From the UHGV virus genome UHGV-0139758: a stretch of 38,533 nt of DNA; one strand, written 5' to 3'. Below, in pieces: positions 1 to 38,533 of the stretch. Made by a program: the position numbers and the translations under genes. Source of the stretch: a virus. The number at the start of each line of letters is the position of its first letter. Within the stretch, counting starts at the first letter, position 1. The notes beneath the pieces are model-generated. The model was given only the letters and a program-made list of their open reading frames with translations. It did not search any database and had not been told where the DNA came from.

Positions 1-87
1 TATTTCTTGTTAAAATACTAATAAGAAGTACGACTGTTGGTATACATGTTTTTTTGAAATATTGAATACCAAATTGAATACCAAATT

Positions 88-1230
88 TTAAAAATTAGCA
101 TAATTTGACAACTTATCAATTGCTTTTCTTTCAGAAGACTTGGTTACATGAGTGTAAATATCCATCGTGGTATTAACGTTAGTGTGGCCAAGTCTTTTCT
201 GCACATCTTTAATTGTAGCTCCCGATTCGAATAACAAAGAAGCATGAGTATGTCTAAATGAGTGAGGGGATAGAGATGTTTTCATTTCCGATGACAAAAG
301 AAAATTAATGTGTTCTGGATAATGTAAAGTGTTATTCTTTCTATGAAAAATAAGCTGTTTATCATTACTTTTAGTTTTAAAACCATATTTTAACAATTCT
401 TGCTTTTGATGTTTTTTCCAGACAATTAATTCAGATACAGTTGTATCATCAAGGCCTATGGTTCTATTAGAAGCTTTTGTCTTAGGAGTCGATATAATGT
501 ATTCCTTGCCTATTCTTGTAAGTGTTTTATTTACGGTTAATTGTTTGTATGAAATGTTAATATCTTCCCATGTTAAGGCGTATAATTCTCCTTTTCTGAT
601 TCCTGTAAATGCTAAGACACGGAATATTAAATAGTCTTGAAAGTTTAGTGTTTCTTTCGCTTCCGCAAGAAAATCTTTTAGTTCGGATAGTTCTAAAAAC
701 TGTTTCTTTTTTGTTTCATTTGTTTTATCTTTTTTTGGCATTACAACATATTGCATGGGGTTAATATCTATAATATCCTGAGCAACAGCATAGTGTAACA
801 TTTTTTGGGTTATTGATTTTAGTAGATGAAATGCTGAATATTCTTTACTCCATTTATTGACCGCTTTTTGACACATTAGTTTTGTTAATTTATTAATTTT
901 AATGTTGCCAAACTCTGGCAAGATGTGAAGCCTAAACATACGCTCTGTATGGCCTGCTGTGATAGGTTTAACTGTATTTACATATTGGGCATACCAAAGC
1001 TCGTATACGTCTTTAAACGTGCTGTAATTCTGTTTTACGAAACCTTTGGAATCCACTTCAAGTTCTAGCCTAGATAATGCCAACTTTGCTTCTTTCTGTG
1101 TTCTAAAACCACGACGTGTGGTGCGTCTGCTTTTACCCGTTACTGGATCAACACCTAAATACGCGTTGAACATATAGGCTGTTGATCCATCTTTTTTTGT
1201 ATATTTTTTTATTGAAGCCATATCTAGCAA
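88..1230 (-). CDS. int: Tyrosine recombinase / phage integrase
   Basis: 380-aa ORF at the prophage edge. The C-terminal catalytic region is typical of XerC/phage integrases: HSFRHTHASLL (HxxR) and GHTNVNTTMDIYTHV (catalytic Tyr). The N-terminal SAM-like and core-binding region are present. Confidence 0.9.
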   Translation of the reverse strand: MLDMASIKKYTKKDGSTAYMFNAYLGVDPVTGKSRRTTRRGFRTQKEAKLALSRLELEVDSKGFVKQNYSTFKDVYELWYAQYVNTVKPITAGHTERMFRLHILPEFGNIKINKLTKLMCQKAVNKWSKEYSAFHLLKSITQKMLHYAVAQDIIDINPMQYVVMPKKDKTNETKKKQFLELSELKDFLAEAKETLNFQDYLIFRVLAFTGIRKGELYALTWEDINISYKQLTVNKTLTRIGKEYIISTPKTKASNRTIGLDDTTVSELIVWKKHQKQELLKYGFKTKSNDKQLIFHRKNNTLHYPEHINFLLSSEMKTSLSPHSFRHTHASLLFESGATIKDVQKRLGHTNVNTTMDIYTHVTKSSERKAIDKLSNYANF

Positions 1231-1282
1231 CTCCTTTATTCAAATTTCATTGTGGAAATATTATCTAAAAATATTTCTAATC

Positions 1283-1450
1283 TTACTCTCCAATATCTTT
1301 TAGTTGTAAAAATAATTTGGCATAGTCGAATTTTAGCTCTTGATACTCTTCTTCAGTGAATCTATAACTTGGACCAGTACGAAGGTTTAAGTGTATATAG
1401 TCAATGTTCAATTCTTCGCATAATCGTTTTTCTACTTCATATTTATTCAT
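1283..1450 (-). CDS. Small hypothetical protein (55 aa) between int and the DUF4352-like gene
   Basis: Not in the ORF track because it is under 60 aa. The ATG is preceded by a GGAGG RBS at a 7-nt spacer (reverse complement of 1457-1462). Translation: MNKYEVEKRLCEELNIDYIHLNLRTGPSYRFTEEEYQELKFDYAKLFLQLKDIGE. Confidence 0.4.
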   Translation of the reverse strand: MNKYEVEKRLCEELNIDYIHLNLRTGPSYRFTEEEYQELKFDYAKLFLQLKDIGE

Positions 1451-1484
1451 ATTGATCCTCCTTGGGGAATGTATGTTCTTGTGT

Positions 1485-1510
1485 GGCTGAAAAGAAAAGC
1501 CCGAAGGCTA
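1485..1510 (-). terminator. Intrinsic terminator downstream of the 1515..2105 gene
   Basis: Hairpin AGCC-cgaa-GGCT at 1498-1509, followed on the minus strand by the U-rich run gcuuuucuuuuc. Confidence 0.45.
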
Positions 1511-1514
1511 ATCT

Positions 1515-2105
1515 TTATACTGTTGCTTTGAATTTTGCAGCTTTTTCAAATGATACAATAGGGCTAAATTGAATTTCTATTTCTCCAGGTTGATTTAACC
1601 CGAAGTGGGCAATACAGTCCATTTCTTTTCCAGAAGCTACCGATCCCATCGTGTTGTCATTCGGATACGTTTCGGCTTTTTTGTTATCAGAGCCGTATAC
1701 TTCAATATCCATACCCACTGGAATATCTTTATCGCCGTTGTTTTTAACAATATATGAAACTTTAACAACCTGTGCAGGTTGTTTTTCAGTAAATTCATTA
1801 CGTTCTTCTGTAAGTTCCACTCCCGTTAGGGTATATTCTGCATTTCCTACTTTGACTGTATCGCCGATATTATAAAATTTATTTTCCTCTTTTTTATCTT
1901 TTGATTTTGAATTTTTGCTTGTTGATGATTGATTAACTTTTTCTCCACCGTTAGAAGAATCTTTTTTGTCATTACCACCAAGCGATCCTCCAATAATTAT
2001 TAAAACAATAACAGCCAATACCCAAAACCAAATTTTTTTATAAAAAGGTTTTTTCTCTTTCATAGTATAAGTTTTACCGTCTTCGCCTATCACTTTTTTT
2101 GCCAT
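1515..2105 (-). CDS. Membrane-anchored secreted protein, DUF4352-like; possible superinfection-exclusion or moron protein
   Basis: N-terminal transmembrane helix (IWFWVLAVIVLIIIGGSLGG), then a Lys/Ser-rich linker and a beta-rich C-terminal domain. This sits between int and cI, which is a common slot for immunity or exclusion genes. The family call is from memory. Confidence 0.55.
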   Translation of the reverse strand: MAKKVIGEDGKTYTMKEKKPFYKKIWFWVLAVIVLIIIGGSLGGNDKKDSSNGGEKVNQSSTSKNSKSKDKKEENKFYNIGDTVKVGNAEYTLTGVELTEERNEFTEKQPAQVVKVSYIVKNNGDKDIPVGMDIEVYGSDNKKAETYPNDNTMGSVASGKEMDCIAHFGLNQPGEIEIQFSPIVSFEKAAKFKATV

Positions 2106-2162
2106 TTTTTCTCCTCTTTCTGATATAATTTTTTTATACTCATAGCTCTCTATAAGAGAAAT

Positions 2163-2189
2163 GCCCGTGTTAGCGCACGGGACTTTTTA
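2163..2189 (-). terminator. Intrinsic terminator immediately after the cI stop codon
   Basis: Stem CCCGTG (2164-2169) and CACGGG (2176-2181) with flanking A/T runs on both strands. Confidence 0.6.
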
Positions 2190-2915
2190 TATAATTACAC
2201 GTCCGATTACATATAGATCATCTAATTCGTCAGCGTAAAAATCAGGATATAATCGATTTCCATCTTCATCTAATTCGGTATTTAGAGACACCAAACGTAG
2301 CCTAGTTCCTTCTAGGTACATTTTTTTAATAAATGCTTCGCCATTTATTTCAATTGCCCCAATCTGTCCATTATAGATATCCATAGTTTCTTTTACAAAA
2401 ACAATTTCACCATCTTGAAAAGTAGGGTACATACTGTCTCCACAAACTTGGAATGCTAAATCATACTGCGAAGGAGCTGAGCCTACTTCAACAATTTCTA
2501 TACAACCTTTGTCATTAAATGCACCTCCACCAGCTGATAATCTGCCTGAAAGTTCTATAGTAGTTGTATTTGTTGGCATGAAAGCAATAACTTTATTATT
2601 AGATGTATTTCTTTTTTGCTCTTCTAATTGATGCTCGGCATACCTACATACTTTCTGCTTTCTTGTAGTATCTAACTTATTATAGATAGCTTCTATCGAA
2701 GAAAAATCATTCGAAGTGTTCCAGCCCATCAATTCTTCGGGAGTTGTTTTTAGAATTTTAGCAATAGTTATCAATCTCTCTGTAGGTAGTTTTTCGATAT
2801 CGCCTTTTTCATATCTAAAAATTGTTGAACGTGATACACCAAGTTCATTAGCGATTTTATCAGCGCTAATATTCAATTCTTTTCTTCTTAATTTCATGCG
2901 TTCGCCTACATTCAT
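2187..2915 (-). CDS. cI: CI-like prophage repressor (XRE HTH plus S24 LexA-like peptidase domain)
   Basis: Start placed at the internal ATG (MNVGERMKL...), which has a GGAGGTG RBS at a 5-nt spacer; the upstream extension in the track has no RBS. N-terminal HTH: LGVSRSTIFRYEKG. C-terminal autoproteolysis domain has the Ser motif GDSMYPTF and a downstream Lys (FIKKMY). Confidence 0.85.
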   Translation of the reverse strand: MNVGERMKLRRKELNISADKIANELGVSRSTIFRYEKGDIEKLPTERLITIAKILKTTPEELMGWNTSNDFSSIEAIYNKLDTTRKQKVCRYAEHQLEEQKRNTSNNKVIAFMPTNTTTIELSGRLSAGGGAFNDKGCIEIVEVGSAPSQYDLAFQVCGDSMYPTFQDGEIVFVKETMDIYNGQIGAIEINGEAFIKKMYLEGTRLRLVSLNTELDEDGNRLYPDFYADELDDLYVIGRVII

Positions 2916-2934
2916 TTTATCACCTCCAATAATT

Positions 2935-3047
2935 ATTATATATTGCATGTTGCATAATTGCAACAAAAATAATTGCATAAATGCAACTTTTTTGTTGACT
3001 GATAACATTCAAGGTGGTATATTACAAATATCAAGTCGCATAAATGC
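2935..3047. promoter_or_regulatory. Divergent cI/cro promoter region with three palindromic operators
   Basis: Rightward promoter: -35 TTGACT (2995-3000), 17-nt spacer, -10 TATATT (3018-3023). Leftward promoter on the minus strand: -35 TTGCAA (reverse complement of 2958-2963), 17 nt, -10 TATAAT (reverse complement of 2935-2940). Operators: TTGCATgTTGCATAATTGCAA (2943-2963), TTGCATAAATGCAA (2973-2986, a perfect 14-bp palindrome), and GCATAAATGC (3038-3047, downstream of the rightward -10). Confidence 0.7.
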
Positions 3048-3069
3048 GATTTTAGAGAGAGGTGTTATA

Positions 3070-3333
3070 ATGATTAATGTTGCTAAATTAAAAGGCCTAA
3101 TTGTTGAAAGAGGAACGACCCAACAAGCTGTAGCTGATTCTATTGGTATAGACAGAAGTACTTTCTACAGAAAAATGAAAAAAGGTGGAGATTTTTCTAT
3201 AGAAGAGGCAAAAGGCATTAAAGAACAGATTCCGTTATCAGATGCAGAAGCGATAGAAATTTTTTTTGGTAAAGAAGTCGCATTTACGCTACAAAGAAAA
3301 GGTTTAGGGGTGGGAACTGATGACCACGTTTGA
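3070..3333 (+). CDS. cro: Cro-like HTH (XRE family) transcriptional regulator
   Basis: Start at the ATG at 3070 (MINVAKLKGL...), with an AGAGAGAGG RBS upstream. The HTH is QQAVADSIGIDRSTFYRKMK. It is transcribed divergently from cI. Confidence 0.7.
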   Translation: MINVAKLKGLIVERGTTQQAVADSIGIDRSTFYRKMKKGGDFSIEEAKGIKEQIPLSDAEAIEIFFGKEVAFTLQRKGLGVGTDDHV

Positions 3334-3616
3334 AGAAGCGCTAAAACCATTGTTTGATCAGTGGTTAGAGGAAGCATTGCCAGAAATAGGGTGTAGGTTT
3401 AGACAGGAGATTGAATTGGAGCTAGATGCTAAAAACCAACAAACATTATTCAATCAAACGGAAATGGCGAAACGGCAAGGTGTTTCTGTAGAAACATTTA
3501 GAAAATGGCGGAAAGCTGGCTTGCAAGCAGAACCTAATCCTACTGGTAAATTGTTATTTGATTTAAATAAAGTTAATAACTGGCGAAAAGATAATGCTGC
3601 TAAGAAAGAACTTTAA
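3320..3616 (+). CDS. HTH DNA-binding protein; excisionase or regulator candidate
   Basis: 98 aa. The C-terminal half carries a MerR/Xis-like HTH: TEMAKRQGVSVETFRKWRKAGL. Confidence 0.45.
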   Translation: MTTFEEALKPLFDQWLEEALPEIGCRFRQEIELELDAKNQQTLFNQTEMAKRQGVSVETFRKWRKAGLQAEPNPTGKLLFDLNKVNNWRKDNAAKKEL

Positions 3617-3635
3617 CTAGATAAGGAGGCAGAAC

Positions 3636-3806
3636 ATGAATAAAAATAATGTAAAGCAAGACTTAACCACTCAAGAAATTGCAAAATTGATTATGGAAAT
3701 CAAACTTGGAATTTTACAACAATTAGAAAAAGCGCTTGACCAGGCTATAAAAGAGAAAAACTCCACAATGGTTGCAGCCATTGCAGAGATTTTGAAAAGT
3801 TATTGA
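3636..3806 (+). CDS. Small hypothetical protein (56 aa)
   Basis: ATG at 3636 with an AAGGAGG RBS at 3623-3629. Translation: MNKNNVKQDLTTQEIAKLIMEIKLGILQQLEKALDQAIKEKNSTMVAAIAEILKSY. Absent from the ORF track only because it is under 60 aa. Confidence 0.5.
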   Translation: MNKNNVKQDLTTQEIAKLIMEIKLGILQQLEKALDQAIKEKNSTMVAAIAEILKSY

Positions 3807-4024
3807 TTTTCATTTGTTAAATTTTCAGGCAATTCGTTATTTGTAATAGTCTTGAAAAAGTCTAGATAGGCTTGAGCAACTTCTTTAGTTGTAACAGGAT
3901 TACCTTTCACAGAAGTTCGGCCAATTTCATTTGATATTTCAGAATTATGTGCTAACCATGCGACTACAAGGTCAACAGCTAATTCGTTTTTTCTTTTATT
4001 AGTCTGTTCCAATATTTTCACCAC
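3800..4024 (-). CDS. Hypothetical reverse-strand moron (74 aa)
   Basis: ORF on the opposite strand to the early operon. It is followed by copy 1 of the conserved re-start element. Confidence 0.45.
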   Translation of the reverse strand: MVKILEQTNKRKNELAVDLVVAWLAHNSEISNEIGRTSVKGNPVTTKEVAQAYLDFFKTITNNELPENLTNENQ

Positions 4025-4030
4025 CTTATG

Positions 4031-4087
4031 AATTATTTCAGCAGACCATTTGCTGATAAGAAAATTATACCAGAAAGGAAATAAACA
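4031..4087 (+). promoter_or_regulatory. Conserved promoter/RBS-like element, copy 1 (TTATTTCAGCAGACCAyTTGCTGATAA...AATTATACCAGAAAGGAA)
   Basis: Near-identical to 6153-6213 and, over its 3' half, to 4541-4572. In all three cases it follows a minus-strand gene and ends in an AAAGGAA RBS just before an ATG. Confidence 0.5.
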
Positions 4088-4304
4088 AATGAGTGAATTA
4101 AAACCATACTATGCAGAAATGTCTAAAGAAGAGTTAATCAAAATAATTGAGCATCAACATCAGGAACTTCTAATTATTGATGCGATAAAAAATGAATACA
4201 AAAAGCATTTAGAGCAAGTGATTGTTTATCATTCAGTAGAAAATTATCGTGATACAGTCCGAAAAAATAGAGAAGTAGCTGTAACTACTCCTCAAAAAAA
4301 CTAA
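4088..4304 (+). CDS. Small hypothetical protein (72 aa) with a C-terminal REVAxTTPQ motif
   Basis: ATG at 4088 with an AAAGGAA RBS; the track's TTG start at 4050 lies inside the conserved upstream element. The C-terminus RKNREVAVTTPQKN is paralogous to the C-terminus of the 5674..5856 product. Confidence 0.55.
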
Positions 4305-4519
4305 CCGTGATGACAAGGTTTACAACAATAATAACAACCATCGAACTTAAACCCTCTGCCAGCGTTGGCTTCTTCAAGCGACTGAATAGCTGCATGGCAA
4401 GAAGAATATTCGCCCACTACCAATTGTCGTTCTGTAGATGGTAGGTATTTACATGTTGAAACATGCACTTCGTGTAACCCCTTATCGTCTGCTTGTTTGT
4501 TACAAATATAAGTAAACAT
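4301..4519 (-). CDS. Cys/His-rich small protein (72 aa), probable zinc-binding
   Basis: Start at the internal ATG (MFTYICNK...), which has a GAGGTG RBS. The C-terminus is GCYYCCKPCHHG, with further Cys and His at C6, H16/H18, C23 and C41/H42. Confidence 0.5.
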   Translation of the reverse strand: MFTYICNKQADDKGLHEVHVSTCKYLPSTERQLVVGEYSSCHAAIQSLEEANAGRGFKFDGCYYCCKPCHHG

Positions 4520-4540
4520 AATATTTTTCACCTCGCTTTC

Positions 4541-4572
4541 AAAATAATTATACCAGAAAGGAAGTAAACCAA
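4541..4572 (+). promoter_or_regulatory. Conserved element, copy 2 (short form AAAATAATTATACCAGAAAGGAAGTAAAC)
   Basis: Shares the ATTATACCAGAAAGGAA core with copies 1 and 3 and sits directly upstream of the Rha gene ATG at 4573. Confidence 0.45.
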
Positions 4573-5283
4573 ATGACAAATTTAGTAATTATGAAAAACC
4601 AGCAAGCAGTAACAAGTAGTTTACAAGTTGCAGAAACTTTCGGAAAAGAACACAAAGTTGTTCTAAAAGCCATTGATGAATTAAAAGAGGGGGTGGCACA
4701 AAATTATGCCGACCTATTTTACGAAGATACCTACATTCATCCACAAAACAAACAATCTTATCGCCAAGTTATTATGAATCGCGACGGCTTCACTTTGTTA
4801 GCAATGGGGTTCACTGGTCAAAAAGCTTTGCAATTTAAATTGAAATATATTGAAGCTTTTAATCAAATGGAAAAAGAAATTCAACAGCCTAAACTTCCAA
4901 CCTCGCAAAGACAATTGGCGATGCTTGCTTTATCAGCAAATGAAGAAACAAATGAGCGTGTAGATGTAATTGAAAAAGAAGTAGCCGACTTAAAAGACAA
5001 TCAAAAAATCGGTGCAGATGATTATGGCTACTTATCACGTCGAGTTCATCAACGAGTAGCAGAAGTTGCAAGAGGATTTGGAAAAATCACAAAGGAACAG
5101 CGTGGCAAGCTTTACAAAGATATTAATTCAGGTATTAAGCAAATCACAGGTGTGGGTACCCGATCACAATTAAGAGAAAAACATTATCCAATGGTAATTG
5201 AGTATATCAATGACTGGGAGCCGTCTACAGCCACAAAAACAGTTGTAAGACAAATGAGTTTTGACTTAAATGACATAGCGTAG
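4573..5283 (+). CDS. Phage regulatory protein Rha family (antirepressor-like)
   Basis: The N-terminus MTNLVIMKNQQAVTSSLQVAETFGKEHKVVLKAIDEL matches the Rha/ORF6N signature from memory. The C-terminal region is coiled-coil-like. Confidence 0.7.
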   Translation: MTNLVIMKNQQAVTSSLQVAETFGKEHKVVLKAIDELKEGVAQNYADLFYEDTYIHPQNKQSYRQVIMNRDGFTLLAMGFTGQKALQFKLKYIEAFNQMEKEIQQPKLPTSQRQLAMLALSANEETNERVDVIEKEVADLKDNQKIGADDYGYLSRRVHQRVAEVARGFGKITKEQRGKLYKDINSGIKQITGVGTRSQLREKHYPMVIEYINDWEPSTATKTVVRQMSFDLNDIA

Positions 5284-5293
5284 GGAGAATGTT

Positions 5294-5479
5294 ATGGCTT
5301 ATACAACTGAACAAGAAAGCTGGATACTCAACCAAATCAAAAAAGAGCGTAAACAGCTACAAGATGATAGAGCAGCGCTTAGACAATCAGAACAACTGAC
5401 CGAAGGAAAAGCATATCAAATTGAAAAAGAACTCGAATTTTTAAGATATTTAGAAATTCAAAATAGAATCCATGTGTAG
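5294..5479 (+). CDS. Small hypothetical protein (61 aa)
   Basis: ATG with a GGGAGA RBS. Charged, coiled-coil-like sequence. Confidence 0.4.
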   Translation: MAYTTEQESWILNQIKKERKQLQDDRAALRQSEQLTEGKAYQIEKELEFLRYLEIQNRIHV

Positions 5480-5489
5480 GAGGTTAATC

Positions 5490-5696
5490 ATGAAAGCAAT
5501 ACGTGAAGCACGATTGATAGGGATGTTTTTATTGATGATAGCGCTAGGTACATTGTTGAAAAGTCACTTTTCAATGTCAGTGTTAGCAACATTAAGCGTT
5601 CCATTCTTTATCCATTGGTTCTTCAATTGGGATGAAGCGAAGTATCAATATTTTGAAAAAAAGGGGTTAAGAAATGACAAGAAAAGACAAAGATGA
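5490..5696 (+). CDS. Small membrane protein (68 aa)
   Basis: ATG at 5490 with a TAGGAGG RBS. Two hydrophobic segments: IGMFLLMIALGTLL and VLATLSVPFFIHWFF. Confidence 0.45.
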   Translation: MKAIREARLIGMFLLMIALGTLLKSHFSMSVLATLSVPFFIHWFFNWDEAKYQYFEKKGLRNDKKRQR

Positions 5697-5856
5697 ACTA
5701 TTGAGAGAACAGAAAAAAACAAACGAATTGCTCCAAACTATAGTTAGTAATCAAGGGGATTTAGATCAAAAAAGAGAAGTAGCAAGAACTACTCCTCAAG
5801 ATAGCGATGGAAATATTTATAGCGTAGATGAAATTTGTATCCCAAACCTTAATTAA
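5674..5856 (+). CDS. Small hypothetical protein (60 aa) with a REVAxTTPQ motif
   Basis: AAGGGG RBS. DQKREVARTTPQDSD is paralogous to the 4088..4304 product. The DNA at 5768-5805 closely matches 4263-4300. Confidence 0.5.
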   Translation: MTRKDKDELLREQKKTNELLQTIVSNQGDLDQKREVARTTPQDSDGNIYSVDEICIPNLN

Positions 5857-6133
5857 AAATATTGTTATTAATGTATCCCCATTGTTTTTCTGTCAACCAG
5901 CCTTGTTTGTTATTGACTATTTCAACAATAAAAAATTTATCACCTTTGTCAATATAAGGCTTTAATTTGTCAATCATTTGGTTGGGTGTCAAATCAGATT
6001 TAATTAGATACGATGATTTCCAATAACAACACCAAGCACCTGTTGAAAGTTCTTCTTTGATAGTTGTTATAACCTCGTCGTATCTTTGGCCCGGACTATT
6101 CAAATCATAAGTTATCATATAAGGTTTGCGCAT
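5849..6133 (-). CDS. Hypothetical reverse-strand moron (94 aa); function unknown
   Basis: Compact ORF antisense to the early operon, followed by copy 3 of the conserved element. The hydrophobic-residue spacing (ITYDL...Y..V...I...W...SYLIKSD...IDKGDKFFIVEI) loosely resembles small ferredoxin-fold nucleases of the Cas2/VapD type. That resemblance is weak and unverified. Confidence 0.45.
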   Translation of the reverse strand: MRKPYMITYDLNSPGQRYDEVITTIKEELSTGAWCCYWKSSYLIKSDLTPNQMIDKLKPYIDKGDKFFIVEIVNNKQGWLTEKQWGYINNNIFN

Positions 6134-6152
6134 CTGTAGGTACCTCCTTCTT

Positions 6153-6213
6153 AATTATTTCAGCAGACCACTTGCTGATAAATAATATTATACCAGAGAA
6201 AGGAATAAAAAGA
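6153..6213 (+). promoter_or_regulatory. Conserved element, copy 3
   Basis: TTAATTATTTCAGCAGACCACTTGCTGATAAATAATATTATACCAGAGAAAGGAATAAAAAGA, about 85% identical to copy 1, ending in an RBS before the ATG at 6214. Confidence 0.5.
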
Positions 6214-6339
6214 ATGACCAGAATAGAAAAACTAGAGCAAACGAAAAAACTTGCTGATTTATGGTACCAGCAACAAAAAAATCAAATATACATTATTCAA
6301 CAAAAAGAGAGAAGGAAATTTAGATGTTTAAAGCAGTAG
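6214..6339 (+). CDS. Very small ORF (41 aa) downstream of conserved element copy 3
   Basis: The ATG sits at the same position relative to the element as the genes after copies 1 and 2. Translation: MTRIEKLEQTKKLADLWYQQQKNQIYIIQQKERRKFRCLKQ. Confidence 0.3.
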   Translation: MTRIEKLEQTKKLADLWYQQQKNQIYIIQQKERRKFRCLKQ

Positions 6340-6479
6340 GAAAAGATAGTTTGAAAATTTACGTGGTTGAGGATACGAAAGCCCTGGTATTTCAAAAGCT
6401 TAAAGAAAAATATCCAGGCACTGCGATAAATAAGGCAGTATTTCCAGAAGCGTTATTTATCCAAGAAACAAAAAAGTGA
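6324..6479 (+). CDS. Small ORF (51 aa)
   Basis: ATG with a GAAGGAAA RBS. Translation: MFKAVGKDSLKIYVVEDTKALVFQKLKEKYPGTAINKAVFPEALFIQETKK. Confidence 0.35.
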   Translation: MFKAVGKDSLKIYVVEDTKALVFQKLKEKYPGTAINKAVFPEALFIQETKK

Positions 6480-6535
6480 CTTCCGCCGGCAAGCAAAAAG
6501 TCACAAACAAAATTAATTGATAGGAGAATTATAGC

Positions 6536-6772
6536 ATGAGAGTGGAAGTGGATTCAATGCAAAGAATTGTCTTAATTGATAATCATTCACCTTATGGATC
6601 ACTGATTTTTGAAAAGGATGCTATTAATAATCATGTTGCTGTTTACCAAGATAGCGAAGATGAAGAAGTTAGAACAGTATTCGAGAGTTTAGATGAAAGT
6701 GCTTATTTTAATCAACTTGAATTAATCAAAGGACTTCAAAAAGTTATTTCATTACTGAAAGAAGGGGAATAA
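6536..6772 (+). CDS. Hypothetical protein (78 aa)
   Basis: Acidic protein with a TAGGAGAA RBS, immediately upstream of the ERF gene. Confidence 0.5.
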   Translation: MRVEVDSMQRIVLIDNHSPYGSLIFEKDAINNHVAVYQDSEDEEVRTVFESLDESAYFNQLELIKGLQKVISLLKEGE

Positions 6773-7450
6773 ATGAACGAGAACAGTGAAAATTTAAAAG
6801 AATTGTTTGATGGGATGTATAAGCTAAAAAGCAAATTAATTCAACCAAGATTTGACGCAGAAGTGGCCTACTCAACGAAAAAAGGTCCAATGAATTTCCA
6901 ATATGCAACTCTAAAAGTGATTGAAGAAGCAATTAGAAAAGCTGCACAAGAATCCGAAAGCGGAATTGATTTTCAACAAAATGTCGTCAATGAGAATAAT
7001 GCGTTAAAAGTCACAACAATTATTACTCATGTTAGCGGTCAATATATAGTTCATGGACCTTTTGAATTTCCAAACAGCGGGACAAATCCTCAAGGATTAG
7101 GAAGTTTAACGACATATGCAAGACGTTACTCGCTTTCGGCAGCGTTTGGAATTGCAGCAGATAAAGACGACGATGGCCAAACGGCAGCTGAAAAGAACAA
7201 TGATACATCGAAAGTTAATTTGATTAGCGGTAAACAGTTAGCCACGTTAAACGATCATATCAGACAACTTTCTGAGTTATCGAATTCTGAACTTGACTAT
7301 GTGCGGAATGAACTAAGTAAAGAATTGAATGTTGATGTCAATGAAAACATGCCGTCTAGTATGTTCAATAAAGCTGTTGAAGTTCTGAAACAATGGATAC
7401 AACAATTCCAGCCACAACCAGAAGAAAACATTACATGGGGGCAAAGCTAA
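6773..7450 (+). CDS. erf: ERF-family single-strand annealing (recombination) protein
   Basis: 225 aa. Conserved ERF-like core: FQYATLKVIEEAIRKA ... ITHVSGQYI ... TYARRYSLSAAFGIA. It is followed by a DUF1351 gene, as is usual in Firmicute siphophages. Confidence 0.7.
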   Translation: MNENSENLKELFDGMYKLKSKLIQPRFDAEVAYSTKKGPMNFQYATLKVIEEAIRKAAQESESGIDFQQNVVNENNALKVTTIITHVSGQYIVHGPFEFPNSGTNPQGLGSLTTYARRYSLSAAFGIAADKDDDGQTAAEKNNDTSKVNLISGKQLATLNDHIRQLSELSNSELDYVRNELSKELNVDVNENMPSSMFNKAVEVLKQWIQQFQPQPEENITWGQS

Positions 7451-8373
7451 TGACAAACGAATTAACAACAGAATTGCAGTTTAATGTTGATTTTAAAGCT
7501 AGTAAAATCACTATCCAAAATGAAGCACAGTTGTCTGAGATGGTTGAGAGCGCAGTTAAGCACTATTCAACAATGATTTTCACAGATGAAAACATTCCTG
7601 AAGCTAAAAAAGCAAGAGCAGACTTAAATAAAGTTGTAACGTTGCTAGATGATCAACGTAAAGAAGTTAAAAATCAATATGATAAGCCGTTAAAAGATTT
7701 TGAGGAAAAAATAAAAAAATATACTGAAAAAATAAGTGAAGTTAGTTCAGAAATTAACGAAAGCATCAAATCATACGAAGAAGCAGAGAAGCAGAAACGA
7801 AGCAAAAAGCTTCAAAAAGTGATTGCTGAAATGTCTGAAAACTACAATGTATCCATTGACGAAATTGAAATTCCTAGTTCGTGGACTAATAAAACAGCTT
7901 TCACAGTTAAAGGTGAACCAAATAAGAAAACTATTGAGGAAATAGCGGCATCGATGGTAGCAGTTGCATCTGAAAAAGAACGTATAAAAAACGATAAGCT
8001 CATTGTTGAAAATTATGCTAAGGCAGTTGGCCTTGACTCGTTTTCTTGGGTCGCATTAATTGATAAAGGGTCTACTGCACCAGAGCTGATGAAAGAAATT
8101 GATTCCGCCGTTGCTTTAAAAAAAGAACAAGAAGAACGTGAAAGAGCAAAAAAAGAACACGACGAAGCCATTGCTGCTTTGAAAACTGAAACAATCAACA
8201 ATAAAACAGTTGACACTGAAACAGGCGAAATCATCACAGAAGAAGTACCAAAAACCAGCAGAAAACAACAAGAGAAAACAGTTACGTTAAGACTAACAGC
8301 AGAACATCAAAAGTTAGTTGCTCTAAACAATTTTATTATTAATAACGGGATTCAAGTGGAAGTGATTGAATGA
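7450..8373 (+). CDS. DUF1351-family phage protein (ERF partner)
   Basis: Start at the ATG at 7450, which overlaps the erf stop. Lys/Glu-rich coiled-coil protein, typical of the gene that follows erf. Confidence 0.55.
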   Translation: MTNELTTELQFNVDFKASKITIQNEAQLSEMVESAVKHYSTMIFTDENIPEAKKARADLNKVVTLLDDQRKEVKNQYDKPLKDFEEKIKKYTEKISEVSSEINESIKSYEEAEKQKRSKKLQKVIAEMSENYNVSIDEIEIPSSWTNKTAFTVKGEPNKKTIEEIAASMVAVASEKERIKNDKLIVENYAKAVGLDSFSWVALIDKGSTAPELMKEIDSAVALKKEQEERERAKKEHDEAIAALKTETINNKTVDTETGEIITEEVPKTSRKQQEKTVTLRLTAEHQKLVALNNFIINNGIQVEVIE

Positions 8374-9050
8374 ACCTAAACAATGTTTATTCTGCTGTTA
8401 TTAAGAGTTTGAAAGACAACTCAATAACAGCAGTAATAAACGAAGCAATAAATATTGAACGATTAAAAACCATGTATTTTGATTATACAGGGCCAAGAGA
8501 AGTTGAAATAAGATTTATTGATCCGAGAAAATTTAGTGTTGCCCAACGTCGATTTATCTTTGCAATGCTAGAGGACATATTCTCTTTCACAGGGCAAGAA
8601 ACAGAAGTGTTAAAGGAAATGTTCTATCTCAGATTTGAAGCGTTACAGGGCTATGAAATTAGCCTCAGAAACGACTCAACAAACACAATGGACGATGCAA
8701 CCATTTTAGCGAACATTATTTTGAATTTCATTTTTGAAAATAATATTCCTTTCAAAAAAGGGTACGACATTTTACCAGCAAATCAAGAATATTACTTTTA
8801 CAAATGTATCACTAACCGAGTTTGTTGCATTTGTGGCAAAACTGGTGCAGATATTGACCATTTCGATAAAGCGCTAGGTCGACGCAAAAGAAAAAGCGTT
8901 GACCATACAGAATACACTTACGCTGGTTTATGTCGATGCCATCACACAGAAAAACACAACATTGGTATTACAGCATTTAAGAAAAAATATCATGTTAAAG
9001 GGATTAAATTAAATCAAGAGACAATAAAGAAATTGAATATCAGCGGTTAA
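8370..9050 (+). CDS. DUF968-like protein with a C-terminal Cys/His (HNH-like) zinc motif
   Basis: C-terminus: CCICGKTGADIDHFDKALGRRKRKSVDHTEYTYAGLCRCHHTEKHN. The family assignment is from memory. Confidence 0.5.
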   Translation: MNLNNVYSAVIKSLKDNSITAVINEAINIERLKTMYFDYTGPREVEIRFIDPRKFSVAQRRFIFAMLEDIFSFTGQETEVLKEMFYLRFEALQGYEISLRNDSTNTMDDATILANIILNFIFENNIPFKKGYDILPANQEYYFYKCITNRVCCICGKTGADIDHFDKALGRRKRKSVDHTEYTYAGLCRCHHTEKHNIGITAFKKKYHVKGIKLNQETIKKLNISG

Positions 9051-9062
9051 AGAAAGAGTGGG

Positions 9063-9266
9063 TTAATCCCACTCCACCAATTCATCATCGCCTTTTAAAA
9101 CGACTTTATTCTCACCAAATTCAATAGTTTCAATTTCTGAATAAGTTGGCGCTTCTTCATCGGAAGTTGAATCTAATTTAGTTTTGATTCGCAATTTAAC
9201 AGTTGCATTTTCATCCATTTTTTCTAAATGTTTTATTAACTCTTTAACTAACATAATAAAGTGCAC
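9063..9266 (-). CDS. Hypothetical reverse-strand small protein (67 aa)
   Basis: Acidic ORF antisense to the replication module. Confidence 0.4.
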   Translation of the reverse strand: MHFIMLVKELIKHLEKMDENATVKLRIKTKLDSTSDEEAPTYSEIETIEFGENKVVLKGDDELVEWD

Positions 9267-9327
9267 CTCATTTAATTTTTACTTTAAATATACAGAATTC
9301 TAGACTAAAAGGAAAGGGGAACGTACG

Positions 9328-10260
9328 TTGTCAGATAAACAGAAAAAGCGTTATTACTGGCTTAAATTGAAAGAAAACTTTTTTGAAGAAGACACAATCG
9401 AATGGTTAGAAGAACAACCCAACGGAAAAGAGTACTGCTTAATATATCTAAAATTATGTTTGAAATCTTTAAAAACTGATGGGGTGTTAGTAAGGAACGT
9501 TGGCAGCATGTTAATCCCTTACGATGCCGAGACACTCGCTAGGGTCACAAATTCCACCGTCGACACTGTAAAAGTTGCGATGGATTTATTTAAGAAAATA
9601 GGACTAATACAGTTGCTCGATACTGGTGAAATATATATCAATCAACTTAATGAACTAGTTGGATCTGAGACAGAAGCAGCCAAACAAAAACGCTTGCAAA
9701 GGTCAAAGGTGGACAATGTCCCTAAATTGTCCTCTGAATGTCCTGAAAATGTCGCCCAGAGTATAGAGTTAGAGTATAGAGATAAGAGTATAGAGAAAGA
9801 TAATAAAGAAGAGCCAAAGAAATCTCCTTGTAAATATTCTGACGAACATTTACGTCTTGCTCAAAAATTACAAAATAATTTAATCAATGATTTTCCGAGT
9901 GAAATGAAAAGAGTGAACATTGAAAAGTGGGCTGACACGTTTAGGCTAATCGAAGAACGAGATCAACAAACTATTGCAGCAATTGACTATGTTCTTGATT
10001 GGTTACCGACAAATTCATTCTGGTTTGGAAACATTAGAAGTGCTTCTAAGCTAAGAGCGCAGTTTGAAAAACTAAAATTTGAAATCAAGAATGAAAAAGA
10101 ACGGGGCCAACAACGAACGACTTACCAACGTCAAAATGTTAGAACTGAAAGTTTACCAGAATGGGCAAAAGAATCAAATAACCAGCAAGAAGAAAAGTTA
10201 TCGCCAGAAGAGCAAGCGGAACTTGATAGACAAATAAAAGAATTCATGGAGGGAAAATGA
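9328..10260 (+). CDS. Phage replisome organizer / DnaD-like replication initiator
   Basis: The N-terminus MSDKQKKRYYWLKLKENFFEEDTIEWLEEQPNGKEYCLIYLKLCLKSL matches the phage replisome-organizer N-terminal domain. The gene contains the iteron array at 9715-9795. Confidence 0.75.
   Translation: MSDKQKKRYYWLKLKENFFEEDTIEWLEEQPNGKEYCLIYLKLCLKSLKTDGVLVRNVGSMLIPYDAETLARVTNSTVDTVKVAMDLFKKIGLIQLLDTGEIYINQLNELVGSETEAAKQKRLQRSKVDNVPKLSSECPENVAQSIELEYRDKSIEKDNKEEPKKSPCKYSDEHLRLAQKLQNNLINDFPSEMKRVNIEKWADTFRLIEERDQQTIAAIDYVLDWLPTNSFWFGNIRSASKLRAQFEKLKFEIKNEKERGQQRTTYQRQNVRTESLPEWAKESNNQQEEKLSPEEQAELDRQIKEFMEGK
9715..9795. repeat. Putative phage origin of replication: iterons inside the replisome-organizer gene
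   Basis: Four copies of AWTGTCS (AATGTCC 9715, ATTGTCC 9726, AATGTCC 9737, AATGTCG 9748) at an exact 11-bp period. These are followed by three copies of AGAGTATAGAG at 9758, 9771 and 9785. Confidence 0.6.
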
Positions 10261-10559
10261 TGAACGAATTAGTTAAATTAGTAGAAGAATGGGCGAAAGA
10301 AAAGCATTTAGATAAAGCAGAGCCAGAAAAGCAAATGTTAAAAGTGATTGAGGAAGTCGGAGAAGTTGGCGCTGCATTGGCAAGAAATAATGAAAATGAT
10401 TTAAGAGATGGTATAGGTGATGTGGTTGTGACGTTAATTATTCTCGCTATGCAAAATAACATGGACTTATACGAATGCTTAAATCAAGCATATAGCGAAA
10501 TCAAAAATCGCCAAGGGGAAATGGTAAACGGAGTATTCGTCAAAGAAGCCGATTTGTAA
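10257..10559 (+). CDS. MazG-like nucleotide pyrophosphohydrolase
   Basis: 100 aa. EEVGEVGAAL ... DGIGDVVVTLIILA matches the MazG/NTP-PPase helical motif. Confidence 0.7.
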   Translation: MMNELVKLVEEWAKEKHLDKAEPEKQMLKVIEEVGEVGAALARNNENDLRDGIGDVVVTLIILAMQNNMDLYECLNQAYSEIKNRQGEMVNGVFVKEADL

Positions 10560-10576
10560 GGTTCGAGGTGGAAGAG

Positions 10577-10999
10577 ATGCGAATTATTCTACCGATTGAA
10601 CCTAAGCCACAAAGTCGCCCAAGATTCGCAAGGCGTGGAAATTATGTTCAAACATACGAAGATAGCGCTATGAAAGAATACAAAAATCAAGTGAAGAATT
10701 ATCTTCGTAAATCAAGAGCAAAGTTGATTGAAAAAGGGCCAATTTCCGCTCATGTGACGTTTTACATCCATACGCCTAAATCTGCCTTAAGTAATAAACA
10801 GAAACGCTTAGAAGTGGAATTAGAGCGGAAATATTGCGATAAAAAGCCTGATTTGGACAACTATTTTAAAGCAGTCACAGATGCTGCTGAAGGCATTTTG
10901 TACAAAAATGACGGTCAAATAGCTGTGATGGTTTGCCAAAAGCTCTATAGCTTAAACCCACGAACAGAAATTGAAATCATGAGATTGGAGGGGGAATAA
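10577..10999 (+). CDS. rusA: RusA-family Holliday junction resolvase
   Basis: Start at the ATG at 10577 with a GAGGTGG RBS. N-terminus MRIILPIEPKPQSRPRF. The acidic catalytic region includes DLDNYFKAVTDA. Confidence 0.75.
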   Translation: MRIILPIEPKPQSRPRFARRGNYVQTYEDSAMKEYKNQVKNYLRKSRAKLIEKGPISAHVTFYIHTPKSALSNKQKRLEVELERKYCDKKPDLDNYFKAVTDAAEGILYKNDGQIAVMVCQKLYSLNPRTEIEIMRLEGE

Positions 11000-11754
11000 T
11001 GGCAAACAATATACTCAAAGCAAAAAAACAAGCCATTCGACATAAAATTCTTTCTCTGACAGGCGACGACGATACTTGGATGAACAATCCAGAAATCGTG
11101 AGAGAGGTCCAGCGGTTGTCTACGTTATTAAATTCTGATCGCATAGGTGATAAGCGACCGTTGCCAAGGCTAGATCCTGATAAGCTGACGAAAGAAGAAT
11201 ACCAACGCTTGTTGGATTTGGGCTATCAAGTAAAAGACATTAAGAAAGCCCTAGGGCTAGGCACAACAACCTTTCAAAATTGGCGAATGGCGAATGAAAT
11301 AGAAAATAAAATTAAGAGAAAACAAAATAACAAAGTAGAGGAGACAAAACACATGAAATTTAACATCAATACAGCAAGTTTATTATTACCAGGAACATTT
11401 GGAGCAGAAGGAAAAGAGTGTATTACGATTTCAAAAAGCGGGTTGGCTTTGAGCGGTCCAGTTGTGAGACGACTCAACAAACCTGAATGGGTTCAATTGT
11501 ATTTAGACGAATCAAGATTAGCATTGTTTGTCATTCCCTGTAAAGCAACGGACGAAGGCGCTAGAAGTTGTGTAAATCCGAAGTCAAAAAAGAAAGCAGG
11601 GTATCGTAAAAGCTGGTCAGGTAGCATTCTAGAGAAGGTAGCAAAAGCCAGCAAGATGGATATTGAAAATCATCGTTATCATGTTGAACCAGAAAGCGTT
11701 GAAGGATACTCAACTGCTCTTGGTTTTGATTTAACGAAAGCCGTAAAAAATTAA
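10999..11754 (+). CDS. Hypothetical early protein (251 aa)
   Basis: ATGA overlap with rusA. Contains the LTKEEYQRLLDLGYQ motif, which is shared with the next ORF. Confidence 0.5.
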   Translation: MANNILKAKKQAIRHKILSLTGDDDTWMNNPEIVREVQRLSTLLNSDRIGDKRPLPRLDPDKLTKEEYQRLLDLGYQVKDIKKALGLGTTTFQNWRMANEIENKIKRKQNNKVEETKHMKFNINTASLLLPGTFGAEGKECITISKSGLALSGPVVRRLNKPEWVQLYLDESRLALFVIPCKATDEGARSCVNPKSKKKAGYRKSWSGSILEKVAKASKMDIENHRYHVEPESVEGYSTALGFDLTKAVKN

Positions 11755-11778
11755 TTCTAAATTGTTGAGGGTGAAAAA

Positions 11779-12006
11779 ATGAAATTAACTAGTGTGACAT
11801 TTAAGCCGTCGGCTGAACGTTTTCCGCCACTTGTGGCAATAGATTTAGACCAATTAACACCAGATGAATACGTGACACTTAGAAATTTAGGTTATGACAC
11901 GCAACTTTCCAAAATTACAAAAAGGACCTTTGAAGAGTTGGAAGATCATTTAGAAGTCAAAGGAAATGTTGCAAAGAAAAATGGGTTTTATGTATTAATC
12001 AAATAA
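11779..12006 (+). CDS. Small hypothetical protein (75 aa)
   Basis: GAGGGTG RBS. The LTPDEYVTLRNLGYD motif is paralogous to part of the preceding ORF. Confidence 0.45.
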   Translation: MKLTSVTFKPSAERFPPLVAIDLDQLTPDEYVTLRNLGYDTQLSKITKRTFEELEDHLEVKGNVAKKNGFYVLIK

Positions 12007-12062
12007 TCAGAAGGGAGTGGAGTTTGTGGCCACAGTAAAGAATTCTTTACTCCTTTGAAATT

Positions 12063-13118
12063 ATGAAATTTTTAGACTTATTTGCAGGTATTGGCGGTTT
12101 CCGTTTAGGTATGGAATCAGCCGGTCATGAATGCATAGGTTTTTGTGAAATAGATAAGTTCGCACGAACTAGTTATAAAGCAATACATGACACAACAGGA
12201 GAGGTGGAAATGCATGACATCACAACAATATCAGATGAATTTATTCGAGGAATCGGAAGTGTTGACGTTATCTGTGGAGGATTTCCGTGCCAAGCTTTCT
12301 CGATTGCAGGAAAACGAAAAGGTTTTGAAGATACTAGAGGAACTCTCTTCTTTGAAATTGCAAGGTTCGCATCTATTCTCAGACCACGCTATTTATTCCT
12401 TGAGAACGTCAAAGGATTGCTTAACCACGAAGGAGGGGCTACGTTCGAGACAATCCTCAGAGCCTTGGATGAACTCGGGTATGATGTGGAATGGCAAGTG
12501 CTTAACTCTAAAGACTACGTTCCACAGAACAGGGAGCGAGTATTCATTATCGGACATCTTAGAGGAGAACGTACCAGAAAAGTTTTTCCTTTCAAAAAAA
12601 ACGACAGAGCGTTTACTAAATTACAAGGACAACAAATTTACGCCAATACACTCACAACAAGAATCGAAGCTCAAGGAACAGGAACGTATGTTGTTGAACG
12701 TGAACAACATGAAGAAAAAATAGCAATACCTGTACTAACACTAACACCAGATAGACTTGAAAAACGACAAAATGGAAGACGGTTTAAAGATGATGGTGAA
12801 GAAATGTTTACGTTAACTGCACAAGTTAAACATGGAGTAGCTATTATTCAGAAATCTCGTGGTTATAACGATGGAGGTATATATAAAGTTGCCCCAACTG
12901 TAACATCTAATAGTTGGCATGAAAATAACTTTTTAAAAGATAGTATTAGAATCCGCAAACTAACACCTCGTGAGTGTTGGCGACTTCAAGGGTTTCCTGA
13001 CTGGGCGTTTGATAAAGCAAAAGAAGTAAACAGCGATAGTCAATTATATAAGCAAGCTGGAAATAGTGTAACAGTGCCAGTTATTGCTGATATTGCCAGT
13101 AGATTTGAAAGCGAGTGA
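12063..13118 (+). CDS. dcm: DNA (cytosine-5)-methyltransferase; orphan, with no adjacent restriction gene
   Basis: Motif I FAGIGG, motif IV GGFPCQAFS (catalytic Cys), motif VI ENVKGL, and a C-terminal QAGNSV motif. Confidence 0.9.
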   Translation: MKFLDLFAGIGGFRLGMESAGHECIGFCEIDKFARTSYKAIHDTTGEVEMHDITTISDEFIRGIGSVDVICGGFPCQAFSIAGKRKGFEDTRGTLFFEIARFASILRPRYLFLENVKGLLNHEGGATFETILRALDELGYDVEWQVLNSKDYVPQNRERVFIIGHLRGERTRKVFPFKKNDRAFTKLQGQQIYANTLTTRIEAQGTGTYVVEREQHEEKIAIPVLTLTPDRLEKRQNGRRFKDDGEEMFTLTAQVKHGVAIIQKSRGYNDGGIYKVAPTVTSNSWHENNFLKDSIRIRKLTPRECWRLQGFPDWAFDKAKEVNSDSQLYKQAGNSVTVPVIADIASRFESE

Positions 13119-13525
13119 AGAAGATGATTCCAAAGTTTAGAGCATATTCAGTAGAAGAAAACATAATGTATTATCCAGATGACGATAAAAATGTAGAATG
13201 GACTATTGATGATGATACAGGATTTATAGCGCCTCTTATTAATCTAGAAAATGGCATGTGGGGAATGATTGATAAATATGTTCTTATGCAATCAACAGGC
13301 TTGAAAGACAAGAACGGCGTTGAAATTTTTGAGGGTGATGTATTATATTACATTCCTTTCGAATCGCATATAAATGATAGCATCGTTGTATTTGAAAAAG
13401 GTTCATTCTGCAAAAAAATGTTAAGAAATGGAAAATTAACATCTGTTAGATTCATTGACAGCGAAGAATATGAAGTTATCGGAAATGTCTACGAGAACCC
13501 AGAACTATTGGAGGTCGCAGAATGA
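13115..13525 (+). CDS. YopX-family phage protein
   Basis: N-terminus MIPKFRAYS, an internal GVEIFEGDV, and a C-terminal YEVIGNVYENPELLE match the YopX signature. Confidence 0.65.
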   Translation: MKKMIPKFRAYSVEENIMYYPDDDKNVEWTIDDDTGFIAPLINLENGMWGMIDKYVLMQSTGLKDKNGVEIFEGDVLYYIPFESHINDSIVVFEKGSFCKKMLRNGKLTSVRFIDSEEYEVIGNVYENPELLEVAE

Positions 13526-13851
13526 GTAAAAAAGCCGTTTGGTTATCAGATATTGAATTCATTGAGATGCATAGTAGCGATTGGGAAAGATTGGAAAGTG
13601 AAGCATTTGAGGCAGATGAAAGTGTACAGGCGCAGCTCAACGAAAGTCAGCAGATTGTGCTGGATTGGTTGAAAAATGACATGCTAGACGATTCCGATTT
13701 TTACAACACAATATATAATTCTAGGTTCTTACATGTTAATGGAGAGCCGCACCGAAAAGAAAATATAGCATTCATGAAATTGAAAAACAAAGAGTTGGCA
13801 CAAGTTATCCAAGCATTTAGCCAGTGGGCCTTGGAACAGGAGGAAGAGTGA
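13522..13851 (+). CDS. Hypothetical protein (109 aa)
   Basis: ATGA-coupled to the upstream gene. Acidic. Confidence 0.5.
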   Translation: MSKKAVWLSDIEFIEMHSSDWERLESEAFEADESVQAQLNESQQIVLDWLKNDMLDDSDFYNTIYNSRFLHVNGEPHRKENIAFMKLKNKELAQVIQAFSQWALEQEEE

Positions 13852-14075
13852 TGTTTATTGAACTTACAGCGATGGATGGGAATGTTGAGTTTGTAAATGT
13901 CAACCACATCAAGTGTATTTGTAACTCTAATATGCCAGGGGTAGGATCAATTATCGAATGGACGCATGCTCCAGCTTGGAATAATAATCCTACGGACTAT
14001 AACTCCTATTACAAAGAAACTCCGAAAGAAGTATTTAATAAAATATATTATGCGAGTCATGAAGAAGGACGTTAG
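13851..14075 (+). CDS. Hypothetical protein (74 aa)
   Basis: Start at the ATG at 13851, overlapping the upstream TGA (tgATG coupling). The track's longer TTG/GTG extension is not supported. Confidence 0.5.
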   Translation: MFIELTAMDGNVEFVNVNHIKCICNSNMPGVGSIIEWTHAPAWNNNPTDYNSYYKETPKEVFNKIYYASHEEGR

Positions 14076-14097
14076 CTATTAGATTGGAGGAAGCGGA

Positions 14098-14424
14098 ATG
14101 AAACTATATCGATATGAAAGTTCAAATACTGGACATTGGACAGAAAGCTTAATTGATGCAATTAAAGAATACGAAGGAGAAAAAGACTATCTAATGTCAA
14201 ATGATCCAGATGAAGATGAAACAGTAAAAATAGTCTCAATTGAGATACCAGATGAATTGATAGATGAACTAGAAGATGAATCCAAAGTGTTGAAAGAGGC
14301 CATATTAATGCATGATCCAGATCGTTTAGAAGAAAACCCAAGAGAAGATGGCTATGACTTTGATTATTATGCTGCTTGGTCCGATGATATAGCGAAACGC
14401 AAGGAGGGAAACAGCGATGAATAA
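14098..14424 (+). CDS. Acidic hypothetical protein (108 aa)
   Basis: GGAGG RBS. Very Asp/Glu-rich (DPDEDETVKIVSIEIPDELIDELEDE). Confidence 0.5.
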   Translation: MKLYRYESSNTGHWTESLIDAIKEYEGEKDYLMSNDPDEDETVKIVSIEIPDELIDELEDESKVLKEAILMHDPDRLEENPREDGYDFDYYAAWSDDIAKRKEGNSDE

Positions 14425-14935
14425 ACAAGAATTGATTGAAGAGTTAGAATGCTTAGAAGTTCCTACAGATAGCCTTGATTATTTGAAAGGTGCTAACTAT
14501 GCTGTCGAAAAAGCAATTAGCTTAGCAAAACAACTAGACGAACCGAAAAAAGTCGTTGTTCCGAAGTTCGTGGCAGAATGGATTGAGTTATGCAAAGGAT
14601 TAGAGTGCACTCTGTATTGCTCAGCAACAAGTAAGCTTAGAGATACGATGCATATAGAAAAAGCTAAAGAAGTATCAGACTGGCTTGATACTTTTGAAAA
14701 TCATGAGTTGTTTGCTCACGCATGGCTTGACGGCTACGAAGTCGAGAAGGGACCTTTATATCACGTTTTATTACCAGACAAAGGGGCGACTAACACAGGA
14801 TATACTTTTTTAAATTTAGCGGGAGCAATTGATTTTACGACATGTAAGGAAAAGGTGGATATGTTAACAGAACAAGAAATCAAAGCAGTTGATGAGCGCT
14901 ATTGGCCGTTTGCTGTGAAGGTGGATGGTGAATAA
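14417..14935 (+). CDS. Hypothetical protein (172 aa)
   Basis: ATGA overlap with the upstream gene; part of the coupled early operon. Confidence 0.5.
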   Translation: MNKQELIEELECLEVPTDSLDYLKGANYAVEKAISLAKQLDEPKKVVVPKFVAEWIELCKGLECTLYCSATSKLRDTMHIEKAKEVSDWLDTFENHELFAHAWLDGYEVEKGPLYHVLLPDKGATNTGYTFLNLAGAIDFTTCKEKVDMLTEQEIKAVDERYWPFAVKVDGE

Positions 14936-15121
14936 ATGAAACGCAACTGGAAAAGAGTAATAAATAAAGTTAGTGGCATTGCAATAATGATTCTTGTAGC
15001 CAAAGCAACCGTGAGCTATTTCGTGTATGGCAATGACATAACAAGCAGTGACCTTGTTTATTTCCTTTCATGCTCGTTTATTTTGGGATTAGGGCTATAT
15101 TTAGGGGGTTCCAGCGTATGA
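14936..15121 (+). CDS. Small membrane protein (61 aa)
   Basis: Two hydrophobic helices: IAIMILVAKATVSYFV and FLSCSFILGLGLYLGG. Confidence 0.45.
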   Translation: MKRNWKRVINKVSGIAIMILVAKATVSYFVYGNDITSSDLVYFLSCSFILGLGLYLGGSSV

Positions 15122-15318
15122 GTTATCCAGAAGTTTTTATCTTAGGAAGGCAAGTTGATGGAGTGTATGTTGAGTACTTACATGGAGCAGAGAAAGCCGA
15201 TTTATTTTTCGATTATACGATAGCTCGTGATGAAAGAAATCATATGAATAAAACCAATACAAAAGATGGCGAATGGAGAATTTTAAAATACGGGAGGCCA
15301 ATTACATTGGAGTTTTAA
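15118..15318 (+). CDS. Small hypothetical protein (66 aa)
   Basis: ATG at 15118 in an ATGA overlap with the upstream stop. Translation begins MSYPEVFILGRQVDG. Confidence 0.45.
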   Translation: MSYPEVFILGRQVDGVYVEYLHGAEKADLFFDYTIARDERNHMNKTNTKDGEWRILKYGRPITLEF

Positions 15319-15707
15319 CTTATTGCAACTTTTTTACAATAACTAGCCGATTTTTTGCAAACAAAAAGCCAGCCGACCAATGGCTGACTAATGTGGTAGT
15401 TAGCACTTTTCCCAAGTAAAGTGCTAATAGTGCCAACAAATAAGGTTGACATTGTGTCTCTGGTGGAGACAGGAACTATCGATAACTGTTTTCCGCCAGT
15501 TATCATAGAAAAGGAGAAATTTATTTCAGAAATAAAATCCCCAAGAAAGTTAATATGATTATATCATGAGTAAATGTATTTGAAAATACTATCTCATAGT
15601 ACGTATTGTAAAAAGTTTATTTAGTAGAAAATAAAAAAAGCCAGATTGCTCCGGCTGTGAGAAATATTTTCGACATAGTTATTATACCACAAAAGGAGCG
15701 ATTCCAC

Positions 15708-16124
15708 TTGATTCAATTGCTAAAAGAAGTAGATTTTCGACAAACAAAAGCGAATGCCAGAAATGTGTTGAAGAATTTTAGACGTTTAGAGCGAATAGCT
15801 GGTCGCTCTTTGATAGATTTAAAATCACCAATTATTACAGATATGCCTAAAAGCCAAAGTCATGGGAACAAAGCAGAAGATGCGCTAGTACAATTAGCAG
15901 ATGCAGAAGCAGAAAGAGACGCAATTTTATCTGGGCTTATGGCATTAAGCCTAACTAGCAGACAAATTTTGCACTATAGTTTCTGTGTGCAGGACCATTA
16001 CTCTAATTACAAGATTGCTAGAGAAGTCGGCTATTCCGAAAGAAGTATTCAAAGAATGAAATCAGAAGCTTTGATTGAATTCGCAGAAGCTTACCGCAAT
16101 GGAAAAATAATTGCCTATAAATAA
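15708..16124 (+). CDS. arpU: ArpU-family phage late-gene transcriptional regulator (sigma-region-4-like)
   Basis: The N-terminal RQTKANARNVLKNFRRLERIAG and the C-terminal HTH (YKIAREVGYSERSIQRMKSEAL) fit the ArpU family. Start probably at the TTG at 15708, 9 nt after an AAAGGAG RBS. The track's 15657 extension (MRNIFDIVII...) has no RBS. Confidence 0.65.
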   Translation: MIQLLKEVDFRQTKANARNVLKNFRRLERIAGRSLIDLKSPIITDMPKSQSHGNKAEDALVQLADAEAERDAILSGLMALSLTSRQILHYSFCVQDHYSNYKIAREVGYSERSIQRMKSEALIEFAEAYRNGKIIAYK

Positions 16125-16128
16125 AATT

Positions 16129-16157
16129 TTGGCGGTTTTTTGGCGGAAAGTTGGCGG
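16129..16157. repeat. Three direct TTGGCGG repeats at an 11-bp period immediately after the arpU stop
   Basis: TTGGCGG at 16129, 16140 and 16151, flanked by T-runs. Confidence 0.6.
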
Positions 16158-16189
16158 TTTTTATACGAATTTGAGTGCTAATATAGTAA

Positions 16190-16263
16190 CATCGAAAGTC
16201 AAAGAAATGGACACATTACACAACACTTTCTGGTTTAGTCACCGTTTGATTTGACTTTCGATG
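16190..16263. repeat. Perfect 14-bp inverted repeat with a 46-nt loop (CATCGAAAGTCAAA / TTTGACTTTCGATG)
   Basis: The arms are 16190-16203 and 16250-16263. They lie inside a ~190-nt untranslated stretch between arpU and a terminator. Confidence 0.6.
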
Positions 16264-16297
16264 GTCACTTGCAGACATACGTTCTCAATAAAATGAA

Positions 16298-16327
16298 GTG
16301 AGGTGAATAACCTCCTCTTTTTTCTAC
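16298..16327 (+). terminator. Intrinsic terminator
   Basis: GAGG-tgaataa-CCTC stem followed by CTCTTTTTTTC. Confidence 0.5.
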
Positions 16328-16397
16328 AAGTTTGCAAGGGATATATTTGGCGATTGCTAGCATATGCAAAAAAAGACAGACAGAAAGGAAGATTTAT

Positions 16398-16661
16398 ATG
16401 TTATTGCAAATTGATAAGTTTAATAAAAAAGAATTAGAAGGTAAAGAAGCAGCGAAACTTTTAGTGGACTATATCGGAGGGGTTTCAGGGACTTCTTGTG
16501 ATAGTAATGCAGTTAAAGTTTTTAACATGAGTAACCCGATTATCATTACATTTGGTAAGGAGCAAACAACTGCAATTAACCTGCCATATTACGAAGATTT
16601 TAAAATTGTTGCAGTATGGCTCTTAAATGATGAAGGTAAAACACTTCGTAAATTAATATAA
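16398..16661 (+). CDS. Hypothetical protein (87 aa)
   Basis: ATG at 16398 with a GAAAGGAAG RBS (MLLQIDKFNKKELEG...). The longer upstream extension in the track has no RBS. Confidence 0.5.
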   Translation: MLLQIDKFNKKELEGKEAAKLLVDYIGGVSGTSCDSNAVKVFNMSNPIIITFGKEQTTAINLPYYEDFKIVAVWLLNDEGKTLRKLI

Positions 16662-16696
16662 AATAAGCAGTCCGTTAAAAGACTGCTTATAAATAA

Positions 16697-16834
16697 TTAT
16701 TTTCTATACTTTGTATTATCACATCTAGGACATGGCGGCAGTGTATCTGTTTTGTCATCTAATACAACTTGCTGACCGCAATTAGTACAAGTATAGGTGC
16801 CTTTGCCTGGCTTTTCACCTGTAGAATAAGTCAT
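16697..16834 (-). CDS. Zinc-ribbon mini-protein (45 aa; CxxC...CxxC, FmdB-like)
   Basis: Not in the ORF track. Translation: MTYSTGEKPGKGTYTCTNCGQQVVLDDKTDTLPPCPRCDNTKYRK. Strong GGAGGTG RBS at a 6-nt spacer. It lies on the same strand as, and downstream of, the small-RNA array. Confidence 0.6.
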   Translation of the reverse strand: MTYSTGEKPGKGTYTCTNCGQQVVLDDKTDTLPPCPRCDNTKYRK

Positions 16835-16900
16835 GTTATCACCTCCTTACTTGAAGTATACACCTTAGAATATAATTAACAATAGGAAGTGACATTTTGA

Positions 16901-16973
16901 TGGAATATAGCTCAGTTGGTAGAGCATACGACTGTTAATCGTAGGATCATGAGTTCGAGTCTCGTTATTCCAG
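16901..16973 (+). tRNA. tRNA-Asn (anticodon GTT), phage-encoded
   Basis: Cloverleaf read by eye. Acceptor TGGAATA/TATTCCA (7 bp). D-arm GCTC-AGTTGGTA-GAGC. Anticodon stem TACGA/TCGTA with loop CTGTTAA (U33, GTT, A37). Variable loop GGATC. T-arm ATGAG-TTCGAGT-CTCGT. Discriminator G, no encoded CCA. Confidence 0.8.
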
Positions 16974-17069
16974 TAAGTAGCTATGCTACTTAAATAAAAA
17001 AATCGTCAATAAGTCAAATGTAACTACCTTTACGATCAGATGACGGTTAAGATTTTCCTTCCTATCTAA

Positions 17070-17100
17070 GGCTGCACTTTCACCGTGCAGTCTTTTTTTA
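17070..17100 (+). terminator. Intrinsic terminator downstream of tRNA-Asn
   Basis: CTGCAC-tttcacc-GTGCAG stem followed by TCTTTTTTTA. Confidence 0.7.
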
Positions 17101-17103
17101 TAC

Positions 17104-17215
17104 GTAAAAAAACCACTAGACTATGGAATCTAGTGGATAGGTAGCAGACTATATTACAAAAAGATGGGTTTTCTAGGTGTAAATAACTGTTTCAGCATTT
17201 AAGGAGTTGCTACCC
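17104..17215 (-). ncRNA. Small RNA gene A of a four-copy tandem array (~110 nt)
   Basis: Minus-strand extended -10 TGCTATAAT (reverse complement of 17222-17230). The 5' region is GGGUAGCAACUCCUU. The 3' end is UGCUACCUAU plus the terminator CCACUAGA-uuccauag-UCUAGUGG plus U7 (plus-strand hairpin 17113-17136, A-run 17106-17112). The GGUAGCA/UGCUACC terminal helix is at plus 17208-17214 and 17140-17146. Confidence 0.55.
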
Positions 17216-17328
17216 AAAAGCATTATAGCAAATTAATAGTGATAGACATTATCCAATTTATGTAAGAAATGACATATTTAGTACATAAAATTAATTAAGA
17301 ATGTCTCTTTTAGTATGTAAAAAACCGC

Positions 17329-17425
17329 TAATATCGGAAAATTAGCGGATAGGCAGTTATAGTAAGACTTGTTGATAGAATTTTAAATCGCAAAATCTAA
17401 ATTCATCAAGAAGGAATTCCTGCCT
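17329..17425 (-). ncRNA. Small RNA gene B of the array (diverged copy)
   Basis: Minus-strand -10 TGTTAGAAT (reverse complement of 17432-17440). 5' region CAGGCAGGAAUUCCUUC. The 3' end is CUGCCUAU plus CCGCUAAU-uuuccgau-AUUAGCGG plus U6. The terminal helix has covaried to AGGCAG/CUGCCU (plus 17420-17424 and 17363-17367). Confidence 0.5.
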
Positions 17426-17540
17426 GTAAAAATTCTAACAAATATTAAAAAAATTGTAAAACATTTATGTGTTTGTTTTTTTTACATTAATTGCAATCGA
17501 GCTTCAGATGATGAGTTAGTAACTATGTTTACTGAACAAC

Positions 17541-17640
17541 AAAAAAACCACCAGTGAAATTAATCATGGGTGGTTAGGTAGCTAGTACGATATGAGGAAT
17601 TTCATGTGCAAGAAATTTTCTAAGGTATGTCGCTACCCGT
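17541..17640 (-). ncRNA. Small RNA gene C of the array
   Basis: Minus-strand -35 AAGACA, 17 nt, extended -10 TGCTATAAT (reverse complement of 17647-17655). 5' region GGGUAGCGACAUACCUUAG. The 3' end is GCUACCUAA plus CCACCCA...UGGUGG plus U7. The terminal helix GGUAGC/GCUACC is at plus 17632-17637 and 17577-17582. Confidence 0.55.
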
Positions 17641-17688
17641 AAATAAATTATAGCAAATCATTCATTAATTGTCTTGTCTGATGCATAT

Positions 17689-17797
17689 AAAAACCGCTAG
17701 TGGTGACATACTAGCGGTTAGGTAGCAAATTATGTGTCTTTTCATTGAATTATGAATTACATAAGGTGTTGATTAAAAATAAAAGGAGTTGCTACCT
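17689..17797 (-). ncRNA. Small RNA gene D of the array
   Basis: Minus-strand extended -10 TGTTATAAT (reverse complement of 17804-17812). 5' region UUAGGUAGCAACUCCUUUUAUUU. The 3' end is UGCUACCUAA plus CCGCUAGU-augucacc-ACUAGCGG plus U5. The 10-bp terminal helix UUAGGUAGCA/UGCUACCUAA is at plus 17790-17796 and 17721-17727. Confidence 0.55.
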
Positions 17798-17877
17798 AAT
17801 AAAATTATAACAAATAAGAATGAAGAATAAAAGAGATTGCCTTGATGGCTTCTTTTTTTGTTTGGAGGGAATGAAGG

Positions 17878-18102
17878 ATGGATAATTATTGGTACATATC
17901 TCTGAACCACCATTATCCGAAACCCATGAAAAACCAACATAAACGGGTAGTAATGTCGGTGCAGATTAAGAAAGACTATTCCATCATTGAGATGACACGA
18001 GAAGCTACACCACAAGAAATTGACTATTGCAAGTTGCTATATTGCGGTCATGGGTGTTGGAATGACAAGCATGTACAAGAGAATATAAGTAAATACAGAT
18101 GA
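17878..18102 (+). CDS. Small hypothetical protein (74 aa) immediately upstream of terS
   Basis: GGAGGGAATGAAGG RBS. His/Cys-containing sequence (HHYPKPMKNQHKR ... CKLLYCGHGCW). It is not a canonical HNH. Confidence 0.5.
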   Translation: MDNYWYISLNHHYPKPMKNQHKRVVMSVQIKKDYSIIEMTREATPQEIDYCKLLYCGHGCWNDKHVQENISKYR

Positions 18103-18142
18103 ATTACAAAACGAACACAGATGGCGAGGTGGTGTAAAATGT

Positions 18143-18907
18143 ATGTCTAGAGCTAGAAATCCAAATAGAGAAAAGGCAAAACATCTTTGGTTAGAATCTG
18201 AAGGAACAAAGAAATTAAAAGATATCGCAATTGAATTAGGTGTTACAGATTCCACTATTAGAAAATGGAAATCTCAAGATAAGTGGGACACTACAATGAA
18301 ACGGAGCGCTCCGATTGAAACGGAACGTTACGATACGCTTAAAGGCAATAAAAATGCCCAAGGGAATAAAGGCGGTTCGCCCCCTAAGGGGAATAAGAAC
18401 GCAGTTAAACACGGAATTTTTGCTAAGTGGATGCCGGAAGAGACAATAGAAATAATGGAGACCGTTTCCCAATCAGAACCGGCAGATATTCTTTGGAATA
18501 ACATTATGATTCAATATACAGCCATTATCCGATCACAACAGATTATGTACGTCAATGATGTCGGAGATATCTCAAAAGAGGAGTCGGGTTGGTCATCTGG
18601 CGAAAGTGGAAGCAGTTCTACTATGCAAGTTCAATACGCGTGGGATAAACAAGCGAACTTTTTAGCCGCCCAATCTCGAGCAATGGGAACACTATCAAAT
18701 TTAATTAAACAATTTGTAGCTATCGCAGACGAAGCCGATGAACGAAGAGCAAAATTAAGCTTGATAACTGCGAAGATGGAAAAAACACAAGCAGAAGCGA
18801 AAATACTTACGAATCAGGCCGATAAGTTAACTGCTGGAGGCAAAGCGAACGAATTGTTAGAAGCTTTGCTCAACGTTAAATCACGAGGTGTGAACAATGA
18901 CAATTAA
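18143..18907 (+). CDS. terS: Terminase small subunit
   Basis: N-terminal HTH: KKLKDIAIELGVTDSTIRKWKSQDKWD. It precedes and overlaps terL. Confidence 0.8.
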   Translation: MSRARNPNREKAKHLWLESEGTKKLKDIAIELGVTDSTIRKWKSQDKWDTTMKRSAPIETERYDTLKGNKNAQGNKGGSPPKGNKNAVKHGIFAKWMPEETIEIMETVSQSEPADILWNNIMIQYTAIIRSQQIMYVNDVGDISKEESGWSSGESGSSSTMQVQYAWDKQANFLAAQSRAMGTLSNLIKQFVAIADEADERRAKLSLITAKMEKTQAEAKILTNQADKLTAGGKANELLEALLNVKSRGVNNDN

Positions 18908-20186
18908 TTTTAGTGATAAGCAAGCAGCGAATATTAATTTCAACACAAGCAAAGTGACCTTTGAATTAAACGAAGGTACTCCTCGTAGCGGAAAAACCAC
19001 CAGTGATATATTTAAAATGGCAGACTTCTATTTACGCTCACCAGACCAGAACCATCTTGTGACTGCTTATAATCAAGAACAAGCTTTCCGAATGTTTATG
19101 GACGGTGACGGTTTAGGCTTAATGCATATCTTTGATGGTGTTTCAGATATTCGACATGATGAGCATGGGGACCATTTGCTTTTATATGCACCTAACGGAG
19201 AAAAAAAGATTTATTACAAAGGCGGCGGCAAAATCAATTCGGTTGGTGCTATTACGGGTATGTCGTTAGGCTCAGTTACTTTCTTAGAATTTAACTTGCT
19301 GCATAAAGATTTCATTAATGAGTGCTTTAGACGTACTTTTGCTGCAGAATGGCGCTATCATTTAGGCGAACAGAATCCGCCAGCACCGAATCACCCTAAT
19401 TTAGAATTGTTAGAACGTTTTGAGAAATCAGGACGTTTTTTATTTCGTCATTGGACACCAGATGATAATCCAATCTTAAGTGAATCAAGAAAGCAGCAGT
19501 TATACGATGAGTTATCAAGTAGCGAATATCTTTTAGAACGTGACTGGTATGGTCATAGAGTGCTACCACAAGGTGTTATTTACTCGATGTTCGGTAAGAA
19601 CAACAAGGCAACCGAAATAAAAGGAAACATCATTGAAACGTTTTTTACTGCTGATGGTGGCCAAGCTGATGCAACTACCTGTGCATTTTGGGTTGTCACC
19701 TTCTATGCTGGGAAATTTTATCTGTATCGTTTAGCAAACTACTATCATAGCGGAACGGATACGGGAGAAACAAAAGCGATGTCAATTTATGCAAAAGAGA
19801 TTAAACAGTTTGTTGAGTGGTGTTATACAAAATGGAACCATTTGCCACACTGGAATTATTTCTTTGTCGATCCTGCCTGTAAAACGTTACGTTCTGAGCT
19901 TGACTTAATAGGGATTATTACAGATAAAGCTGATAACAATAGCTCCGATAAAGTTTCAAGTAATGGTTTAAAGATAGAGGTTGGAATAGAACGACTACAA
20001 AACACCATGATAAGTGGCCAATTTATAGTTTTAGAATGTGGAGAAGAATTTGACCACTATAATTTTGAAAAAGAAATCTCTATGTATGTGAGAAATGATA
20101 ATGGATTGCCCGTAGATAAATATAATCATGCACTTGATGAAGCAAGGTATGGTAATAATTACTTTTATAAAACCTATATCGCCTAG
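18897..20186 (+). CDS. terL: Terminase large subunit (ATPase/nuclease)
   Basis: Walker A GTPRSGKTT. The C-terminal nuclease domain has the acidic residues VDPAC and HALDEARY. 429 aa. Confidence 0.9.
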   Translation: MTINFSDKQAANINFNTSKVTFELNEGTPRSGKTTSDIFKMADFYLRSPDQNHLVTAYNQEQAFRMFMDGDGLGLMHIFDGVSDIRHDEHGDHLLLYAPNGEKKIYYKGGGKINSVGAITGMSLGSVTFLEFNLLHKDFINECFRRTFAAEWRYHLGEQNPPAPNHPNLELLERFEKSGRFLFRHWTPDDNPILSESRKQQLYDELSSSEYLLERDWYGHRVLPQGVIYSMFGKNNKATEIKGNIIETFFTADGGQADATTCAFWVVTFYAGKFYLYRLANYYHSGTDTGETKAMSIYAKEIKQFVEWCYTKWNHLPHWNYFFVDPACKTLRSELDLIGIITDKADNNSSDKVSSNGLKIEVGIERLQNTMISGQFIVLECGEEFDHYNFEKEISMYVRNDNGLPVDKYNHALDEARYGNNYFYKTYIA

Positions 20187-20201
20187 AAAAGAGGTGTTTA
20201 C

Positions 20202-21701
20202 ATGTTTGACAAATTAAAAGCGATGTTCAGGATTGGAGGTGCAAAAATAGGTATGGTAGAAACACTTAATAGAATTACAGATCATCCAAAAATCGGAGTA
20301 AATACTGCTGAAATCGATAGAATAATAGACAACAAACGCATATATAAAAATAAGTTTCCTGATGTGAGCTACGTTAATAGTGATGGTATGCGTATGCACA
20401 GGGCTTTTCATTCATTAAATGTATCAAAAGTAGTTTCTCGCAAATTAGCTAAGCTAGTCTTTAATGACGGGTGTGCGATAAGCATTGATAATGATGAAGC
20501 GGACCAGTTTTTACAATCAGTTTTTAACGATAATAAGTTTCGTAAGAACTTTGGTGAAGAGCTGGAAGCAGGATATGCAATAGGAGGGCTTGTCCTACGT
20601 CCCTATGTAGATACAAAGACAAACAAAATAAAAATATCCTTTTGCCGAGCTGATACTTTTTACCCTTTACAGTCCAACACTAATGATATATCTGAAGCAG
20701 CTATTGCTACGATTACACAACAGAATGAAGGTAAGAAAAATGTTTATTACACACTTTTAGAATTTCATGAGTGGGAAAATAGCACTTACTATATCAGAAA
20801 CGAATTGTATCGTTCAGAAGAACAATCTCAAACAGGTGTTAGGGTACCATTACCGACATTAGACAAGTACAAGGAACTAAAAGAGGAGACTGCTTTAGTC
20901 GGATTTACTCGACCATTATTTGTCTATATAAAACTAGCTGGAAAAAACAACATAGATATCGATAGTCCATTGAGTTTAGGTATTATTGACAACGCGAAGC
21001 GCCAATTGATTGATATTAACGAAAAATACGATGAATTTATGAATGAAGTTGAAGAAGCGAGAAGAAAAATATTAGCTTCAGATCATTTCTTCAAAGTTAG
21101 ATATGATGAAAAAGGGAATCCTATAAAACGATTTGACAGTAAGACATCTGTATATCAACGGTTGAAATCAGACGATCCTTTTATTAGTGAATTTGTTCCT
21201 ACGTTACGGTCACAGGAATTTATTGAGACAATCAATTTTATTTTACGAATTGTTGAATTACAAACCGGTTTTTCAAGTGGAACATTTAGCTTTGATGGAC
21301 AATCAGTCAAAACAGCTACGGAAATCATCAGCGAAAATTCTGAGACTTTTTCTACCCGTTCAGATAATGTCTTAATTGTGGAAGAAGCATTAAAAGAATT
21401 AATTACAACTATATTCGAATTGGCCGCAGCATTTAATCTATTCAAATATTCAAAAGAACTAGGCATTAATATAGATTTTGATGACGGTGTTTTTCAATCT
21501 CAAGATGCCAAAGCTGATTATTACTCTAAATTAGTTACAGCTGGTCTTTCATCAAAACTAAGCGCTATTCAGAAATTAACGGGTGTGACTGAAAAAGAGG
21601 CCAAAAAAATAGTTTACGAGATTAGAGCAGAAACGTTAGAAATGGACTACCCAGAACAAGAAAGAATATCGGCGGAAAATGAACTAGGAGATGAGGAATA
21701 A
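20202..21701 (+). CDS. Portal protein (SPP1 gp6-like)
   Basis: 499 aa, directly after terL. Acidic C-terminus. Confidence 0.8.
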   Translation: MFDKLKAMFRIGGAKIGMVETLNRITDHPKIGVNTAEIDRIIDNKRIYKNKFPDVSYVNSDGMRMHRAFHSLNVSKVVSRKLAKLVFNDGCAISIDNDEADQFLQSVFNDNKFRKNFGEELEAGYAIGGLVLRPYVDTKTNKIKISFCRADTFYPLQSNTNDISEAAIATITQQNEGKKNVYYTLLEFHEWENSTYYIRNELYRSEEQSQTGVRVPLPTLDKYKELKEETALVGFTRPLFVYIKLAGKNNIDIDSPLSLGIIDNAKRQLIDINEKYDEFMNEVEEARRKILASDHFFKVRYDEKGNPIKRFDSKTSVYQRLKSDDPFISEFVPTLRSQEFIETINFILRIVELQTGFSSGTFSFDGQSVKTATEIISENSETFSTRSDNVLIVEEALKELITTIFELAAAFNLFKYSKELGINIDFDDGVFQSQDAKADYYSKLVTAGLSSKLSAIQKLTGVTEKEAKKIVYEIRAETLEMDYPEQERISAENELGDEE

Positions 21702-22858
21702 TGATTACACCTCATCAATTAGATTTATGGTCCTCTAATATGTCACACCTCTACCAATCGTTAGAGGGCGAATTAATACGAATCATCGCTAAGCGTTTAA
21801 AAAACGGTAACGAGAATATTTTAGATTGGCAAAGAGAAAAGCTTCAAGAGTTACATTTGTTTAACAAAGAAACCGCAAAAGTCATTTCTCAAGTAACAGG
21901 AATTGCTGAATCTGAAATAGAGCGAATGTTTGAAAGTACCGGGCAAAAAATTGTAAAAGATATTGATAAAGAATTACCTTATGATCCAAAGCCTATGCCA
22001 ACAGATTTAGACAATATTATGAAAGCCTATCACGACCAAGTGTGGTCTGATATTAACAACTATGTAAATCAAACGTTGTTATCCACTAACTTCGGTTATG
22101 GAACAGCCACCAGCCAAATGTACAATGAAATCATTAATAAGACAGTCGCTACATTTAACAGCGGGTTATTTACATTTGACGAAGCGTTAGAACGTACTAT
22201 ACAAAGTTGGGCACAGAAAGGGATTAAGTCAACATTTGTAGATAAAGGCGGTCATACGTGGAGCTTGGAACGTTACGTTCGAACCGTTTTAAAGTCTACA
22301 TTAGGTAACACCTATGATAAGTTACGAAAAGACCGTATGAGCGAGTATGACGTTCACACGGTACTGGTCACTAGCCATATGGGGGCTAGAAAAGCTTGTT
22401 CTAAGATTCAAGGACACGTTGCCGATTTACGTGAATCTGTTTCAAGTAATGAAAAGTATAAGAGTATTTACGACCCTTATTGGGGCGCAGAATATGGAAC
22501 TGCTGGCGGGCATAGAGGGATTAACTGCAATCATTTACACATTCCTTTTATCCCTGGTATCAATACAAATAATCAACCTAAAATTGATGCAAAGGAAAAT
22601 GAAAAAGTTGCTGAATTGACGAAACGTCAACGGCAATTAGAGCGCCAAGTAGTCAAATTTAAAAAGAATCAAATGGTTTCCGAAGCATTAGATCATACTG
22701 ACAATGCCAAGCAATGGAAACAGAAAGTAAGAGCAAACCAAGCGAAACTACGAGAACTAGTAGATTCTAATGAGTATTTAGGCAGAAATTATGCCCGTGA
22801 AAAAGTTTACACCCCAGTTAATACGTTGCTAAAAGATTTTCGTTACGACGATTTTTAG
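21701..22858 (+). CDS. Head morphogenesis / minor capsid protein (SPP1 gp7 / Mu F-like)
   Basis: 385 aa, ATGA-coupled to the portal gene. This is the usual position and size of the F-like head protein. Confidence 0.7.
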   Translation: MITPHQLDLWSSNMSHLYQSLEGELIRIIAKRLKNGNENILDWQREKLQELHLFNKETAKVISQVTGIAESEIERMFESTGQKIVKDIDKELPYDPKPMPTDLDNIMKAYHDQVWSDINNYVNQTLLSTNFGYGTATSQMYNEIINKTVATFNSGLFTFDEALERTIQSWAQKGIKSTFVDKGGHTWSLERYVRTVLKSTLGNTYDKLRKDRMSEYDVHTVLVTSHMGARKACSKIQGHVADLRESVSSNEKYKSIYDPYWGAEYGTAGGHRGINCNHLHIPFIPGINTNNQPKIDAKENEKVAELTKRQRQLERQVVKFKKNQMVSEALDHTDNAKQWKQKVRANQAKLRELVDSNEYLGRNYAREKVYTPVNTLLKDFRYDDF

Positions 22859-22876
22859 AGAATGGAGAGAAATACA

Positions 22877-23200
22877 ATGAAAATACCAACTAAAATAAAA
22901 GTAGGAGCCATAAACTATCAAGTTGAGTTAGTTTCATATCTTCCAACTGAAGACGGAGGCCAAAAGTGGGGCGAATGCGACTATCAAACGTCTGTGATTA
23001 AAATATGGGATAAATTGTCTGTTGAGAAACAAGAACAAACATTTATCCATGAATTAACGCATGCTATAGCTCATGAGGCTGGTATAGACAATCAAGACGA
23101 AGATATCGTGAATCGATTTGCTTTAGTTGCTTATATGGTTATTCGTGATTTTCCGTTAATTGAAACAGTAACAGACGAAGTGGGATTTTATGATTTATAA
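22877..23200 (+). CDS. Small HExxH-motif protein (putative zinc metallopeptidase-like), ~107 aa
   Basis: FIHELTHAIAHEAG carries HExxH plus a downstream His/Glu. The ATG at 22877 has a GGAGAGA RBS; the track's start at 22862 gives 112 aa. Confidence 0.5.
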   Translation: MKIPTKIKVGAINYQVELVSYLPTEDGGQKWGECDYQTSVIKIWDKLSVEKQEQTFIHELTHAIAHEAGIDNQDEDIVNRFALVAYMVIRDFPLIETVTDEVGFYDL

Positions 23201-23221
23201 AATAAAAAAAGAGGTGTTTCT

Positions 23222-23410
23222 ATGCTAATAAAATTTATCGCCATTGTGATTGGATTGCCAGTCATTGGTTTATCACTAGCAATCACTATCGCTTTTATTA
23301 GATATGGGTTTCGCGTGAATATGGAGACAAAGGAAGATCCTTACGATCGATTGGATGCCGATTACGAAGAATATTTAAAAAGAGAAGAAAACAGGTCTAA
23401 CTATCGTTAG
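23222..23410 (+). CDS. Small membrane protein (62 aa)
   Basis: One transmembrane segment (LIKFIAIVIGLPVIGLSLAITIAFI) with a charged C-terminus. GAGGTG RBS. Confidence 0.45.
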   Translation: MLIKFIAIVIGLPVIGLSLAITIAFIRYGFRVNMETKEDPYDRLDADYEEYLKREENRSNYR

Positions 23411-23505
23411 GCTTTTTATTTTATACCTAGACCTGCTCGGAAGTCTCAAAAAGACGGCTCACAGTGGGAGTTGCCACTCAAAAAACACTTAGGAGGAACA
23501 GATTT

Positions 23506-24060
23506 ATGAAAAAAGAGGATTTAATCGCATTAGGCATTGAGGAAGAAACAGCGAAGTCTATCATGGCTTTACATGGTAAGACGGTCACGCAACTAAATGC
23601 GCAAGTTGCTACTGCAGAGAGTGAACGTGACAGCGCTAAGCAAGAACTAGAAGCTAACCAAGAAGAATTGACGGCCTTAAAAGAATCAGCACAAGGAAAC
23701 GATGATTTAACGCAAAAATTAGCTGATTTACAAACAAAGTTTGATGAAGCGAAAAATAATTCTGAAAAACAGTTAGCTGAACAACAAAAAGATTTCGCAA
23801 TTAAATTAGCATTAAAAGAAGCGAATGCGCTTGATGAAGAAATCTTACTTGGTCAACTAGATAAAGACACTATTAAAGTTGTCGACGGTAATTTACAAGG
23901 TTTTGAAGAACAATTAAAGGGACTACAAGAAAATAAAGCCTTTTTGTTTCAAACTGATAAAGACCAAGCTTCAAAGCCGCAAATCGTTAACCCTGGAAAT
24001 CCTAAAAATGATAAAGGAAACACAGACGTGTTTGCAGCAGCAGTTGAAAAATATATTTAA
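23506..24060 (+). CDS. Head scaffolding protein
   Basis: ATG at 23506 with an AGGAGG RBS. Highly helical and charged, coiled-coil-like, and immediately upstream of the major capsid gene. Confidence 0.7.
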   Translation: MKKEDLIALGIEEETAKSIMALHGKTVTQLNAQVATAESERDSAKQELEANQEELTALKESAQGNDDLTQKLADLQTKFDEAKNNSEKQLAEQQKDFAIKLALKEANALDEEILLGQLDKDTIKVVDGNLQGFEEQLKGLQENKAFLFQTDKDQASKPQIVNPGNPKNDKGNTDVFAAAVEKYI

Positions 24061-24076
24061 GAAGGAGAAATAAATT

Positions 24077-24943
24077 ATGTCAATCAAATATTACACTAAA
24101 CAATATGCAGGTATTTTGCCAGAACTGTTTGCTAAAAAAGCAGTATTTTTACGTGCTTTCGGAGGTACTTTACAGACAAAAGACGGAGTCTCTCAAAACG
24201 ATACATTTCTAGATTTGAAAGTTACAGATACGGACGTTGTTATTCAAGCATATTCGACAGATGAAAATGTAGGATTTGGAACAGGGACAGGCAGCTCAAG
24301 CCGTTTTGGTAAACGTAAAGAAGTTAAATCAGTCAATAAACAAGTTAAATATGAAGCGCCACTTTCAATTCATGAAGGTGTCGATCAGTTTACTGTAAAT
24401 GATATTCCTGATCAAGTTGTAGCAGAGCGCTTAGCTTTGCATGCTGTTGCCTGGGCGCAACATGTGGATAACTTGTTAGGCAAAGCATTATCTGACAATG
24501 CAAGTGAAGAACTAACCACTACATTAGATGAAGCTGGTATTACAAAACTATTTTCTAATGCTCATAAGAAATTTGTTAATAACAATGTTTCTCAAAACGT
24601 TGCATGGGTTGCCTATGTTAATTCAGACGTTTACGACTTATTAATTGATTCAAAACTTGCAACAACTTCTAAAAATTCATCCGCTAATGTTGATGAACAA
24701 ACTTTATACAAATTTAAAGGGTTTGTTTTAGAAGAGTTACCAGATGAAAAATTTCAACCAAATGAGGTAGCAATTTTTTCAGCTGATAACGTAGGTGTAG
24801 CTGGCGTAGGTATTCAAGTAGCACGTGCTATGGATTCAGAAGATTTCGCAGGCACAGCGTTACAAGCGGCAGGTAAGTATGGCAAATATATCCCTGAAAA
24901 AAATGCTAAAGCGATTATTAAAGGTGTTGCCCCAAAAGTGTAG
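24077..24943 (+). CDS. Major capsid protein (0-frame product); a -1 frameshift variant would extend to 25011
   Basis: 288 aa, in the standard position after the scaffold gene. The slippery heptamer C_CCA_AAA lies at 24931-24937, two codons before the stop. Confidence 0.8.
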   Translation: MSIKYYTKQYAGILPELFAKKAVFLRAFGGTLQTKDGVSQNDTFLDLKVTDTDVVIQAYSTDENVGFGTGTGSSSRFGKRKEVKSVNKQVKYEAPLSIHEGVDQFTVNDIPDQVVAERLALHAVAWAQHVDNLLGKALSDNASEELTTTLDEAGITKLFSNAHKKFVNNNVSQNVAWVAYVNSDVYDLLIDSKLATTSKNSSANVDEQTLYKFKGFVLEELPDEKFQPNEVAIFSADNVGVAGVGIQVARAMDSEDFAGTALQAAGKYGKYIPEKNAKAIIKGVAPKV

Positions 24944-24982
24944 CCCCGAAAGTTGGTAAACTAACGCCGACAACAAGCGGGG
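24931..24982 (+). other. Putative -1 programmed ribosomal frameshift cassette at the capsid 3' end
   Basis: The heptamer C CCA AAA is in the correct zero-frame register (gcC|CCA|AAA). A 6-nt spacer separates it from the stem CCCCG (24944-48) ... CGGGG (24978-82). The -1 frame stays open for 24 codons (SVAPKVGKLTPTTSGVVIEMEEGA) to the TAG at 25009-11. Confidence 0.55.
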
Positions 24983-24999
24983 TTGTTATTGAAATGGAA

Positions 25000-25027
25000 G
25001 AAGGAGCTTAGTCTCCTTCTTTTTTTA
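25000..25027 (+). terminator. Strong intrinsic terminator after the capsid gene
   Basis: GAAGGAG-cttagt-CTCCTTC perfect 7-bp stem followed by T8. Confidence 0.8.
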
Positions 25028-25040
25028 GGAGGAATCTAAG

Positions 25041-25445
25041 ATGTCCTATATTGATTTTGAAGAGTTTAAAGAGCTTACAGGCGCCGCAGATGAATATAAA
25101 GATAACTTTGACAAATATTTAGTAAAAGCCACCGCAGCGATTGATAACGTAACGAATTACTTTTATCAGTTCAATGATATAATGAAAGATTCTAGGCAAT
25201 TTAGAGTGAAACAGTTTAAACTCGCTCTGTGTGCGCAAATAATGTATTTTGTCGATGTTGGTGCGGATACGTATGAAAGTATCAACAATGCCCCTCAAAG
25301 CTTTTCAGCAGGCCGTACGAGTATTTCTAATGCCAGTCGCTACAATCCTTCTGGAAATAACGAAAGTAAGTCGTTAACTGCCGAAGACGTTTATTTGTAT
25401 CTGGAAGGTACAGGTTTGTTATATCGAGGTGTTTCGTCATGCTAA
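25041..25445 (+). CDS. Head-tail connector / DNA-packaging protein (gp6-like)
   Basis: 134 aa with an AGGAGG RBS; first gene after the capsid terminator. Confidence 0.55.
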   Translation: MSYIDFEEFKELTGAADEYKDNFDKYLVKATAAIDNVTNYFYQFNDIMKDSRQFRVKQFKLALCAQIMYFVDVGADTYESINNAPQSFSAGRTSISNASRYNPSGNNESKSLTAEDVYLYLEGTGLLYRGVSSC

Positions 25446-25783
25446 TGCCAAAGCCACCCAAAAAATTCTTAGTTGATTCCTTTGAGTATAAAGAGTACTT
25501 AGGGGAGGGCGATTGGAACAAGCCAGTATACAAGGAACCAATTCTTATTGAATATTGCCGAATTGACAGAGGAAGCCAATATACTTTTTCATCAAGTGGC
25601 AAACAGTTGCTTTATAACGGATTAATTTTCTGTTATCACGGATTGACTACGCCTTTTCCTGAATTCAAAGAACAATCATTGATTATTTACGATGGGAAAG
25701 AACACGTAATCACTAAAATTGATACTGTCATAGAAGCCTATCAAGCAGCCACCGTTTACTCTTATGAGATTGAGGTAGTCTAA
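25439..25783 (+). CDS. Head closure / head-tail adaptor protein
   Basis: 114 aa, overlapping its neighbours in the connector series. Confidence 0.5.
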   Translation: MLMPKPPKKFLVDSFEYKEYLGEGDWNKPVYKEPILIEYCRIDRGSQYTFSSSGKQLLYNGLIFCYHGLTTPFPEFKEQSLIIYDGKEHVITKIDTVIEAYQAATVYSYEIEVV

Positions 25784-26109
25784 TGGGGGTTAAGGTAAAT
25801 TTAAGCGGTGTAAGAACCAAAGTAAGCTCTGATGCAATGAGACGAGGTAGATATGCATTAGGTAATCAAGCGATGGCAGATATGAACCAATTTGTACCAC
25901 GAAAGAATAATATTTTAAGGCAAAGCGTTCATTTATCAAGCAATGGTGAAAAGATTATTTACGACACGAAATACGCGAAACGTCAATTTTATTTGAACGG
26001 GAAAAAATATACCACACCAGGTACTGGGCCAAGATGGGATTTAAAAGCAAAAGGCGCTTATCTAAATGCGTGGAAACGGGCTTTTCTGAAAGGAGCAGGT
26101 ATTAAGTAA
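25783..26109 (+). CDS. Tail component (HK97 gp10-like)
   Basis: 108 aa, ATGA-coupled to the upstream gene. Confidence 0.5.
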   Translation: MGVKVNLSGVRTKVSSDAMRRGRYALGNQAMADMNQFVPRKNNILRQSVHLSSNGEKIIYDTKYAKRQFYLNGKKYTTPGTGPRWDLKAKGAYLNAWKRAFLKGAGIK

Positions 26110-26507
26110 TGGATTTTCTTGATTGTTTAAATGAAAAGATAAATCAGATTCCTAATTTGCCGTTAAATATTCGGAAAGGATACCTTTCAGCGCTAGAAAG
26201 CTTAGTGATTTACCCATTACCGGGCGGTAAGGTAGAAACCGAATATTATGACGGAATCAAAGACGAGTTGTTAAACTATGAAATTGCCATGAAATCAAAA
26301 GACGGTGCTAAGATAGAGCGGACATTATGGCTACTATCGGATGTTTTAGAAAACATTGAAGAACTACCAAGTAAAGATAGCTCTTTCGAGTATAACAATT
26401 TAACAATAACGAACAGACCTTTCATCAATGAAGCAGATGAACAAGGTTGGTTCGTTTTTTTATTAGATTTTCAAGCAAAATTAACCACATTCAAGGGGGA
26501 AAAATAA
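26109..26507 (+). CDS. Tail completion / neck protein
   Basis: 132 aa, overlapping the major tail protein start (taATG). Confidence 0.5.
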   Translation: MDFLDCLNEKINQIPNLPLNIRKGYLSALESLVIYPLPGGKVETEYYDGIKDELLNYEIAMKSKDGAKIERTLWLLSDVLENIEELPSKDSSFEYNNLTITNRPFINEADEQGWFVFLLDFQAKLTTFKGEK

Positions 26508-26986
26508 TGTTATTAAAAATGGATATCCAAATGTTTGCACGTGAAAAAAATGCGAAACGTGAACACTATATCGCTGAATATACACCAGGGAAAGAAACAG
26601 CTCCTACAGAAGATACGGAATGGTTACGACTAGCTAAATATATCTCTACCATTGGTGACGATTCAGACGAAGAAACAGACGACACAGGTTTTTATGACGG
26701 TGATGGTACACCTGAAACAACGGTGGTATCAGTATCTGGTACGTATACACCAGAAGGCATGTACGATGCAGAAGACCCAGCACAACAATTAATTGCAAGT
26801 AAAAAATACAAATTAGGTGACGGCCGTAAAATCTGGCATAAAGTCGTACAAACCAATGGTGATGTTTATATTGGACGTGCAACAGTTACAGGCATTAAGG
26901 CAGGTTCTGGCGATGCGACAGCATACGAAGAATTCGGCTGCTCAATTAAATTTGACACGTTGCCAGAAATCAGCCCAAAAGCGTAG
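26507..26986 (+). CDS. Major tail protein (0-frame product); a -1 frameshift variant would extend to 27054
   Basis: 159 aa. ATG at 26507 with a GGGGGA RBS. The heptamer C_CCA_AAA lies at 26974-26980, two codons before the stop, mirroring the capsid gene. Confidence 0.7.
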   Translation: MLLKMDIQMFAREKNAKREHYIAEYTPGKETAPTEDTEWLRLAKYISTIGDDSDEETDDTGFYDGDGTPETTVVSVSGTYTPEGMYDAEDPAQQLIASKKYKLGDGRKIWHKVVQTNGDVYIGRATVTGIKAGSGDATAYEEFGCSIKFDTLPEISPKA

Positions 26987-27025
26987 CCCCAGTAGTCGAC
27001 AAAATAACGCCGACTACAACTGGGG
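26974..27025 (+). other. Putative -1 programmed ribosomal frameshift cassette at the major tail protein 3' end
   Basis: agC|CCA|AAA heptamer, a 6-nt spacer, then a perfect stem CCCCAG (26987-92) / CTGGGG (27020-25). The -1 frame encodes SVAPVVDKITPTTTGVIIDMKEGI to the TAA at 27052-54. The cassette is about 75% identical at the nucleotide level to the capsid cassette. Confidence 0.55.
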
Positions 27026-27055
27026 TCATCATAGATATGAAAGAAGGAATCTAAC

Positions 27056-27508
27056 ATGGCGAGAGAATATATCGTTTATAAAGGTGAGGAAGTCGTTGTT
27101 CCGGCTAGTCCAAGCCCTTTAGAAATTATAGGCATTGAGCCCAATACGGATGTTCCAGCAGGAACGTACCAAGTAGGGTTTGTAGACGGTGGAGAGAAAG
27201 TAGATGTACCGGCATTTAAGACGTTACCGATTGCTGTAACTGGCTTAGAGTTTTCTCCTAAAACATCAACAGCAGATGCGGGTACTGCAGGTAGCCGACA
27301 AATCACAGCAACTGTCTTGCCTGAAAATGCAACCAACAAAAAAGCAACCTATGAGATTACGCCTGAAACAGAAGGTCTTGCTGTCTCTGAAACAGGAAAT
27401 ATTACTTGGACAGAAGCGGTACCGGCTGGTGTTTATACCACAACAGGAACAACAGAGGATGGTAAAAAAACAGCTCAACACACCTTAACATTGAATAATC
27501 AATCATAA
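27056..27508 (+). CDS. Ig-like (Big_2-type) domain protein
   Basis: ITATVLPENATNKKATYEITPETEGLAVSETGNITWTEAVPAGVYTTTG matches the bacterial Ig-like group 2 signature. It is a separate ORF with a GAAGGA RBS, 1 nt after the frameshift-extension stop. Confidence 0.65.
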   Translation: MAREYIVYKGEEVVVPASPSPLEIIGIEPNTDVPAGTYQVGFVDGGEKVDVPAFKTLPIAVTGLEFSPKTSTADAGTAGSRQITATVLPENATNKKATYEITPETEGLAVSETGNITWTEAVPAGVYTTTGTTEDGKKTAQHTLTLNNQS

Positions 27509-27517
27509 ATACGAAAA

Positions 27518-27550
27518 TAAAGGGCAGCTATTTGGCTGTCCTTTTCTTAT
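27518..27550 (+). terminator. Intrinsic terminator after the Ig-like gene
   Basis: AAAGGGCAGC-tatttg-GCTGTCCTTT (one G-U pair) followed by TCTT. Confidence 0.5.
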
Positions 27551-27562
27551 GGAGGTAATTAA

Positions 27563-27970
27563 ATGAAAGCATTAGAAATTAACGTAAAACGCACAGGTTT
27601 CCCAGTCATTTTAGCAGGACATGAATTTTTCTTTGATAGTTCACCAGAACATTTAATCGAGGTACAAAAAAACTATGAAGCGTTTGAAAAAGAAGTAGAT
27701 TCGATTGAAGGACCCAATGAAGACGATGCAGATAGCTTGGACTTAGAGCCGTACAAAGAGTTGTTAGCAAAAGGGTATGACGTCATGTTAGGCGAAGGGA
27801 CATTCGATACGTTGTATGCGGATATTCCAGACATCAACGCATGGCTAAACGCTTTCTTTGATTTATACAACGGGATTGCCGATCAATTGGACGAATTCAA
27901 AGAGGAACAAACTAAAAATTCCCAACGCTTAAAACAGAAGTACTTGAAAAAAGTTAGTAAGAAAGGGTGA
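27563..27970 (+). CDS. Tail assembly chaperone (gpG-like)
   Basis: 135 aa, acidic. It sits between the major tail protein and the tape measure gene, where the G-type chaperone normally lies. Confidence 0.6.
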   Translation: MKALEINVKRTGFPVILAGHEFFFDSSPEHLIEVQKNYEAFEKEVDSIEGPNEDDADSLDLEPYKELLAKGYDVMLGEGTFDTLYADIPDINAWLNAFFDLYNGIADQLDEFKEEQTKNSQRLKQKYLKKVSKKG

Positions 27971-27975
27971 GCGCA

Positions 27976-28545
27976 ATGCGGTTAAACGATCCGCTGCCCT
28001 CTTTTTTTGAGTTTGAAGAGAAAGAGTATCCTCTAAATCTTGCTTTTGATCGTGTGTTGGATGTTTTCGACGTGCTGTCTGATGACGGGATGAATCTTCC
28101 AGACAAGGTAGAGACTTGTATAAAGATTTTAGTTGGTGATGTAGGACTAGATATTGTATCTCAATTTGAGATGTTCAGAGAACTATACGATACCTATCTC
28201 GTCTTTGGTAAAAAATCAGAAGTGGTAACCGATGAATTAGGAAATGTTATGCCGATGAAACCAGTCAGTAAAGATATGGACATTGTATTAGATGCAAAAT
28301 ACATTTATGCCTCTTTTCGACAAATAGGTATCAATTTATTTGAGGAACAGGGCCGTTTGTCTTGGGAAGAATTTCAAGTATTGCTAGAATCGTTGCCAGA
28401 TGACACACCTATTCAAAAAATTAAAAGTATCCGTAACTGGAAACCGCAAAAAGGAGAAAGTACTGAACACAAGGAACAAATGAGAGAACTTCAAAGGCGT
28501 TATGCATTACCAAATTACGTAAGGGAGGAGGAAGAAGATGGCTGA
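27976..28545 (+). CDS. Tail assembly chaperone (gpT-like); in the -1 frame relative to the gpG-like ORF
   Basis: This ORF opens at 27961, in the -1 frame relative to the upstream gene. ATG at 27976 with an AAGGG RBS. A G/GT-type fusion is possible, but no canonical slippery heptamer lies in the 9-nt overlap. Confidence 0.55.
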   Translation: MRLNDPLPSFFEFEEKEYPLNLAFDRVLDVFDVLSDDGMNLPDKVETCIKILVGDVGLDIVSQFEMFRELYDTYLVFGKKSEVVTDELGNVMPMKPVSKDMDIVLDAKYIYASFRQIGINLFEEQGRLSWEEFQVLLESLPDDTPIQKIKSIRNWKPQKGESTEHKEQMRELQRRYALPNYVREEEEDG

Positions 28546-31500
28546 TGGAAGTGTAGTAATTGATGTCGACGTGAATGGGAAGGACGTCACAGGGCTAAAT
28601 AATCAATTAGACCAATTGGAAGGCAAGTCCGCCAAAGCAAGTCGAGGCATTGGAGACATGGTCAAAGCGATGGGGCTCGTTAAGTTGGGCAGTGCAGCAT
28701 TTGATGTTTTAAAAGGCTCAATTGAAGGAGCAGTTACACGTTTTGACAAGTTGAACCAGTTTCCTAAAGTTTTAACAGCTATGGGAGCTAGTACAGATGA
28801 TGCTACCCGTGCAACGAATAAGTTGAAAGAAGGAATTGATGGGCTACCAACGAAATTGCAAGATGTGAGTGACACTACGCAACAAATGTATAGTGTTTTT
28901 AAAGATGCCGATTTAGCGGCTGACAGTACACTTGCTTTAAACAATGCTTTACTTGCTAGTGGTTCTAGTGGCGAAAAAGCACAACGTGGGACAGAGCAAT
29001 ACATGAAAATCTTACGTACGGGGAAAGTTGAACTTGATTCCTATACGACTTTACAAGAAACCATGGGTTTTGGCTTAGATAAGTTAGCAGAAAAATTTGG
29101 CTTTACAGGCAAATCTGCGCAACAAGATTTGTACAAAGCCTTACAAAGTGGTCAGGTTACCGTTGAACAGTTCAACCAAGGGTTAATTGATATTCAAGAT
29201 GGCTTAGGCGGAACAAAAGAAGTCGCTCGAAAAACTACAGAAGGGATAGCTACCTCTTTTTCAAACTTAAAAAACTCTATAACCAATGGAATGGCAAATG
29301 TGTTAACTAAATTTGATGAGATCGTAACGAAAGTTTCTGGAAAAAGTATTGCAGCTAATCTGAATAGCTTAAAAGGCATTGTAAATAATACATTTTCAGC
29401 GATTACAAAATCCATGGACGGCTTAATTCCTGTTATTGATTCAATAAAAAAAGCTTTTGCTGATAATCAATCAATAATAAAAATCTTTTCTGATACATTC
29501 GATCAAGCTTTTAAAATAATAGGATTTATTGTATATGACGTAATAAATATTCTTCAACGATTTTGGGGAGAGATATCGAAAAGTAGTGAAAGTTCAAGTT
29601 TAATTGATATCTTATCAAATGTGTTTACTACCTTGAAAGATGTTGTGTTAGATGTATTAGAAAATATTCAATACTTTTTTGATATTCTAGGTTCTGTTGA
29701 TGTTCCTGAAAAATTAGGAGCTGCATTTAATAATTTAAAAGATATTTTGTTCGATTCTGTTGAAGCAGTTTCCAATTTCTTTGGTAGTTTTAATCTAGGA
29801 GAAACAAGTACTTCTATTACTGAGACTTTGATAGATACTGTTCTATTGCTAGTAGATACTTTTTTTAAAGTAACCGAAAAAGCTAAAGATTTTATCAAAT
29901 GGATTGATAGCGGATCGACTGCATCAGATGTTTTTAAAGGGGTAATAGTGGCATTAGGTGTCGCTATATCTGGCGTTGTTCTGTATTACAAAGCCTGGCA
30001 AACATATATCAATCTAGTAGTTAAAGCTCAGAAAGCTTGGAACTTAATTACTAAAATTGGAACAGGAATACAAACGGCGTTTAATGCGGTTATGTCTGTT
30101 AATCCAATTTTTTTAATAGTAGGAGCCATTGCAGCATTAGTTGCTGGATTAGTTTATTGGATAACCAAAACTAAGTCTGGTCAAAAAGCATGGAAAGCCT
30201 TCACAGACTGGCTTGTAAAGGCTTGGGAAGGTATGGTCGATTTCTTCAAAGGAGTTTGGGAAGGAATAACAGATATTTTTGATTCTGCAGTTAAAACGGT
30301 TAAAGAGCTCTGGAAGGGTACTCTGGATTTTTTCAAAAAGCTAGGGGAAGATATAACGTCTATCTTTAAATCTAGTATAGAAACAGTGAAAGATTTATGG
30401 AGCGGTGTAACAGAATTTTTCCAAAGTTTATTAGATGGAATTGTTTCGGCATTTAATACGTCTGTTGAATTTTTGAAAGGTATTTGGCAGTCTGCAGTTG
30501 ATATATTTAACGCTATTTGGGAAACGATAGGGCCAACAGTGATGATTATTGTTGATGGCATTGTAGAACTCTGGAATAATTTCACAGAAACAATTACTGG
30601 TATATGGGAAGGAATTAAAACGACTGCGGAAGGCGTTTGGGAATTGATTAAATCTGTAATTATGGGCCCTATACTACTTTTGATTGATTTGATAACTGGT
30701 GATTGGGAACAATTAAAGGAAGACTTATCAATGATATGGGAAAGTATTAAAGAAGCCGGTAGTATGATCTGGGACGGCATACAACAGATAATTGGTTCAT
30801 ATGTTGAAGGCGTAGTCAATTTTGTAAAAACAGTTTGGGAAACTGGAAAAAACTTCTTAAGTGATATATGGGAAGGGATTAGCAATATAGCTTCTATTGT
30901 ATGGGATGCAATTACCAGTACAATTTCAAATTTGGCACAAAGTGCGCTTGATGGTGCTAAAAACGCATGGAGTGGAGCGAAACAGTGGGCATCCGATACT
31001 TGGGAAAGTGTTAAGCAAACTTCTGCCGAAACATGGGACGGAATAAAAACGACAGTATCAGAATCTGCAAAGAACGCTCTAGAATGGGCTAAAAGCGCAT
31101 GGAGTGGAGCGAAACAGTGGGCATTCGATACTTGGGAAGGTGTAAAACAAGCCACTGCAGAAAAATGGGAAAATACTAAATCAACAGTAGCCAATCTTGC
31201 AGATGCTACATTAAGAGGAATGGAAAGTGCTTGGAGTACAGCAAAAAGCATTGCATCAGATATATGGGAAGGTGTAAAAGAAACTGTAAAAGCTGCTATG
31301 GATTTTGATCTATTTGCGGCTGGTCGAGCAATTATGGAAAGTTTCACTGATGGGCTTAAACATGCATGGGAAGCGACGAAAGAGTTTGTCAGTGGTATTG
31401 GTGATTGGATACGAGAACATAAAGGGCCTATTAGTTACGATAGAAAACTTTTAATTCCAGCTGGTAAAGCGATTATGGGTGGTTTAAATGAAAGTTTACA

Positions 31501-31807
31501 AGCGAGTTTTAAATCTGTCCAAAAAACAATTAAGCCTATGGCTAATCAAATTGCGGATACACTTTCATTTGACAATGCTTTTTCAAATTTTAACTTTACT
31601 AGCCCCGAATTAGCATTAAACACTAATATGATGGGCGCTGCTAATTTAGGTAGCCAAATTGTAAACAATAGCAACCATGCAAAAACTTATAGTCCTACAA
31701 TCAATATAAACATTGAACATGCAGATCTTTCTAATGAAAAATCAATTGAAGAAACTTCTCAACAATTGGCAACACTCACAGAACGACAAACAAGGGGGCG
31801 GTTATAA
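28538..31807 (+). CDS. Tail tape measure protein
   Basis: 1089 aa. Helical N-terminus, hydrophobic segments, and Trp-containing tandem repeats (W..AK.WA.DTWE.VK). Confidence 0.9.
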   Translation: MADGSVVIDVDVNGKDVTGLNNQLDQLEGKSAKASRGIGDMVKAMGLVKLGSAAFDVLKGSIEGAVTRFDKLNQFPKVLTAMGASTDDATRATNKLKEGIDGLPTKLQDVSDTTQQMYSVFKDADLAADSTLALNNALLASGSSGEKAQRGTEQYMKILRTGKVELDSYTTLQETMGFGLDKLAEKFGFTGKSAQQDLYKALQSGQVTVEQFNQGLIDIQDGLGGTKEVARKTTEGIATSFSNLKNSITNGMANVLTKFDEIVTKVSGKSIAANLNSLKGIVNNTFSAITKSMDGLIPVIDSIKKAFADNQSIIKIFSDTFDQAFKIIGFIVYDVINILQRFWGEISKSSESSSLIDILSNVFTTLKDVVLDVLENIQYFFDILGSVDVPEKLGAAFNNLKDILFDSVEAVSNFFGSFNLGETSTSITETLIDTVLLLVDTFFKVTEKAKDFIKWIDSGSTASDVFKGVIVALGVAISGVVLYYKAWQTYINLVVKAQKAWNLITKIGTGIQTAFNAVMSVNPIFLIVGAIAALVAGLVYWITKTKSGQKAWKAFTDWLVKAWEGMVDFFKGVWEGITDIFDSAVKTVKELWKGTLDFFKKLGEDITSIFKSSIETVKDLWSGVTEFFQSLLDGIVSAFNTSVEFLKGIWQSAVDIFNAIWETIGPTVMIIVDGIVELWNNFTETITGIWEGIKTTAEGVWELIKSVIMGPILLLIDLITGDWEQLKEDLSMIWESIKEAGSMIWDGIQQIIGSYVEGVVNFVKTVWETGKNFLSDIWEGISNIASIVWDAITSTISNLAQSALDGAKNAWSGAKQWASDTWESVKQTSAETWDGIKTTVSESAKNALEWAKSAWSGAKQWAFDTWEGVKQATAEKWENTKSTVANLADATLRGMESAWSTAKSIASDIWEGVKETVKAAMDFDLFAAGRAIMESFTDGLKHAWEATKEFVSGIGDWIREHKGPISYDRKLLIPAGKAIMGGLNESLQASFKSVQKTIKPMANQIADTLSFDNAFSNFNFTSPELALNTNMMGAANLGSQIVNNSNHAKTYSPTININIEHADLSNEKSIEETSQQLATLTERQTRGRL
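30959..31157 (+). repeat. 132-bp-period tandem repeat inside the tape measure gene
   Basis: aaaacGCATGGAGTGGAGCGAAACAGTGGGCATcCGATACTTGGGAAaGTGT at about 30959 recurs at about 31091 with three mismatches. It encodes AWSGAKQWA(S/F)DTWE. Confidence 0.7.
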
Positions 31808-32568
31808 TGGATTTAACGAATTATCCATATTTTCAATTTAGAGGAAAAAAATCGAATGAATTCTCTATGCGAATAAGAAACGAAATGATGTTTACTATTC
31901 CAGAGGCCGCTCTGCAGTTTACAGAAATTGACGGAAGAAATTCCGATGTCATATACGATAAAGGAAAATATAACGACATTGAGAAAGTCTTTCCGGTAAG
32001 ACTTTATAAACAACCAGATACAACCATTGCTGCGCAGTTAAGGGATATAGCTGCGTGGCTTTATTTATCGAAAGATTATGCCCCACTTATTTTTAGTGAA
32101 TACAGCGAGTACTATTATAAAGCGCTAGGCTACAGCAAAGTAGATGCAGCAGACAAAACAAGAAGTTGGTTAGATGTTGATTTTGTTTTTAAGTGCCAGC
32201 CGTTCGTTTTTCGTCTTGATGGTGATGATGAAAGAGATATAAAAAGTGGAGGTGGTATTAGGAATCCAGAAGCTTTTTCTAGTCTGCCAATTATAACTTT
32301 CAATAAAACTAGTAGTACACAAGATAGTAATATTTATATTAATGGCCAACAATTCAGGATTGCAAAAGAAGCTGGAACAGGAAAAATTACGCTAGATTGC
32401 GAAGAAGGCATTGCTTATAAAGATGGTGGCCTTAATATCACAAAATATTGCTTTTTAAATACAGATGGTTATAACCCAATCACTCTGCCCCCAGGCGAAA
32501 GCATTATCAATTATACCTATATCACTGATTTTAAAATTAAGCCAAAATGGAGGACTTTAGCCGTATGA
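31807..32568 (+). CDS. Distal tail protein (Dit)
   Basis: 253 aa, immediately after the tape measure gene with an ATGA overlap. Confidence 0.65.
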   Translation: MDLTNYPYFQFRGKKSNEFSMRIRNEMMFTIPEAALQFTEIDGRNSDVIYDKGKYNDIEKVFPVRLYKQPDTTIAAQLRDIAAWLYLSKDYAPLIFSEYSEYYYKALGYSKVDAADKTRSWLDVDFVFKCQPFVFRLDGDDERDIKSGGGIRNPEAFSSLPIITFNKTSSTQDSNIYINGQQFRIAKEAGTGKITLDCEEGIAYKDGGLNITKYCFLNTDGYNPITLPPGESIINYTYITDFKIKPKWRTLAV

Positions 32569-34832
32569 GCACGATTATTTTACATGATAAGAAAAATAAC
32601 AATTGGAACTCCCTAGGCATAGGTCCTTTACAAGATGCAATAAATCCTCTTTCTACAAGGGAACGTAATGGTATTTATGATATGACATTCCAGTATCCAG
32701 TGGTAGGGAATTTGTTTCATGAGCTGAAAGTAGGAAGATGGATAGTCGCTGATGCTGGACCGACATTGGTCGCTAAAAGTCAACGGTTTGAAATTGCACA
32801 AATTACAAAACCAATCAAAGGGATTGTCACTGTTTACTGTGAGCATTATCGCTATAAATTGTTGCGCACAATGGTAAAAATCGGTTCCAAATATTCTAAT
32901 ATTTCGGCACAAACAGCATTGAATCAATTAAGAAGTCAGATGGAGCCTAAAAGTGATTTTACTTTTTACAGTGATGTGGGGACTACATCTTCAATTGATT
33001 TTACAGACCCCGCAAAATATAAAAATGCGCAAGAAGTTTTAGGCGGTGTCGCTGGTTCAATTTTAGATAATTTCGGTGGGGAATATCTTTTTAATAATAA
33101 TCAAGTTCGCTTGTTAGCAAAAGCCGGTACCGATACGAATGTAGTCATTGCCTACGGTAAAAATTTAACAGATATTAATCAAGAGGAATCCATTGAAAAT
33201 ACGTATACTTCAATATATGGCTGGGCTAAAATTGGTAATGGCGATGATGAAAAAGTAATCACTCTACCAGAAATATATATTGATAGTGACTATGTCAGTA
33301 ATTATACGGAACGTAGAATACAAATGGTTGATTTTAGTGATAAAGAGCCAAAAGATGTTGAAGCTTTACGCGGCATGGTTAAATCGTTTATTAAGTCTAA
33401 TAATGTGGGGATTCCTCGTGTGAGTATAAAAGCTAGTTATGTAGACTTAGCGAGTTCCGTCTCAGATGAACAACTTAAAAGCCTTGAGGTTGTAGATTTA
33501 TGTGATTGGGTAACGGTTGCGTTTAATCAATTAAACATTAATACAACGGCACAAATTGTAAAAACTGTGTGGAATATTTCTTTAGATCAATATGAGTCAA
33601 TCGAATTAGGTGAAGCGAGAACTGATTTTGCTAAGTTAATTGAAGACTCAAAAGAAAATATTAATGATTTGTCAGACAAAATAGATTGGCTTGAACAAGC
33701 GCAAAAAGAAGCATCTGATATTATCAAAAATCCAGGAAAAGGTCATGTGCTCATATATCCGTCGCTTGCAGATCCTCAAGAACTATTAATTATGGATACG
33801 ACAAGTATAAATACTGCTAGAAAAGTCTGGCGATGGAATATTGGAGGGCTGGGATTTAGCTCAACTGGATATAACGGTAACTATGAGTTAGCAATGACAA
33901 ATAATGGGCTAATTGTTGCAGACAGGATGGCTACAGGAACATTGAGAGCTATTAACATTATAGGTGTGACAATTACAGGTAGTGACATTACAAGTGAAAG
34001 TGGCTATAACAAAATTATAATGTCAAAGGGAGCTATCAAGAACTACTATAATAATGTTTTAAAATCAACAATGGATGCTAACAAATTTTCAATATATGAT
34101 TCTAGAGAAATTGAATTGATGCAACTAAATTCTGATGGTGTGCGATTTAACAAAGAAGGCACTTTAAATAAGTTAGGAGGTCTGGGTAGAGCATTTTCTA
34201 CTTCTTTAGGCAAAGAAGAAATCCATATTTATTCTGAACCAGGAGTGTTAGCAAGTGTCGGAGCAAAAAAAGTCTCAGGGAACGATGTTGCGAGACATTT
34301 TACAGTTTTTGACGCAGGGGTTCAAATATCAAATTTAAACATGGGTGGAAGTTATGTTGGAGGATCTGGAGAAATAAAAAATTCAACATTGGTAAATACT
34401 AGTGTTAGTACAAAATTTACAGTGAATAACAATGTTAACTTAGGATTTTACTCTAATTTAAACATGAATGGTTTTTCAATTCTAAATCAATCAGATGTTC
34501 GGCTAAAGGAGAATATAACAGATACGAAGATTGATGGTATCAAAGAAACCAAAAAGTTAAACTTTGTGGAATTTGATAGAAAGCAAAACTATAAAAGTAA
34601 TAATCCAATAGAACAGCCTTCTAATAAAAGAGAACTTGGGCTAATTGCTCAATATTCACCATTTTTAAGTGTTAAACATAATGAAGACCACTATTTAAGT
34701 TTAGATATGAATAAACAAGTGATGCTTAACAGTTTAACTAATAAACAGCTTATTGAAAAAATTGAACAATTAGAAAAAAAAATAAACAAGCCTAACAAGA
34801 ATAGAAGAAAATATCATAGAGGAGGGATTTGA
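32565..34832 (+). CDS. Tail-associated lysin / tail endopeptidase (Tal)
   Basis: About 755 aa after Dit. Start at the ATG at 32565, which overlaps the Dit stop and has a GGAGGA RBS. N-terminus STIILHDKKNNNWNSLGIGPLQD. Confidence 0.7.
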   Translation: MSTIILHDKKNNNWNSLGIGPLQDAINPLSTRERNGIYDMTFQYPVVGNLFHELKVGRWIVADAGPTLVAKSQRFEIAQITKPIKGIVTVYCEHYRYKLLRTMVKIGSKYSNISAQTALNQLRSQMEPKSDFTFYSDVGTTSSIDFTDPAKYKNAQEVLGGVAGSILDNFGGEYLFNNNQVRLLAKAGTDTNVVIAYGKNLTDINQEESIENTYTSIYGWAKIGNGDDEKVITLPEIYIDSDYVSNYTERRIQMVDFSDKEPKDVEALRGMVKSFIKSNNVGIPRVSIKASYVDLASSVSDEQLKSLEVVDLCDWVTVAFNQLNINTTAQIVKTVWNISLDQYESIELGEARTDFAKLIEDSKENINDLSDKIDWLEQAQKEASDIIKNPGKGHVLIYPSLADPQELLIMDTTSINTARKVWRWNIGGLGFSSTGYNGNYELAMTNNGLIVADRMATGTLRAINIIGVTITGSDITSESGYNKIIMSKGAIKNYYNNVLKSTMDANKFSIYDSREIELMQLNSDGVRFNKEGTLNKLGGLGRAFSTSLGKEEIHIYSEPGVLASVGAKKVSGNDVARHFTVFDAGVQISNLNMGGSYVGGSGEIKNSTLVNTSVSTKFTVNNNVNLGFYSNLNMNGFSILNQSDVRLKENITDTKIDGIKETKKLNFVEFDRKQNYKSNNPIEQPSNKRELGLIAQYSPFLSVKHNEDHYLSLDMNKQVMLNSLTNKQLIEKIEQLEKKINKPNKNRRKYHRGGI

Positions 34833-36304
34833 TGGCGAATAAGATATTAAATCTCGATTTTTCAAAGGATCCAATCATGCCACCGATTATTTATGGACGC
34901 GTCGGCGATGAAAAAATGCAAACAATTACTGTGAAAATTTCTCGACGAGATGAGATACCAGATTTATCGGGTGGAATCATTACCTTTGAGGGAGAACCTG
35001 CAGGCGGAAAAGTGAAAGTTTTTGATTCTGAAAACGTCTCTTCTAATAACGCTGGATTGCAAAAAGGAACATTTGAATACACGTTTCCTAGTGCAGCGTT
35101 TAGCGTAGAAGGGACGTACAAAAGGGCATATTTTTCGTTTCAAAAAGATGGGAAAAGAGATACTACGGGAGACTTTAAAATCATTGTTAAAGGAAATGCT
35201 GACATTGATGCCGGAGAAGCTGAAACAATTATTACTGAATACAATAAACTTGTAAAAGCTTTGAATGAAGCATATCAAGCTACACTAAATAAAATGAATA
35301 CTGATTATGATGATGTTGAAAAACGTATTGAAGCGATCAAGGTAGATTTAAATACGCTAAAAAAACAAATAACAGATATATTGGTGGATGCAGAAGGTCG
35401 CATTTCAGCCATTGGGAAGTCAGTAACAGATGAAGTTGATGCAGCACTTGAAAAGTTTAAAGAGGGAAACTTCTATACGAAACAGGAAGCTGATAATAGA
35501 TTTTTAAGTAAAACGGAAAACCTTGACATTCAAAATAAAAAGTTAACTAATGATGATGGTTCAGGTCTACCTTTGCCAAAGGGAGTAACTTCATTTAAAG
35601 AATTATCAGGTTATGCTGGTTTTTATTATCTAAATGCTACAGTTGCGGGAACAATGACTGACAAAGCAGATTTGCCACCTGAATTTAAATATTCTGCTCT
35701 ATATGTTTATCAACATGCCATTGCGGGCACTGCAGGATCTATGTATCAAGAAATTAGAATGAATTCGTTAGCAACACCTTTAATTGCATTTAGAACGACT
35801 TCTCCTAATTCTTCTCAAAATAGTCCGTTCAAAGTTTTGGCTACTACAGATAGTGTTGTTAATTTATCGAATAATCAAGAAATCGCAGGTGTAAAGAATT
35901 TTTCAGACGGACTACAAATATCAGGTAAGAATTTAACCGATTCTTTAATGGAAATGTTATTAAACGTAGGGAAAAAAATCTGGGAAGGCGCAGCCTATCT
36001 AAATGAGACTCAGTCTGTGAAACCAAGTATACCTTTAGACAAATGTTTTACAGGTTGGGTCGCATTGTACCAACCCTATGATAGTAATACGGGAAAAGCG
36101 CAGCCATGGGATTTGAATTATATGTTTATTCCCAAAACTCATGCGGTGGATTATTCGGGTGTGGCTATTGTTCATCATTTGGAGACTTTAAATGGTGCGA
36201 AATTCAATAAGTATATTTATGTAACAAATACAGAAATTAAAGGACATAAGAATAATGGAACTGCAGCGAAAGATTATGTGATTACAAAACTTTATTCTGT
36301 GTAA
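34829..36304 (+). CDS. Receptor-binding / baseplate upper protein (BppU-like N-terminus) tail fiber
   Basis: The N-terminus MANKILNLDFSKDPIMPPIIYGRVGDEKMQTITVKI is BppU-like. A coiled-coil middle region is followed by a distinct C-terminal domain. Confidence 0.65.
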   Translation: MMANKILNLDFSKDPIMPPIIYGRVGDEKMQTITVKISRRDEIPDLSGGIITFEGEPAGGKVKVFDSENVSSNNAGLQKGTFEYTFPSAAFSVEGTYKRAYFSFQKDGKRDTTGDFKIIVKGNADIDAGEAETIITEYNKLVKALNEAYQATLNKMNTDYDDVEKRIEAIKVDLNTLKKQITDILVDAEGRISAIGKSVTDEVDAALEKFKEGNFYTKQEADNRFLSKTENLDIQNKKLTNDDGSGLPLPKGVTSFKELSGYAGFYYLNATVAGTMTDKADLPPEFKYSALYVYQHAIAGTAGSMYQEIRMNSLATPLIAFRTTSPNSSQNSPFKVLATTDSVVNLSNNQEIAGVKNFSDGLQISGKNLTDSLMEMLLNVGKKIWEGAAYLNETQSVKPSIPLDKCFTGWVALYQPYDSNTGKAQPWDLNYMFIPKTHAVDYSGVAIVHHLETLNGAKFNKYIYVTNTEIKGHKNNGTAAKDYVITKLYSV

Positions 36305-36317
36305 TAAGAATATGAAT

Positions 36318-36348
36318 AAGCCGTTTAGCGAAAGCTAGGCGGTTTTTA
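36318..36348 (+). terminator. Terminator after the tail fiber gene
   Basis: CCGTTTAGC-gaaa-GCTAGGCGG imperfect stem followed by TTTTTATT. Confidence 0.45.
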
Positions 36349-36367
36349 TTATTGGAAGGTGGAACTT

Positions 36368-36766
36368 ATGACGATGTTTGATTACTTTAGACATTTTTTA
36401 GAAACAGAAGACACGAAAATTTTATTCATTTTAGCATTAATTTGCACGGCGATGGTCATTGACTTTTTTACAGGAACCTTTGCGGCAAAAATCAACCCAG
36501 ATATTGAATTTAAATCAAAAATAGGCATTAACGGCATTTTACGAAAACTAACGAGTATTTTCCTACTCGTATTTTTTATTCCATTGTCGGTTATTGTGCC
36601 CGGGGGTGCAGGAGTTGCTTTATTATACACGCTTTACCTTGGTTACTTATTAATGGAAATAAAATCCATCATGGAAAACTACCAAAAGATAGGCGGAAAA
36701 ACGGATTTATTTCAGCGGTTTATTGACAGTTTTAAACCATCAGATAGAGAGGACGATGACAAATGA
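36368..36766 (+). CDS. Holin
   Basis: ATG at 36368 with a GGAAGGTGG RBS. Transmembrane segments ILFILALICTAMVIDFF and IFLLVFFIPLSVIVPGGAGVALLYTLYLGYLLM. Charged C-terminus. Confidence 0.75.
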   Translation: MTMFDYFRHFLETEDTKILFILALICTAMVIDFFTGTFAAKINPDIEFKSKIGINGILRKLTSIFLLVFFIPLSVIVPGGAGVALLYTLYLGYLLMEIKSIMENYQKIGGKTDLFQRFIDSFKPSDREDDDK

Positions 36767-36945
36767 CACTAACAGAAAAAGCGCAAGAGATCGTTTTGGT
36801 GTTAGAAAAAGAAGATCTTTCAAATCAAACAAAAAAAAGAATGGCTGTCGCAAAAATGAATGAGTGGGCATTGGCTACAAAAACAGAAGTAACAAATGAA
36901 GAAATCGAAAAAGAGATAGAAGGTGCTTACAATGGGCTTAAATAA
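36763..36945 (+). CDS. Small protein between holin and endolysin (60 aa)
   Basis: Charged, helical, ATGA-coupled to the holin gene. Confidence 0.45.
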   Translation: MTLTEKAQEIVLVLEKEDLSNQTKKRMAVAKMNEWALATKTEVTNEEIEKEIEGAYNGLK

Positions 36946-37759
36946 TCAATTGAGTGTGGAATGGTTCTTAGAGAGAGTCGGAAAAATAACCTATTCTATG
37001 GTTGGTTCTCGTAATGGAGCTGATGGAACAGCGGATTGTTCAGGATCAATGACGCAGTCTATTAAAGATTCTGGAGGAGTAAACTATGACTACTTGTATT
37101 CAACGGTAACACTAGGAAACTATTTAGATAAAAACGGGTATCAACGTATTTCGGTGAATCAAGATTGGCACGCACAAAAAGGAGATGTTGTTCTCATGAG
37201 TTGGGGAGCTGATATGTCTTCAAGCGGCGGAGCTGGCGGCCACGTTGGTGTCATGATGAACGCTACTGATTTTATTAGTTGTGATTATTGGACCGGAGGA
37301 CAACCAGGAACAGCGATTACTCAGCATAATTGGGATGAGTATTATGCGGCTACCAAGCCAAATTACATTGAGGTTTGGCGATTTCAGAACAATCAACCCA
37401 CTCCACCAGTTCCTCCAGCACCTAAGCCAACTAAGCGACGTTATGGATACCGAGTAGATGACTTACAGTTCGTGAACGGACTTTGGCAAGTAAGAAATGA
37501 TGTGTTGGGACAGCCAGATTTTGACTGGACAGAAAACGGGATTAACGTTGCCTATATTGATAAAATCAATCCAGCAACAGGAGAGAATACACCGGATCAA
37601 GAATTAAAAGTCGGCGACTACTTTTCTTTTCAACCGTCATCCGTAGGGATTATTACCGAACAACACTCTTTGAATGGAAAAACAATTTCACATGTGCAAT
37701 TCCCTGACGAGTTTATTTGGTTGTACACAGAAAGTGTTGAAAAATTAATTTATGGATAA
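36932..37759 (+). CDS. Endolysin with an Amidase_5-type catalytic domain, a Pro-rich linker and a C-terminal binding domain
   Basis: The N-terminal region (VGKITYSMVGSRNGADGTADCSGSM ... GAGGHVGVMMNATDFISCDYW) resembles Dp-1 Pal-type Amidase_5 from memory. The linker is PTPPVPPAPKPT. Confidence 0.75.
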   Translation: MGLNNQLSVEWFLERVGKITYSMVGSRNGADGTADCSGSMTQSIKDSGGVNYDYLYSTVTLGNYLDKNGYQRISVNQDWHAQKGDVVLMSWGADMSSSGGAGGHVGVMMNATDFISCDYWTGGQPGTAITQHNWDEYYAATKPNYIEVWRFQNNQPTPPVPPAPKPTKRRYGYRVDDLQFVNGLWQVRNDVLGQPDFDWTENGINVAYIDKINPATGENTPDQELKVGDYFSFQPSSVGIITEQHSLNGKTISHVQFPDEFIWLYTESVEKLIYG

Positions 37760-37823
37760 AAAATTCTTGTCTGAAAGTAAAAATAATAGTATATTAGACC
37801 TACAATAAAGGAGTCATTCACTT

Positions 37824-37856
37824 AAACCGTCCTTGCCAAGGGACGGTTTTTGTTTT
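37824..37856 (+). terminator. Intrinsic terminator after the lysis cassette
   Basis: AAACCGTCC-ttgccaag-GGACGGTTT stem followed by TTGTTTT. Confidence 0.8.
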
Positions 37857-37971
37857 ACAGAAAAAATCCTATATAGTATGATTTATTCAGTGATGACATT
37901 CACTATTGAATCTCAATTAATGGCAAAATCTCCCACCATCATACGACAGATTGTGGGCGATTTTGTTTTCA

Positions 37972-38045
37972 GGACCATTAGCTCAGCTGGTTAGAGCAAA
38001 CGGCTCATAACCGTTCGGTCACAGGTTCGAGTCCTGTATGGTCCA
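37972..38045 (+). tRNA. tRNA-Met (anticodon CAT; elongator, initiator or lysidine-Ile not distinguished)
   Basis: Acceptor GGACCAT/ATGGTCC. D-arm TAGCTCAGCTGGTTAGAGC. Anticodon stem AACGG/CCGTT with loop CTCATAA. T-arm CACAGG-TTCGAGT-CCTGT. Confidence 0.8.
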
Positions 38046-38051
38046 TAACGA

Positions 38052-38088
38052 AAGCCTCGCTCCTAGATAAGAGTGAGGCTTATTTTTT
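38052..38088. terminator. Bidirectional terminator shared by tRNA-Met and the convergent minus-strand gene
   Basis: AAGCCTCGCTC ... GAGTGAGGCTT stem followed by ATTTTTT. Confidence 0.7.
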
Positions 38089-38335
38089 ATGCATTTACTA
38101 AAGATTTTCTTACAAGCATTTTATCAATTACAAGTTGATTTCTTTTATTCAAATGACCATAGACAGCTAGTTCAGATTGTTCAGGTAACATTAGTAGCGT
38201 ATTTGCCAGTTCGTATTTGGAGACGATACAGTTTATAGTTTCGTCCTGTGTTACTAATGAGAATCGAACTAGCATTTTTGGGTGCATACTTAACATTCTA
38301 ATCTTTTCAACTACTCCTACATAATTAGTTTTCAT
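38087..38335 (-). CDS. Hypothetical protein (82 aa) with its own strong promoter
   Basis: AGGAGG RBS. See the promoter feature at 38344-38388. Confidence 0.55.
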   Translation of the reverse strand: MKTNYVGVVEKIRMLSMHPKMLVRFSLVTQDETINCIVSKYELANTLLMLPEQSELAVYGHLNKRNQLVIDKMLVRKSLVNA

Positions 38336-38343
38336 GATATCGT

Positions 38344-38388
38344 CCTCCTATTGATCTTATTATACCGAATGTATGTTCTTATTGTCTA
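38344..38388 (-). promoter_or_regulatory. Sigma-A-type promoter with an embedded Cheo/LexA-like box
   Basis: Minus-strand -35 TAGACA (reverse complement of 38383-88), 18-nt spacer, -10 TATAAT (reverse complement of 38359-64). The spacer contains CGAATGTATGTTCT (38366-79), which matches 12 of 14 positions of the Firmicute SOS box CGAACRNRYGTTYC. Confidence 0.45.
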
Positions 38389-38533
38389 TCATTTTACAAA
38401 ACTGTAATATTTGACTACCATTTGAATACCATAATGGTGTGAAAAGTTGTGGAACATTTGTAGTTGAATAAAACATAAACGGCTTTGTATCAGCGTTTAT
38501 TTGTGTTTTAGTGAGTAATTTGTACTTGTGATT

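Follow-up and report, generated by a model that had tools for sequence, protein, structure and literature searches.

A short element repeated in the early region

The early region of a temperate phage raises the question of what is signalled by a short element that recurs three times, each time between a reverse-strand gene and the next gene of the plus-strand operon. The window (the whole 38,533-nt stretch of DNA analysed here) is an Enterococcus prophage, and the 27-nt core of the element, TTATTTCAGCAGACCAyTTGCTGATAA, lies at 4033–4059 and 6155–6181, with no further occurrence in the window when up to three mismatches are allowed, against 0.00 matches expected from shuffles. The sequence ATTATACCAGAAAGGAA is exact at 4064–4080 and 4547–4563; at up to three mismatches the pattern gives four matches against 0.45 expected, a number reached by no shuffle. 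A repeat search of the window returned a three-copy family (4058–4074, 4541–4557 and 6181–6197) together with a 40-nt pair shared by copies 1 and 3 (4020–4059 and 6142–6181, 90% identical) and a 32-nt pair shared by copies 1 and 2 (4058–4089 and 4541–4572, 88% identical).

A previous inspection of the letters and open reading frames, here called the sequence-only reading, had described a three-copy element of about 60 bp, and the repeat search and the shuffles place such an element at those positions far above chance. Copy 2 was rightly said to carry the 3′ half only, as it lacks the half that forms a hairpin. The three reverse-strand reading frames are present (3800–4024, 4301–4519 and 5849–6133), the first more likely starting at a TTG at 4012, and AAAGGAA follows each copy on the plus strand (4074–4080, 4557–4563 and 6199–6205), 8–9 nt from an ATG (4089, 4573 and 6214). 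The third of these ATGs had been misplaced and the range ends (6087/6213) were approximate.

A probable promoter that reads into the reverse-strand gene

Each copy is very probably the minus-strand promoter, leader and ribosome-binding site of the reverse-strand gene beside it, and not a signal from which the plus-strand operon restarts. All three carry a perfect extended −10, TGGTATAAT (TGnTATAAT), on the minus strand (Table 1), and TGnTATAAT sites number 12 in the window against 2.9 expected. Promoter-scan matches inside the copies fall on the minus strand only; on the plus strand neither a consensus promoter scan nor examination by eye found a convincing −35/−10 at the copies. The element would thus be an extended −10 promoter for sigma-A (TGGTATAAT) that lacks a usable −35 and fires leftward, and from which transcripts are predicted to start approximately 7 nt downstream of the −10 in each cassette. 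A covariance model of the cassette matches copy 3 at 6142–6195 with 72.5 bits. A second minus-strand promoter within the hairpin (TTATCA-16-AATAAT) was considered and rejected, because the family consensus reads AATAAC at the −10.

In copies 1 and 3 the predicted transcript opens with a hairpin of 6 bp and a 7-nt loop from about +2, followed by AAAUAA, a long Shine–Dalgarno (SD) sequence (AAGGUGGUGA and AAGGAGGU) and the start codon. The predicted leader is 45–46 nt long in these two copies and 21 nt in copy 2. Each gene also ends in its own minus-strand intrinsic terminator, which makes each unit autonomous: the reverse-strand units are three complete morons, all with a promoter and a terminator of their own, and the element is their 5′ end. 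All three terminators fold strongly, and two of them are repeats of one another; as a general 3′ cassette this repeat was dismissed, since it was found in the window and three other loci only. The GC content of the moron genes is 0.32, 0.40 and 0.31, compared with 0.34 in the early region.

Table 1. Positions of the signals and genes at the three copies
Feature	Position	Strand	Remarks
Copy 1 extended −10 TGGTATAAT	4064–4072	−	Predicted transcription start site (TSS) A4057, 7th nt past the −10
Copy 1 leader hairpin UCAGCA-AAUGGUC-UGCUGA	4038–4056	−	+2 to +20 of the predicted mRNA; minimum-free-energy fold of the 48-nt leader, covariation
Copy 1 SD AAGGTGGTGA	4018–4027	−	5 nt before TTG at 4012–4010; predicted 5′UTR 45 nt
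Moron 1 coding sequence	3800–4012	−	70 aa (alternative GTG at 4024 gives 74 aa); PHROG 14546
Moron 1 intrinsic terminator	3761–3788	−	11-bp stem and U-run; −16.0 kcal/mol, z −4.5
Copy 2 extended −10 TGGTATAAT	4547–4555	−	Predicted TSS G4540
Copy 2 hairpin-less 21-nt leader GAAAGCGAGGTGAAAAATATT	SD GAGGTG 4529–4534	−	Homologous to the V583 ef2847 leader
Moron 2 coding sequence	4301–4519	−	72 aa, Cys-rich; PHROG 4298
Moron 2 intrinsic terminator	4270–4293	−	Within the 3′ end of plus-strand ORF 4089–4304; −13.3 kcal/mol, z −4.85
Copy 3 extended −10 TGGTATAAT	6187–6195	−	Predicted TSS ~A6179; spacer to TTATCAG 5 nt
Copy 3 leader hairpin UCAGCA-AGUGGUC-UGCUGA	6160–6178	−	Fold, covariation
Copy 3 SD AAGGAGGT	6142–6149	−	8 nt before ATG at 6133
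Moron 3 coding sequence	5849–6133	−	94 aa; PHROG 1090
Moron 3 intrinsic terminator	5774–5797	−	Repeat of the moron 2 terminator; inside plus-strand ORF 5674–5856
Plus-strand RBS AAAGGAA and ATG of ORF 4089–4304	4074–4091	+	Equivalents 4557–4575 (Rha gene) and 6199–6216 (ORF 6214–6339)

Mapped transcription starts in a homologous prophage

Two genes of prophage 6 of Enterococcus faecalis V583, ef2847 and ef2850, are expressed constitutively in the lysogen, each from its own mapped TSS (Lossouarn 2019, PMC6356687). The starts are primary and antisense, with a 5′UTR of 45 nt for EF2850 and 19 nt for EF2847, and the two ATGs are 699 nt apart (Michaux 2020, PMC7724050). Among the viral loci that carry the cassette, L003 matches the cloning primers of Lossouarn 2019 exactly and displays the same 699-nt ATG spacing; its identification as V583 prophage 6 is based on four primer matches and three agreeing distances, drawn from the primer sequences and the 5′UTR table. 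A second locus, L100 (spacing 670/697), was discarded as a candidate, as it derives from phages of the E. casseliflavus/E. faecium type. The position 45 nt upstream of the L003 ATG is the A of TTATCAG, the seventh nucleotide past TATAAT and hence the predicted +1.

The ef2850 promoter is a hairpin cassette and that of ef2847 has the hairpin-less leader of copy 2; both are direct homologues of the elements in the window, with mapped primary TSSs antisense to early genes and constitutive activity in the lysogen. They differ in their cargo genes, which are unlike those of the window, and the two papers treat them as individual gene promoters, without a shared cassette, a hairpin or a distribution. 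The spacing and +1 of copy 1 agree with the TSS mapped for the ef2850 cassette. The evidence for transcription starts in the window is this homology, by which its units would likewise be constitutive in the lysogen and antisense to a repressed early lytic operon.

Relation to the plus-strand operon

The sequence-only reading had proposed a portable restart module for the plus-strand early operon, that is, a promoter, an RNA-processing site or a translation-initiation site placed after each insert. A plus-strand RBS and ATG do follow each copy after 10–40 nt, with little variation in the spacing, copies 1 and 2 remain similar as far as the plus-strand ATG, and the plus-strand hairpin folds at least as well, with 7–8 bp including G-U pairs. 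However, the features conserved at fixed distances (−10, SD and start codon) are all on the minus strand, as are the only promoter-like matches in the copies, transcription of the V583 cassette was mapped to a start on the cargo strand, and a stem of 6–7 bp is too short for RNase III. Phage phiEf11 provides a further argument. Its homologue of ORF 6214–6339 directly follows another plus-strand gene, with neither moron nor cassette, and is driven from that overlapping upstream gene; the plus-strand gene does not, therefore, need the element. Homology between the window and phiEf11 begins at the ATG of ORF 6214–6339, and the comparison maps the right-hand boundary of moron 3 only, as the upstream genes are unrelated and the left boundary is unmappable. 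A restart function is thus highly improbable. AAAGGAA is the RBS of the next plus-strand gene and falls within −20 to −30 of the divergent promoter. What survives of the proposal is a portable promoter tied to reverse-strand morons; its direction has to be turned round, because TGGTATAAT reads into the moron. The accompanying idea that the element marks moron boundaries is borne out.

Morons were reportedly defined in the lambdoid phages HK97 and HK022 by Hendrix and colleagues. The units described here resemble them in being single extra genes amid a phage operon, with their own promoter and terminator, and in lacking a counterpart at that site in a close relative (phiEf11, for the right-hand boundary). 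Expression from the prophage is a further likeness, which for the window is predicted from V583 ef2847 and ef2850. By contrast, the window units are inverted with respect to the operon and located in the early region, and many unrelated morons share one conserved promoter–leader–RBS cassette.

Distribution of the cassette

Across 139 IMG/VR loci the cassette is found in 165 instances, preceding 89 distinct downstream proteins that belong to at least 36 unrelated families of small proteins. Forty-eight distinct contexts were retrieved by the hairpin core alone and so provide an unbiased test of the −10 and the SD. A −10 is present in 47 of the 48 (TATAAT in 44), exactly 4 nt from the hairpin motif in 41, and TG occupies −15/−14 in 40; an SD lies 8–13 nt past the hairpin in 47. 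When the search pattern left both the −10 and the hairpin centre free, a −10 was found in 135 of 151 contexts, and the 16 without one mostly have centres that form no or almost no extra pairs. The arrangement seen in the window is also common elsewhere: in 75 of 105 instances no more than 90 nt separate the −10 from the start of a divergent ORF, the DNA beyond the cargo is coded on the opposite strand in 73 of 105, and under a strict rule 30 of 100 regions have terminator-like sites 3′ of the cargo and on its strand, as against 2 of 100 for the opposite strand. With a 53-position covariance model the cassette is detected in Enterococcus, Vagococcus and Tetragenococcus, in Listeria phages and in Clostridia, where TTATCAG-hairpin-CTGAAATAA is again situated downstream of sigma-A promoters.

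The leader hairpin

The hairpin is maintained by compensatory change. In the Enterococcus alignment 96.6% of stem cells are paired and 17 show double changes, against 4.0 after shuffling (0 of 500 shuffles equalled this); in an alignment based on the covariance model (56 distinct sequences from Enterococcus and Clostridia) 99.4% are paired, with 30 double changes against 9.6. The unconstrained centre of the hairpin lengthens the helix by 1.68 pairs versus 0.66 ± 0.15, and different stems coexist within single genomes (L002, L019 and L176). Thermodynamic support is modest, the fold energies of the two hairpin leaders of the window having z scores of −1.9 and +0.1. Counts of G-U versus A-C do not decide which strand folds, and the hairpin may have a role at the DNA level or in plus-strand RNA. 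A long-range pairing between CCUUAUCAG and CUGAUAAGG that would mask the SD was rejected: 85% of cells pair, no better than shuffles, and its first bases are also excluded by the mapped 5′ end.

Several mRNAs of Firmicutes are protected by 5′-terminal stabilisers, among them ermC, the aprE leader, the phage SP82 stabiliser and the STAB-SD of cryIIIA; a hairpin 1–2 nt from the 5′ end, followed by a strong SD, blocks 5′-end-dependent decay. The cassette has the same layout, since the mapped +1 of the ef2850 homologue (the A of TTATCAG) puts the start of the stem at +2, with a strong SD after it. Known stabilisers are gene-specific, whereas the cassette hairpin is portable and conserved, with a stem whose base does not vary. 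By analogy, the hairpin most likely shields a short mRNA from 5′-end-dependent decay by RNase J1/Y. Stabilisation alone leaves unexplained that the four basal pairs UCAG/CUGA and the flanks TTA.../...AAATAA hardly vary from Enterococcus to Clostridia, and that the Enterococcus loop AGUGGUC does not change although the pairs closing it covary. The hairpin may also be read sequence-specifically by some factor, as its invariant base and flanks suggest.

Such a factor could bind DNA. The palindrome TTATCAG-N-CTGA(AA)TAA would then be an operator at which a conserved phage or host repressor, occupying +1 to +25, silences the moron promoters, for instance during lytic growth. The palindrome (TTAT...ATAA) lies directly over the TSS, the classic position for a repressor, and runs 2 nt upstream of the mapped 5′ end; its outer half-sites and flanks are almost invariant around a variable centre, and most Enterococcus copies continue with a third half-site similar to TTATCAG (CTGATAAGG). 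Yet compensatory changes keep the centre self-complementary, a property for which the spacer of an operator has no use; the third half-site lacks covariation in its long-range pairing and is absent in Clostridia; the V583 homologue is constitutive in the lysogen; and the cassette occurs in heteroimmune phages and two bacterial classes with no co-occurring regulator found. An operator of this kind is accordingly improbable. An operator specifically for Rha, CI or Cro, as the sequence-only reading had envisaged, gains no support: the switch-region palindromes (3036–3049, 3163–3204 and 3275–3292) are unrelated to the element, and the cassette is not specific to one immunity type, being shared by the window (S24-type CI, tyrosine integrase), phiFL1A (ImmA/XRE, serine integrase) and Clostridia.

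Alternatively, recognition may take place on the RNA: an RNA-binding protein or RNase would bind the leader hairpin and control, as one regulon, how all cassette mRNAs are translated or processed. The closing pairs covary around an Enterococcus loop that is itself conserved, as are the basal stem and the AAAUAA on its 3′ side, which is typical of protein-bound hairpins, and the position of the hairpin is fixed relative to both the 5′ end and the SD. This, too, is unlikely, as wholly different loops (GUGACAG, CUAGCA, UGUUUG) are present in Clostridia and in certain Enterococcus copies, the hairpin-less variant serves the same kind of genes, and no candidate binding protein was found. Rfam offers no matching family: a cmscan of 3000–7000 against Rfam 15 (E≤1) gave no match at the three copies, and its weak sbrA-like matches, under the gathering score, fell on two terminators only.

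A broader proposition, put forward tentatively and with considerable doubt, is that TTATCAG-hairpin-CTGAAATAA at +1 represents an undescribed, Firmicutes-wide leader motif marking lysogeny-expressed accessory genes. A conserved factor (an RNA-binding protein or RNase, RNA polymerase, or a DNA-binding protein) would read the invariant base and flanks and so unite dozens of unrelated cargo genes, including defence genes of the Abi-alpha type, as a co-regulated set. A literature search by sequence and keyword found no paper that contains the cassette sequence or describes the cassette.

The cassette as a possible site of exchange

In the loci examined, 42 clusters of upstream flanks and 55 clusters of cargo occur in 78 combinations. 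Since the same cassette stands between many different flanks, it would act as a homology patch of about 55 nt at which phage annealing proteins can swap cargo genes; the window encodes an annealing protein of the ERF family, and Erf-type swapping would account for the threefold reuse of the cassette in one genome. We infer this role from the assortment of flanks, a measure that shared ancestry can inflate.

T4-type phages possess comparable elements, the PeSLs, short promoter and stem-loop cassettes repeated in variable regions and flanking small ORFans (Arbiol 2010, PMC2839356; Comeau 2014, PMC4122927), which have been proposed to mediate modular shuffling via homologous recombination (PMC2839356; PMC4122927). 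Here as well a short conserved cassette of promoter plus stem-loop adjoins small ORFs and is repeated, three times in the window, at the junctions of shuffled modules. The PeSL stem-loop is a terminator, whereas in the present cassette it belongs to the transcribed leader, at +2 and 3′ of the TSS, and is followed by AAAUAA with a U-tract on neither strand. Other differences are the hosts of the cassette (temperate siphoviruses of Firmicutes), the antisense orientation of its units to the operon and the inclusion of the SD.

Exchange could also be site-specific, with the hairpin serving as a recombination site in the manner of integron attC. Like attC, the hairpin forms an imperfect palindrome in which conserved outer boxes enclose a variable centre; it has a 2-nt asymmetry and is adjoined by small and diverse cassettes or ORFs. 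Tandem units about 504 nt apart exist in some loci (L176 and L089), and a rough association analysis, confounded by relatedness, places a switch from flank-linked to cargo-linked columns immediately 3′ of the hairpin. The likelihood of this explanation is nevertheless minimal. Integron cassettes are promoterless and rely on IntI and a common Pc; every unit here has its own promoter and usually its own terminator, there is no IntI, and no dedicated recombinase co-occurs, the integrases at the attachment end being ordinary phage enzymes that differ between genomes (tyrosine in the window, serine in phiFL1A). Furthermore, −10 variants, stems and 3′ parts reassort among themselves, which suggests crossovers spread along the cassette. 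Recombination through the cassette as a homology patch would make it a concrete, testable substrate for mosaicism driven by annealing proteins in temperate phages.

Cargo genes and annotation

The three cargo proteins of the window belong to PHROGs of unknown function and have no match in Pfam or PADLOC; a comparison of the 94-aa moron 3 protein with the PDB likewise gave none. This protein shares 48% identity with the cargo family found most often, the representative of which matches Cas2 models weakly. Elsewhere, cargo behind such cassettes or of the same class includes an Abi-alpha homologue, DUF2513, YegP, KTSC, DUF1883 and Cas2-like proteins, and most known cargo is without a known function. 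The cassette can serve as a sequence beacon, the gene after it being a candidate lysogeny-expressed accessory gene, and new genes for defence, exclusion or conversion can be sought by this direct route in Gram-positive pathogens. For synthetic biology it offers a compact natural expression cassette in which a promoter lacking a −35 is joined to a 5′ hairpin and a strong SD. Annotation is affected as well: the feature has to be re-oriented, these promoters are annotated in none of the phage records inspected, and some small reverse-strand genes have escaped gene calling, for example in the phiFL1A gap at 4391–4699.

The early region and its repeated element

The window represents a temperate siphovirus of Enterococcus faecalis, a relative of phiFL1-3 and phiEf11, and its rightward early operon contains a repeated element in three copies (see the table). 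The repeat described in the sequence-only reading is confirmed, and it is non-random. Its 27-nt core is present twice in the window, at 4033-4059 and 6155-6181, against an expectation of 0.00, and the ATTATACCAGAAAGGAA part is found intact at 4064-4080 and 4547-4563, while at 6187-6205 it carries a 2-nt insertion. Copy 2 is devoid of the hairpin half. Reverse-strand ORFs adjoin the copies in all three cases.

Features of the window and tandem cassettes in comparison loci
Feature	Sequence	Coordinates	Strand
Tyrosine integrase	window	88-1230	minus
CI-type repressor (HTH and S24 peptidase domains)	window	about 2187-2915	minus
Cro-like HTH protein	window	3071-3333	plus
Terminator of moron 1 (strong)	window	3761-3788	minus
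Moron 1	window	3800-4024	minus
Element, copy 1	window	4031-4087	
Terminator of moron 2 (strong)	window	4270-4293	minus
Moron 2	window	4301-4519	minus
Element, copy 2	window	4541-4572	
Rha/ORF6C protein	window	4573-5283	
Terminator of moron 3 (strong)	window	5774-5797	minus
Moron 3	window	5849-6133	minus
Element, copy 3	window	6153-6213	
ERF-family annealing protein	window	6773-7450	
Tandem cassettes	L176	2284-2824	
Tandem cassettes	L089	5261-5813	
Tandem cassettes	L082	3903-4520	
Tandem cassettes	L002	1780-2358	

Direction and ownership of the element

Upstream of each reverse-strand gene lies ATTATACCA, the reverse complement of TGGTATAAT, which is a perfect extended -10; such sites number 12 in the window vs 2.9 expected. 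On the minus strand, TGGTATAAT is followed in copies 1 and 3, after 4-5 nt, by TTATCAGCAA(A/G)TGGTCTGCTGAAATAA, AAGG(T/A)GGT and the start codon, and the order in copy 2 is TGGTATAAT, TATTTTG, AAAGCGAGGTG, AAAAATATT and ATG. One terminator is located behind each gene: the folding energies are -16.0 and -13.3 kcal/mol for the first two (z about -4.5 and -4.9) and -17.7 kcal/mol (z -2.4) for the 83-nt stretch containing the third. A consensus scan disclosed no plus-strand promoter inside the copies. The minus-strand -10, the order of the leader and the terminators therefore define three autonomous reverse-strand transcription units, or morons, whose promoter, leader and RBS together make up the repeated element, hereafter the cassette. 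The element had been read as a portable module that restarts plus-strand expression after each insert: its portability and its tie to the morons stand, whereas its polarity is the opposite, as the promoter reads the minus strand, into the morons.

The phage phiEf11 encodes a homologue of the plus-strand ORF 6214-6339 (97.5% identity), and homology with the window begins at the ATG of this ORF. At that site phiEf11 has neither a reverse-strand gene nor a cassette, and a different plus-strand gene upstream directly overlaps the homologue. The plus-strand gene is therefore independent of the element, which is part of the inserted unit. As for the AAAGGAA motifs, previously assigned to the restart module, they are ordinary RBSs of the plus-strand genes, positioned 20-30 nt upstream of the divergent -10.

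Experimental evidence from V583 prophage 6

The V583 prophage 6 genes ef2833 (abi-alpha), ef2847 and ef2850 show constitutive expression in the lysogen; each has an upstream promoter whose TSS is mapped, and the genes were cloned with 'their constitutive promoters' (Lossouarn et al. 2019, PMC6356687). Primers JL8/JL9 (ef2850) and JL10/JL11 (ef2847) of that study match exactly in L003, one of the comparison loci. Primary, antisense TSSs assign a 5'UTR of 45 nt to EF2850 and of 19 nt to EF2847, and the two start codons are 699 nt apart (Michaux et al. 2020, PMC7724050), a spacing that is identical in L003. In this locus, 45 nt before the second ATG lies the A of TTATCAG, which is the seventh nucleotide after TATAAT; with this A as +1, the hairpin therefore starts at +2. 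Counting back 19 nt from the first ATG leads to the G of TGGTAAAAT-GAATTT-G. Window copy 2 is homologous to the ef2847 leader (GAAAGCGAGGTGAAATATT), and leaders of this hairpin-less type are found upstream of at least five unrelated proteins. If the TTG at 4012 is taken as the start of moron 1, the copy 1 leader measures 45 nt, equal to the ef2850 5'UTR. The V583 start sites and the L003 match therefore establish promoter function, direction and +1 for the homologues; by sequence similarity, the same properties would hold for the window.

A widespread cassette with varied cargo

The 24-nt core was detected in 74 IMG/VR contigs. A profile search over 139 loci yielded 165 instances, 151 of which have an ORF downstream, the cargo, amounting to 89 distinct proteins from at least 36 unrelated families. 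When retrieval relied on the hairpin alone, a -10 was present in 47 of 48 distinct contexts (TATAAT in 44), exactly 4 nt from TTATCAG in 41, with TG at -15/-14 in 40, and an SD followed 8-13 nt past the hairpin in 47. A pattern forcing neither the -10 nor the hairpin centre recovered a -10 in 135 of 151 contexts; the other 16 look like chance matches, as their centres mostly have no or almost no extra pairing. A divergent ORF starts no more than 90 nt away in 75/105 instances and coding after the cargo is on the opposite strand in 73/105, so that the typical setting is a single reverse-strand gene within an operon of the other strand. Terminator-like sites behind the cargo are found on its own strand in 30/100 regions vs 2/100 on the other.

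Mini-arrays also occur, in which two cassettes about 504 nt apart, in tandem and in the same orientation, each drive a different small gene; their stems differ, the GUGACAG type coming first and the UCAGUGGUCGG type second. In phiFL1A (L197), the first cassette has gp05 as its annotated cargo. A second one, TGCTAAAAT with a CAGTG/CACTG stem, lies in the annotated gp10-gp11 gap (4391-4699), which harbours an unannotated small reverse-strand ORF beginning MSGNDS.

The layout TATAAT-N4-TTATCAG-hairpin-CTGAAATAA-SD-ATG is found in many Enterococcus species, Vagococcus and Tetragenococcus, and BLAST adds Listeria phages and three 36-59-kb Enterococcus 'plasmids'. It extends to Acetobacterium, Clostridium, Lachnospiraceae, Roseburia and Oscillospiraceae; there, stems and loops differ entirely, the promoters have canonical -35 boxes and the cargo comprises an Abi_alpha protein (PF14337, E 5e-49), an NYN-domain protein and small zinc-ribbon proteins. 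The Abi_alpha protein is driven by a cassette in Clostridium ihumii (L186, about 1295-2200) and is of the same family as abi-alpha (ef2833), the V583 prophage 6 defence gene that has been characterised by experiment. Enterococcus-type cassettes with Enterococcus-like cargo also appear under other host names, on contigs of short length or low coverage assigned to Stenotrophomonas, Streptomyces and Flavobacterium (L154, L156, L193) and in an entry titled Acinetobacter phage D2SVT (H30); these host labels probably reflect contamination or mislabelling in public records.

Enterococcal cargo is mostly of unknown function and includes DUF2513, DUF1883, DUF1508/YegP, KTSC and a Cas2-like family. The moron 3 protein (94 aa) shares 48% identity with the commonest cargo family, whose representative is hit by several Cas2 models of PADLOC (best E 2.5e-7); the moron 3 protein itself matched neither these models nor any PDB sequence. 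Moron 3 may encode a solitary Cas2-fold protein carried by the phage.

The sequences on either side of the cassette assort freely: 42 clusters of upstream flanks and 55 of cargo form 78 combinations, with a single upstream flank pairing with 11 different cargos and a single cargo with 5 different flanks. A rough association analysis ties the -10 and hairpin columns chiefly to the flank upstream, and the columns from SD to start codon to the cargo, suggesting a possible switch just past CTGAAATAA. Cassette phages encode Erf or RecT annealing proteins, and relaxed homologous exchange could plausibly use the conserved patch of 55 nt as its substrate.

The leader hairpin

Diverged copies retain the stem through compensatory changes (CAGCA/TGCTG, CAGTA/TACTG, CAGTG/CACTG, CAGTC/GGCTG, TAGCA/TGCTA). 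Among 45 distinct Enterococcus sequences 96.6% of cells pair, and double-change cells number 17 vs 4.0 in shuffles (0/500). A covariance model recovered both window hairpin copies (78.0 and 72.5 bits) plus 57 others; in its alignment of 56 distinct sequences from Enterococcus and Clostridia, 99.4% of cells pair, with 30 double changes vs 9.6. In a genome-wide scan with only TATAAT, TTATCAG and CTGAAATAA fixed, the free hairpin centre lengthens the helix by 1.68 pairs vs 0.66 +/- 0.15 in shuffles. Single genomes hold several different stems (L002, L019, L176), which argues for shape over sequence at the top of the stem. Hairpin folding energies by themselves are unremarkable, and wobble counts do not discriminate the folded strand. 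A longer pairing that would mask the SD was rejected, as covariation lends it no support.

UCAG/CUGA and its flanks are near-invariant across classes. In the Enterococcus family the AGUGGUC loop is constant and the two closing pairs vary (CA/UG, CG/CG, UC/GG), a pattern seen more often where a loop is recognised than where a hairpin serves structure alone. These conserved segments hint at sequence-specific recognition by a putative factor. A perfect 13-nt copy of the hairpin 5' half, in cargo-strand sense (TTATCAGCAAATG), is located on the plus strand at 4930-4942, inside the Rha gene; it is probably a coincidence, since chance alone would give about one such 13-mer across all inverted repeats of the region.

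A proposed mode of action

As established directly or through homologues, the unit consists of an extended -10 promoter that fires leftward in the lysogen, a transcript start 1 nt before the conserved hairpin, a strong SD and a terminator. In Firmicutes, a 5'-terminal hairpin and a strong SD stabilise mRNAs against 5'-end-dependent decay, and the two features probably guard the short moron mRNAs in this manner. Convergent transcription with the early operon might cause mutual interference, and the cassette could double as a recombination patch. The nearest known systems are classical morons, the individually reported ef2847 and ef2850 promoters, and the promoter-early stem-loops (PeSLs) of T4-type phages; unlike in the latter, the stem-loop here is a leader, not a terminator. 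Rfam contained no match to the element, and a literature search found no paper describing it.

Other minus-strand features

Two further minus-strand units resemble small RNA genes. The first, at 6466-6557, lies between ORFs 6324-6479 and 6536-6772. It has a good promoter (TTGAAT-18-TGCTATAAT, 6557->6528) and, about 17 nt later, a stem-loop with a U-run (about 6504->6470; -12.5 kcal/mol, z -2.5), and the unit looks like a putative ORF-less gene for an antisense or small RNA of about 50 nt. The second candidate sRNA-like unit, at 15628-15689, has a fourth TGGTATAAT (15689->15681) and, about 25 nt later, a terminator hairpin (AGCCGGA...UCUGGCU, -10.4 kcal/mol) followed by a U-run. A TGATATAAT (15558-15566) is present 120 nt further along, upstream of an SD-less 63-aa minus-strand ORF.

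The terminators of morons 2 and 3 are themselves repeats (4264-4295 and 5768-5799, 88% identical), embedded in the 3' ends of plus-strand ORFs 4089-4304 and 5674-5856, and for this reason the two ORFs share only the peptide REVA(V/R)TTPQ. Both terminators give weak matches, under the gathering score, to Listeria sbrA (RF01489), and the repeat was found only in the window and in three other loci.

Follow-up and report, generated by a model that had tools for sequence, protein, structure and literature searches.

Four paralogous minus-strand small RNA genes between arpU and the terminase genes of an Enterococcus faecalis prophage

The question raised by this locus is what fills the gap between the late-gene activator gene arpU and the terminase genes of an Enterococcus faecalis prophage. 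E. faecalis is a major hospital pathogen whose prophages shape colonisation and gene transfer; to our knowledge, RNA regulators of its phages have hardly been described. The window analysed here is the whole 38,533-nt stretch of virus genome UHGV-0139758. In GenBank phage records the corresponding arpU-terS region carries no annotation. A sequence-only reading had proposed that the gap holds four repeated small RNA (sRNA) genes on the minus strand and no open reading frame (ORF).

Direct reading of the sequence confirmed four paralogous minus-strand units (A, B, C and D) at that place, filling 17106-17830 at a spacing of 146-222 nt (Table 1). Each unit consists of an extended -10 promoter, a closing helix (P1) of 6-8 bp joining its 5' and 3' ends, a CU-rich CUCCUU-like motif, a divergent body and an intrinsic terminator. 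TGnTAnAAT is located 7 nt ahead of P1 in 4/4 units, so that the claim of one extended -10 box per unit was borne out at four positions. P1 begins at the predicted transcription start or within 0-3 nt of it. The proposed pairing of 5' and 3' segments stood, with its extent corrected to 6-8 bp and its distance from the start to 0-3 nt. The CU-rich motif is mostly unpaired and follows the P1 5' arm after 2-4 nt, not after 5-10 nt as had been stated. Neighbours of the array are a tRNA, a 74-aa ORF (phrog_1202; product without known function) and TerS. The claim that the array has no ORF held at a length of at least 50 aa: none was found inside 17100-17770, and the few ORFs of 20-26 aa in the units lack a Shine-Dalgarno (SD) sequence and are not common to the units. 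With minus-strand promoters, terminators and no conserved ORF, the units have the generic features of stand-alone sRNA genes.

Table 1. Positions of promoters, RNAs and structural elements of units A-D in the window. CM, covariance model.
Feature	Position	Strand	Basis or remark
Unit A promoter, extended -10 TGCTATAAT	17222..17230	-	read directly
Unit A sRNA, ~110 nt	17106..17215	-	fold, CM hit, terminator scan
Unit A P1 5' arm GGGUAGC	17215-17209	-	
Unit A motif CUCCUU	17206-17201	-	
Unit A P1 3' arm GCUACCU	17145-17139	-	
Unit A terminator CCACUAGA/UCUAGUGG	17136-17113	-	U-run 17112-17106
Unit B promoter, TTTACA + 17-nt spacer + TG-extended TAGAAT	17432..17460	-	promoter scan + sequence
Unit B extended -10 TGTTAGAAT	17440-17432	-	read directly
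Unit B sRNA, ~107 nt	17319..17425	-	fold, CM hit, terminator scan
Unit B P1 5' arm AGGCAG	17425-17420	-	
Unit B motif UUCCUUC	17416-17410	-	
Unit B P1 3' arm CUGCCU	17356-17351	-	
Unit B terminator CCGCUAAU/AUUAGCGG	17348-17325	-	U-run to 17319
Unit C promoter, AAGACA + 17-nt spacer + TG-extended TATAAT	17647..17675	-	promoter scan + sequence
Unit C extended -10 TGCTATAAT	17655-17647	-	read directly
Unit C sRNA, ~100 nt	17541..17640	-	fold, CM hit
Unit C P1 5' arm GGGUAGC	17638-17632	-	
Unit C motif UACCUU	17627-17622	-	
Unit C P1 3' arm GCUACCU	17582-17576	-	
Unit C terminator AACCACC...GGUGGUU	17575-17546	-	U-run to 17541
Unit D promoter, extended -10 TGTTATAAT	17804..17812	-	read directly
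Unit D sRNA, ~109 nt	17689..17797	-	fold, CM hit, terminator scan
Unit D P1 5' arm AGGUAGCA	17797-17790	-	
Unit D motif CUCCUUUU	17788-17781	-	
Unit D P1 3' arm UGCUACCU	17727-17720	-	
Unit D terminator AACCGCUAGU/ACUAGCGGUU	17719-17692	-	U-run to 17689

In a consensus promoter scan, B and C also showed -35-like hexamers (TTTACA and AAGACA, respectively). The promoter of unit A is kept in the related loci L104, L107 and L108, and the promoter block of unit D in L085, L089, L104 and L107. Terminators are GC-rich hairpins followed by U5-7 on the minus strand. The terminator scan returned 7 terminator-like sites in 3 kb (1.6 +/- 1.1 in shuffles), among them the minus-strand terminators of A, B and D; that of C, which has a longer loop, was seen in the fold. 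The rho-independent terminators of the sequence-only reading were thereby recovered for all four units, except that the stem given for C (CCACCCA/UGGUGG) had to be replaced by AACCACC/GGUGGUU with an inner UGA/UCA. Folding of each unit placed both P1 and the terminator in the minimum-energy structure. Measured against dinucleotide shuffles, fold z-scores ranged from -3.9 to -5.7 (A, -3.9; B, -4.1; C, -4.95; D, -5.7). Covariance-model matches were 86.1 bits (E = 8e-14) for A, 75.1 bits (E = 1.2e-11) for B, 54 bits (E = 1.9e-7) for C and 80.5 bits (E = 1e-12) for D.

Within the array, P1 of unit B differs from that of A, C and D by a both-sided change from U-A to C-G. Homologues carry the P1 variants GGUAGC/GCUACC, GGGUAG/CUACCC, GACAGC/GCUGUC, AGGCAGA/UCUGCCU, AACAGG/CCUGUU and GGCAG/CUGCC. 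In the covariation alignment, which was fitted to the model and in which many rows are close relatives, 96% of cells were paired and 12/16 pairs had changed on both sides; the observed values were reached by 0/500 shuffles. RNAalifold recovered P1 and the terminator unaided, with compensatory changes in 11/16 pairs. Both covariation claims, for the terminal helix and for terminator stems that diverge while staying complementary, thus hold across many homologues.

These data also bear on whether the units are sites in the DNA, such as small-terminase sites near pac or recombination scars, instead of RNA genes. The position just upstream of terS and the inverted repeats present there would suit such sites. 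This reading is nevertheless highly improbable: one strand carries promoter, terminator and U-tract alike, and the changes preserve complementarity and not a fixed sequence. G-U pairs outnumber A-C pairs by 22 to 9, which favours a minus-strand RNA. The mapped transcription start sites (TSSs) and probe signals of the V583 homologues, described below, contradict the reading of DNA-level sites.

Covariance model R1 gave 25 + 98 matches (~120 copies) at E<1e-3, located in ~100 E. faecalis temperate-phage loci. Matches numbered 1-4 per phage, all on the minus strand relative to arpU and terS. A regular expression for the 3' arm matched 89 times in 65 loci, again exclusively on the minus strand, and a strict pattern was matched by 58 IMG/VR contigs. 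Copies always lie between arpU and terS and are always antisense to both; for the array itself, the antisense orientation had been stated before. Their neighbour genes differ between phages. The same layout was found in the distant phage L033 (TerS 55% identical, different ArpU). Most phages with the ArpU type of the window carry the family; no units turned up in ArpU loci from other Enterococcus species or from a Lacticaseibacillus. As far as sampled, the family is limited to E. faecalis temperate siphophages. The window units are members of this phage-specific sRNA family, which is defined by promoter, closing helix, CU-rich motif and terminator and varies in copy number.

Rfam searches of 16700-18200 and of V583-type units, at gathering cut-offs and at E up to 10, yielded only tRNAs and sub-threshold noise, in line with the claim that no described family matches. 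The Rfam match to Ref84 was discarded (25.8 bits against a cut-off of 52, covering the terminator only). BLAST of the units against the window with word size 7 gave mostly noise. Literature searches, one of them by locus tag, turned up no paper that describes the sRNA family.

Homologues in E. faecalis V583 are transcribed. Primary TSSs of V583 prophage pp4 were mapped by dRNA-seq at 1949783, 1949936 (height 10458) and 1950111 (PMC7724050 Table S1). The 50-mers upstream of these TSSs are the promoters of units of the type found in loci L140 and L155, and the TSSs coincide exactly with the predicted promoters. Strand-specific tiling probes inside two V583 units gave strong signals under many conditions (PMC3166299 Table S3); the probe sequences are bodies of L140/L155-type units. 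The window units and the L140/L155 units are matched by one and the same covariance model, and on sequence grounds the window units are judged homologous to the V583 EF2021-EF2022 intergenic transcripts. The predicted minus-strand transcription is thereby supported by mapped primary TSSs and array signals of homologues, and the reading of the units as independent minus-strand sRNA genes by promoters, terminators, folds and these TSSs. By analogy with V583, the resident prophage probably expresses the four copies in the window at a time when its other genes are silent.

In the work of Innocenti et al. (PMC4408782), 'Ref93A,B' are among the sRNAs confirmed by PMC3166299 Table S3, and Ref94 is antisense to ef2025 in V583. 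Judging from that text and the position of Ref94, Ref93A,B are probably the EF2021-EF2022 units. The V583 transcripts (Ref93A,B and orphan TSSs, EF2021-EF2022, pp4; Shioya 2011; Innocenti 2015; Michaux 2020) belong to the same family as the window units. Both have the same arrangement of P1, CU-rich motif and terminator on the same strand between arpU and terS; the V583 units differ in being other paralogues with other bodies in another prophage. They were catalogued as transcripts only, without family, structure, seed or function being described, and Michaux et al. do not include them in their sRNA list. The suggestion of a new prophage sRNA array went too far, since V583 homologues appear in transcriptomes from 2011-2020, probably as Ref93A,B, though never characterised or described as a family. 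With the family defined, three orphan V583 TSSs and two anonymous array signals become a testable gene family that is transcribed in the V583 lysogen.

The pyrimidine-rich motif, mostly A-A-CUCCUU(U), was present in 15/15 sequence variants, while the bodies had no shared similarity. Variants include UACCUU, AUCCU, ACCCU and CUCUUUC. Mean predicted unpaired probability was 0.73 for the motif, 0.01 for P1 and 0.56 for the body. CUCCUUU is identical to the anti-Shine-Dalgarno (anti-SD) core of 16S rRNA. Since AAGGAG SDs occur in ~8 genes per phage, an anti-SD match of 6-7 nt is unspecific by itself.

The reading we prefer, and to which we give about an even chance, is that the units are four paralogous, stand-alone, lysogen-expressed sRNAs of ~100-110 nt whose CU-rich motif pairs with purine-rich ribosome binding sites (RBSs). 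Each gene has its own sigma-A-type extended -10 promoter and its own intrinsic terminator and is oriented against early and late gene flow, in the variable 'moron' zone between arpU and terS. P1, from the RNA start to the segment just 5' of the terminator, may shield the 5' end from 5'-exonuclease and set off the adjoining single-stranded pyrimidine-rich motif. The motif and adjacent unit-specific bases would then pair with purine-rich RBSs of phage or host mRNAs and reduce translation, and several copies with different bodies would have different target preferences. Expression of the four copies themselves, the role of P1, RBS pairing through the motif and every target are inferred. A point against this reading is that E. 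faecalis is not known to possess Hfq; the units do not imply a chaperone either.

The identity with the anti-SD core could also be read as mimicry. As protein- or ribosome-directed decoys, the units would use P1 and the CU-rich strand to bind a protein (nuclease, RNA-binding regulator or defence sensor) or to mimic the 16S 3' tail, acting by titration and not by mRNA pairing. High promoter strength in V583 (the TSS height of 10458), multiple copies per phage and conservation of the ends only, with drifting bodies, are what a decoy might show. We consider it rather unlikely, as no conserved protein gene lies beside the units, whose neighbours vary among phages, and the variation of the motif is easier to reconcile with degenerate pairing than with a specific protein site.

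Under RBS pairing, a candidate target is the integrase RBS AAAGGAGUUGCUA (1237-1225, minus strand), to which the 5' ends of units A and D are perfectly complementary over 12-13 nt. In 0.9% of trials, a shuffled query matched at least 12 nt within a translation-initiation region. The 13-nt match is suggestive, but related phages do not conserve it. In phiFL1A the integrase is of the serine type, with RBS GAGGUG and without complement to units, and the integrase RBS of the window was found in only 4 IMG/VR contigs, one of which carries a unit with a non-matching 5' end; integrase was on these grounds rejected as a general target. The presumed seed for this site is partly (UAGC) locked in P1. When the whole phage was scanned for hybridisation energy against the 34-nt 5' ends, many imperfect duplexes scored equally well and none stood out clearly, which made the scan uninformative; for a 34-nt unit query, the energy of the integrase site was not exceptional when set beside all 40-nt windows of the phage.

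A narrower version of the preferred reading holds that the units regulate translation of integrase and/or arpU. These two are the only window genes preceded by AAAGGAG, and the integrase RBS matches A and D over 13 nt. The arpU RBS block ACCACAAAAGGAGCGAUUYCACUUG is kept in 80/80 ArpU loci, and units were found with this ArpU type but were absent from ArpU loci in other species of Enterococcus. The restriction to these two genes seems improbable to us, given that the integrase match is not conserved and the arpU match spans just 8 (+3) nt. In L033, moreover, the units carry the same AACUCCUUU motif while the arpU RBS is GAAGGGA, which speaks against the arpU RBS as a covarying target. Of similarly low probability is a diversifying multi-copy RNA 'toolkit' that controls lysogeny-switch genes or excludes related incoming phages. 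Here the anti-SD motif would dock on AAAGGAG-type RBSs, e.g. those of integrase and ArpU, fast-evolving bodies would give specificity, and the range of phages or genes silenced would depend on copy number and body repertoire. Should the units tune integrase, late-gene activation or superinfection, enterococcal lysogeny would gain a new control layer; should host mRNAs be their targets, they would be lysogenic-conversion factors made of RNA.

RNAs of comparable design are known. LhrC1-5 of Listeria monocytogenes are sibling sRNAs, four of them in tandem, chromosomal and LisRK-controlled, and their CU-rich motifs pair with SD regions. Like the units, they are ~100-nt tandem paralogues with own promoter and terminator and CU-rich single-stranded motifs. 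They differ in having UCCC motifs in loops, whereas the units carry a single motif beside the 5'/3' closing helix, and in being chromosomal, not phage-borne. LhrC (RF00616) had no match at E up to 10 in 16700-18200 or in V583-type units. The streptococcal cia-dependent csRNAs are likewise multi-copy, ~90-150 nt long and equipped with an anti-SD-like CCUCCU between stem-loops; the units are, in contrast, phage-borne, had no Rfam match to csRNA (RF02379), and no CiaR box (TTTAAG-N5-TTTAAG) was found in 17000-17900 with 2 mismatches allowed. Staphylococcus aureus SprD/SprX and Escherichia coli DicF, as well as AsxR/AgvB and svsR, are trans-acting sRNAs encoded by prophages and islands; they are expressed from resident prophages and act on host or phage mRNAs. 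They resemble the units as moron-type sRNA genes with own promoter and terminator, but are unrelated in sequence and mostly single-copy, and none lies in an arpU-terS array.

Three other RNA classes were rejected. Type I toxin-antitoxin RNAs were dismissed because no conserved small ORF lies in or beside the units. A type III (ToxI-like) RNA does not fit units with own promoter and terminator at 146-222 nt spacing and with a tRNA, the 74-aa phrog_1202 ORF and TerS as neighbours. A retron ncRNA would share the 5'/3' helix, but the neighbours are short ORFs or TerS/TerL, none of them RT-like in a PHROG scan.

The sequence-only reading had also raised the possibility of the units stopping read-through into the late operon. 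This was not upheld: their hairpins lack a plus-strand U-tract, and a separate plus-strand terminator (17068-17094) already lies upstream of the array. In phiFL1A a plus-strand terminator (15684-15704) likewise directly precedes the array, and with it each unit looks like a self-contained moron. A different cis effect was weighed, in which four convergent promoters and abundant, fully complementary sRNAs would form an antisense barrier, colliding with leaky late transcripts in lysogens or marking them for cleavage and so setting a threshold for terminase and lysis gene expression. An ArpU-dependent late promoter with three TTGGCGG boxes (16129-16157) lies right after arpU, ~1.95 kb upstream of terS, so that a read-through late transcript would cross the array in sense. 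Such boxes were described for phiFL2A (PMC3753634) and are found in the window and in phiFL1A. The array always lies antisense in the arpU-terS interval, and V583 has a phage-sense TSS within unit 2 (PMC7724050), an indication that sense/antisense pairs occur. We nonetheless hold the barrier to be unlikely, if less so than the other alternatives. The plus-strand terminator precedes the array in 2/2 phages examined, so little sense RNA is expected in lysogens; a covarying 5'/3' helix and an accessible CU-rich motif would be superfluous while bodies diverge freely; and constant orientation, inherited in one homologous family, is no independent evidence.

Short phage RNAs transcribed against the main transcription direction are familiar. 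P22 sar, lambda OOP/anti-Q and P1/P7 c4 limit lytic functions, and c4 masks an RBS. These RNAs have defined targets and overlap or derive from their target operon, whereas in the present array terminators on either side insulate the units.

The window is a temperate siphophage or prophage of E. faecalis. Within the phage collection, E. faecalis phages alone (phiFL1A/B/C, IME197, Efs 1-1-1, SEsuP-1) were related to the region at DNA level, and the array region is without annotation in all GenBank phage records. Read on the minus strand, it holds four units (A to D) with the same order of parts, at the place given by the sequence-only reading. A TG-extended -10 is followed after 7 nt by the purine-rich 5' arm (A GGGUAGC, B AGGCAG, C GGGUAGC, D AGGUAGCA) of P1, the helix closing the sRNA ends. 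The YYCCUU motif proposed earlier was present in every unit (A CUCCUU, B UUCCUUC, C UACCUU, D CUCCUUUU), though 2-4 nt past the 5' arm and not 5-10 nt. Bodies of ~55-60 nt, without similarity among the four units, lead to the complementary 3' arm (A GCUACCU, B CUGCCU, C GCUACCU, D UGCUACCU); after a further two or three bases, each unit ends in a GC-rich hairpin with U5-7. By consensus scan, complete -35/-10 promoters were found for units B and C, and 3 kb contained 7 terminator-like sites (1.6 +/- 1.1 in shuffles), those of A, B and D among them. The minimum-energy structure of all four units consisted of closing helix and terminator (z-scores -3.9 to -5.7). Sequence, scan and folds together bear out an extended -10 and a rho-independent terminator for each unit. 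The stretch had also been described as free of ORFs: none of >=50 aa was found inside it, and the few ORFs of 20-26 aa lack an SD and are not common to the units. One of 26 aa (MKRHIICYLTASMSPLAVFICIRQDN, window 17745-17665, minus) begins in the unit D body and crosses the D terminator; lacking an SD and conservation in the other units, it is probably spurious.

Features of the array and its surroundings (window coordinates)
Feature	Position	Strand	Remark
ArpU-type late activator	15657/15708-16124		PHROG 'transcriptional activator'
87-109 aa ORF			between arpU and zinc-ribbon ORF
tRNA-Asn	16901-16973	plus	
Terminator	17068-17094	plus	after tRNA-Asn, directly before array
740-bp stretch with four units			between plus-strand terminator and 74-aa ORF
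TG-extended -10, unit A	17230-17222	minus	
TG-extended -10, unit B	17440-17432	minus	
TG-extended -10, unit C	17655-17647	minus	
TG-extended -10, unit D	17812-17804	minus	
74-aa ORF	17878-18102		phrog_1202
TerS	18143-18907		TerL next

Across 46 distinct sequences, in an alignment fitted to the model and with many rows closely related, 96% of cells were paired and 12 of 16 pairs showed both-sided changes, which upholds the compensatory change claimed for the terminal helix and terminator stems. P1 variants remain paired (GGGUAG/CUACCC, GACAGC/GCUGUC, AGGCAGA/UCUGCCU, AACAGG/CCUGUU; GGCAG/CUGCC in unit B). The observed covariation values were reached in 0/500 shuffles, and pairing fell to 22-54% when the 3' partner was slid along. 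An independent RNAalifold run recovered the two helices, with P1 longer by an A-U/G-U/G-C pair. The excess of G-U over A-C among the pairs (22 vs 9) fits a minus-strand RNA as the folded molecule. The CU-rich motif is kept in every variant, and the bodies have nothing in common. It reads AACUCCUUUU in 25/46 sequences and otherwise ACUCUUUC, AUUCCUU, AUACCUU, AUCAUCCU, ACACCCU or CCACUUUAUCC; it is predicted to be unpaired with a probability of 0.73 (body 0.56, P1 0.01).

Homologous units in prophage pp4 of V583 are transcribed. Differential RNA-seq lists three orphan primary TSSs between EF2020 and EF2022, on the strand opposite the phage genes (1949783, 1949936 with height 10458, and 1950111; Table S1 of Michaux et al. 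2020, PMC7724050). Their upstream 50-mers are the exact promoters of L155-, L119/L140- and L140-type units from related phages, and the starts lie between 3 nt before P1 and 1 nt inside it. The unit RNAs are absent from the sRNA list of the same study (PMC7724050). Two EF2021_EF2022 tiling-array probes with strong signals in many conditions (Table S3 of Shioya et al. 2011, PMC3166299) are reverse complements of two V583 units. 'Ref93A,B' of Innocenti et al. 2015 (PMC4408782) is confirmed there by the Shioya table, and Ref94 is antisense to ef2025; from this we infer that Ref93A,B are these V583 units. Expression of homologues in an uninduced lysogen is documented. A reading of the repeats as DNA sites is contradicted by the transcript data. 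A further primary TSS, phage-sense (1949984, minus, height 788; PMC7724050), lies within the body of the V583 unit equivalent to L140 5958-6061 (unit 2), from where the RNA would run antisense to the adjacent unit.

Family members were collected from IMG/VR, in 80 loci centred on TerS relatives and 80 centred on ArpU relatives. A 3'-arm regex gave 89 matches in 65 loci, every one on the strand opposite arpU/terS (36-47 distinct sequences, ~ten body types). With 15 representatives as its basis, a covariance model gave 25 + 98 matches at E<1e-3, minus strand without exception; a phage has one to four units in tandem, at 0.6-3 kb downstream of arpU. A strict pattern matched 58 IMG/VR contigs. Units were mostly absent from phages with TerS of just 45-64% identity, and none was found in ArpU loci of four other Enterococcus species and one Lacticaseibacillus. 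The distant phage L033, whose TerS is 55% identical and whose ArpU is of another type, shares this layout: after arpU come a tRNA gene and a plus-strand terminator (2783-2855, plus), which immediately precede two or three units (2986-3285, minus), with terS beyond. The long ORF-free stretch from arpU to tRNA in L033 (~2430-2780) had no Rfam match. The Rfam/Infernal check suggested with the sequence-only reading matched no family to the region or to V583-type units, and no description of family, array organisation or conserved parts was found in the literature. The four sRNA genes are real, well-supported members of a phage-specific family. Prophage-encoded sibling sRNAs are a known kind, of which this is a new and clearly delimited member; part of it had already been detected experimentally, as transcripts in V583.

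What is conserved in the units is the 5'/3' helix together with the single-stranded CUCCUU(U) next to it, a sequence equal to the 16S anti-SD core; this favours action in trans, in which the sRNAs would pair with purine-rich ribosome-binding sites, a mode likened to that of LhrC, csRNAs and RsaE in other Firmicutes. P1 may shield the sRNA 5' end; in Firmicutes, RNase J is blocked by a paired 5' end. A decoy or protein-binding role is conceivable.

As a candidate target, the integrase RBS (GAAUAAAGGAGUUGCUAGAUAUG / AAUAAAGGAGUUGCUAGAUAUG, window 1242-1218, minus) is perfectly complementary over 12-13 nt to the unit A/D 5' end (UAGCAACUCCUUU) and the sole GGAGYYGC in RBS context within the phage; with shuffled queries, 0.9% of trials gave a start-region match of >=12 nt. 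The candidate is weakened by partial sequestration of the complementary stretch in P1, by the duplex-energy scan, where the site is no outlier, and by non-conservation: the integrase of phiFL1A is a serine integrase and its RBS differs, and only four IMG/VR contigs carry the integrase RBS of this phage. The arpU RBS matches the motif over just 8 (+3) nt and, as a target, is at odds with L033. AAGGAG occurs in ~eight genes per phage.

The arpU stop is directly followed by three direct repeats of TTGGCGG at 11-nt spacing (window 16129-16157, plus), which match ArpU-binding repeats described for phiFL2A (PMC3753634). Such ArpU/Ltr-type boxes point to a late promoter ~1.95 kb upstream of terS. The promoter thus seems to lie ~2 kb from terS with morons and terminators between, which would need read-through or antitermination; the units themselves look like self-contained morons with their own promoter and terminator. 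In the main rival to trans action, the array would work in cis, and leaky late expression could be held down by convergent transcription and perfect duplexes. A read-through late transcript from the arpU-proximal promoter would run through the array in the sense direction, and a sense-strand TSS exists inside unit 2 in V583, but plus-strand terminators stand upstream of the array (phiFL1A 15684-15704, directly before its array as in the window), and P1 and motif are selectively conserved. Termination of read-through into the late operon by the units, also proposed earlier, is unsupported, since on the plus strand no U-tract follows their hairpins.

Past the TTGGCGG repeats (16158-16320, plus), a TATAGT -10-like hexamer precedes a conserved leader that contains an inverted repeat (TCGAAAGTCAAA/TTTGACTTTCGA) and, at 16300-16314, a terminator-like hairpin; the block, also located at L164 14373-14558, recurs almost unchanged in phiFL1A. 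Translation of arpU probably begins at TTG 15708 (SD AAAGGAG, 9-nt spacer, 138 aa) and not at GTG 15657, where an SD is lacking; the arpU RBS block (window 15692-15710, plus) was conserved in 80/80 ArpU loci and phiFL1A. The arpU-tRNA interval contains a further opposite-strand moron, a 45-aa zinc-ribbon ORF (CxxC...CxxC, SD AAGGAGG; window 16697-16834, minus) with its own promoter-like site and hairpin (16663-16690 and 16882-16855), where both strands could terminate. Among related phages, unit promoter and/or 5' arm are swapped for unrelated sequence in L087 (1996-2106) and L101 (6219-6356), apparently decayed or recombined copies. The terminator loop is inverted among near-identical units (GACTATGGGTTC versus GAACCCATAGTC; L125 5169-5283 and L129 6828-6961 vs L126 5112-5226), which suggests template switching or stem-arm recombination.

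Follow-up and report, generated by a model that had tools for sequence, protein, structure and literature searches.

Several phages are described as making two forms of their major structural proteins by recoding near the end of the gene. In Lactobacillus phage A2, -1 frameshifts have been described in both the major head protein (gp5A/gp5B) and the major tail protein (gp10A/gp10B) (Garcia, 2004; Rodriguez, 2005; as presented in Atkins et al., 2016, PMC5009743), and the same account gives +1 or -1 frameshifting as the origin of the long forms of Cps and Tsh in the Listeria phages PSA, A118 and A500 (Zimmer, 2003; Dorscht, 2009; PMC5009743). In what is related there of gp17.1* of Bacillus phage SPP1 (Auzat, 2008) and of other frameshift-added Ig-like domains (Fraser, 2006), a minority of the major tail or capsid subunits gains a C-terminal FN3- or Ig-like module by recoding (PMC5009743). 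The virions of phage phiEf11 carry two head-protein bands of 38 and 41 kDa, a difference of about 3 kDa; for ORF10 a -1 extension of 21 aa was proposed by authors who called their own interpretation speculative, who found no peptide from that extension and who drew no relation between it and FN3 or ORF16 (PMC5221750).

We have analyzed a stretch of 38,533 nucleotides from an Enterococcus phage, virus genome UHGV-0139758 (hereafter the window; its features are listed in Table 1), in which the major capsid protein (MCP) gene carries a cassette of this kind. The MCP ORF matches phrog_840, major head protein (E 1.5e-135), and by tblastn its product has about 80% amino-acid identity to the MCPs of Lactococcus phage ul36 and of the S. 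thermophilus 987-group phages; a megablast search of the phage collection with this region gave no match. Because the 0 frame of the gene ends with GTT GCC CCA AAA GTG TAG, the heptamer C_CCA_AAA lies in true X_XXY_YYZ register, with a single sense codon between it and the stop (TAG, 24941-24943). The 6-nt spacer (GTGTAG, 24938-24943) and the CCCCG/CGGGG stem (24944-24948 with 24978-24982) follow the heptamer exactly as the original prediction had placed them, and the -1 frame, which translates as PK SVAPKVGKLTPTTSGVVIEMEEGA*, is indeed open for 24 codons beyond the shift and ends inside a perfect 7-bp hairpin, with its stop (TAG, 25009-25011) in the loop. The predicted long form, MCP-L, has 311 aa compared with the 288 aa of MCP. 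The + strand of the window holds six copies of CCCAAAA, and only those at 24931 and 26974 are in register with a long ORF; both stand three codons before the stop of that ORF and each opens a -1 frame of exactly 26 codons. At the same two positions we found the two copies of the 17-nt motif CCCAAAAGNGTAGCCCC, against none expected from 100 shuffles. The predicted long-form peptides include SVAPK... and VGKLTPTTSGVVIEMEEGA. The change from CCCAAAA to CCGAAGA, offered with the original prediction as silent in the 0 frame, leaves the -1 frame product unaltered and turns Pro-Lys into Arg-Arg in the 0 frame; the 0-frame-silent version is GCC CCA AAA to GCA CCG AAG.

Table 1. Coordinates of the recoding cassettes and neighboring features in the window.
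Feature	Position	Strand	Details
MCP gene, 0 frame	24077..24943	+	288 aa; ORF list and translation
Slippery heptamer C_CCA_AAA	24931..24937	+	X_XXY_YYZ register, read from the sequence
Predicted -1 extension SVAPKVGKLTPTTSGVVIEMEEGA and stop TAG (25009-25011)	24938..25011	+	translation
Predicted stimulatory stem-loop	24941..24985	+	outer helix UAGCCCCG/CGGGGUUG, inner helix GUUGGU/GCCGAC; RNAfold
Terminator-like hairpin after the MCP tail	24996..25026	+	perfect 7-bp core, 25000-25006/25013-25019
Major tail protein (MTP) gene, 0 frame	26507..26986	+	159 aa; phrog_820 major tail protein, E 1e-60
Paralogous cassette in the MTP gene	26974..27054	+	heptamer C_CCA_AAA 26974-26980; 0-frame stop TAG 26984-26986
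Proposed catcher gene	27056..27508	+	150 aa; FN3 strands C-G, then Big_2 Ig-like domain
Terminator-like hairpin after the catcher gene	27519..27544	+	RNAfold dG -15.8, z -3.2

The pairing of this cassette with that of the major tail protein (MTP) gene also holds. Downstream of the second heptamer lie a stem-loop (26986-27026) and a -1 tail, SVAPVVDKITPTTTGVIIDMKEGI, that ends at TAA (27052-27054), and the two predicted tails share 15 of 26 residues, with a dN/dS of 0.22 and 11 of their 20 nucleotide differences at third codon positions. In the A2 genome (NC_004112) the corresponding sites read ACC CCA AAA GCG TAA and GCC CCA AAA GCG TAG: like the window, A2 has C_CCA_AAA one sense codon before the stop of both its head and tail genes, and its extension starts with PKSV. 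The capsid frameshift of the window belongs to a known kind because the layout of its cassette is that of A2, in which -1 frameshifting is established. With this precedent, with tails of the same family open behind the MCP and MTP genes of many phages and with the two head-protein bands of phiEf11, the sequence indicates that a 24-residue tail is very probably added to MCP by programmed -1 ribosomal frameshifting. As a process, the capsid frameshift is of a class already known (A2/PSA type); it is its product that is new. The extensions of A2 are complete Ig-like (Big_2-type) domains of about 85 aa, unlike the 24 residues and separate gene of the window, and A2 has an MCP of another family, made as a 400-aa precursor with a mature peptide. 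The Listeria phages resemble the window in making both major structural proteins in two forms by recoding at the 3' end, and their +1 site, CCC_UGA/CCC_UAA, is also present in two tail-bearing relatives (L183 and L184).

RNAfold predicts a stem-loop 3-6 nt downstream of the capsid heptamer (dG -18.6 kcal/mol, z -2.1), composed of an outer helix of 8 bp (24941-24948 with 24978-24985) and an inner helix of 6 bp (24952-24957 with 24966-24971), and a further one in the MTP copy (dG -20, z -4.5). The CCC/GGG core is the only part of the stem-loop that does not change among 36 related tail sequences; RNAalifold, run on the 36 tail regions, returned the 3-bp CCC/GGG core and nothing more. Covariation is only modest, since columns 12 and 42, both of them third codon positions, pair as A:U in 9 sequences and G:C in 7 and are unpaired in 19, and the two-helix covariation score of 0.154 exceeds that of shuffles (0.090) but is close to the 0.144 of a control slid by +3. 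The hairpin that closes the capsid tail (GAAGGAG/CTCCTTC) has the loop CTTAGT, containing the -1 stop, and is followed by seven T's (25020-25026), one fewer than had been reported. Its folding energy (RNAfold dG -13.1, z -1.7) is not significant against shuffles; the hairpin is kept in close relatives, and a scan for the terminator consensus did not include the 25000 hairpin among its calls. The hairpin after the Ig-like gene had been described as the weaker of the two: its U tract is the poorer one, but its folding energy is the stronger (dG -15.8 vs -13.1). That the capsid hairpin acts as a terminator, and that this fits the need for high-stoichiometry structural transcripts, we can only infer.

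The gene that follows the MTP cassette, which we call the catcher gene, carries an SD of its own (GAAGGA), its ATG lies 1 nt past the stop of the MTP tail, and the in-frame sequence upstream of this ATG is closed by stops. Its product corresponds to phrog_341, with Big_2 at residues 60-142. It begins at the same residue as 71 out of 71 homologues found through a word index, and in an exhaustive search the alignments of the catcher-like matches (147-250 aa) open at query residues 22-30 and no later than residue 10 of the match. Against the Pfam fn3 profile (PF00041, gathering cut-off 25 bits), a catcher homologue, P0053, covers on its own positions 29-81 only (27.8 bits), and the recoded peptide of its own contig covers positions 2-21; the two joined together cover positions 2-81 in one stretch, with 42.8 bits. 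A second homologue, P0048, covers positions 3-82 when joined to its recoded peptide (30.7 bits). The Pfam fn3 profile did not match the fusion of the window's own tail and catcher; aligned with the contiguous FN3-like repeats of a 4805-residue protein (P0147), this fusion runs unbroken across the junction, with 39% identity over 75 residues (E 4e-8). AF2 modeled the tail and catcher, fused in cis, with a mean pLDDT of 94.7 and with strands in the tail at E3-8 and E13-17 (pLDDT 94 and 89), from an alignment in which the tail is present in 2 of the 38 rows only; in single-sequence mode the fusion gave no usable fold (pLDDT 35). Foldseek matched the AF2 fusion model to tandem Ig/FN3 structures, and a PDB sequence search returned solved relatives for the Big_2 half only. 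In this model, tail and catcher together are predicted to form a seven-strand beta-sandwich. Sequence comparison and model agree that the 24-residue tail is strands A-B of an FN3 domain and not an Ig domain, and that the catcher starts exactly at strand C. Judging from the sequences, one domain appears to be divided between two separately translated polypeptides. This identity of the tail, with the remainder of its domain encoded by the gene after the MTP cassette, had been missed in the original prediction. A literature search for a split FN3 or a strand-complementing decoration protein found no earlier description, which is not proof of absence.

Some ribosomes very probably slip back one base on C_CCA_AAA near the end of the capsid gene, presumably helped by the stem-loop that begins at the stop codon, and pass the 0-frame TAG and add SVAPKVGKLTPTTSGVVIEMEEGA, giving MCP-L alongside MCP; the same slip at 26974 would give MTP-L with its homologous tail. 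We propose that capsid and tail tube would both present this tail as a docking tag, to which the FN3(minus A-B)-Big_2 protein would bind, completing the beta-sandwich in trans, and therefore a single decoration gene would serve both head and tail. With the catcher snapping onto recoded tags, the efficiency of frameshifting would set the number of copies displayed and thus the density of decoration on head and tail. The Big_2 domain may adhere weakly to surface carbohydrates, a role already proposed for other Ig-like domains in phages, and the hairpin and T7 that bear the -1 stop might attenuate, end or stabilize the abundant capsid transcript. The reading we favor, with moderate confidence, is that one decoration protein, shared by head and tail, uses the tails as docking tags and is completed with them in trans.

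The same arrangement recurs in related phages. Two tails exactly, 2.0-2.6 kb apart and placed on MCP and MTP, were found in 80 of 95 related locus strands. The other 15 were considered as counter-examples and rejected, 14 being too short to hold a second tail and one (L167) having a second tail that has diverged. This two-tail rule could partly reflect the common ancestry of the structural modules. Five different -1 sites and one +1 site (CCC_TAA/TGA) precede the tails of this family where they end MCP and MTP, and the recoding site differs by lineage, with G_GGA_AAG or CCC_TAA in some. In its wider form, the tag and catcher reading would cover tags added by -1 or +1 shifts at several unrelated sites and occasionally by in-frame fusion. 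The single catcher gene of these relatives lies after the MTP tail or after the MCP tail, and one conserved tail is therefore always distant from it; this pattern, two tails to one catcher, is what speaks for completion in trans. Within the window, the MCP tail matches the hairpin HMM with 34.2 bits, the match ending 3 residues short of the stop. MCPs about 80% identical to that of the window carry a whole Big_2 domain (about 85-90 aa) at the same C-terminal position through a -1 shift, and for this reason the C-terminus of MCP should be exposed on the outside. In phiEf11, which shares its host species (E. faecalis) with the window, the extension IEAPKVESVIPTTDGASIVLS falls in this tail family and ORF16 is homologous to the catcher; phiEf11 differs in its slippery site (A_AAA_AAA), in the family of its MCP and in having its MTP tail in frame. 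A catcher homologue (P0067, 345 members) is common in L. monocytogenes, and no catcher homologue was found in the Listeria phage records of the collection.

A first alternative accepts the frameshift and denies the docking. The tail would be the remnant of a formerly continuous, frameshifted FN3-Big_2 extension, cut by a stop and a start in the B-C loop, or it would act alone. Acting alone, it could stabilize subunit-subunit contacts or be a signal for assembly or for a chaperone, with the downstream protein reaching the virion otherwise or not. Relatives commonly have continuous frameshifted Ig extensions, annotations of the catcher say no more than "phage tail protein" or "major tail protein", and its proposed binding to the tail is a prediction. 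We nevertheless regard this explanation as unlikely, although it deserves consideration. A remnant would not stay open, hold its length and remain under purifying selection, whereas pN/pS is 0.55 and 0.36 across 27 and 9 unique relatives, with changes mostly at third positions. Nor would a remnant be expected at both MCP and MTP in every locus long enough, given that the recoding sites before it are of several unrelated kinds and that both gene orders occur. Finally, the catcher, which lacks two of the seven strands, keeps an identical N-terminus in all the homologues found.

It could also be argued that there is no recoding, and that the two 80-nt segments arose by duplication of non-coding or regulatory DNA (RNA structures, SD, terminator) in which the -1 frame is incidental. 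The homology of the cassettes extends to the GGAATCTAA(G/C)ATG of the next gene, so the similarity is partly at the DNA level; an SD-like GAAGGA overlaps the last tail codons, and the arms of the CCCC/GGGG stem overlap conserved Pro and Gly codons. Against such an account, the differences between the two tails show the third-position bias and the dN/dS already given. Premature -1 stops, which would have spoken against a coding role, were looked for in relatives and none was found: the frame is open in 41 of 41 unique tail DNAs, and in the 36 class A/B sequences tested the other two phases are interrupted by stops in every case or almost every case. The peptide of relatives matches positions 2-21 of fn3 and completes the domain, phiEf11 has an in-frame version of the tail in its MTP, and A2 offers a precedent from experiment in which heptamer and position are identical. 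Regulatory DNA is thus a very improbable explanation of the tails. A chance ORF or a pure DNA repeat was likewise rejected, on codon-position bias, dN/dS, shuffles and the register check.

Were the long form produced by slippage of RNA polymerase on an A run, and not by the ribosome, some relatives would be suitable candidates, since they carry A7 runs (A_AAA_AAA in phiEf11) on which slippage is plausible. In the window, however, the run is of four A's only, a length on which polymerase would not slip efficiently; the heptamer is in register and a stem-loop follows at a spacing, as suits -1 frameshifting by the ribosome, and other lineages have G_GGA_AAG or CCC_TAA sites. We consider transcriptional slippage highly improbable here. 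A second recoding event, by a +1 shift or a ribosome hop at ...GGA ATC TAA C ATG..., giving a covalent MTP-FN3-Big_2 with the capsid copy as a non-functional duplicate of the first half, would suit the 1 nt between the tail stop and the ATG of the gene continuing the same domain and the stops inside hairpins that recall known bypass sites, but can practically be dismissed because the gap and frame vary (TAA-C-ATG, TAA-GA-ATG, TAG-AT-ATG, elsewhere 12-34 nt), while each catcher has its own SD and ATG, no slippery or take-off/landing codons are conserved, and a conserved second tail with no catcher gene behind it would stay unexplained.

The docking tag that we propose has counterparts in other strand-completing proteins. 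In SpyTag/SpyCatcher, a pair made by engineering of a CnaB2 domain, the Ig-like sandwich of one polypeptide is completed by a short beta-strand peptide from outside it, and the same principle of strand completion applies in the donor-strand complementation of chaperone-usher pili and in engineered FN3 fragment complementation. These are functional analogues only, and we claim neither membership nor an isopeptide bond for the window. Donor-strand systems donate one strand, whereas the tag of the window would bring two (A-B), made by frameshifting on virion proteins. In SPP1-type extensions the whole domain is covalent and in cis; in the window it would be split over two polypeptides. T4 Hoc and T5 pb10 resemble our proposal in that a separately encoded protein shows Ig-like domains on the finished capsid, but they use a dedicated capsid-binding domain and sites of the capsid lattice, with no completion of a fold and no sharing with the tail.

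Taken across phages, we lean slightly towards the existence of a natural split-FN3 tag and catcher in many temperate siphophages of Enterococcus and related Firmicutes, in which a recoded tag of about 20 residues on a subset of MCP and MTP would receive one shared catcher. Further pairs of tag and partner may exist where other short tails lie behind the same PKSVAP cassette and ahead of collagen-like or other small genes. If the frameshift alone is true, the window adds a further case to the well-known capsid and tail frameshifts of the A2/PSA class. If the wider reading is true, the tag of about 20 residues and its binding domain could be used for phage display or to engineer the surface of phages of Enterococcus, Listeria and Streptococcus, and annotation pipelines would need to call recoded tails. 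It would explain the very short recoded extensions of head and tail proteins in many Gram-positive phages, such as the head protein of phiEf11 that is larger by 3 kDa, and also the small Ig-like gene (phrog_341, routinely called "major tail protein") beside the MCP or MTP gene. It would also represent a new mode of attachment, in which a fold is completed with a tag made by frameshifting, common to capsid and tail and dosed by recoding.

The major capsid protein (MCP) gene ends, in its 0 frame, with GTT GCC CCA AAA GTG TAG. The heptamer C_CCA_AAA therefore lies in true X_XXY_YYZ register, as originally predicted, and one sense codon separates it from the stop. The -1 frame continues as PK-SVAPKVGKLTPTTSGVVIEMEEGA, for a predicted long form of 311 aa. 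Its stop falls inside the loop of the claimed hairpin, whose 7-bp stem (GAAGGAG/CTCCTTC) is perfect; the T run behind it has seven bases rather than eight. The MCP is about 80% identical to those of Lactococcus phage ul36 and Streptococcus thermophilus 987-group phages, and eleven IMG/VR contigs carry an MCP 100% identical to it. Because the homologues of the neighbouring decoration gene carry names of Enterococcus faecalis phage proteins, we identify the window as an E. faecalis temperate siphophage.

Positions of the features discussed in the window
Feature	Position	Strand	Remarks
MCP gene	24077-24943	+	288 aa; phrog_840 match, E 1.5e-135
MCP heptamer	24931-24937		C_CCA_AAA
Two-part stem-loop, MCP cassette (RNAfold)	24941-24985		dG -18.6, z -2.1
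Stop of MCP tail (-1 frame)	25009-25011		TAG
Sequence before head-tail adaptor gene start	25027-25043		AGGAGGAATCTAAGATG
Major tail protein (MTP) gene	26507-26986	+	phrog_820
MTP heptamer	26974		identical to MCP heptamer
Sequence before catcher start	27044-27058		AGAAGGAATCTAACATG
Catcher gene (proposed decoration protein)	27056-27508	+	150 aa; starts 1 nt past MTP tail stop; C-terminal Big_2
Putative tail chaperone gene	27563-27970
-1 ORF overlapping tail chaperone gene	27967-28545

The partner cassette expected in the MTP gene was also found. This gene ends AGC CCA AAA GCG TAG, and its -1 frame reads PK-SVAPVVDKITPTTTGVIIDMKEGI up to the stop. The 17-nt motif CCCAAAAGNGTAGCCCC has only two copies in the window, at the MCP and MTP heptamers (0 expected). 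The + strand holds six CCCAAAA in all, and none but these two shares the register of a long ORF; each lies three codons before the ORF stop and opens a -1 frame that runs for exactly 26 codons. Between the two C-terminal extensions, hereafter tails, there are 20 nucleotide differences, of which 11 affect a third codon position in the -1 frame, with a dN/dS of 0.22. Among relatives, premature stops in the tail frame are absent from 41/41 unique tail DNAs, the other phases contain stops, and pooled pN/pS is 0.36-0.55. The observation behind the original prediction is confirmed, and its interpretation of the site is supported.

The RNA structures give a more mixed picture. RNAfold places a stem-loop downstream of both heptamers, the stronger one in the MTP cassette (dG -20, z -4.5). 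The CCC/GGG core is invariant among relatives' tails, yet Pro and Gly codons also fix CCC/GGG; a flanking pair of two wobble positions is A:U in 9, G:C in 7 and unpaired in 19 sequences, and in the covariation test one slid control scores nearly equal to the proposed structure. Conservation of an RNA stem-loop is, on these alignments, only partly supported. The capsid-tail hairpin and its T7 look like an intrinsic terminator and are kept in close relatives; the hairpin is without significance against shuffles and absent from the terminator scan list. The terminator after the MTP/Ig-like gene, said to be weaker, has a hairpin 3' of the catcher gene whose stability (dG -15.8, z -3.2) equals or exceeds that of the capsid one. 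Homology of the two cassettes extends to GGAATCTAA(G/C)ATG, and the final tail residues, EEGA and KEGI, are encoded by a Shine-Dalgarno-like GAAGGA motif. Since the sequences before the head-tail adaptor and catcher starts are nearly identical, the capsid terminator hairpin looks like an insertion into sequence common to both cassettes, that is, into a duplicated cassette with the next gene's ribosome-binding site.

Such cassettes are not confined to this phage. In the genome of Lactobacillus phage A2, which we read directly, the head gene ends ACC CCA AAA GCG TAA and the tail gene GCC CCA AAA GCG TAG, and in both the -1 frame continues PKSV... into an Ig-like domain of ~85 aa; both events are required -1 frameshifts, as cited in Atkins et al. 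2016 (PMC5009743). The cassette motif matches more than 116 stretches in IMG/VR and, among the matches listed, the -1 frame always starts with PKSVAP or PKRVAP, followed by a Big_2 domain (~90 aa), a HeH/SAP-like segment (45-74 aa) or a short tail (20-26 aa). With A2 and these widespread cassettes of the same layout, the window's frameshift site reads as a new example of the already known A2 class, from which it departs solely in not having a whole Ig-like domain as extension. For ul36, phage 9871 and other phages whose MCPs share ~80% identity with that of the window, the -1 frame encodes a Big_2 domain at the same C-terminal position, which argues that the window's MCP C-terminus lies exposed at the capsid surface.

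Several related loci carry variations on this layout. In the IMG/VR loci L102, L106, L146, L077, L121, L145 and L155, as well as in L003, L005 and L058, MCPs gain extensions of 45-74 aa that end in a HeH/SAP-like motif (...TVDQIKAYMDKHGLAYTSTMSKADLLKAV...), by way of this cassette or a +1/-1 counterpart. A second phage group (L067, at 1705-1790 and 3998-4086, and L070) carries two copies of the PKSVAP cassette at a spacing of 2284 nt; their short tails are different ones, SVKSEGIKGGVKLTAK for a ~410-codon ORF and SVKTIAKQGGELTIIAN for a 278-codon ORF. Directly after the first lies a small gene (85-171 aa) with the product pattern MA(D/E)T.DRS.EFLKA...VVAVG..GTG.VDV.G...GDY...FDTD, and these may form a second tag/partner family. 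Short -1 tails of another type, VAPEVGKAKAGETKVAK in L156 (~11844, - strand) and VTPKVGAAKVGEAQL in L018 (2473-2530), precede a gene whose product is collagen-like, with Gly-X-Y repeats, and could be another recoded tail with a decoration partner. At the end of the window's putative tail chaperone gene (27944-27970), one would expect the usual G/GT frameshift into the overlapping -1 ORF. A AAA AAG is present at 27947, but TAG 27955 and TAA 27958 close the -1 frame there, so that any shift would have to fall within AAG AAA GGG TGA (27959-27970).

A tail HMM, built from the tails and used to scan every fetched locus in six frames, matched 95 locus strands. Exactly two tails, 2.0-2.6 kb apart, were present in 80 and more than two in none; of the 15 single-tail loci, 14 are too short to hold a second, and in L167 the second has diverged. 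Each locus has one tail-bearing ORF in the size range of an MCP (280-396 codons) and another in that of an MTP (160-200 codons); each tail overlaps the long-ORF stop in the -1 or +1 frame and ends 0-3 residues upstream of its stop. The recoding sites vary by lineage: C_CCA_AAA plus one codon, G_GGA_AAG TAG, G_GGA_AAC TAA, TCG_GGG_GAG TAA, TCA_AAA TAA, A_AAA_AAA TAG and, for +1, CCC_TAA and CCC_TGA. There is a single catcher gene per locus, 3' of the MTP tail in the window, L202, L233 and E. faecalis phage phiEf11, and 3' of the MCP tail in L183, L184 and L234-L245. As the catcher follows either tail, one tail is always kept ~2 kb from it. This conserved distant tail is hard to explain if a second recoding event fuses tail to catcher, and equally hard if the tails are relics.

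Sequence and model point to a domain split between tail and catcher. All 71 catcher homologues start at the identical residue (M..(Y/F).(I/V)YKG...), and some match the C-terminal two thirds only of the Pfam fn3 profile, as in the homologue P0053 (residues 2-53, profile positions 29-81 of 84). The genes of P0053 and P0048 lie directly 3' of an HK97-type MCP on their own contigs, and the ~100-nt gaps encode, in the +1 frame after CCC_TAA, NKPVNVDASNVTETSVTLAWD and NTPVNLTGDPTDTTVRLSWE, each up to a stop; both read as textbook FN3 strands A-B, conserved Trp included. The 21-residue recoded peptide covers fn3 positions 2-21 on its own, and joining it to P0053 raises the score from 27.8 to 42.8 bits as a single match (positions 2-81). 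The window's own tail and catcher gave no fn3 match with Pfam, the pair being too diverged. In an exhaustive phmmer search, contiguous repeats of P0147 (4805 residues) align across their junction (LTPTTSGVVIEM-EEGA|MAREYIVYKGEE...VDVPAFKTL against VTPTTNTAVINWTNNNGLSATYTVKQGGT...VDVPAFTTL; 75 residues, 39% identity, E 4e-8). AlphaFold2, given only the cis fusion of MCP tail and 150-aa catcher with homologues as alignment (tail in two rows), returned a mean pLDDT of 94.7, with two tail strands (residues 3-8 and 13-17, pLDDT 94 and 89) and similarity to tandem Ig/FN3 structures; the FN3 half of the catcher has no counterpart among solved structures. The completed fn3 matches, the P0147 alignment and the model together indicate that the tail corresponds to FN3 strands A-B and the catcher to strands C-G plus Big_2, two polypeptides predicted to share one domain.

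Catcher-related modules also occur in other settings. In some relatives (L248 and L259, ~3490-3764), a -1 shift at GGG_GAG TAA joins the same NATNK-type Ig module straight to the MCP and leaves out FN3, so this module occurs covalent as well as split. In Staphylococcus Kayvirus GH15 (L266, 2341-3749), ORF149 is homologous to the catcher and shares 43% identity with P0067; it is flanked on each side by another small Ig-like or 'major tail protein' gene, between sigma factor and exonuclease genes and far from the structural module.

Experimental hints of the recoded tails come from phiEf11, in whose virions a single gene gives rise to two prominent bands of head protein, at 38 and 41 kDa; its authors proposed a 21-aa -1 extension and found no extension peptide (PMC5221750). 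That extension, IEAPKVESVIPTTDGASIVLS, belongs to the tail family, and ORF16 is a catcher homologue. The MTP tail of phiEf11, VDSPSVESVTPTFDGASTELS (L265, 5640-5715), is read in the frame of ORF15 and would thus be present on every tail-tube subunit; ORF15 migrates at 28-30 kDa against 21.5 kDa predicted, a difference left unexplained (PMC5221750).

In the simplest model, the tails would act as docking tags, on the head as well as on the tail tube, and the shared catcher would complete the FN3 sandwich in trans and thereby display its Big_2 domain. We hold this reading to be somewhat better than an even bet. The nearest functional analogues would be cases of strand complementation (SpyTag/SpyCatcher, pilus donor strands, engineered FN3 fragments), to which we do not claim membership; the window's pair shows no sign of a covalent bond. 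Our literature searches found no description of a split FN3 tag/catcher, which is not proof of absence. Compared with SPP1 gp17.1* and other frameshift-added FN3/Ig modules, the product would be alike but the window's domain is split, and the balance tips slightly towards the tag/catcher split being a new twist on the known addition of Ig-like domains by frameshifting.

Follow-up and report, generated by a model that had tools for sequence, protein, structure and literature searches.

Ig-like domains are reportedly displayed on the structural proteins of phages, often by means of frameshifting (Fraser et al. 2006). In the class that includes the C-domain of lambda gpV, T5 pb6, the phi29 capsid protein and SPP1 gp17.1*, an Ig-like (Big_2) domain is exposed on the capsid or tail as a covalent part of the displaying protein. 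For Lactobacillus phage A2, the shift site is said to be the heptamer C_CCA_AAA with a downstream structure. This Firmicutes siphophage uses -1 frameshifts near the 3′ ends of its major head and major tail genes to make short and long forms (Garcia 2004; Rodriguez 2005; both cited in PMC5221750 and PMC5009743), and its extension, as far as it is described in PMC5009743, is long and corresponds to an Ig-like domain. Recoded Cps and Tsh are also known from Listeria phages A118, A500 and PSA (Zimmer 2003; Dorscht 2009; as cited in PMC5009743), and A118 and A500 combine a -1 shift in the coat gene with a +1 shift in the tail gene (Atkins et al. review, PMC5009743). In A118, whole domains are encoded by the shifted frames: HeH/LEM downstream of cps, and an Ig-like one that overlaps tsh. 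Finally, for Enterococcus phage phiEf11 a -1 shift has already been proposed to lengthen the capsid protein (ORF10) by 21 aa (Stevens et al. 2016, PMC5221750). Two products of the capsid gene that differ in size are present in the virions of this phage, the extension peptide was undetected by mass spectrometry, and the tail protein runs anomalously on SDS-PAGE, at 28–30 kDa (PMC5221750).

We analysed the viral genome UHGV-0139758 of an Enterococcus phage, a stretch of 38,533 nucleotides that we refer to as the window. As in A2, -1 shift sites are found near the 3′ ends of both the capsid and the tail gene, where short and long forms would result. In contrast to A2, the window's extension comprises 24 residues and falls short of a whole domain, with the remainder apparently encoded by a separate gene. 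The Listeria phages likewise have both genes recoded at the 3′ end, by -1 and +1 (CCC_UGA) sites, and the gene order of A118 is the same as in the window, namely tsh, an Ig-like ORF, chaperones including Gp15, and the tape measure gene. However, A118 has neither a short tag nor a free adaptor protein, and no Listeria phage was among the matches of our search with the adaptor described below. A sequence-only reading of the window had named A118 and PSA as precedents that use a +1 shift. Recoding of the capsid and tail genes stands as a precedent, whereas a purely +1 mechanism does not, since the coat gene of A118 and A500 uses -1 (PMC5009743). The phiEf11 capsid site, with A_AAA_AAA, a stem-loop and the 21-aa -1 extension, is the same module as that of the window. 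It was put forward as an isolated and speculative capsid event, however, and the homologous frame-0 tag of the tail protein, the wide distribution of the module and its link to the downstream Ig-like ORF16 went unremarked (PMC5221750). Frameshifting itself is of a known kind, whereas docking through a split domain, which we infer for the window, appears to be undescribed.

All features of the window described here lie on the plus strand. The ORF list gives the major capsid protein gene at 24077–24943 (0 frame, 288 aa) and the major tail (tube) protein gene at 26447–26986 (0 frame, stop TAG at 26984–26986). Their products match the major head protein phrog_840 (E = 1.5e-135) and the major tail protein phrog_820 (E = 1.5e-60), respectively. 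Because the phrog_820 match begins at residue 29, the listed TTG start of the tail gene may sit too far upstream. Both genes carry C_CCA_AAA in the 0-frame register, at 24931–24937 in the capsid gene, two codons ahead of the stop, and at 26974–26980 in the tail gene (AGC CCA AAA GCG TAG). Past both heptamers, 24 codons of the -1 frame can be read before a stop. The tag coding region of the capsid gene spans 24937–25011 and reads SVAPKVGKLTPTTSGVVIEMEEGA (stop TAG at 25009–25011); that of the tail gene spans 26980–27054 and reads SVAPVVDKITPTTTGVIIDMKEGI (stop TAA at 27052–27054). Both show a coding signature.

The sequence directly confirmed the in-register heptamers near both stops, which had been noticed before, as well as simple stems 6 nt past them. 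RNAfold extends these stems, CCCCAG/CTGGGG in the tail gene and CCCCG/CGGGG in the capsid gene, to two-tier hairpins that begin 5–6 nt past the heptamer and also find support in covariation. The hairpin of the capsid gene (24941–24985) has an outer stem GCCCCG/CGGGGU and an inner stem GUUGGU/GCCGAC in the RNAfold centroid, with z = -2.7, and its covariation was assessed over 31 modules. That of the tail gene (26986–27026) has the arrangement GCCCCAGUAGUCG...CGACU...ACUGGGGU and a folding energy of -22 kcal/mol with z = -3.0. The two tags had been called homologous and about 60% identical; they are homologous, and the measured identity is 67% (16 of 24 positions). The six synonymous differences listed between them are every one correct. 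A 17-mer shared by both cassettes, CCCAAAAGNGTAGCCCC, occurs exactly twice in the window, with 0 occurrences expected from 100 shuffles. Bare CCCAAAA is frequent, with 11 occurrences in the window when both strands are counted, and therefore the heptamer alone would not be significant. What is significant is the heptamer in combination with its register, the stem-loop and an open homologous frame.

The tail tag stop is separated by 1 nt from the ATG of the next ORF (ATC_TAA_C_ATG). This ORF, at 27056–27508, had been overlooked in the sequence-only reading, and its product is the likely partner of the tag; the two together would reconstitute one FN3. Residues 1–59 (27056–27232) make up an N-terminal adaptor with FN3-like strands C to G, without A and B. 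Residues 60–150 and the stop codon (27233–27508) correspond to a Big_2 Ig-like display domain (Pfam Big_2, E = 0.0015), for which we obtained profile matches to the lambda gpV C-domain, T5 pb6 and the phi29 capsid Ig domain, in agreement with Foldseek. Across the family the adaptor is conserved and the C-terminal domain is variable, being Big_2 once or twice, HeH-like, or another domain. A Pfam scan gave no fn3 match for the window ORF, for its concatenation with the tag or for parts of these. Four homologs (P0080, P0089, P0022 and P0079) pass the Pfam fn3 gathering score with 25.3–27.2 bits, and their matches start at profile position 30–43 and reach position 82–83 of 84. Since the fn3 profile is matched only from about position 30 to 83, strands A and B appear to be missing from the adaptor. 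All aligned members of the adaptor family (25/25) start at the equivalent of strand C, and the segment ahead of it is lacking in every homolog listed (120 of 135). Searching PDB sequences with a profile of tag plus adaptor recovered FN3 structures at E values of 0.3–1 only, with the tag uncovered.

The tag appears to correspond to strands A and B, which are absent from the adaptor's FN3. In the AF2 model of tag and ORF as a covalent fusion the mean pLDDT is 95.1, and the tag segment forms two strands (residues 6–11 and 15–20) with pLDDT 90–97; the tag columns of the underlying alignment held two sequences, the two window tags. Joined in this way, tag and adaptor are predicted to make a seven-strand beta-sandwich. 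As the model is a covalent fusion, it speaks for compatibility with one fold, not for association in trans. Single-sequence AF2 of the same concatenation was uninformative (pLDDT 35). Over its full length the fusion model aligns with two-domain tandem Ig/FN3 proteins, and a BFVD fold search returned nothing decisive. Within the window's recoded extension itself a complete Ig-like or FN3 domain is absent, its 24 residues amounting to two predicted strands.

Taken together, we consider it reasonably probable that frameshift-made tags dock the Ig protein in trans via a split FN3. Some ribosomes translating the capsid and tail-tube genes would slip by -1 at C_CCA_AAA, with both the stem-loop 5–6 nt further on and the close 0-frame stop promoting the shift, and would thereby add the 24-residue peptide. 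This tag would form a beta-hairpin equivalent to FN3 strands A and B, with strands C to G supplied by the N-terminal ~59 residues of the product of ORF 27056–27508. Domain anatomy, structure prediction and co-occurrence suggest that the tag binds the truncated FN3 adaptor in trans and complements its fold. One free Ig-like protein could then plug onto tagged subunits of both the capsid and the tail tube, and the frameshift efficiency would set its occupancy. Weak adhesion to carbohydrate surfaces has been proposed for phage Ig-like domains, and by analogy this is presumably what the displayed domain mediates. The known displayed Ig-like domains are covalently attached, whereas the window would use a non-covalent split FN3, with one gene serving two lattices.

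An incomplete fold that is finished by one or more strands from another polypeptide is familiar from chaperone-usher pilins, SpyTag/SpyCatcher and split GFP. As in donor-strand complementation, an incomplete beta-sandwich is predicted here to be completed by another polypeptide at a specific, stable junction; in contrast to it, the window would donate two FN3 strands (A and B) and deliver them by ribosomal recoding. Unlike the case of SpyTag, nothing in the window system indicates a covalent isopeptide bond. A covalent link of this type appears unlikely: there is no evident conserved Lys/Asp pair, and the 28–30 kDa of the fully tagged phiEf11 tail protein is not the size of an adduct.

To assess how tag and adaptor are distributed, we used 104 loci that had been selected without reference to the adaptor. 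Tag and adaptor occur together at 21 of them and both are lacking at 80; the remaining 3 are discordant, and all of these could be explained. The adaptor gene always directly follows one of the two tagged genes, has its own Shine-Dalgarno sequence and may lie in any frame relative to the tag, whereas the second tagged gene never has an adjoining adaptor ORF. Three consecutive genes of phage 812 encode, in order, a protein X plus tag, an adaptor plus Big_2 plus tag, and an adaptor. Genes 154–156 of this phage are not covered in the papers on its neck and baseplate. Within the same genome, the tags show no excess likeness that would point to genome-specific co-adaptation (0.63, compared with 0.58–0.61 between genomes).

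These distributions bear on whether the tags, though made by frameshifting, act alone, e.g. as arms between subunits with a stabilising or regulatory effect on the capsid and tail-tube lattices, while the Ig protein attaches otherwise or not at all. We regard this as unlikely. Such a role would suit the lack of genome-specific co-variation between tag and adaptor and the anomalous behaviour of the fully tagged phiEf11 tail protein on SDS-PAGE, and the evidence for frameshifting and selection is silent on what the tag binds. However, it leaves unexplained why tag and adaptor co-occur almost perfectly, why the adaptor gene strictly adjoins a tagged gene and why phage 812 has a chain of tags and adaptors. 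It also does not account for an adaptor that starts at fn3 profile position ~30, or for the confident placement of the tag by AF2 as the two missing strands. Docking through a split FN3 remains our preferred reading, and the proposal that a subset of capsid and tail subunits shares a C-terminal tag for decoration or interaction, already made from the window alone, is supported by about 200 related loci.

Across these loci the same 21–24 aa peptide terminates at least five capsid and at least four tail-tube gene families, always close to the 0-frame stop, in phages of Enterococcus, Bacillaceae and Staphylococcus. A search with the tag motif gave 155 forward-strand matches, all within 8 residues of a stop, and 0 such matches on the reverse strand (968 kb). 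The shift-prone site is always 0–1 codon ahead of the stop (66 distinct modules), and its sequence varies among C_CCA_AAA, G_GGA_AAG, G_GGA_AAC, A_AAA_AAA, G_GGG_GAG and others. The tail-gene heptamer of the window is kept in the relatives L003–L016, and the capsid heptamer is shared by close relatives, while others have A_AAA_AAA in its place. Furthermore, the recoding mode itself differs between phages. In Staphylococcus phage 3A the tag lies in the +1 frame after TTA_CCC_AGC_TAA in both genes, and these CCC_AGC_TAA sites resemble the Listeria +1 sites. In Atopostipes the tag is in frame beyond a TGA, and in the tail genes of phiEf11 and L137 and in genes 154 and 155 of phage 812 it is fused in frame 0. 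Apparent in-frame fusions in two further relatives (L012 and L013) were rejected, as they reflect indels in the gene body with a normal 3′ arrangement.

The tag varies in the manner of a coding sequence, with mean pairwise differences of 0.32, 0.30 and 0.61 at the three codon positions. For the tag frame the pN/pS ratio is 0.48, compared with 1.13 and 1.37 for the other two, and it is low in the codons 3′ of the hairpin as well. We infer from this strong comparative evidence that the -1 frame is translated in both genes. Two claims made from the window alone, a -1 shift at the 3′ ends of both genes and purifying selection on the shifted frame, are thereby upheld and strengthened by the related loci, with a pN/pS above 1.1 only outside the tag frame. 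The comparison with homologous phages proposed at that stage showed conservation of the shift-prone site, of the hairpin and of coding-type variation in the -1 frame.

The same data make it very improbable that the short -1 frames are useless, decaying relics of what was once a full frameshift-appended FN3/Ig extension, or of a module duplicated at the 3′ end, with the ORF as a surviving piece. Whole domains are indeed appended at this place in close relatives: the same heptamer in the tail gene of L014 appends an apparently intact FN3, L057, L058 and other relatives append a whole Big_2 domain at the same site, and A118 has its HeH and Ig-like domains. Relics, however, would not persist across genera at a pN/pS of 0.48, retain shift-prone sites of many different sequences or be re-created as +1 or in-frame versions, nor would they survive on a tagged gene without an adjoining ORF.

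Next to the peptide, the predicted RNA hairpin itself covaries at synonymous sites. Over 31 modules, 80.6% of its positions can pair, compared with 31–58% in slid controls, and a pair formed between third codon positions occurs as UA (15), CG (5), UG (4), GU (3) and GC (1). The conserved tag residues (Ala-Pro, Gly, Val and Pro-Thr) partly coincide with the arms of the stem, so that peptide and RNA constraints are entangled. In the capsid copy a terminator-like hairpin, GAAGAAGGAG...CTCCTTCTTT followed by a T-run (24997–25026, RNAfold), overlaps the last tag codons; a consensus terminator scan did not flag it. The conserved element could in principle act mainly as RNA, with a 3′ stem-loop that serves to stabilise or process the transcripts for the two virion proteins of highest abundance, or to couple translation to the following gene, and with the peptide incidental. 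The stable and covarying hairpin, the overlap of conserved residues with its arms, the terminator-like hairpin directly after it and the single nucleotide between the tail tag stop and the next ATG all fit such a role. Nevertheless, we give it only a slim chance, since it does not account for the three-base periodicity, for a pN/pS that is low in the tag frame only and also 3′ of the hairpin, for the in-register shift sites throughout or for a peptide that is kept despite different nucleotides and a different recoding mode, as in the +1 sites of Staphylococcus and the in-frame versions.

A further recoding step where the tail tag ends (e.g. +1 at ATC_TAA_C_ATG) would fuse tail protein, FN3 and Big_2 in cis. 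It is suggested by the 1-nt gap in the window and by the EFC-1-type phages, where the adaptor ORF is in the tag's frame, but we rejected it as extremely improbable: the relative frames of tag and adaptor gene are 0, +1 and +2 at 3, 5 and 6 of 14 distinct junctions, and a Shine-Dalgarno sequence separates the two; an ORF never adjoins the second tagged gene; and no tag-ORF fusion is found among the matches listed (120 of 135 database homologs).

Returning to docking in trans, we lean slightly towards a wider reading in which the split FN3 is a universal connector in many Firmicutes phages, swapping display domains among virion lattices. This reading spans Enterococcus, Bacillaceae, hundreds of Staphylococcus siphophages and the Kayvirus myophages. 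The A-B hairpin of ~21 aa would be installed by frameshifting in either direction (-1 or +1), by readthrough or as a direct fusion, the cargo (Big_2, HeH-like and others) would be interchangeable, and the recoding efficiency would set the copy number. If true, it would explain the purpose of very short recoded capsid and tail extensions, a question left open for phiEf11. It would also amount to a new principle of phage decoration, with one half of a domain carried by the lattice subunit and the other by the decoration protein. A peptide that is reached by -1, +1, possible readthrough and fusion makes an unusually clean case of selection on the product, not on the recoding mechanism. Moreover, phage engineering would gain an attractive 'plug-and-display' handle of a non-covalent kind from a small natural tag/adaptor pair that tolerates varied cargo.

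There is also a practical consequence for annotation. In many of 437 phage records the adaptor-Ig protein is routinely annotated as 'major tail protein', with the tags themselves unannotated; the records include therapeutic Kayviruses and PVL-converting Staphylococcus phages.

The window belongs to a siphophage or prophage of the Enterococcus faecalis type and carries two recoding cassettes and a free protein composed of a truncated FN3 and a Big_2 domain. At the DNA level only the Ig-like ORF matched sequenced phages (EFC-1, IME197 and phiEf11; 90-93% identity), and the closest proteins to it in a database homolog search were E. faecalis 'phage tail protein' entries. The major head protein gene lies at 24077-24943 (phrog_840, E 1.5e-135), the major tail protein gene at 26447-26986 (phrog_820, E 1.5e-60) and the free Ig-like ORF at 27056-27508 (150 aa), starting 1 nt past the stop of the tail-gene tag. 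In the capsid and tail genes alike, C_CCA_AAA stands in 0-frame register one codon before the stop, and an open -1 frame of 24 codons encodes the tag, SVAPKVGKLTPTTSGVVIEMEEGA and SVAPVVDKITPTTTGVIIDMKEGI (identity 16/24). A GC-rich stem begins 6 nt 3′ of each heptamer, and with RNAfold the stems widen to two-tier hairpins (z = -3.0 and -2.7 versus shuffles). The 17-mer CCCAAAAGNGTAGCCCC is common to both cassettes, with 2 occurrences versus 0 expected. Re-reading of the sequence showed that the heptamer, register, stem and open -1 frame had been described accurately in the sequence-only reading, and the six synonymous differences it listed between the two tags were all correct.

Relatives were gathered by three independent routes: 45 loci came from the tail protein, 59 from the capsid protein, and 80 viral plus 16 genomic loci from the downstream ORF. 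Comparison with homologous phages, which the sequence-only reading had proposed as a check, found the extension conserved: the same peptide closes the products of capsid genes from five or more unrelated families (288, 294/312, 310, 381 and 395 aa) and of tail-tube genes from four or more (150, 159, 179 and 197 aa). Its consensus is V-x-[ST]-P-x-V-x-x-V-[TN]-P-T-T-D-G-A-x-I-x-L-x-stop, and tagged genes were found in Enterococcus, Oceanobacillus, Virgibacillus, Siminovitchia, Lentibacillus and others. Over 968 kb, a pattern search with the tag as regular expression matched the coding strand 155 times, in each case at most 8 residues from a stop; on the reverse strand there were zero matches at such a distance.

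For codon-position analysis we used 33 non-redundant 57-nt cores. In the tag frame the third codon position was the most variable (0.61, versus 0.32 at the first and 0.30 at the second), and pN/pS was 0.48 in this frame versus 1.13 and 1.37 in the two others, which bears out the purifying selection on the -1 frame suggested earlier from the two window tags. Hairpin pairing reached 80.6% of cells versus 31-58% with slid partners, and the base pair linking position 3 of the Val codon to position 3 of the Pro codon was UA in 15, CG in 5, UG in 4, GU in 3 and GC in 1, with 3 unpaired. The hairpin is also under selection, and peptide and RNA constraints overlap in the tag region. From these comparisons it is very likely that the tag is translated, and the comparative sequence evidence argues strongly that the -1 shift yields a tagged subset of both capsid and tail-tube subunits, as had been proposed for the window. 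The only experimental data on such a tag come from phiEf11, for which a 21-aa capsid extension was proposed earlier; its virions gave two bands that trace back to the capsid gene, the authors put forward the same shift, and the extension peptide was not detected by mass spectrometry (PMC5221750).

In the product of window ORF 27056-27508, the C-terminal 90 residues form the Big_2 domain. The N-terminal ~59 residues, here called the adaptor, recur as a conserved segment across a large free-protein family, with an identical start point in all members. Four family members pass the Pfam fn3 gathering score, with alignments that open at protein residue 3-11 and profile position 30-43 and extend to position 82-83 of 84. 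Because the alignments start at 30-43, the adaptor family corresponds to an FN3 domain without approximately the first 29 profile positions, i.e. strands A and B; the tag has a length of 21-24 residues versus these ~29 missing positions. The window's own ORF gave no fn3 match in Pfam, and a tag-plus-adaptor profile gave marginal matches to PDB sequences. AlphaFold2 was run on tag and ORF as a covalent fusion, with a deep alignment for the ORF part only. The model had a mean pLDDT of 95.1, with 90-97 in the tag and strands at tag residues 6-11 and 15-20, and it aligns over its full length with tandem Ig/FN3 proteins. Among the 120 homologs listed, out of 135 found, there were 0 tag-ORF fusions.

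Co-occurrence was assessed in 104 loci picked by capsid or tail homology only. Tag and adaptor were both present in 21 and both missing in 80; the 3 exceptions comprise one incomplete contig and two loci with a variant tag on both genes plus an adaptor ORF. The adaptor gene is always directly 3′ of one of the two tagged genes; most Enterococcus loci have it behind the tail gene, and Bacillaceae and L161-L164 have it behind the capsid gene. At 14 distinct junctions the ORF stands in relative frame 0, +1 or +2 with a Shine-Dalgarno sequence between, and it is therefore initiated independently; the same features make a second recoding event joining tag and ORF unlikely. The other tagged gene has no adjacent ORF, and thus its tag can meet the adaptor only in trans. 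No genome-specific co-variation of tag and adaptor was found. We propose, with moderate confidence, that the tag acts in trans to provide the adaptor with its missing strands A-B, and that one Ig-like protein would in this way be docked on both capsid and tail lattices, at an occupancy governed by shift efficiency. Judging by what is known of Ig-like domains in other phages, a domain displayed like this could give weak surface adhesion. That trans fold complementation is a general virion connector is a reading we favor only slightly.

The adaptor is kept and its C-terminal cargo is variable: one or two Big_2 domains, an HeH-like motif (L200-L202) or a non-Ig domain (L015). Loci L015 and L016 (~440-1100, 3465-3536) have a variant tag pair, KRLTPSIDGVDVTATSATFQLS on the capsid and KRLTPSIDGVVVGDREVTVHVH on the tail protein, each ending at a stop and both after CCCAAAA, and an adaptor ORF (MSQVFVIYKGNEK...) with a non-Ig C-terminal domain. 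A helix-rich HeH/SAP-like motif (e.g. TVEEIKAWLTAHEIDYTGKTLKSDLLALV) was observed in three settings, as adaptor cargo in three Enterococcus species (L200-L202, 5983-6330), as a direct -1 extension at the 3′ end of capsid genes (L099/L100) and in A118 ORF7 (L205, 3083-3241), which overlaps cps. It seems to be a display module alternative to the Ig domain.

Ig-like domains attached by frameshifting form a recognised class, defined by a complete appended domain. That feature is absent in the window, where the -1 frame adds only 24 residues. By comparison, in capsids ~80% identical to the window's the -1 frame at the same position appends a linker and a complete Big_2 domain, and in a tail protein 76% identical to the window's (L014) C_CCA_AAA appends a 118-aa FN3-like extension with a weak match to Pfam fn3 (E 0.079). 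A118 represents the classical form, in which cps overlaps an HeH/LEM ORF and tsh overlaps an Ig-like ORF. Lactobacillus phage A2 and Listeria phages A118, A500 and PSA are established cases of recoding at the 3′ end of the capsid gene and of the tail gene alike (PMC5009743). The frameshift itself is thus of an already known type; in the searchable literature, whose coverage is incomplete and where an earlier description is possible, we found no account of a split FN3 connector, of a tag on the tail gene, of that tag's homology to the one on the capsid or of its distribution.

The shift-prone sequence varies by lineage, and its position is constant, 0-1 codon before the 0-frame stop. Counted over distinct modules, G_GGG_GAG leads with 22, ahead of the C_CCA_AAA type with ~13 and G_GGA_AAG with 11; G_GAA_AAG, G_GGG_AAG, A_ACA_AAG, A_AAA_AAA and G_GGA_AAC were rarer. 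In Staphylococcus phage 3A (NC_007053; 2715-2816 and 4876-5000) both genes end in TTA_CCC_AGC_TAA, and the tags YPAKPQKVNVTAKAKSAVISAE and YPANPQNVEVAVNSKSATVSAE, each closed by a stop and unannotated in that record, lie in the +1 frame; these CCC_AGC_TAA sites resemble the CCC_UGA +1 sites of Listeria phages. Two contigs of an Atopostipes MAG (L195, L196; ~8305-8373) have the tail-gene tag TEEPEVLNIEPTVDGADVGLE, ending at a stop, in the gene's own frame right after TGA, which would imply stop-codon readthrough rather than frameshifting, or else an assembly error. The tail tag is fused in frame 0 in phiEf11 (3765-3842) and L137 (4392-4985) via different single-base insertions (junctions AGAAAAAG and CACGGGAAAG, versus CCGGGAAAG in EFC-1), and therefore every tail-tube subunit would be tagged. 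The phiEf11 tail protein runs at 28-30 kDa versus 21.5 kDa predicted (PMC5221750). Plain in-frame fusion also occurs in genes 154 and 155 of phage 812.

The adaptor is present in 437 sequenced phage records, 423 of them from Staphylococcus phages, which include siphophages as well as Kayvirus myophages. In phage 812 (MW546072; 5331-6740), three consecutive genes, each with its own ribosome-binding site, encode a protein with the tag in frame (812_154; PSAPKNVQVTPKEDGADVSAE, then stop), the adaptor with Big_2 and a second tag (812_155; APADVTVEPGENSADITV, then stop) and a 75-aa adaptor without cargo (812_156). The three genes adjoin DNA polymerase and repair genes, away from the main structural module. 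Such a chain would be hard to explain unless the tag pairs with the adaptor. The adaptor-Ig protein (window 27056-27508, EFC-1 gp45, phiEf11 ORF16, phage 3A ORF023, phrog_341) is widely labelled 'major tail protein'. The real tube protein is encoded by the gene upstream, and this label therefore looks like a propagated mis-annotation.

Three further features of the window were observed. At 24997-25026, a 10-bp hairpin (GAAGAAGGAG/CTCCTTCTTT) with a T-run behind it extends over the final codons and the stop of the capsid tag. RNAfold predicted this hairpin, a consensus terminator scan did not flag it, and it resembles an intrinsic terminator or attenuator separating the capsid gene from the head-tail adaptor gene. 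This terminator-like insert is missing from the tail copy, where the corresponding sequence, GGAATCTAA(C/G)ATG, leads directly into the next gene. The mechanical start of the tail ORF is TTG 26447 and the family profile match starts at residue 29; translation probably begins at a codon 3′ of this TTG (region 26447-26530). Between the Ig-like and tape-measure genes, ORFs 27563-27970 and 27967-28545 overlap, and the reading frame of the latter (Phage_Gp15) is -1 to that of the former, as in tail-chaperone G/GT pairs. No canonical heptamer occurs in 27961-27970, the sole stretch with an open -1 frame between the two, and a Shine-Dalgarno sequence with an ATG at 27976 suggests that the Phage_Gp15 ORF is initiated independently.
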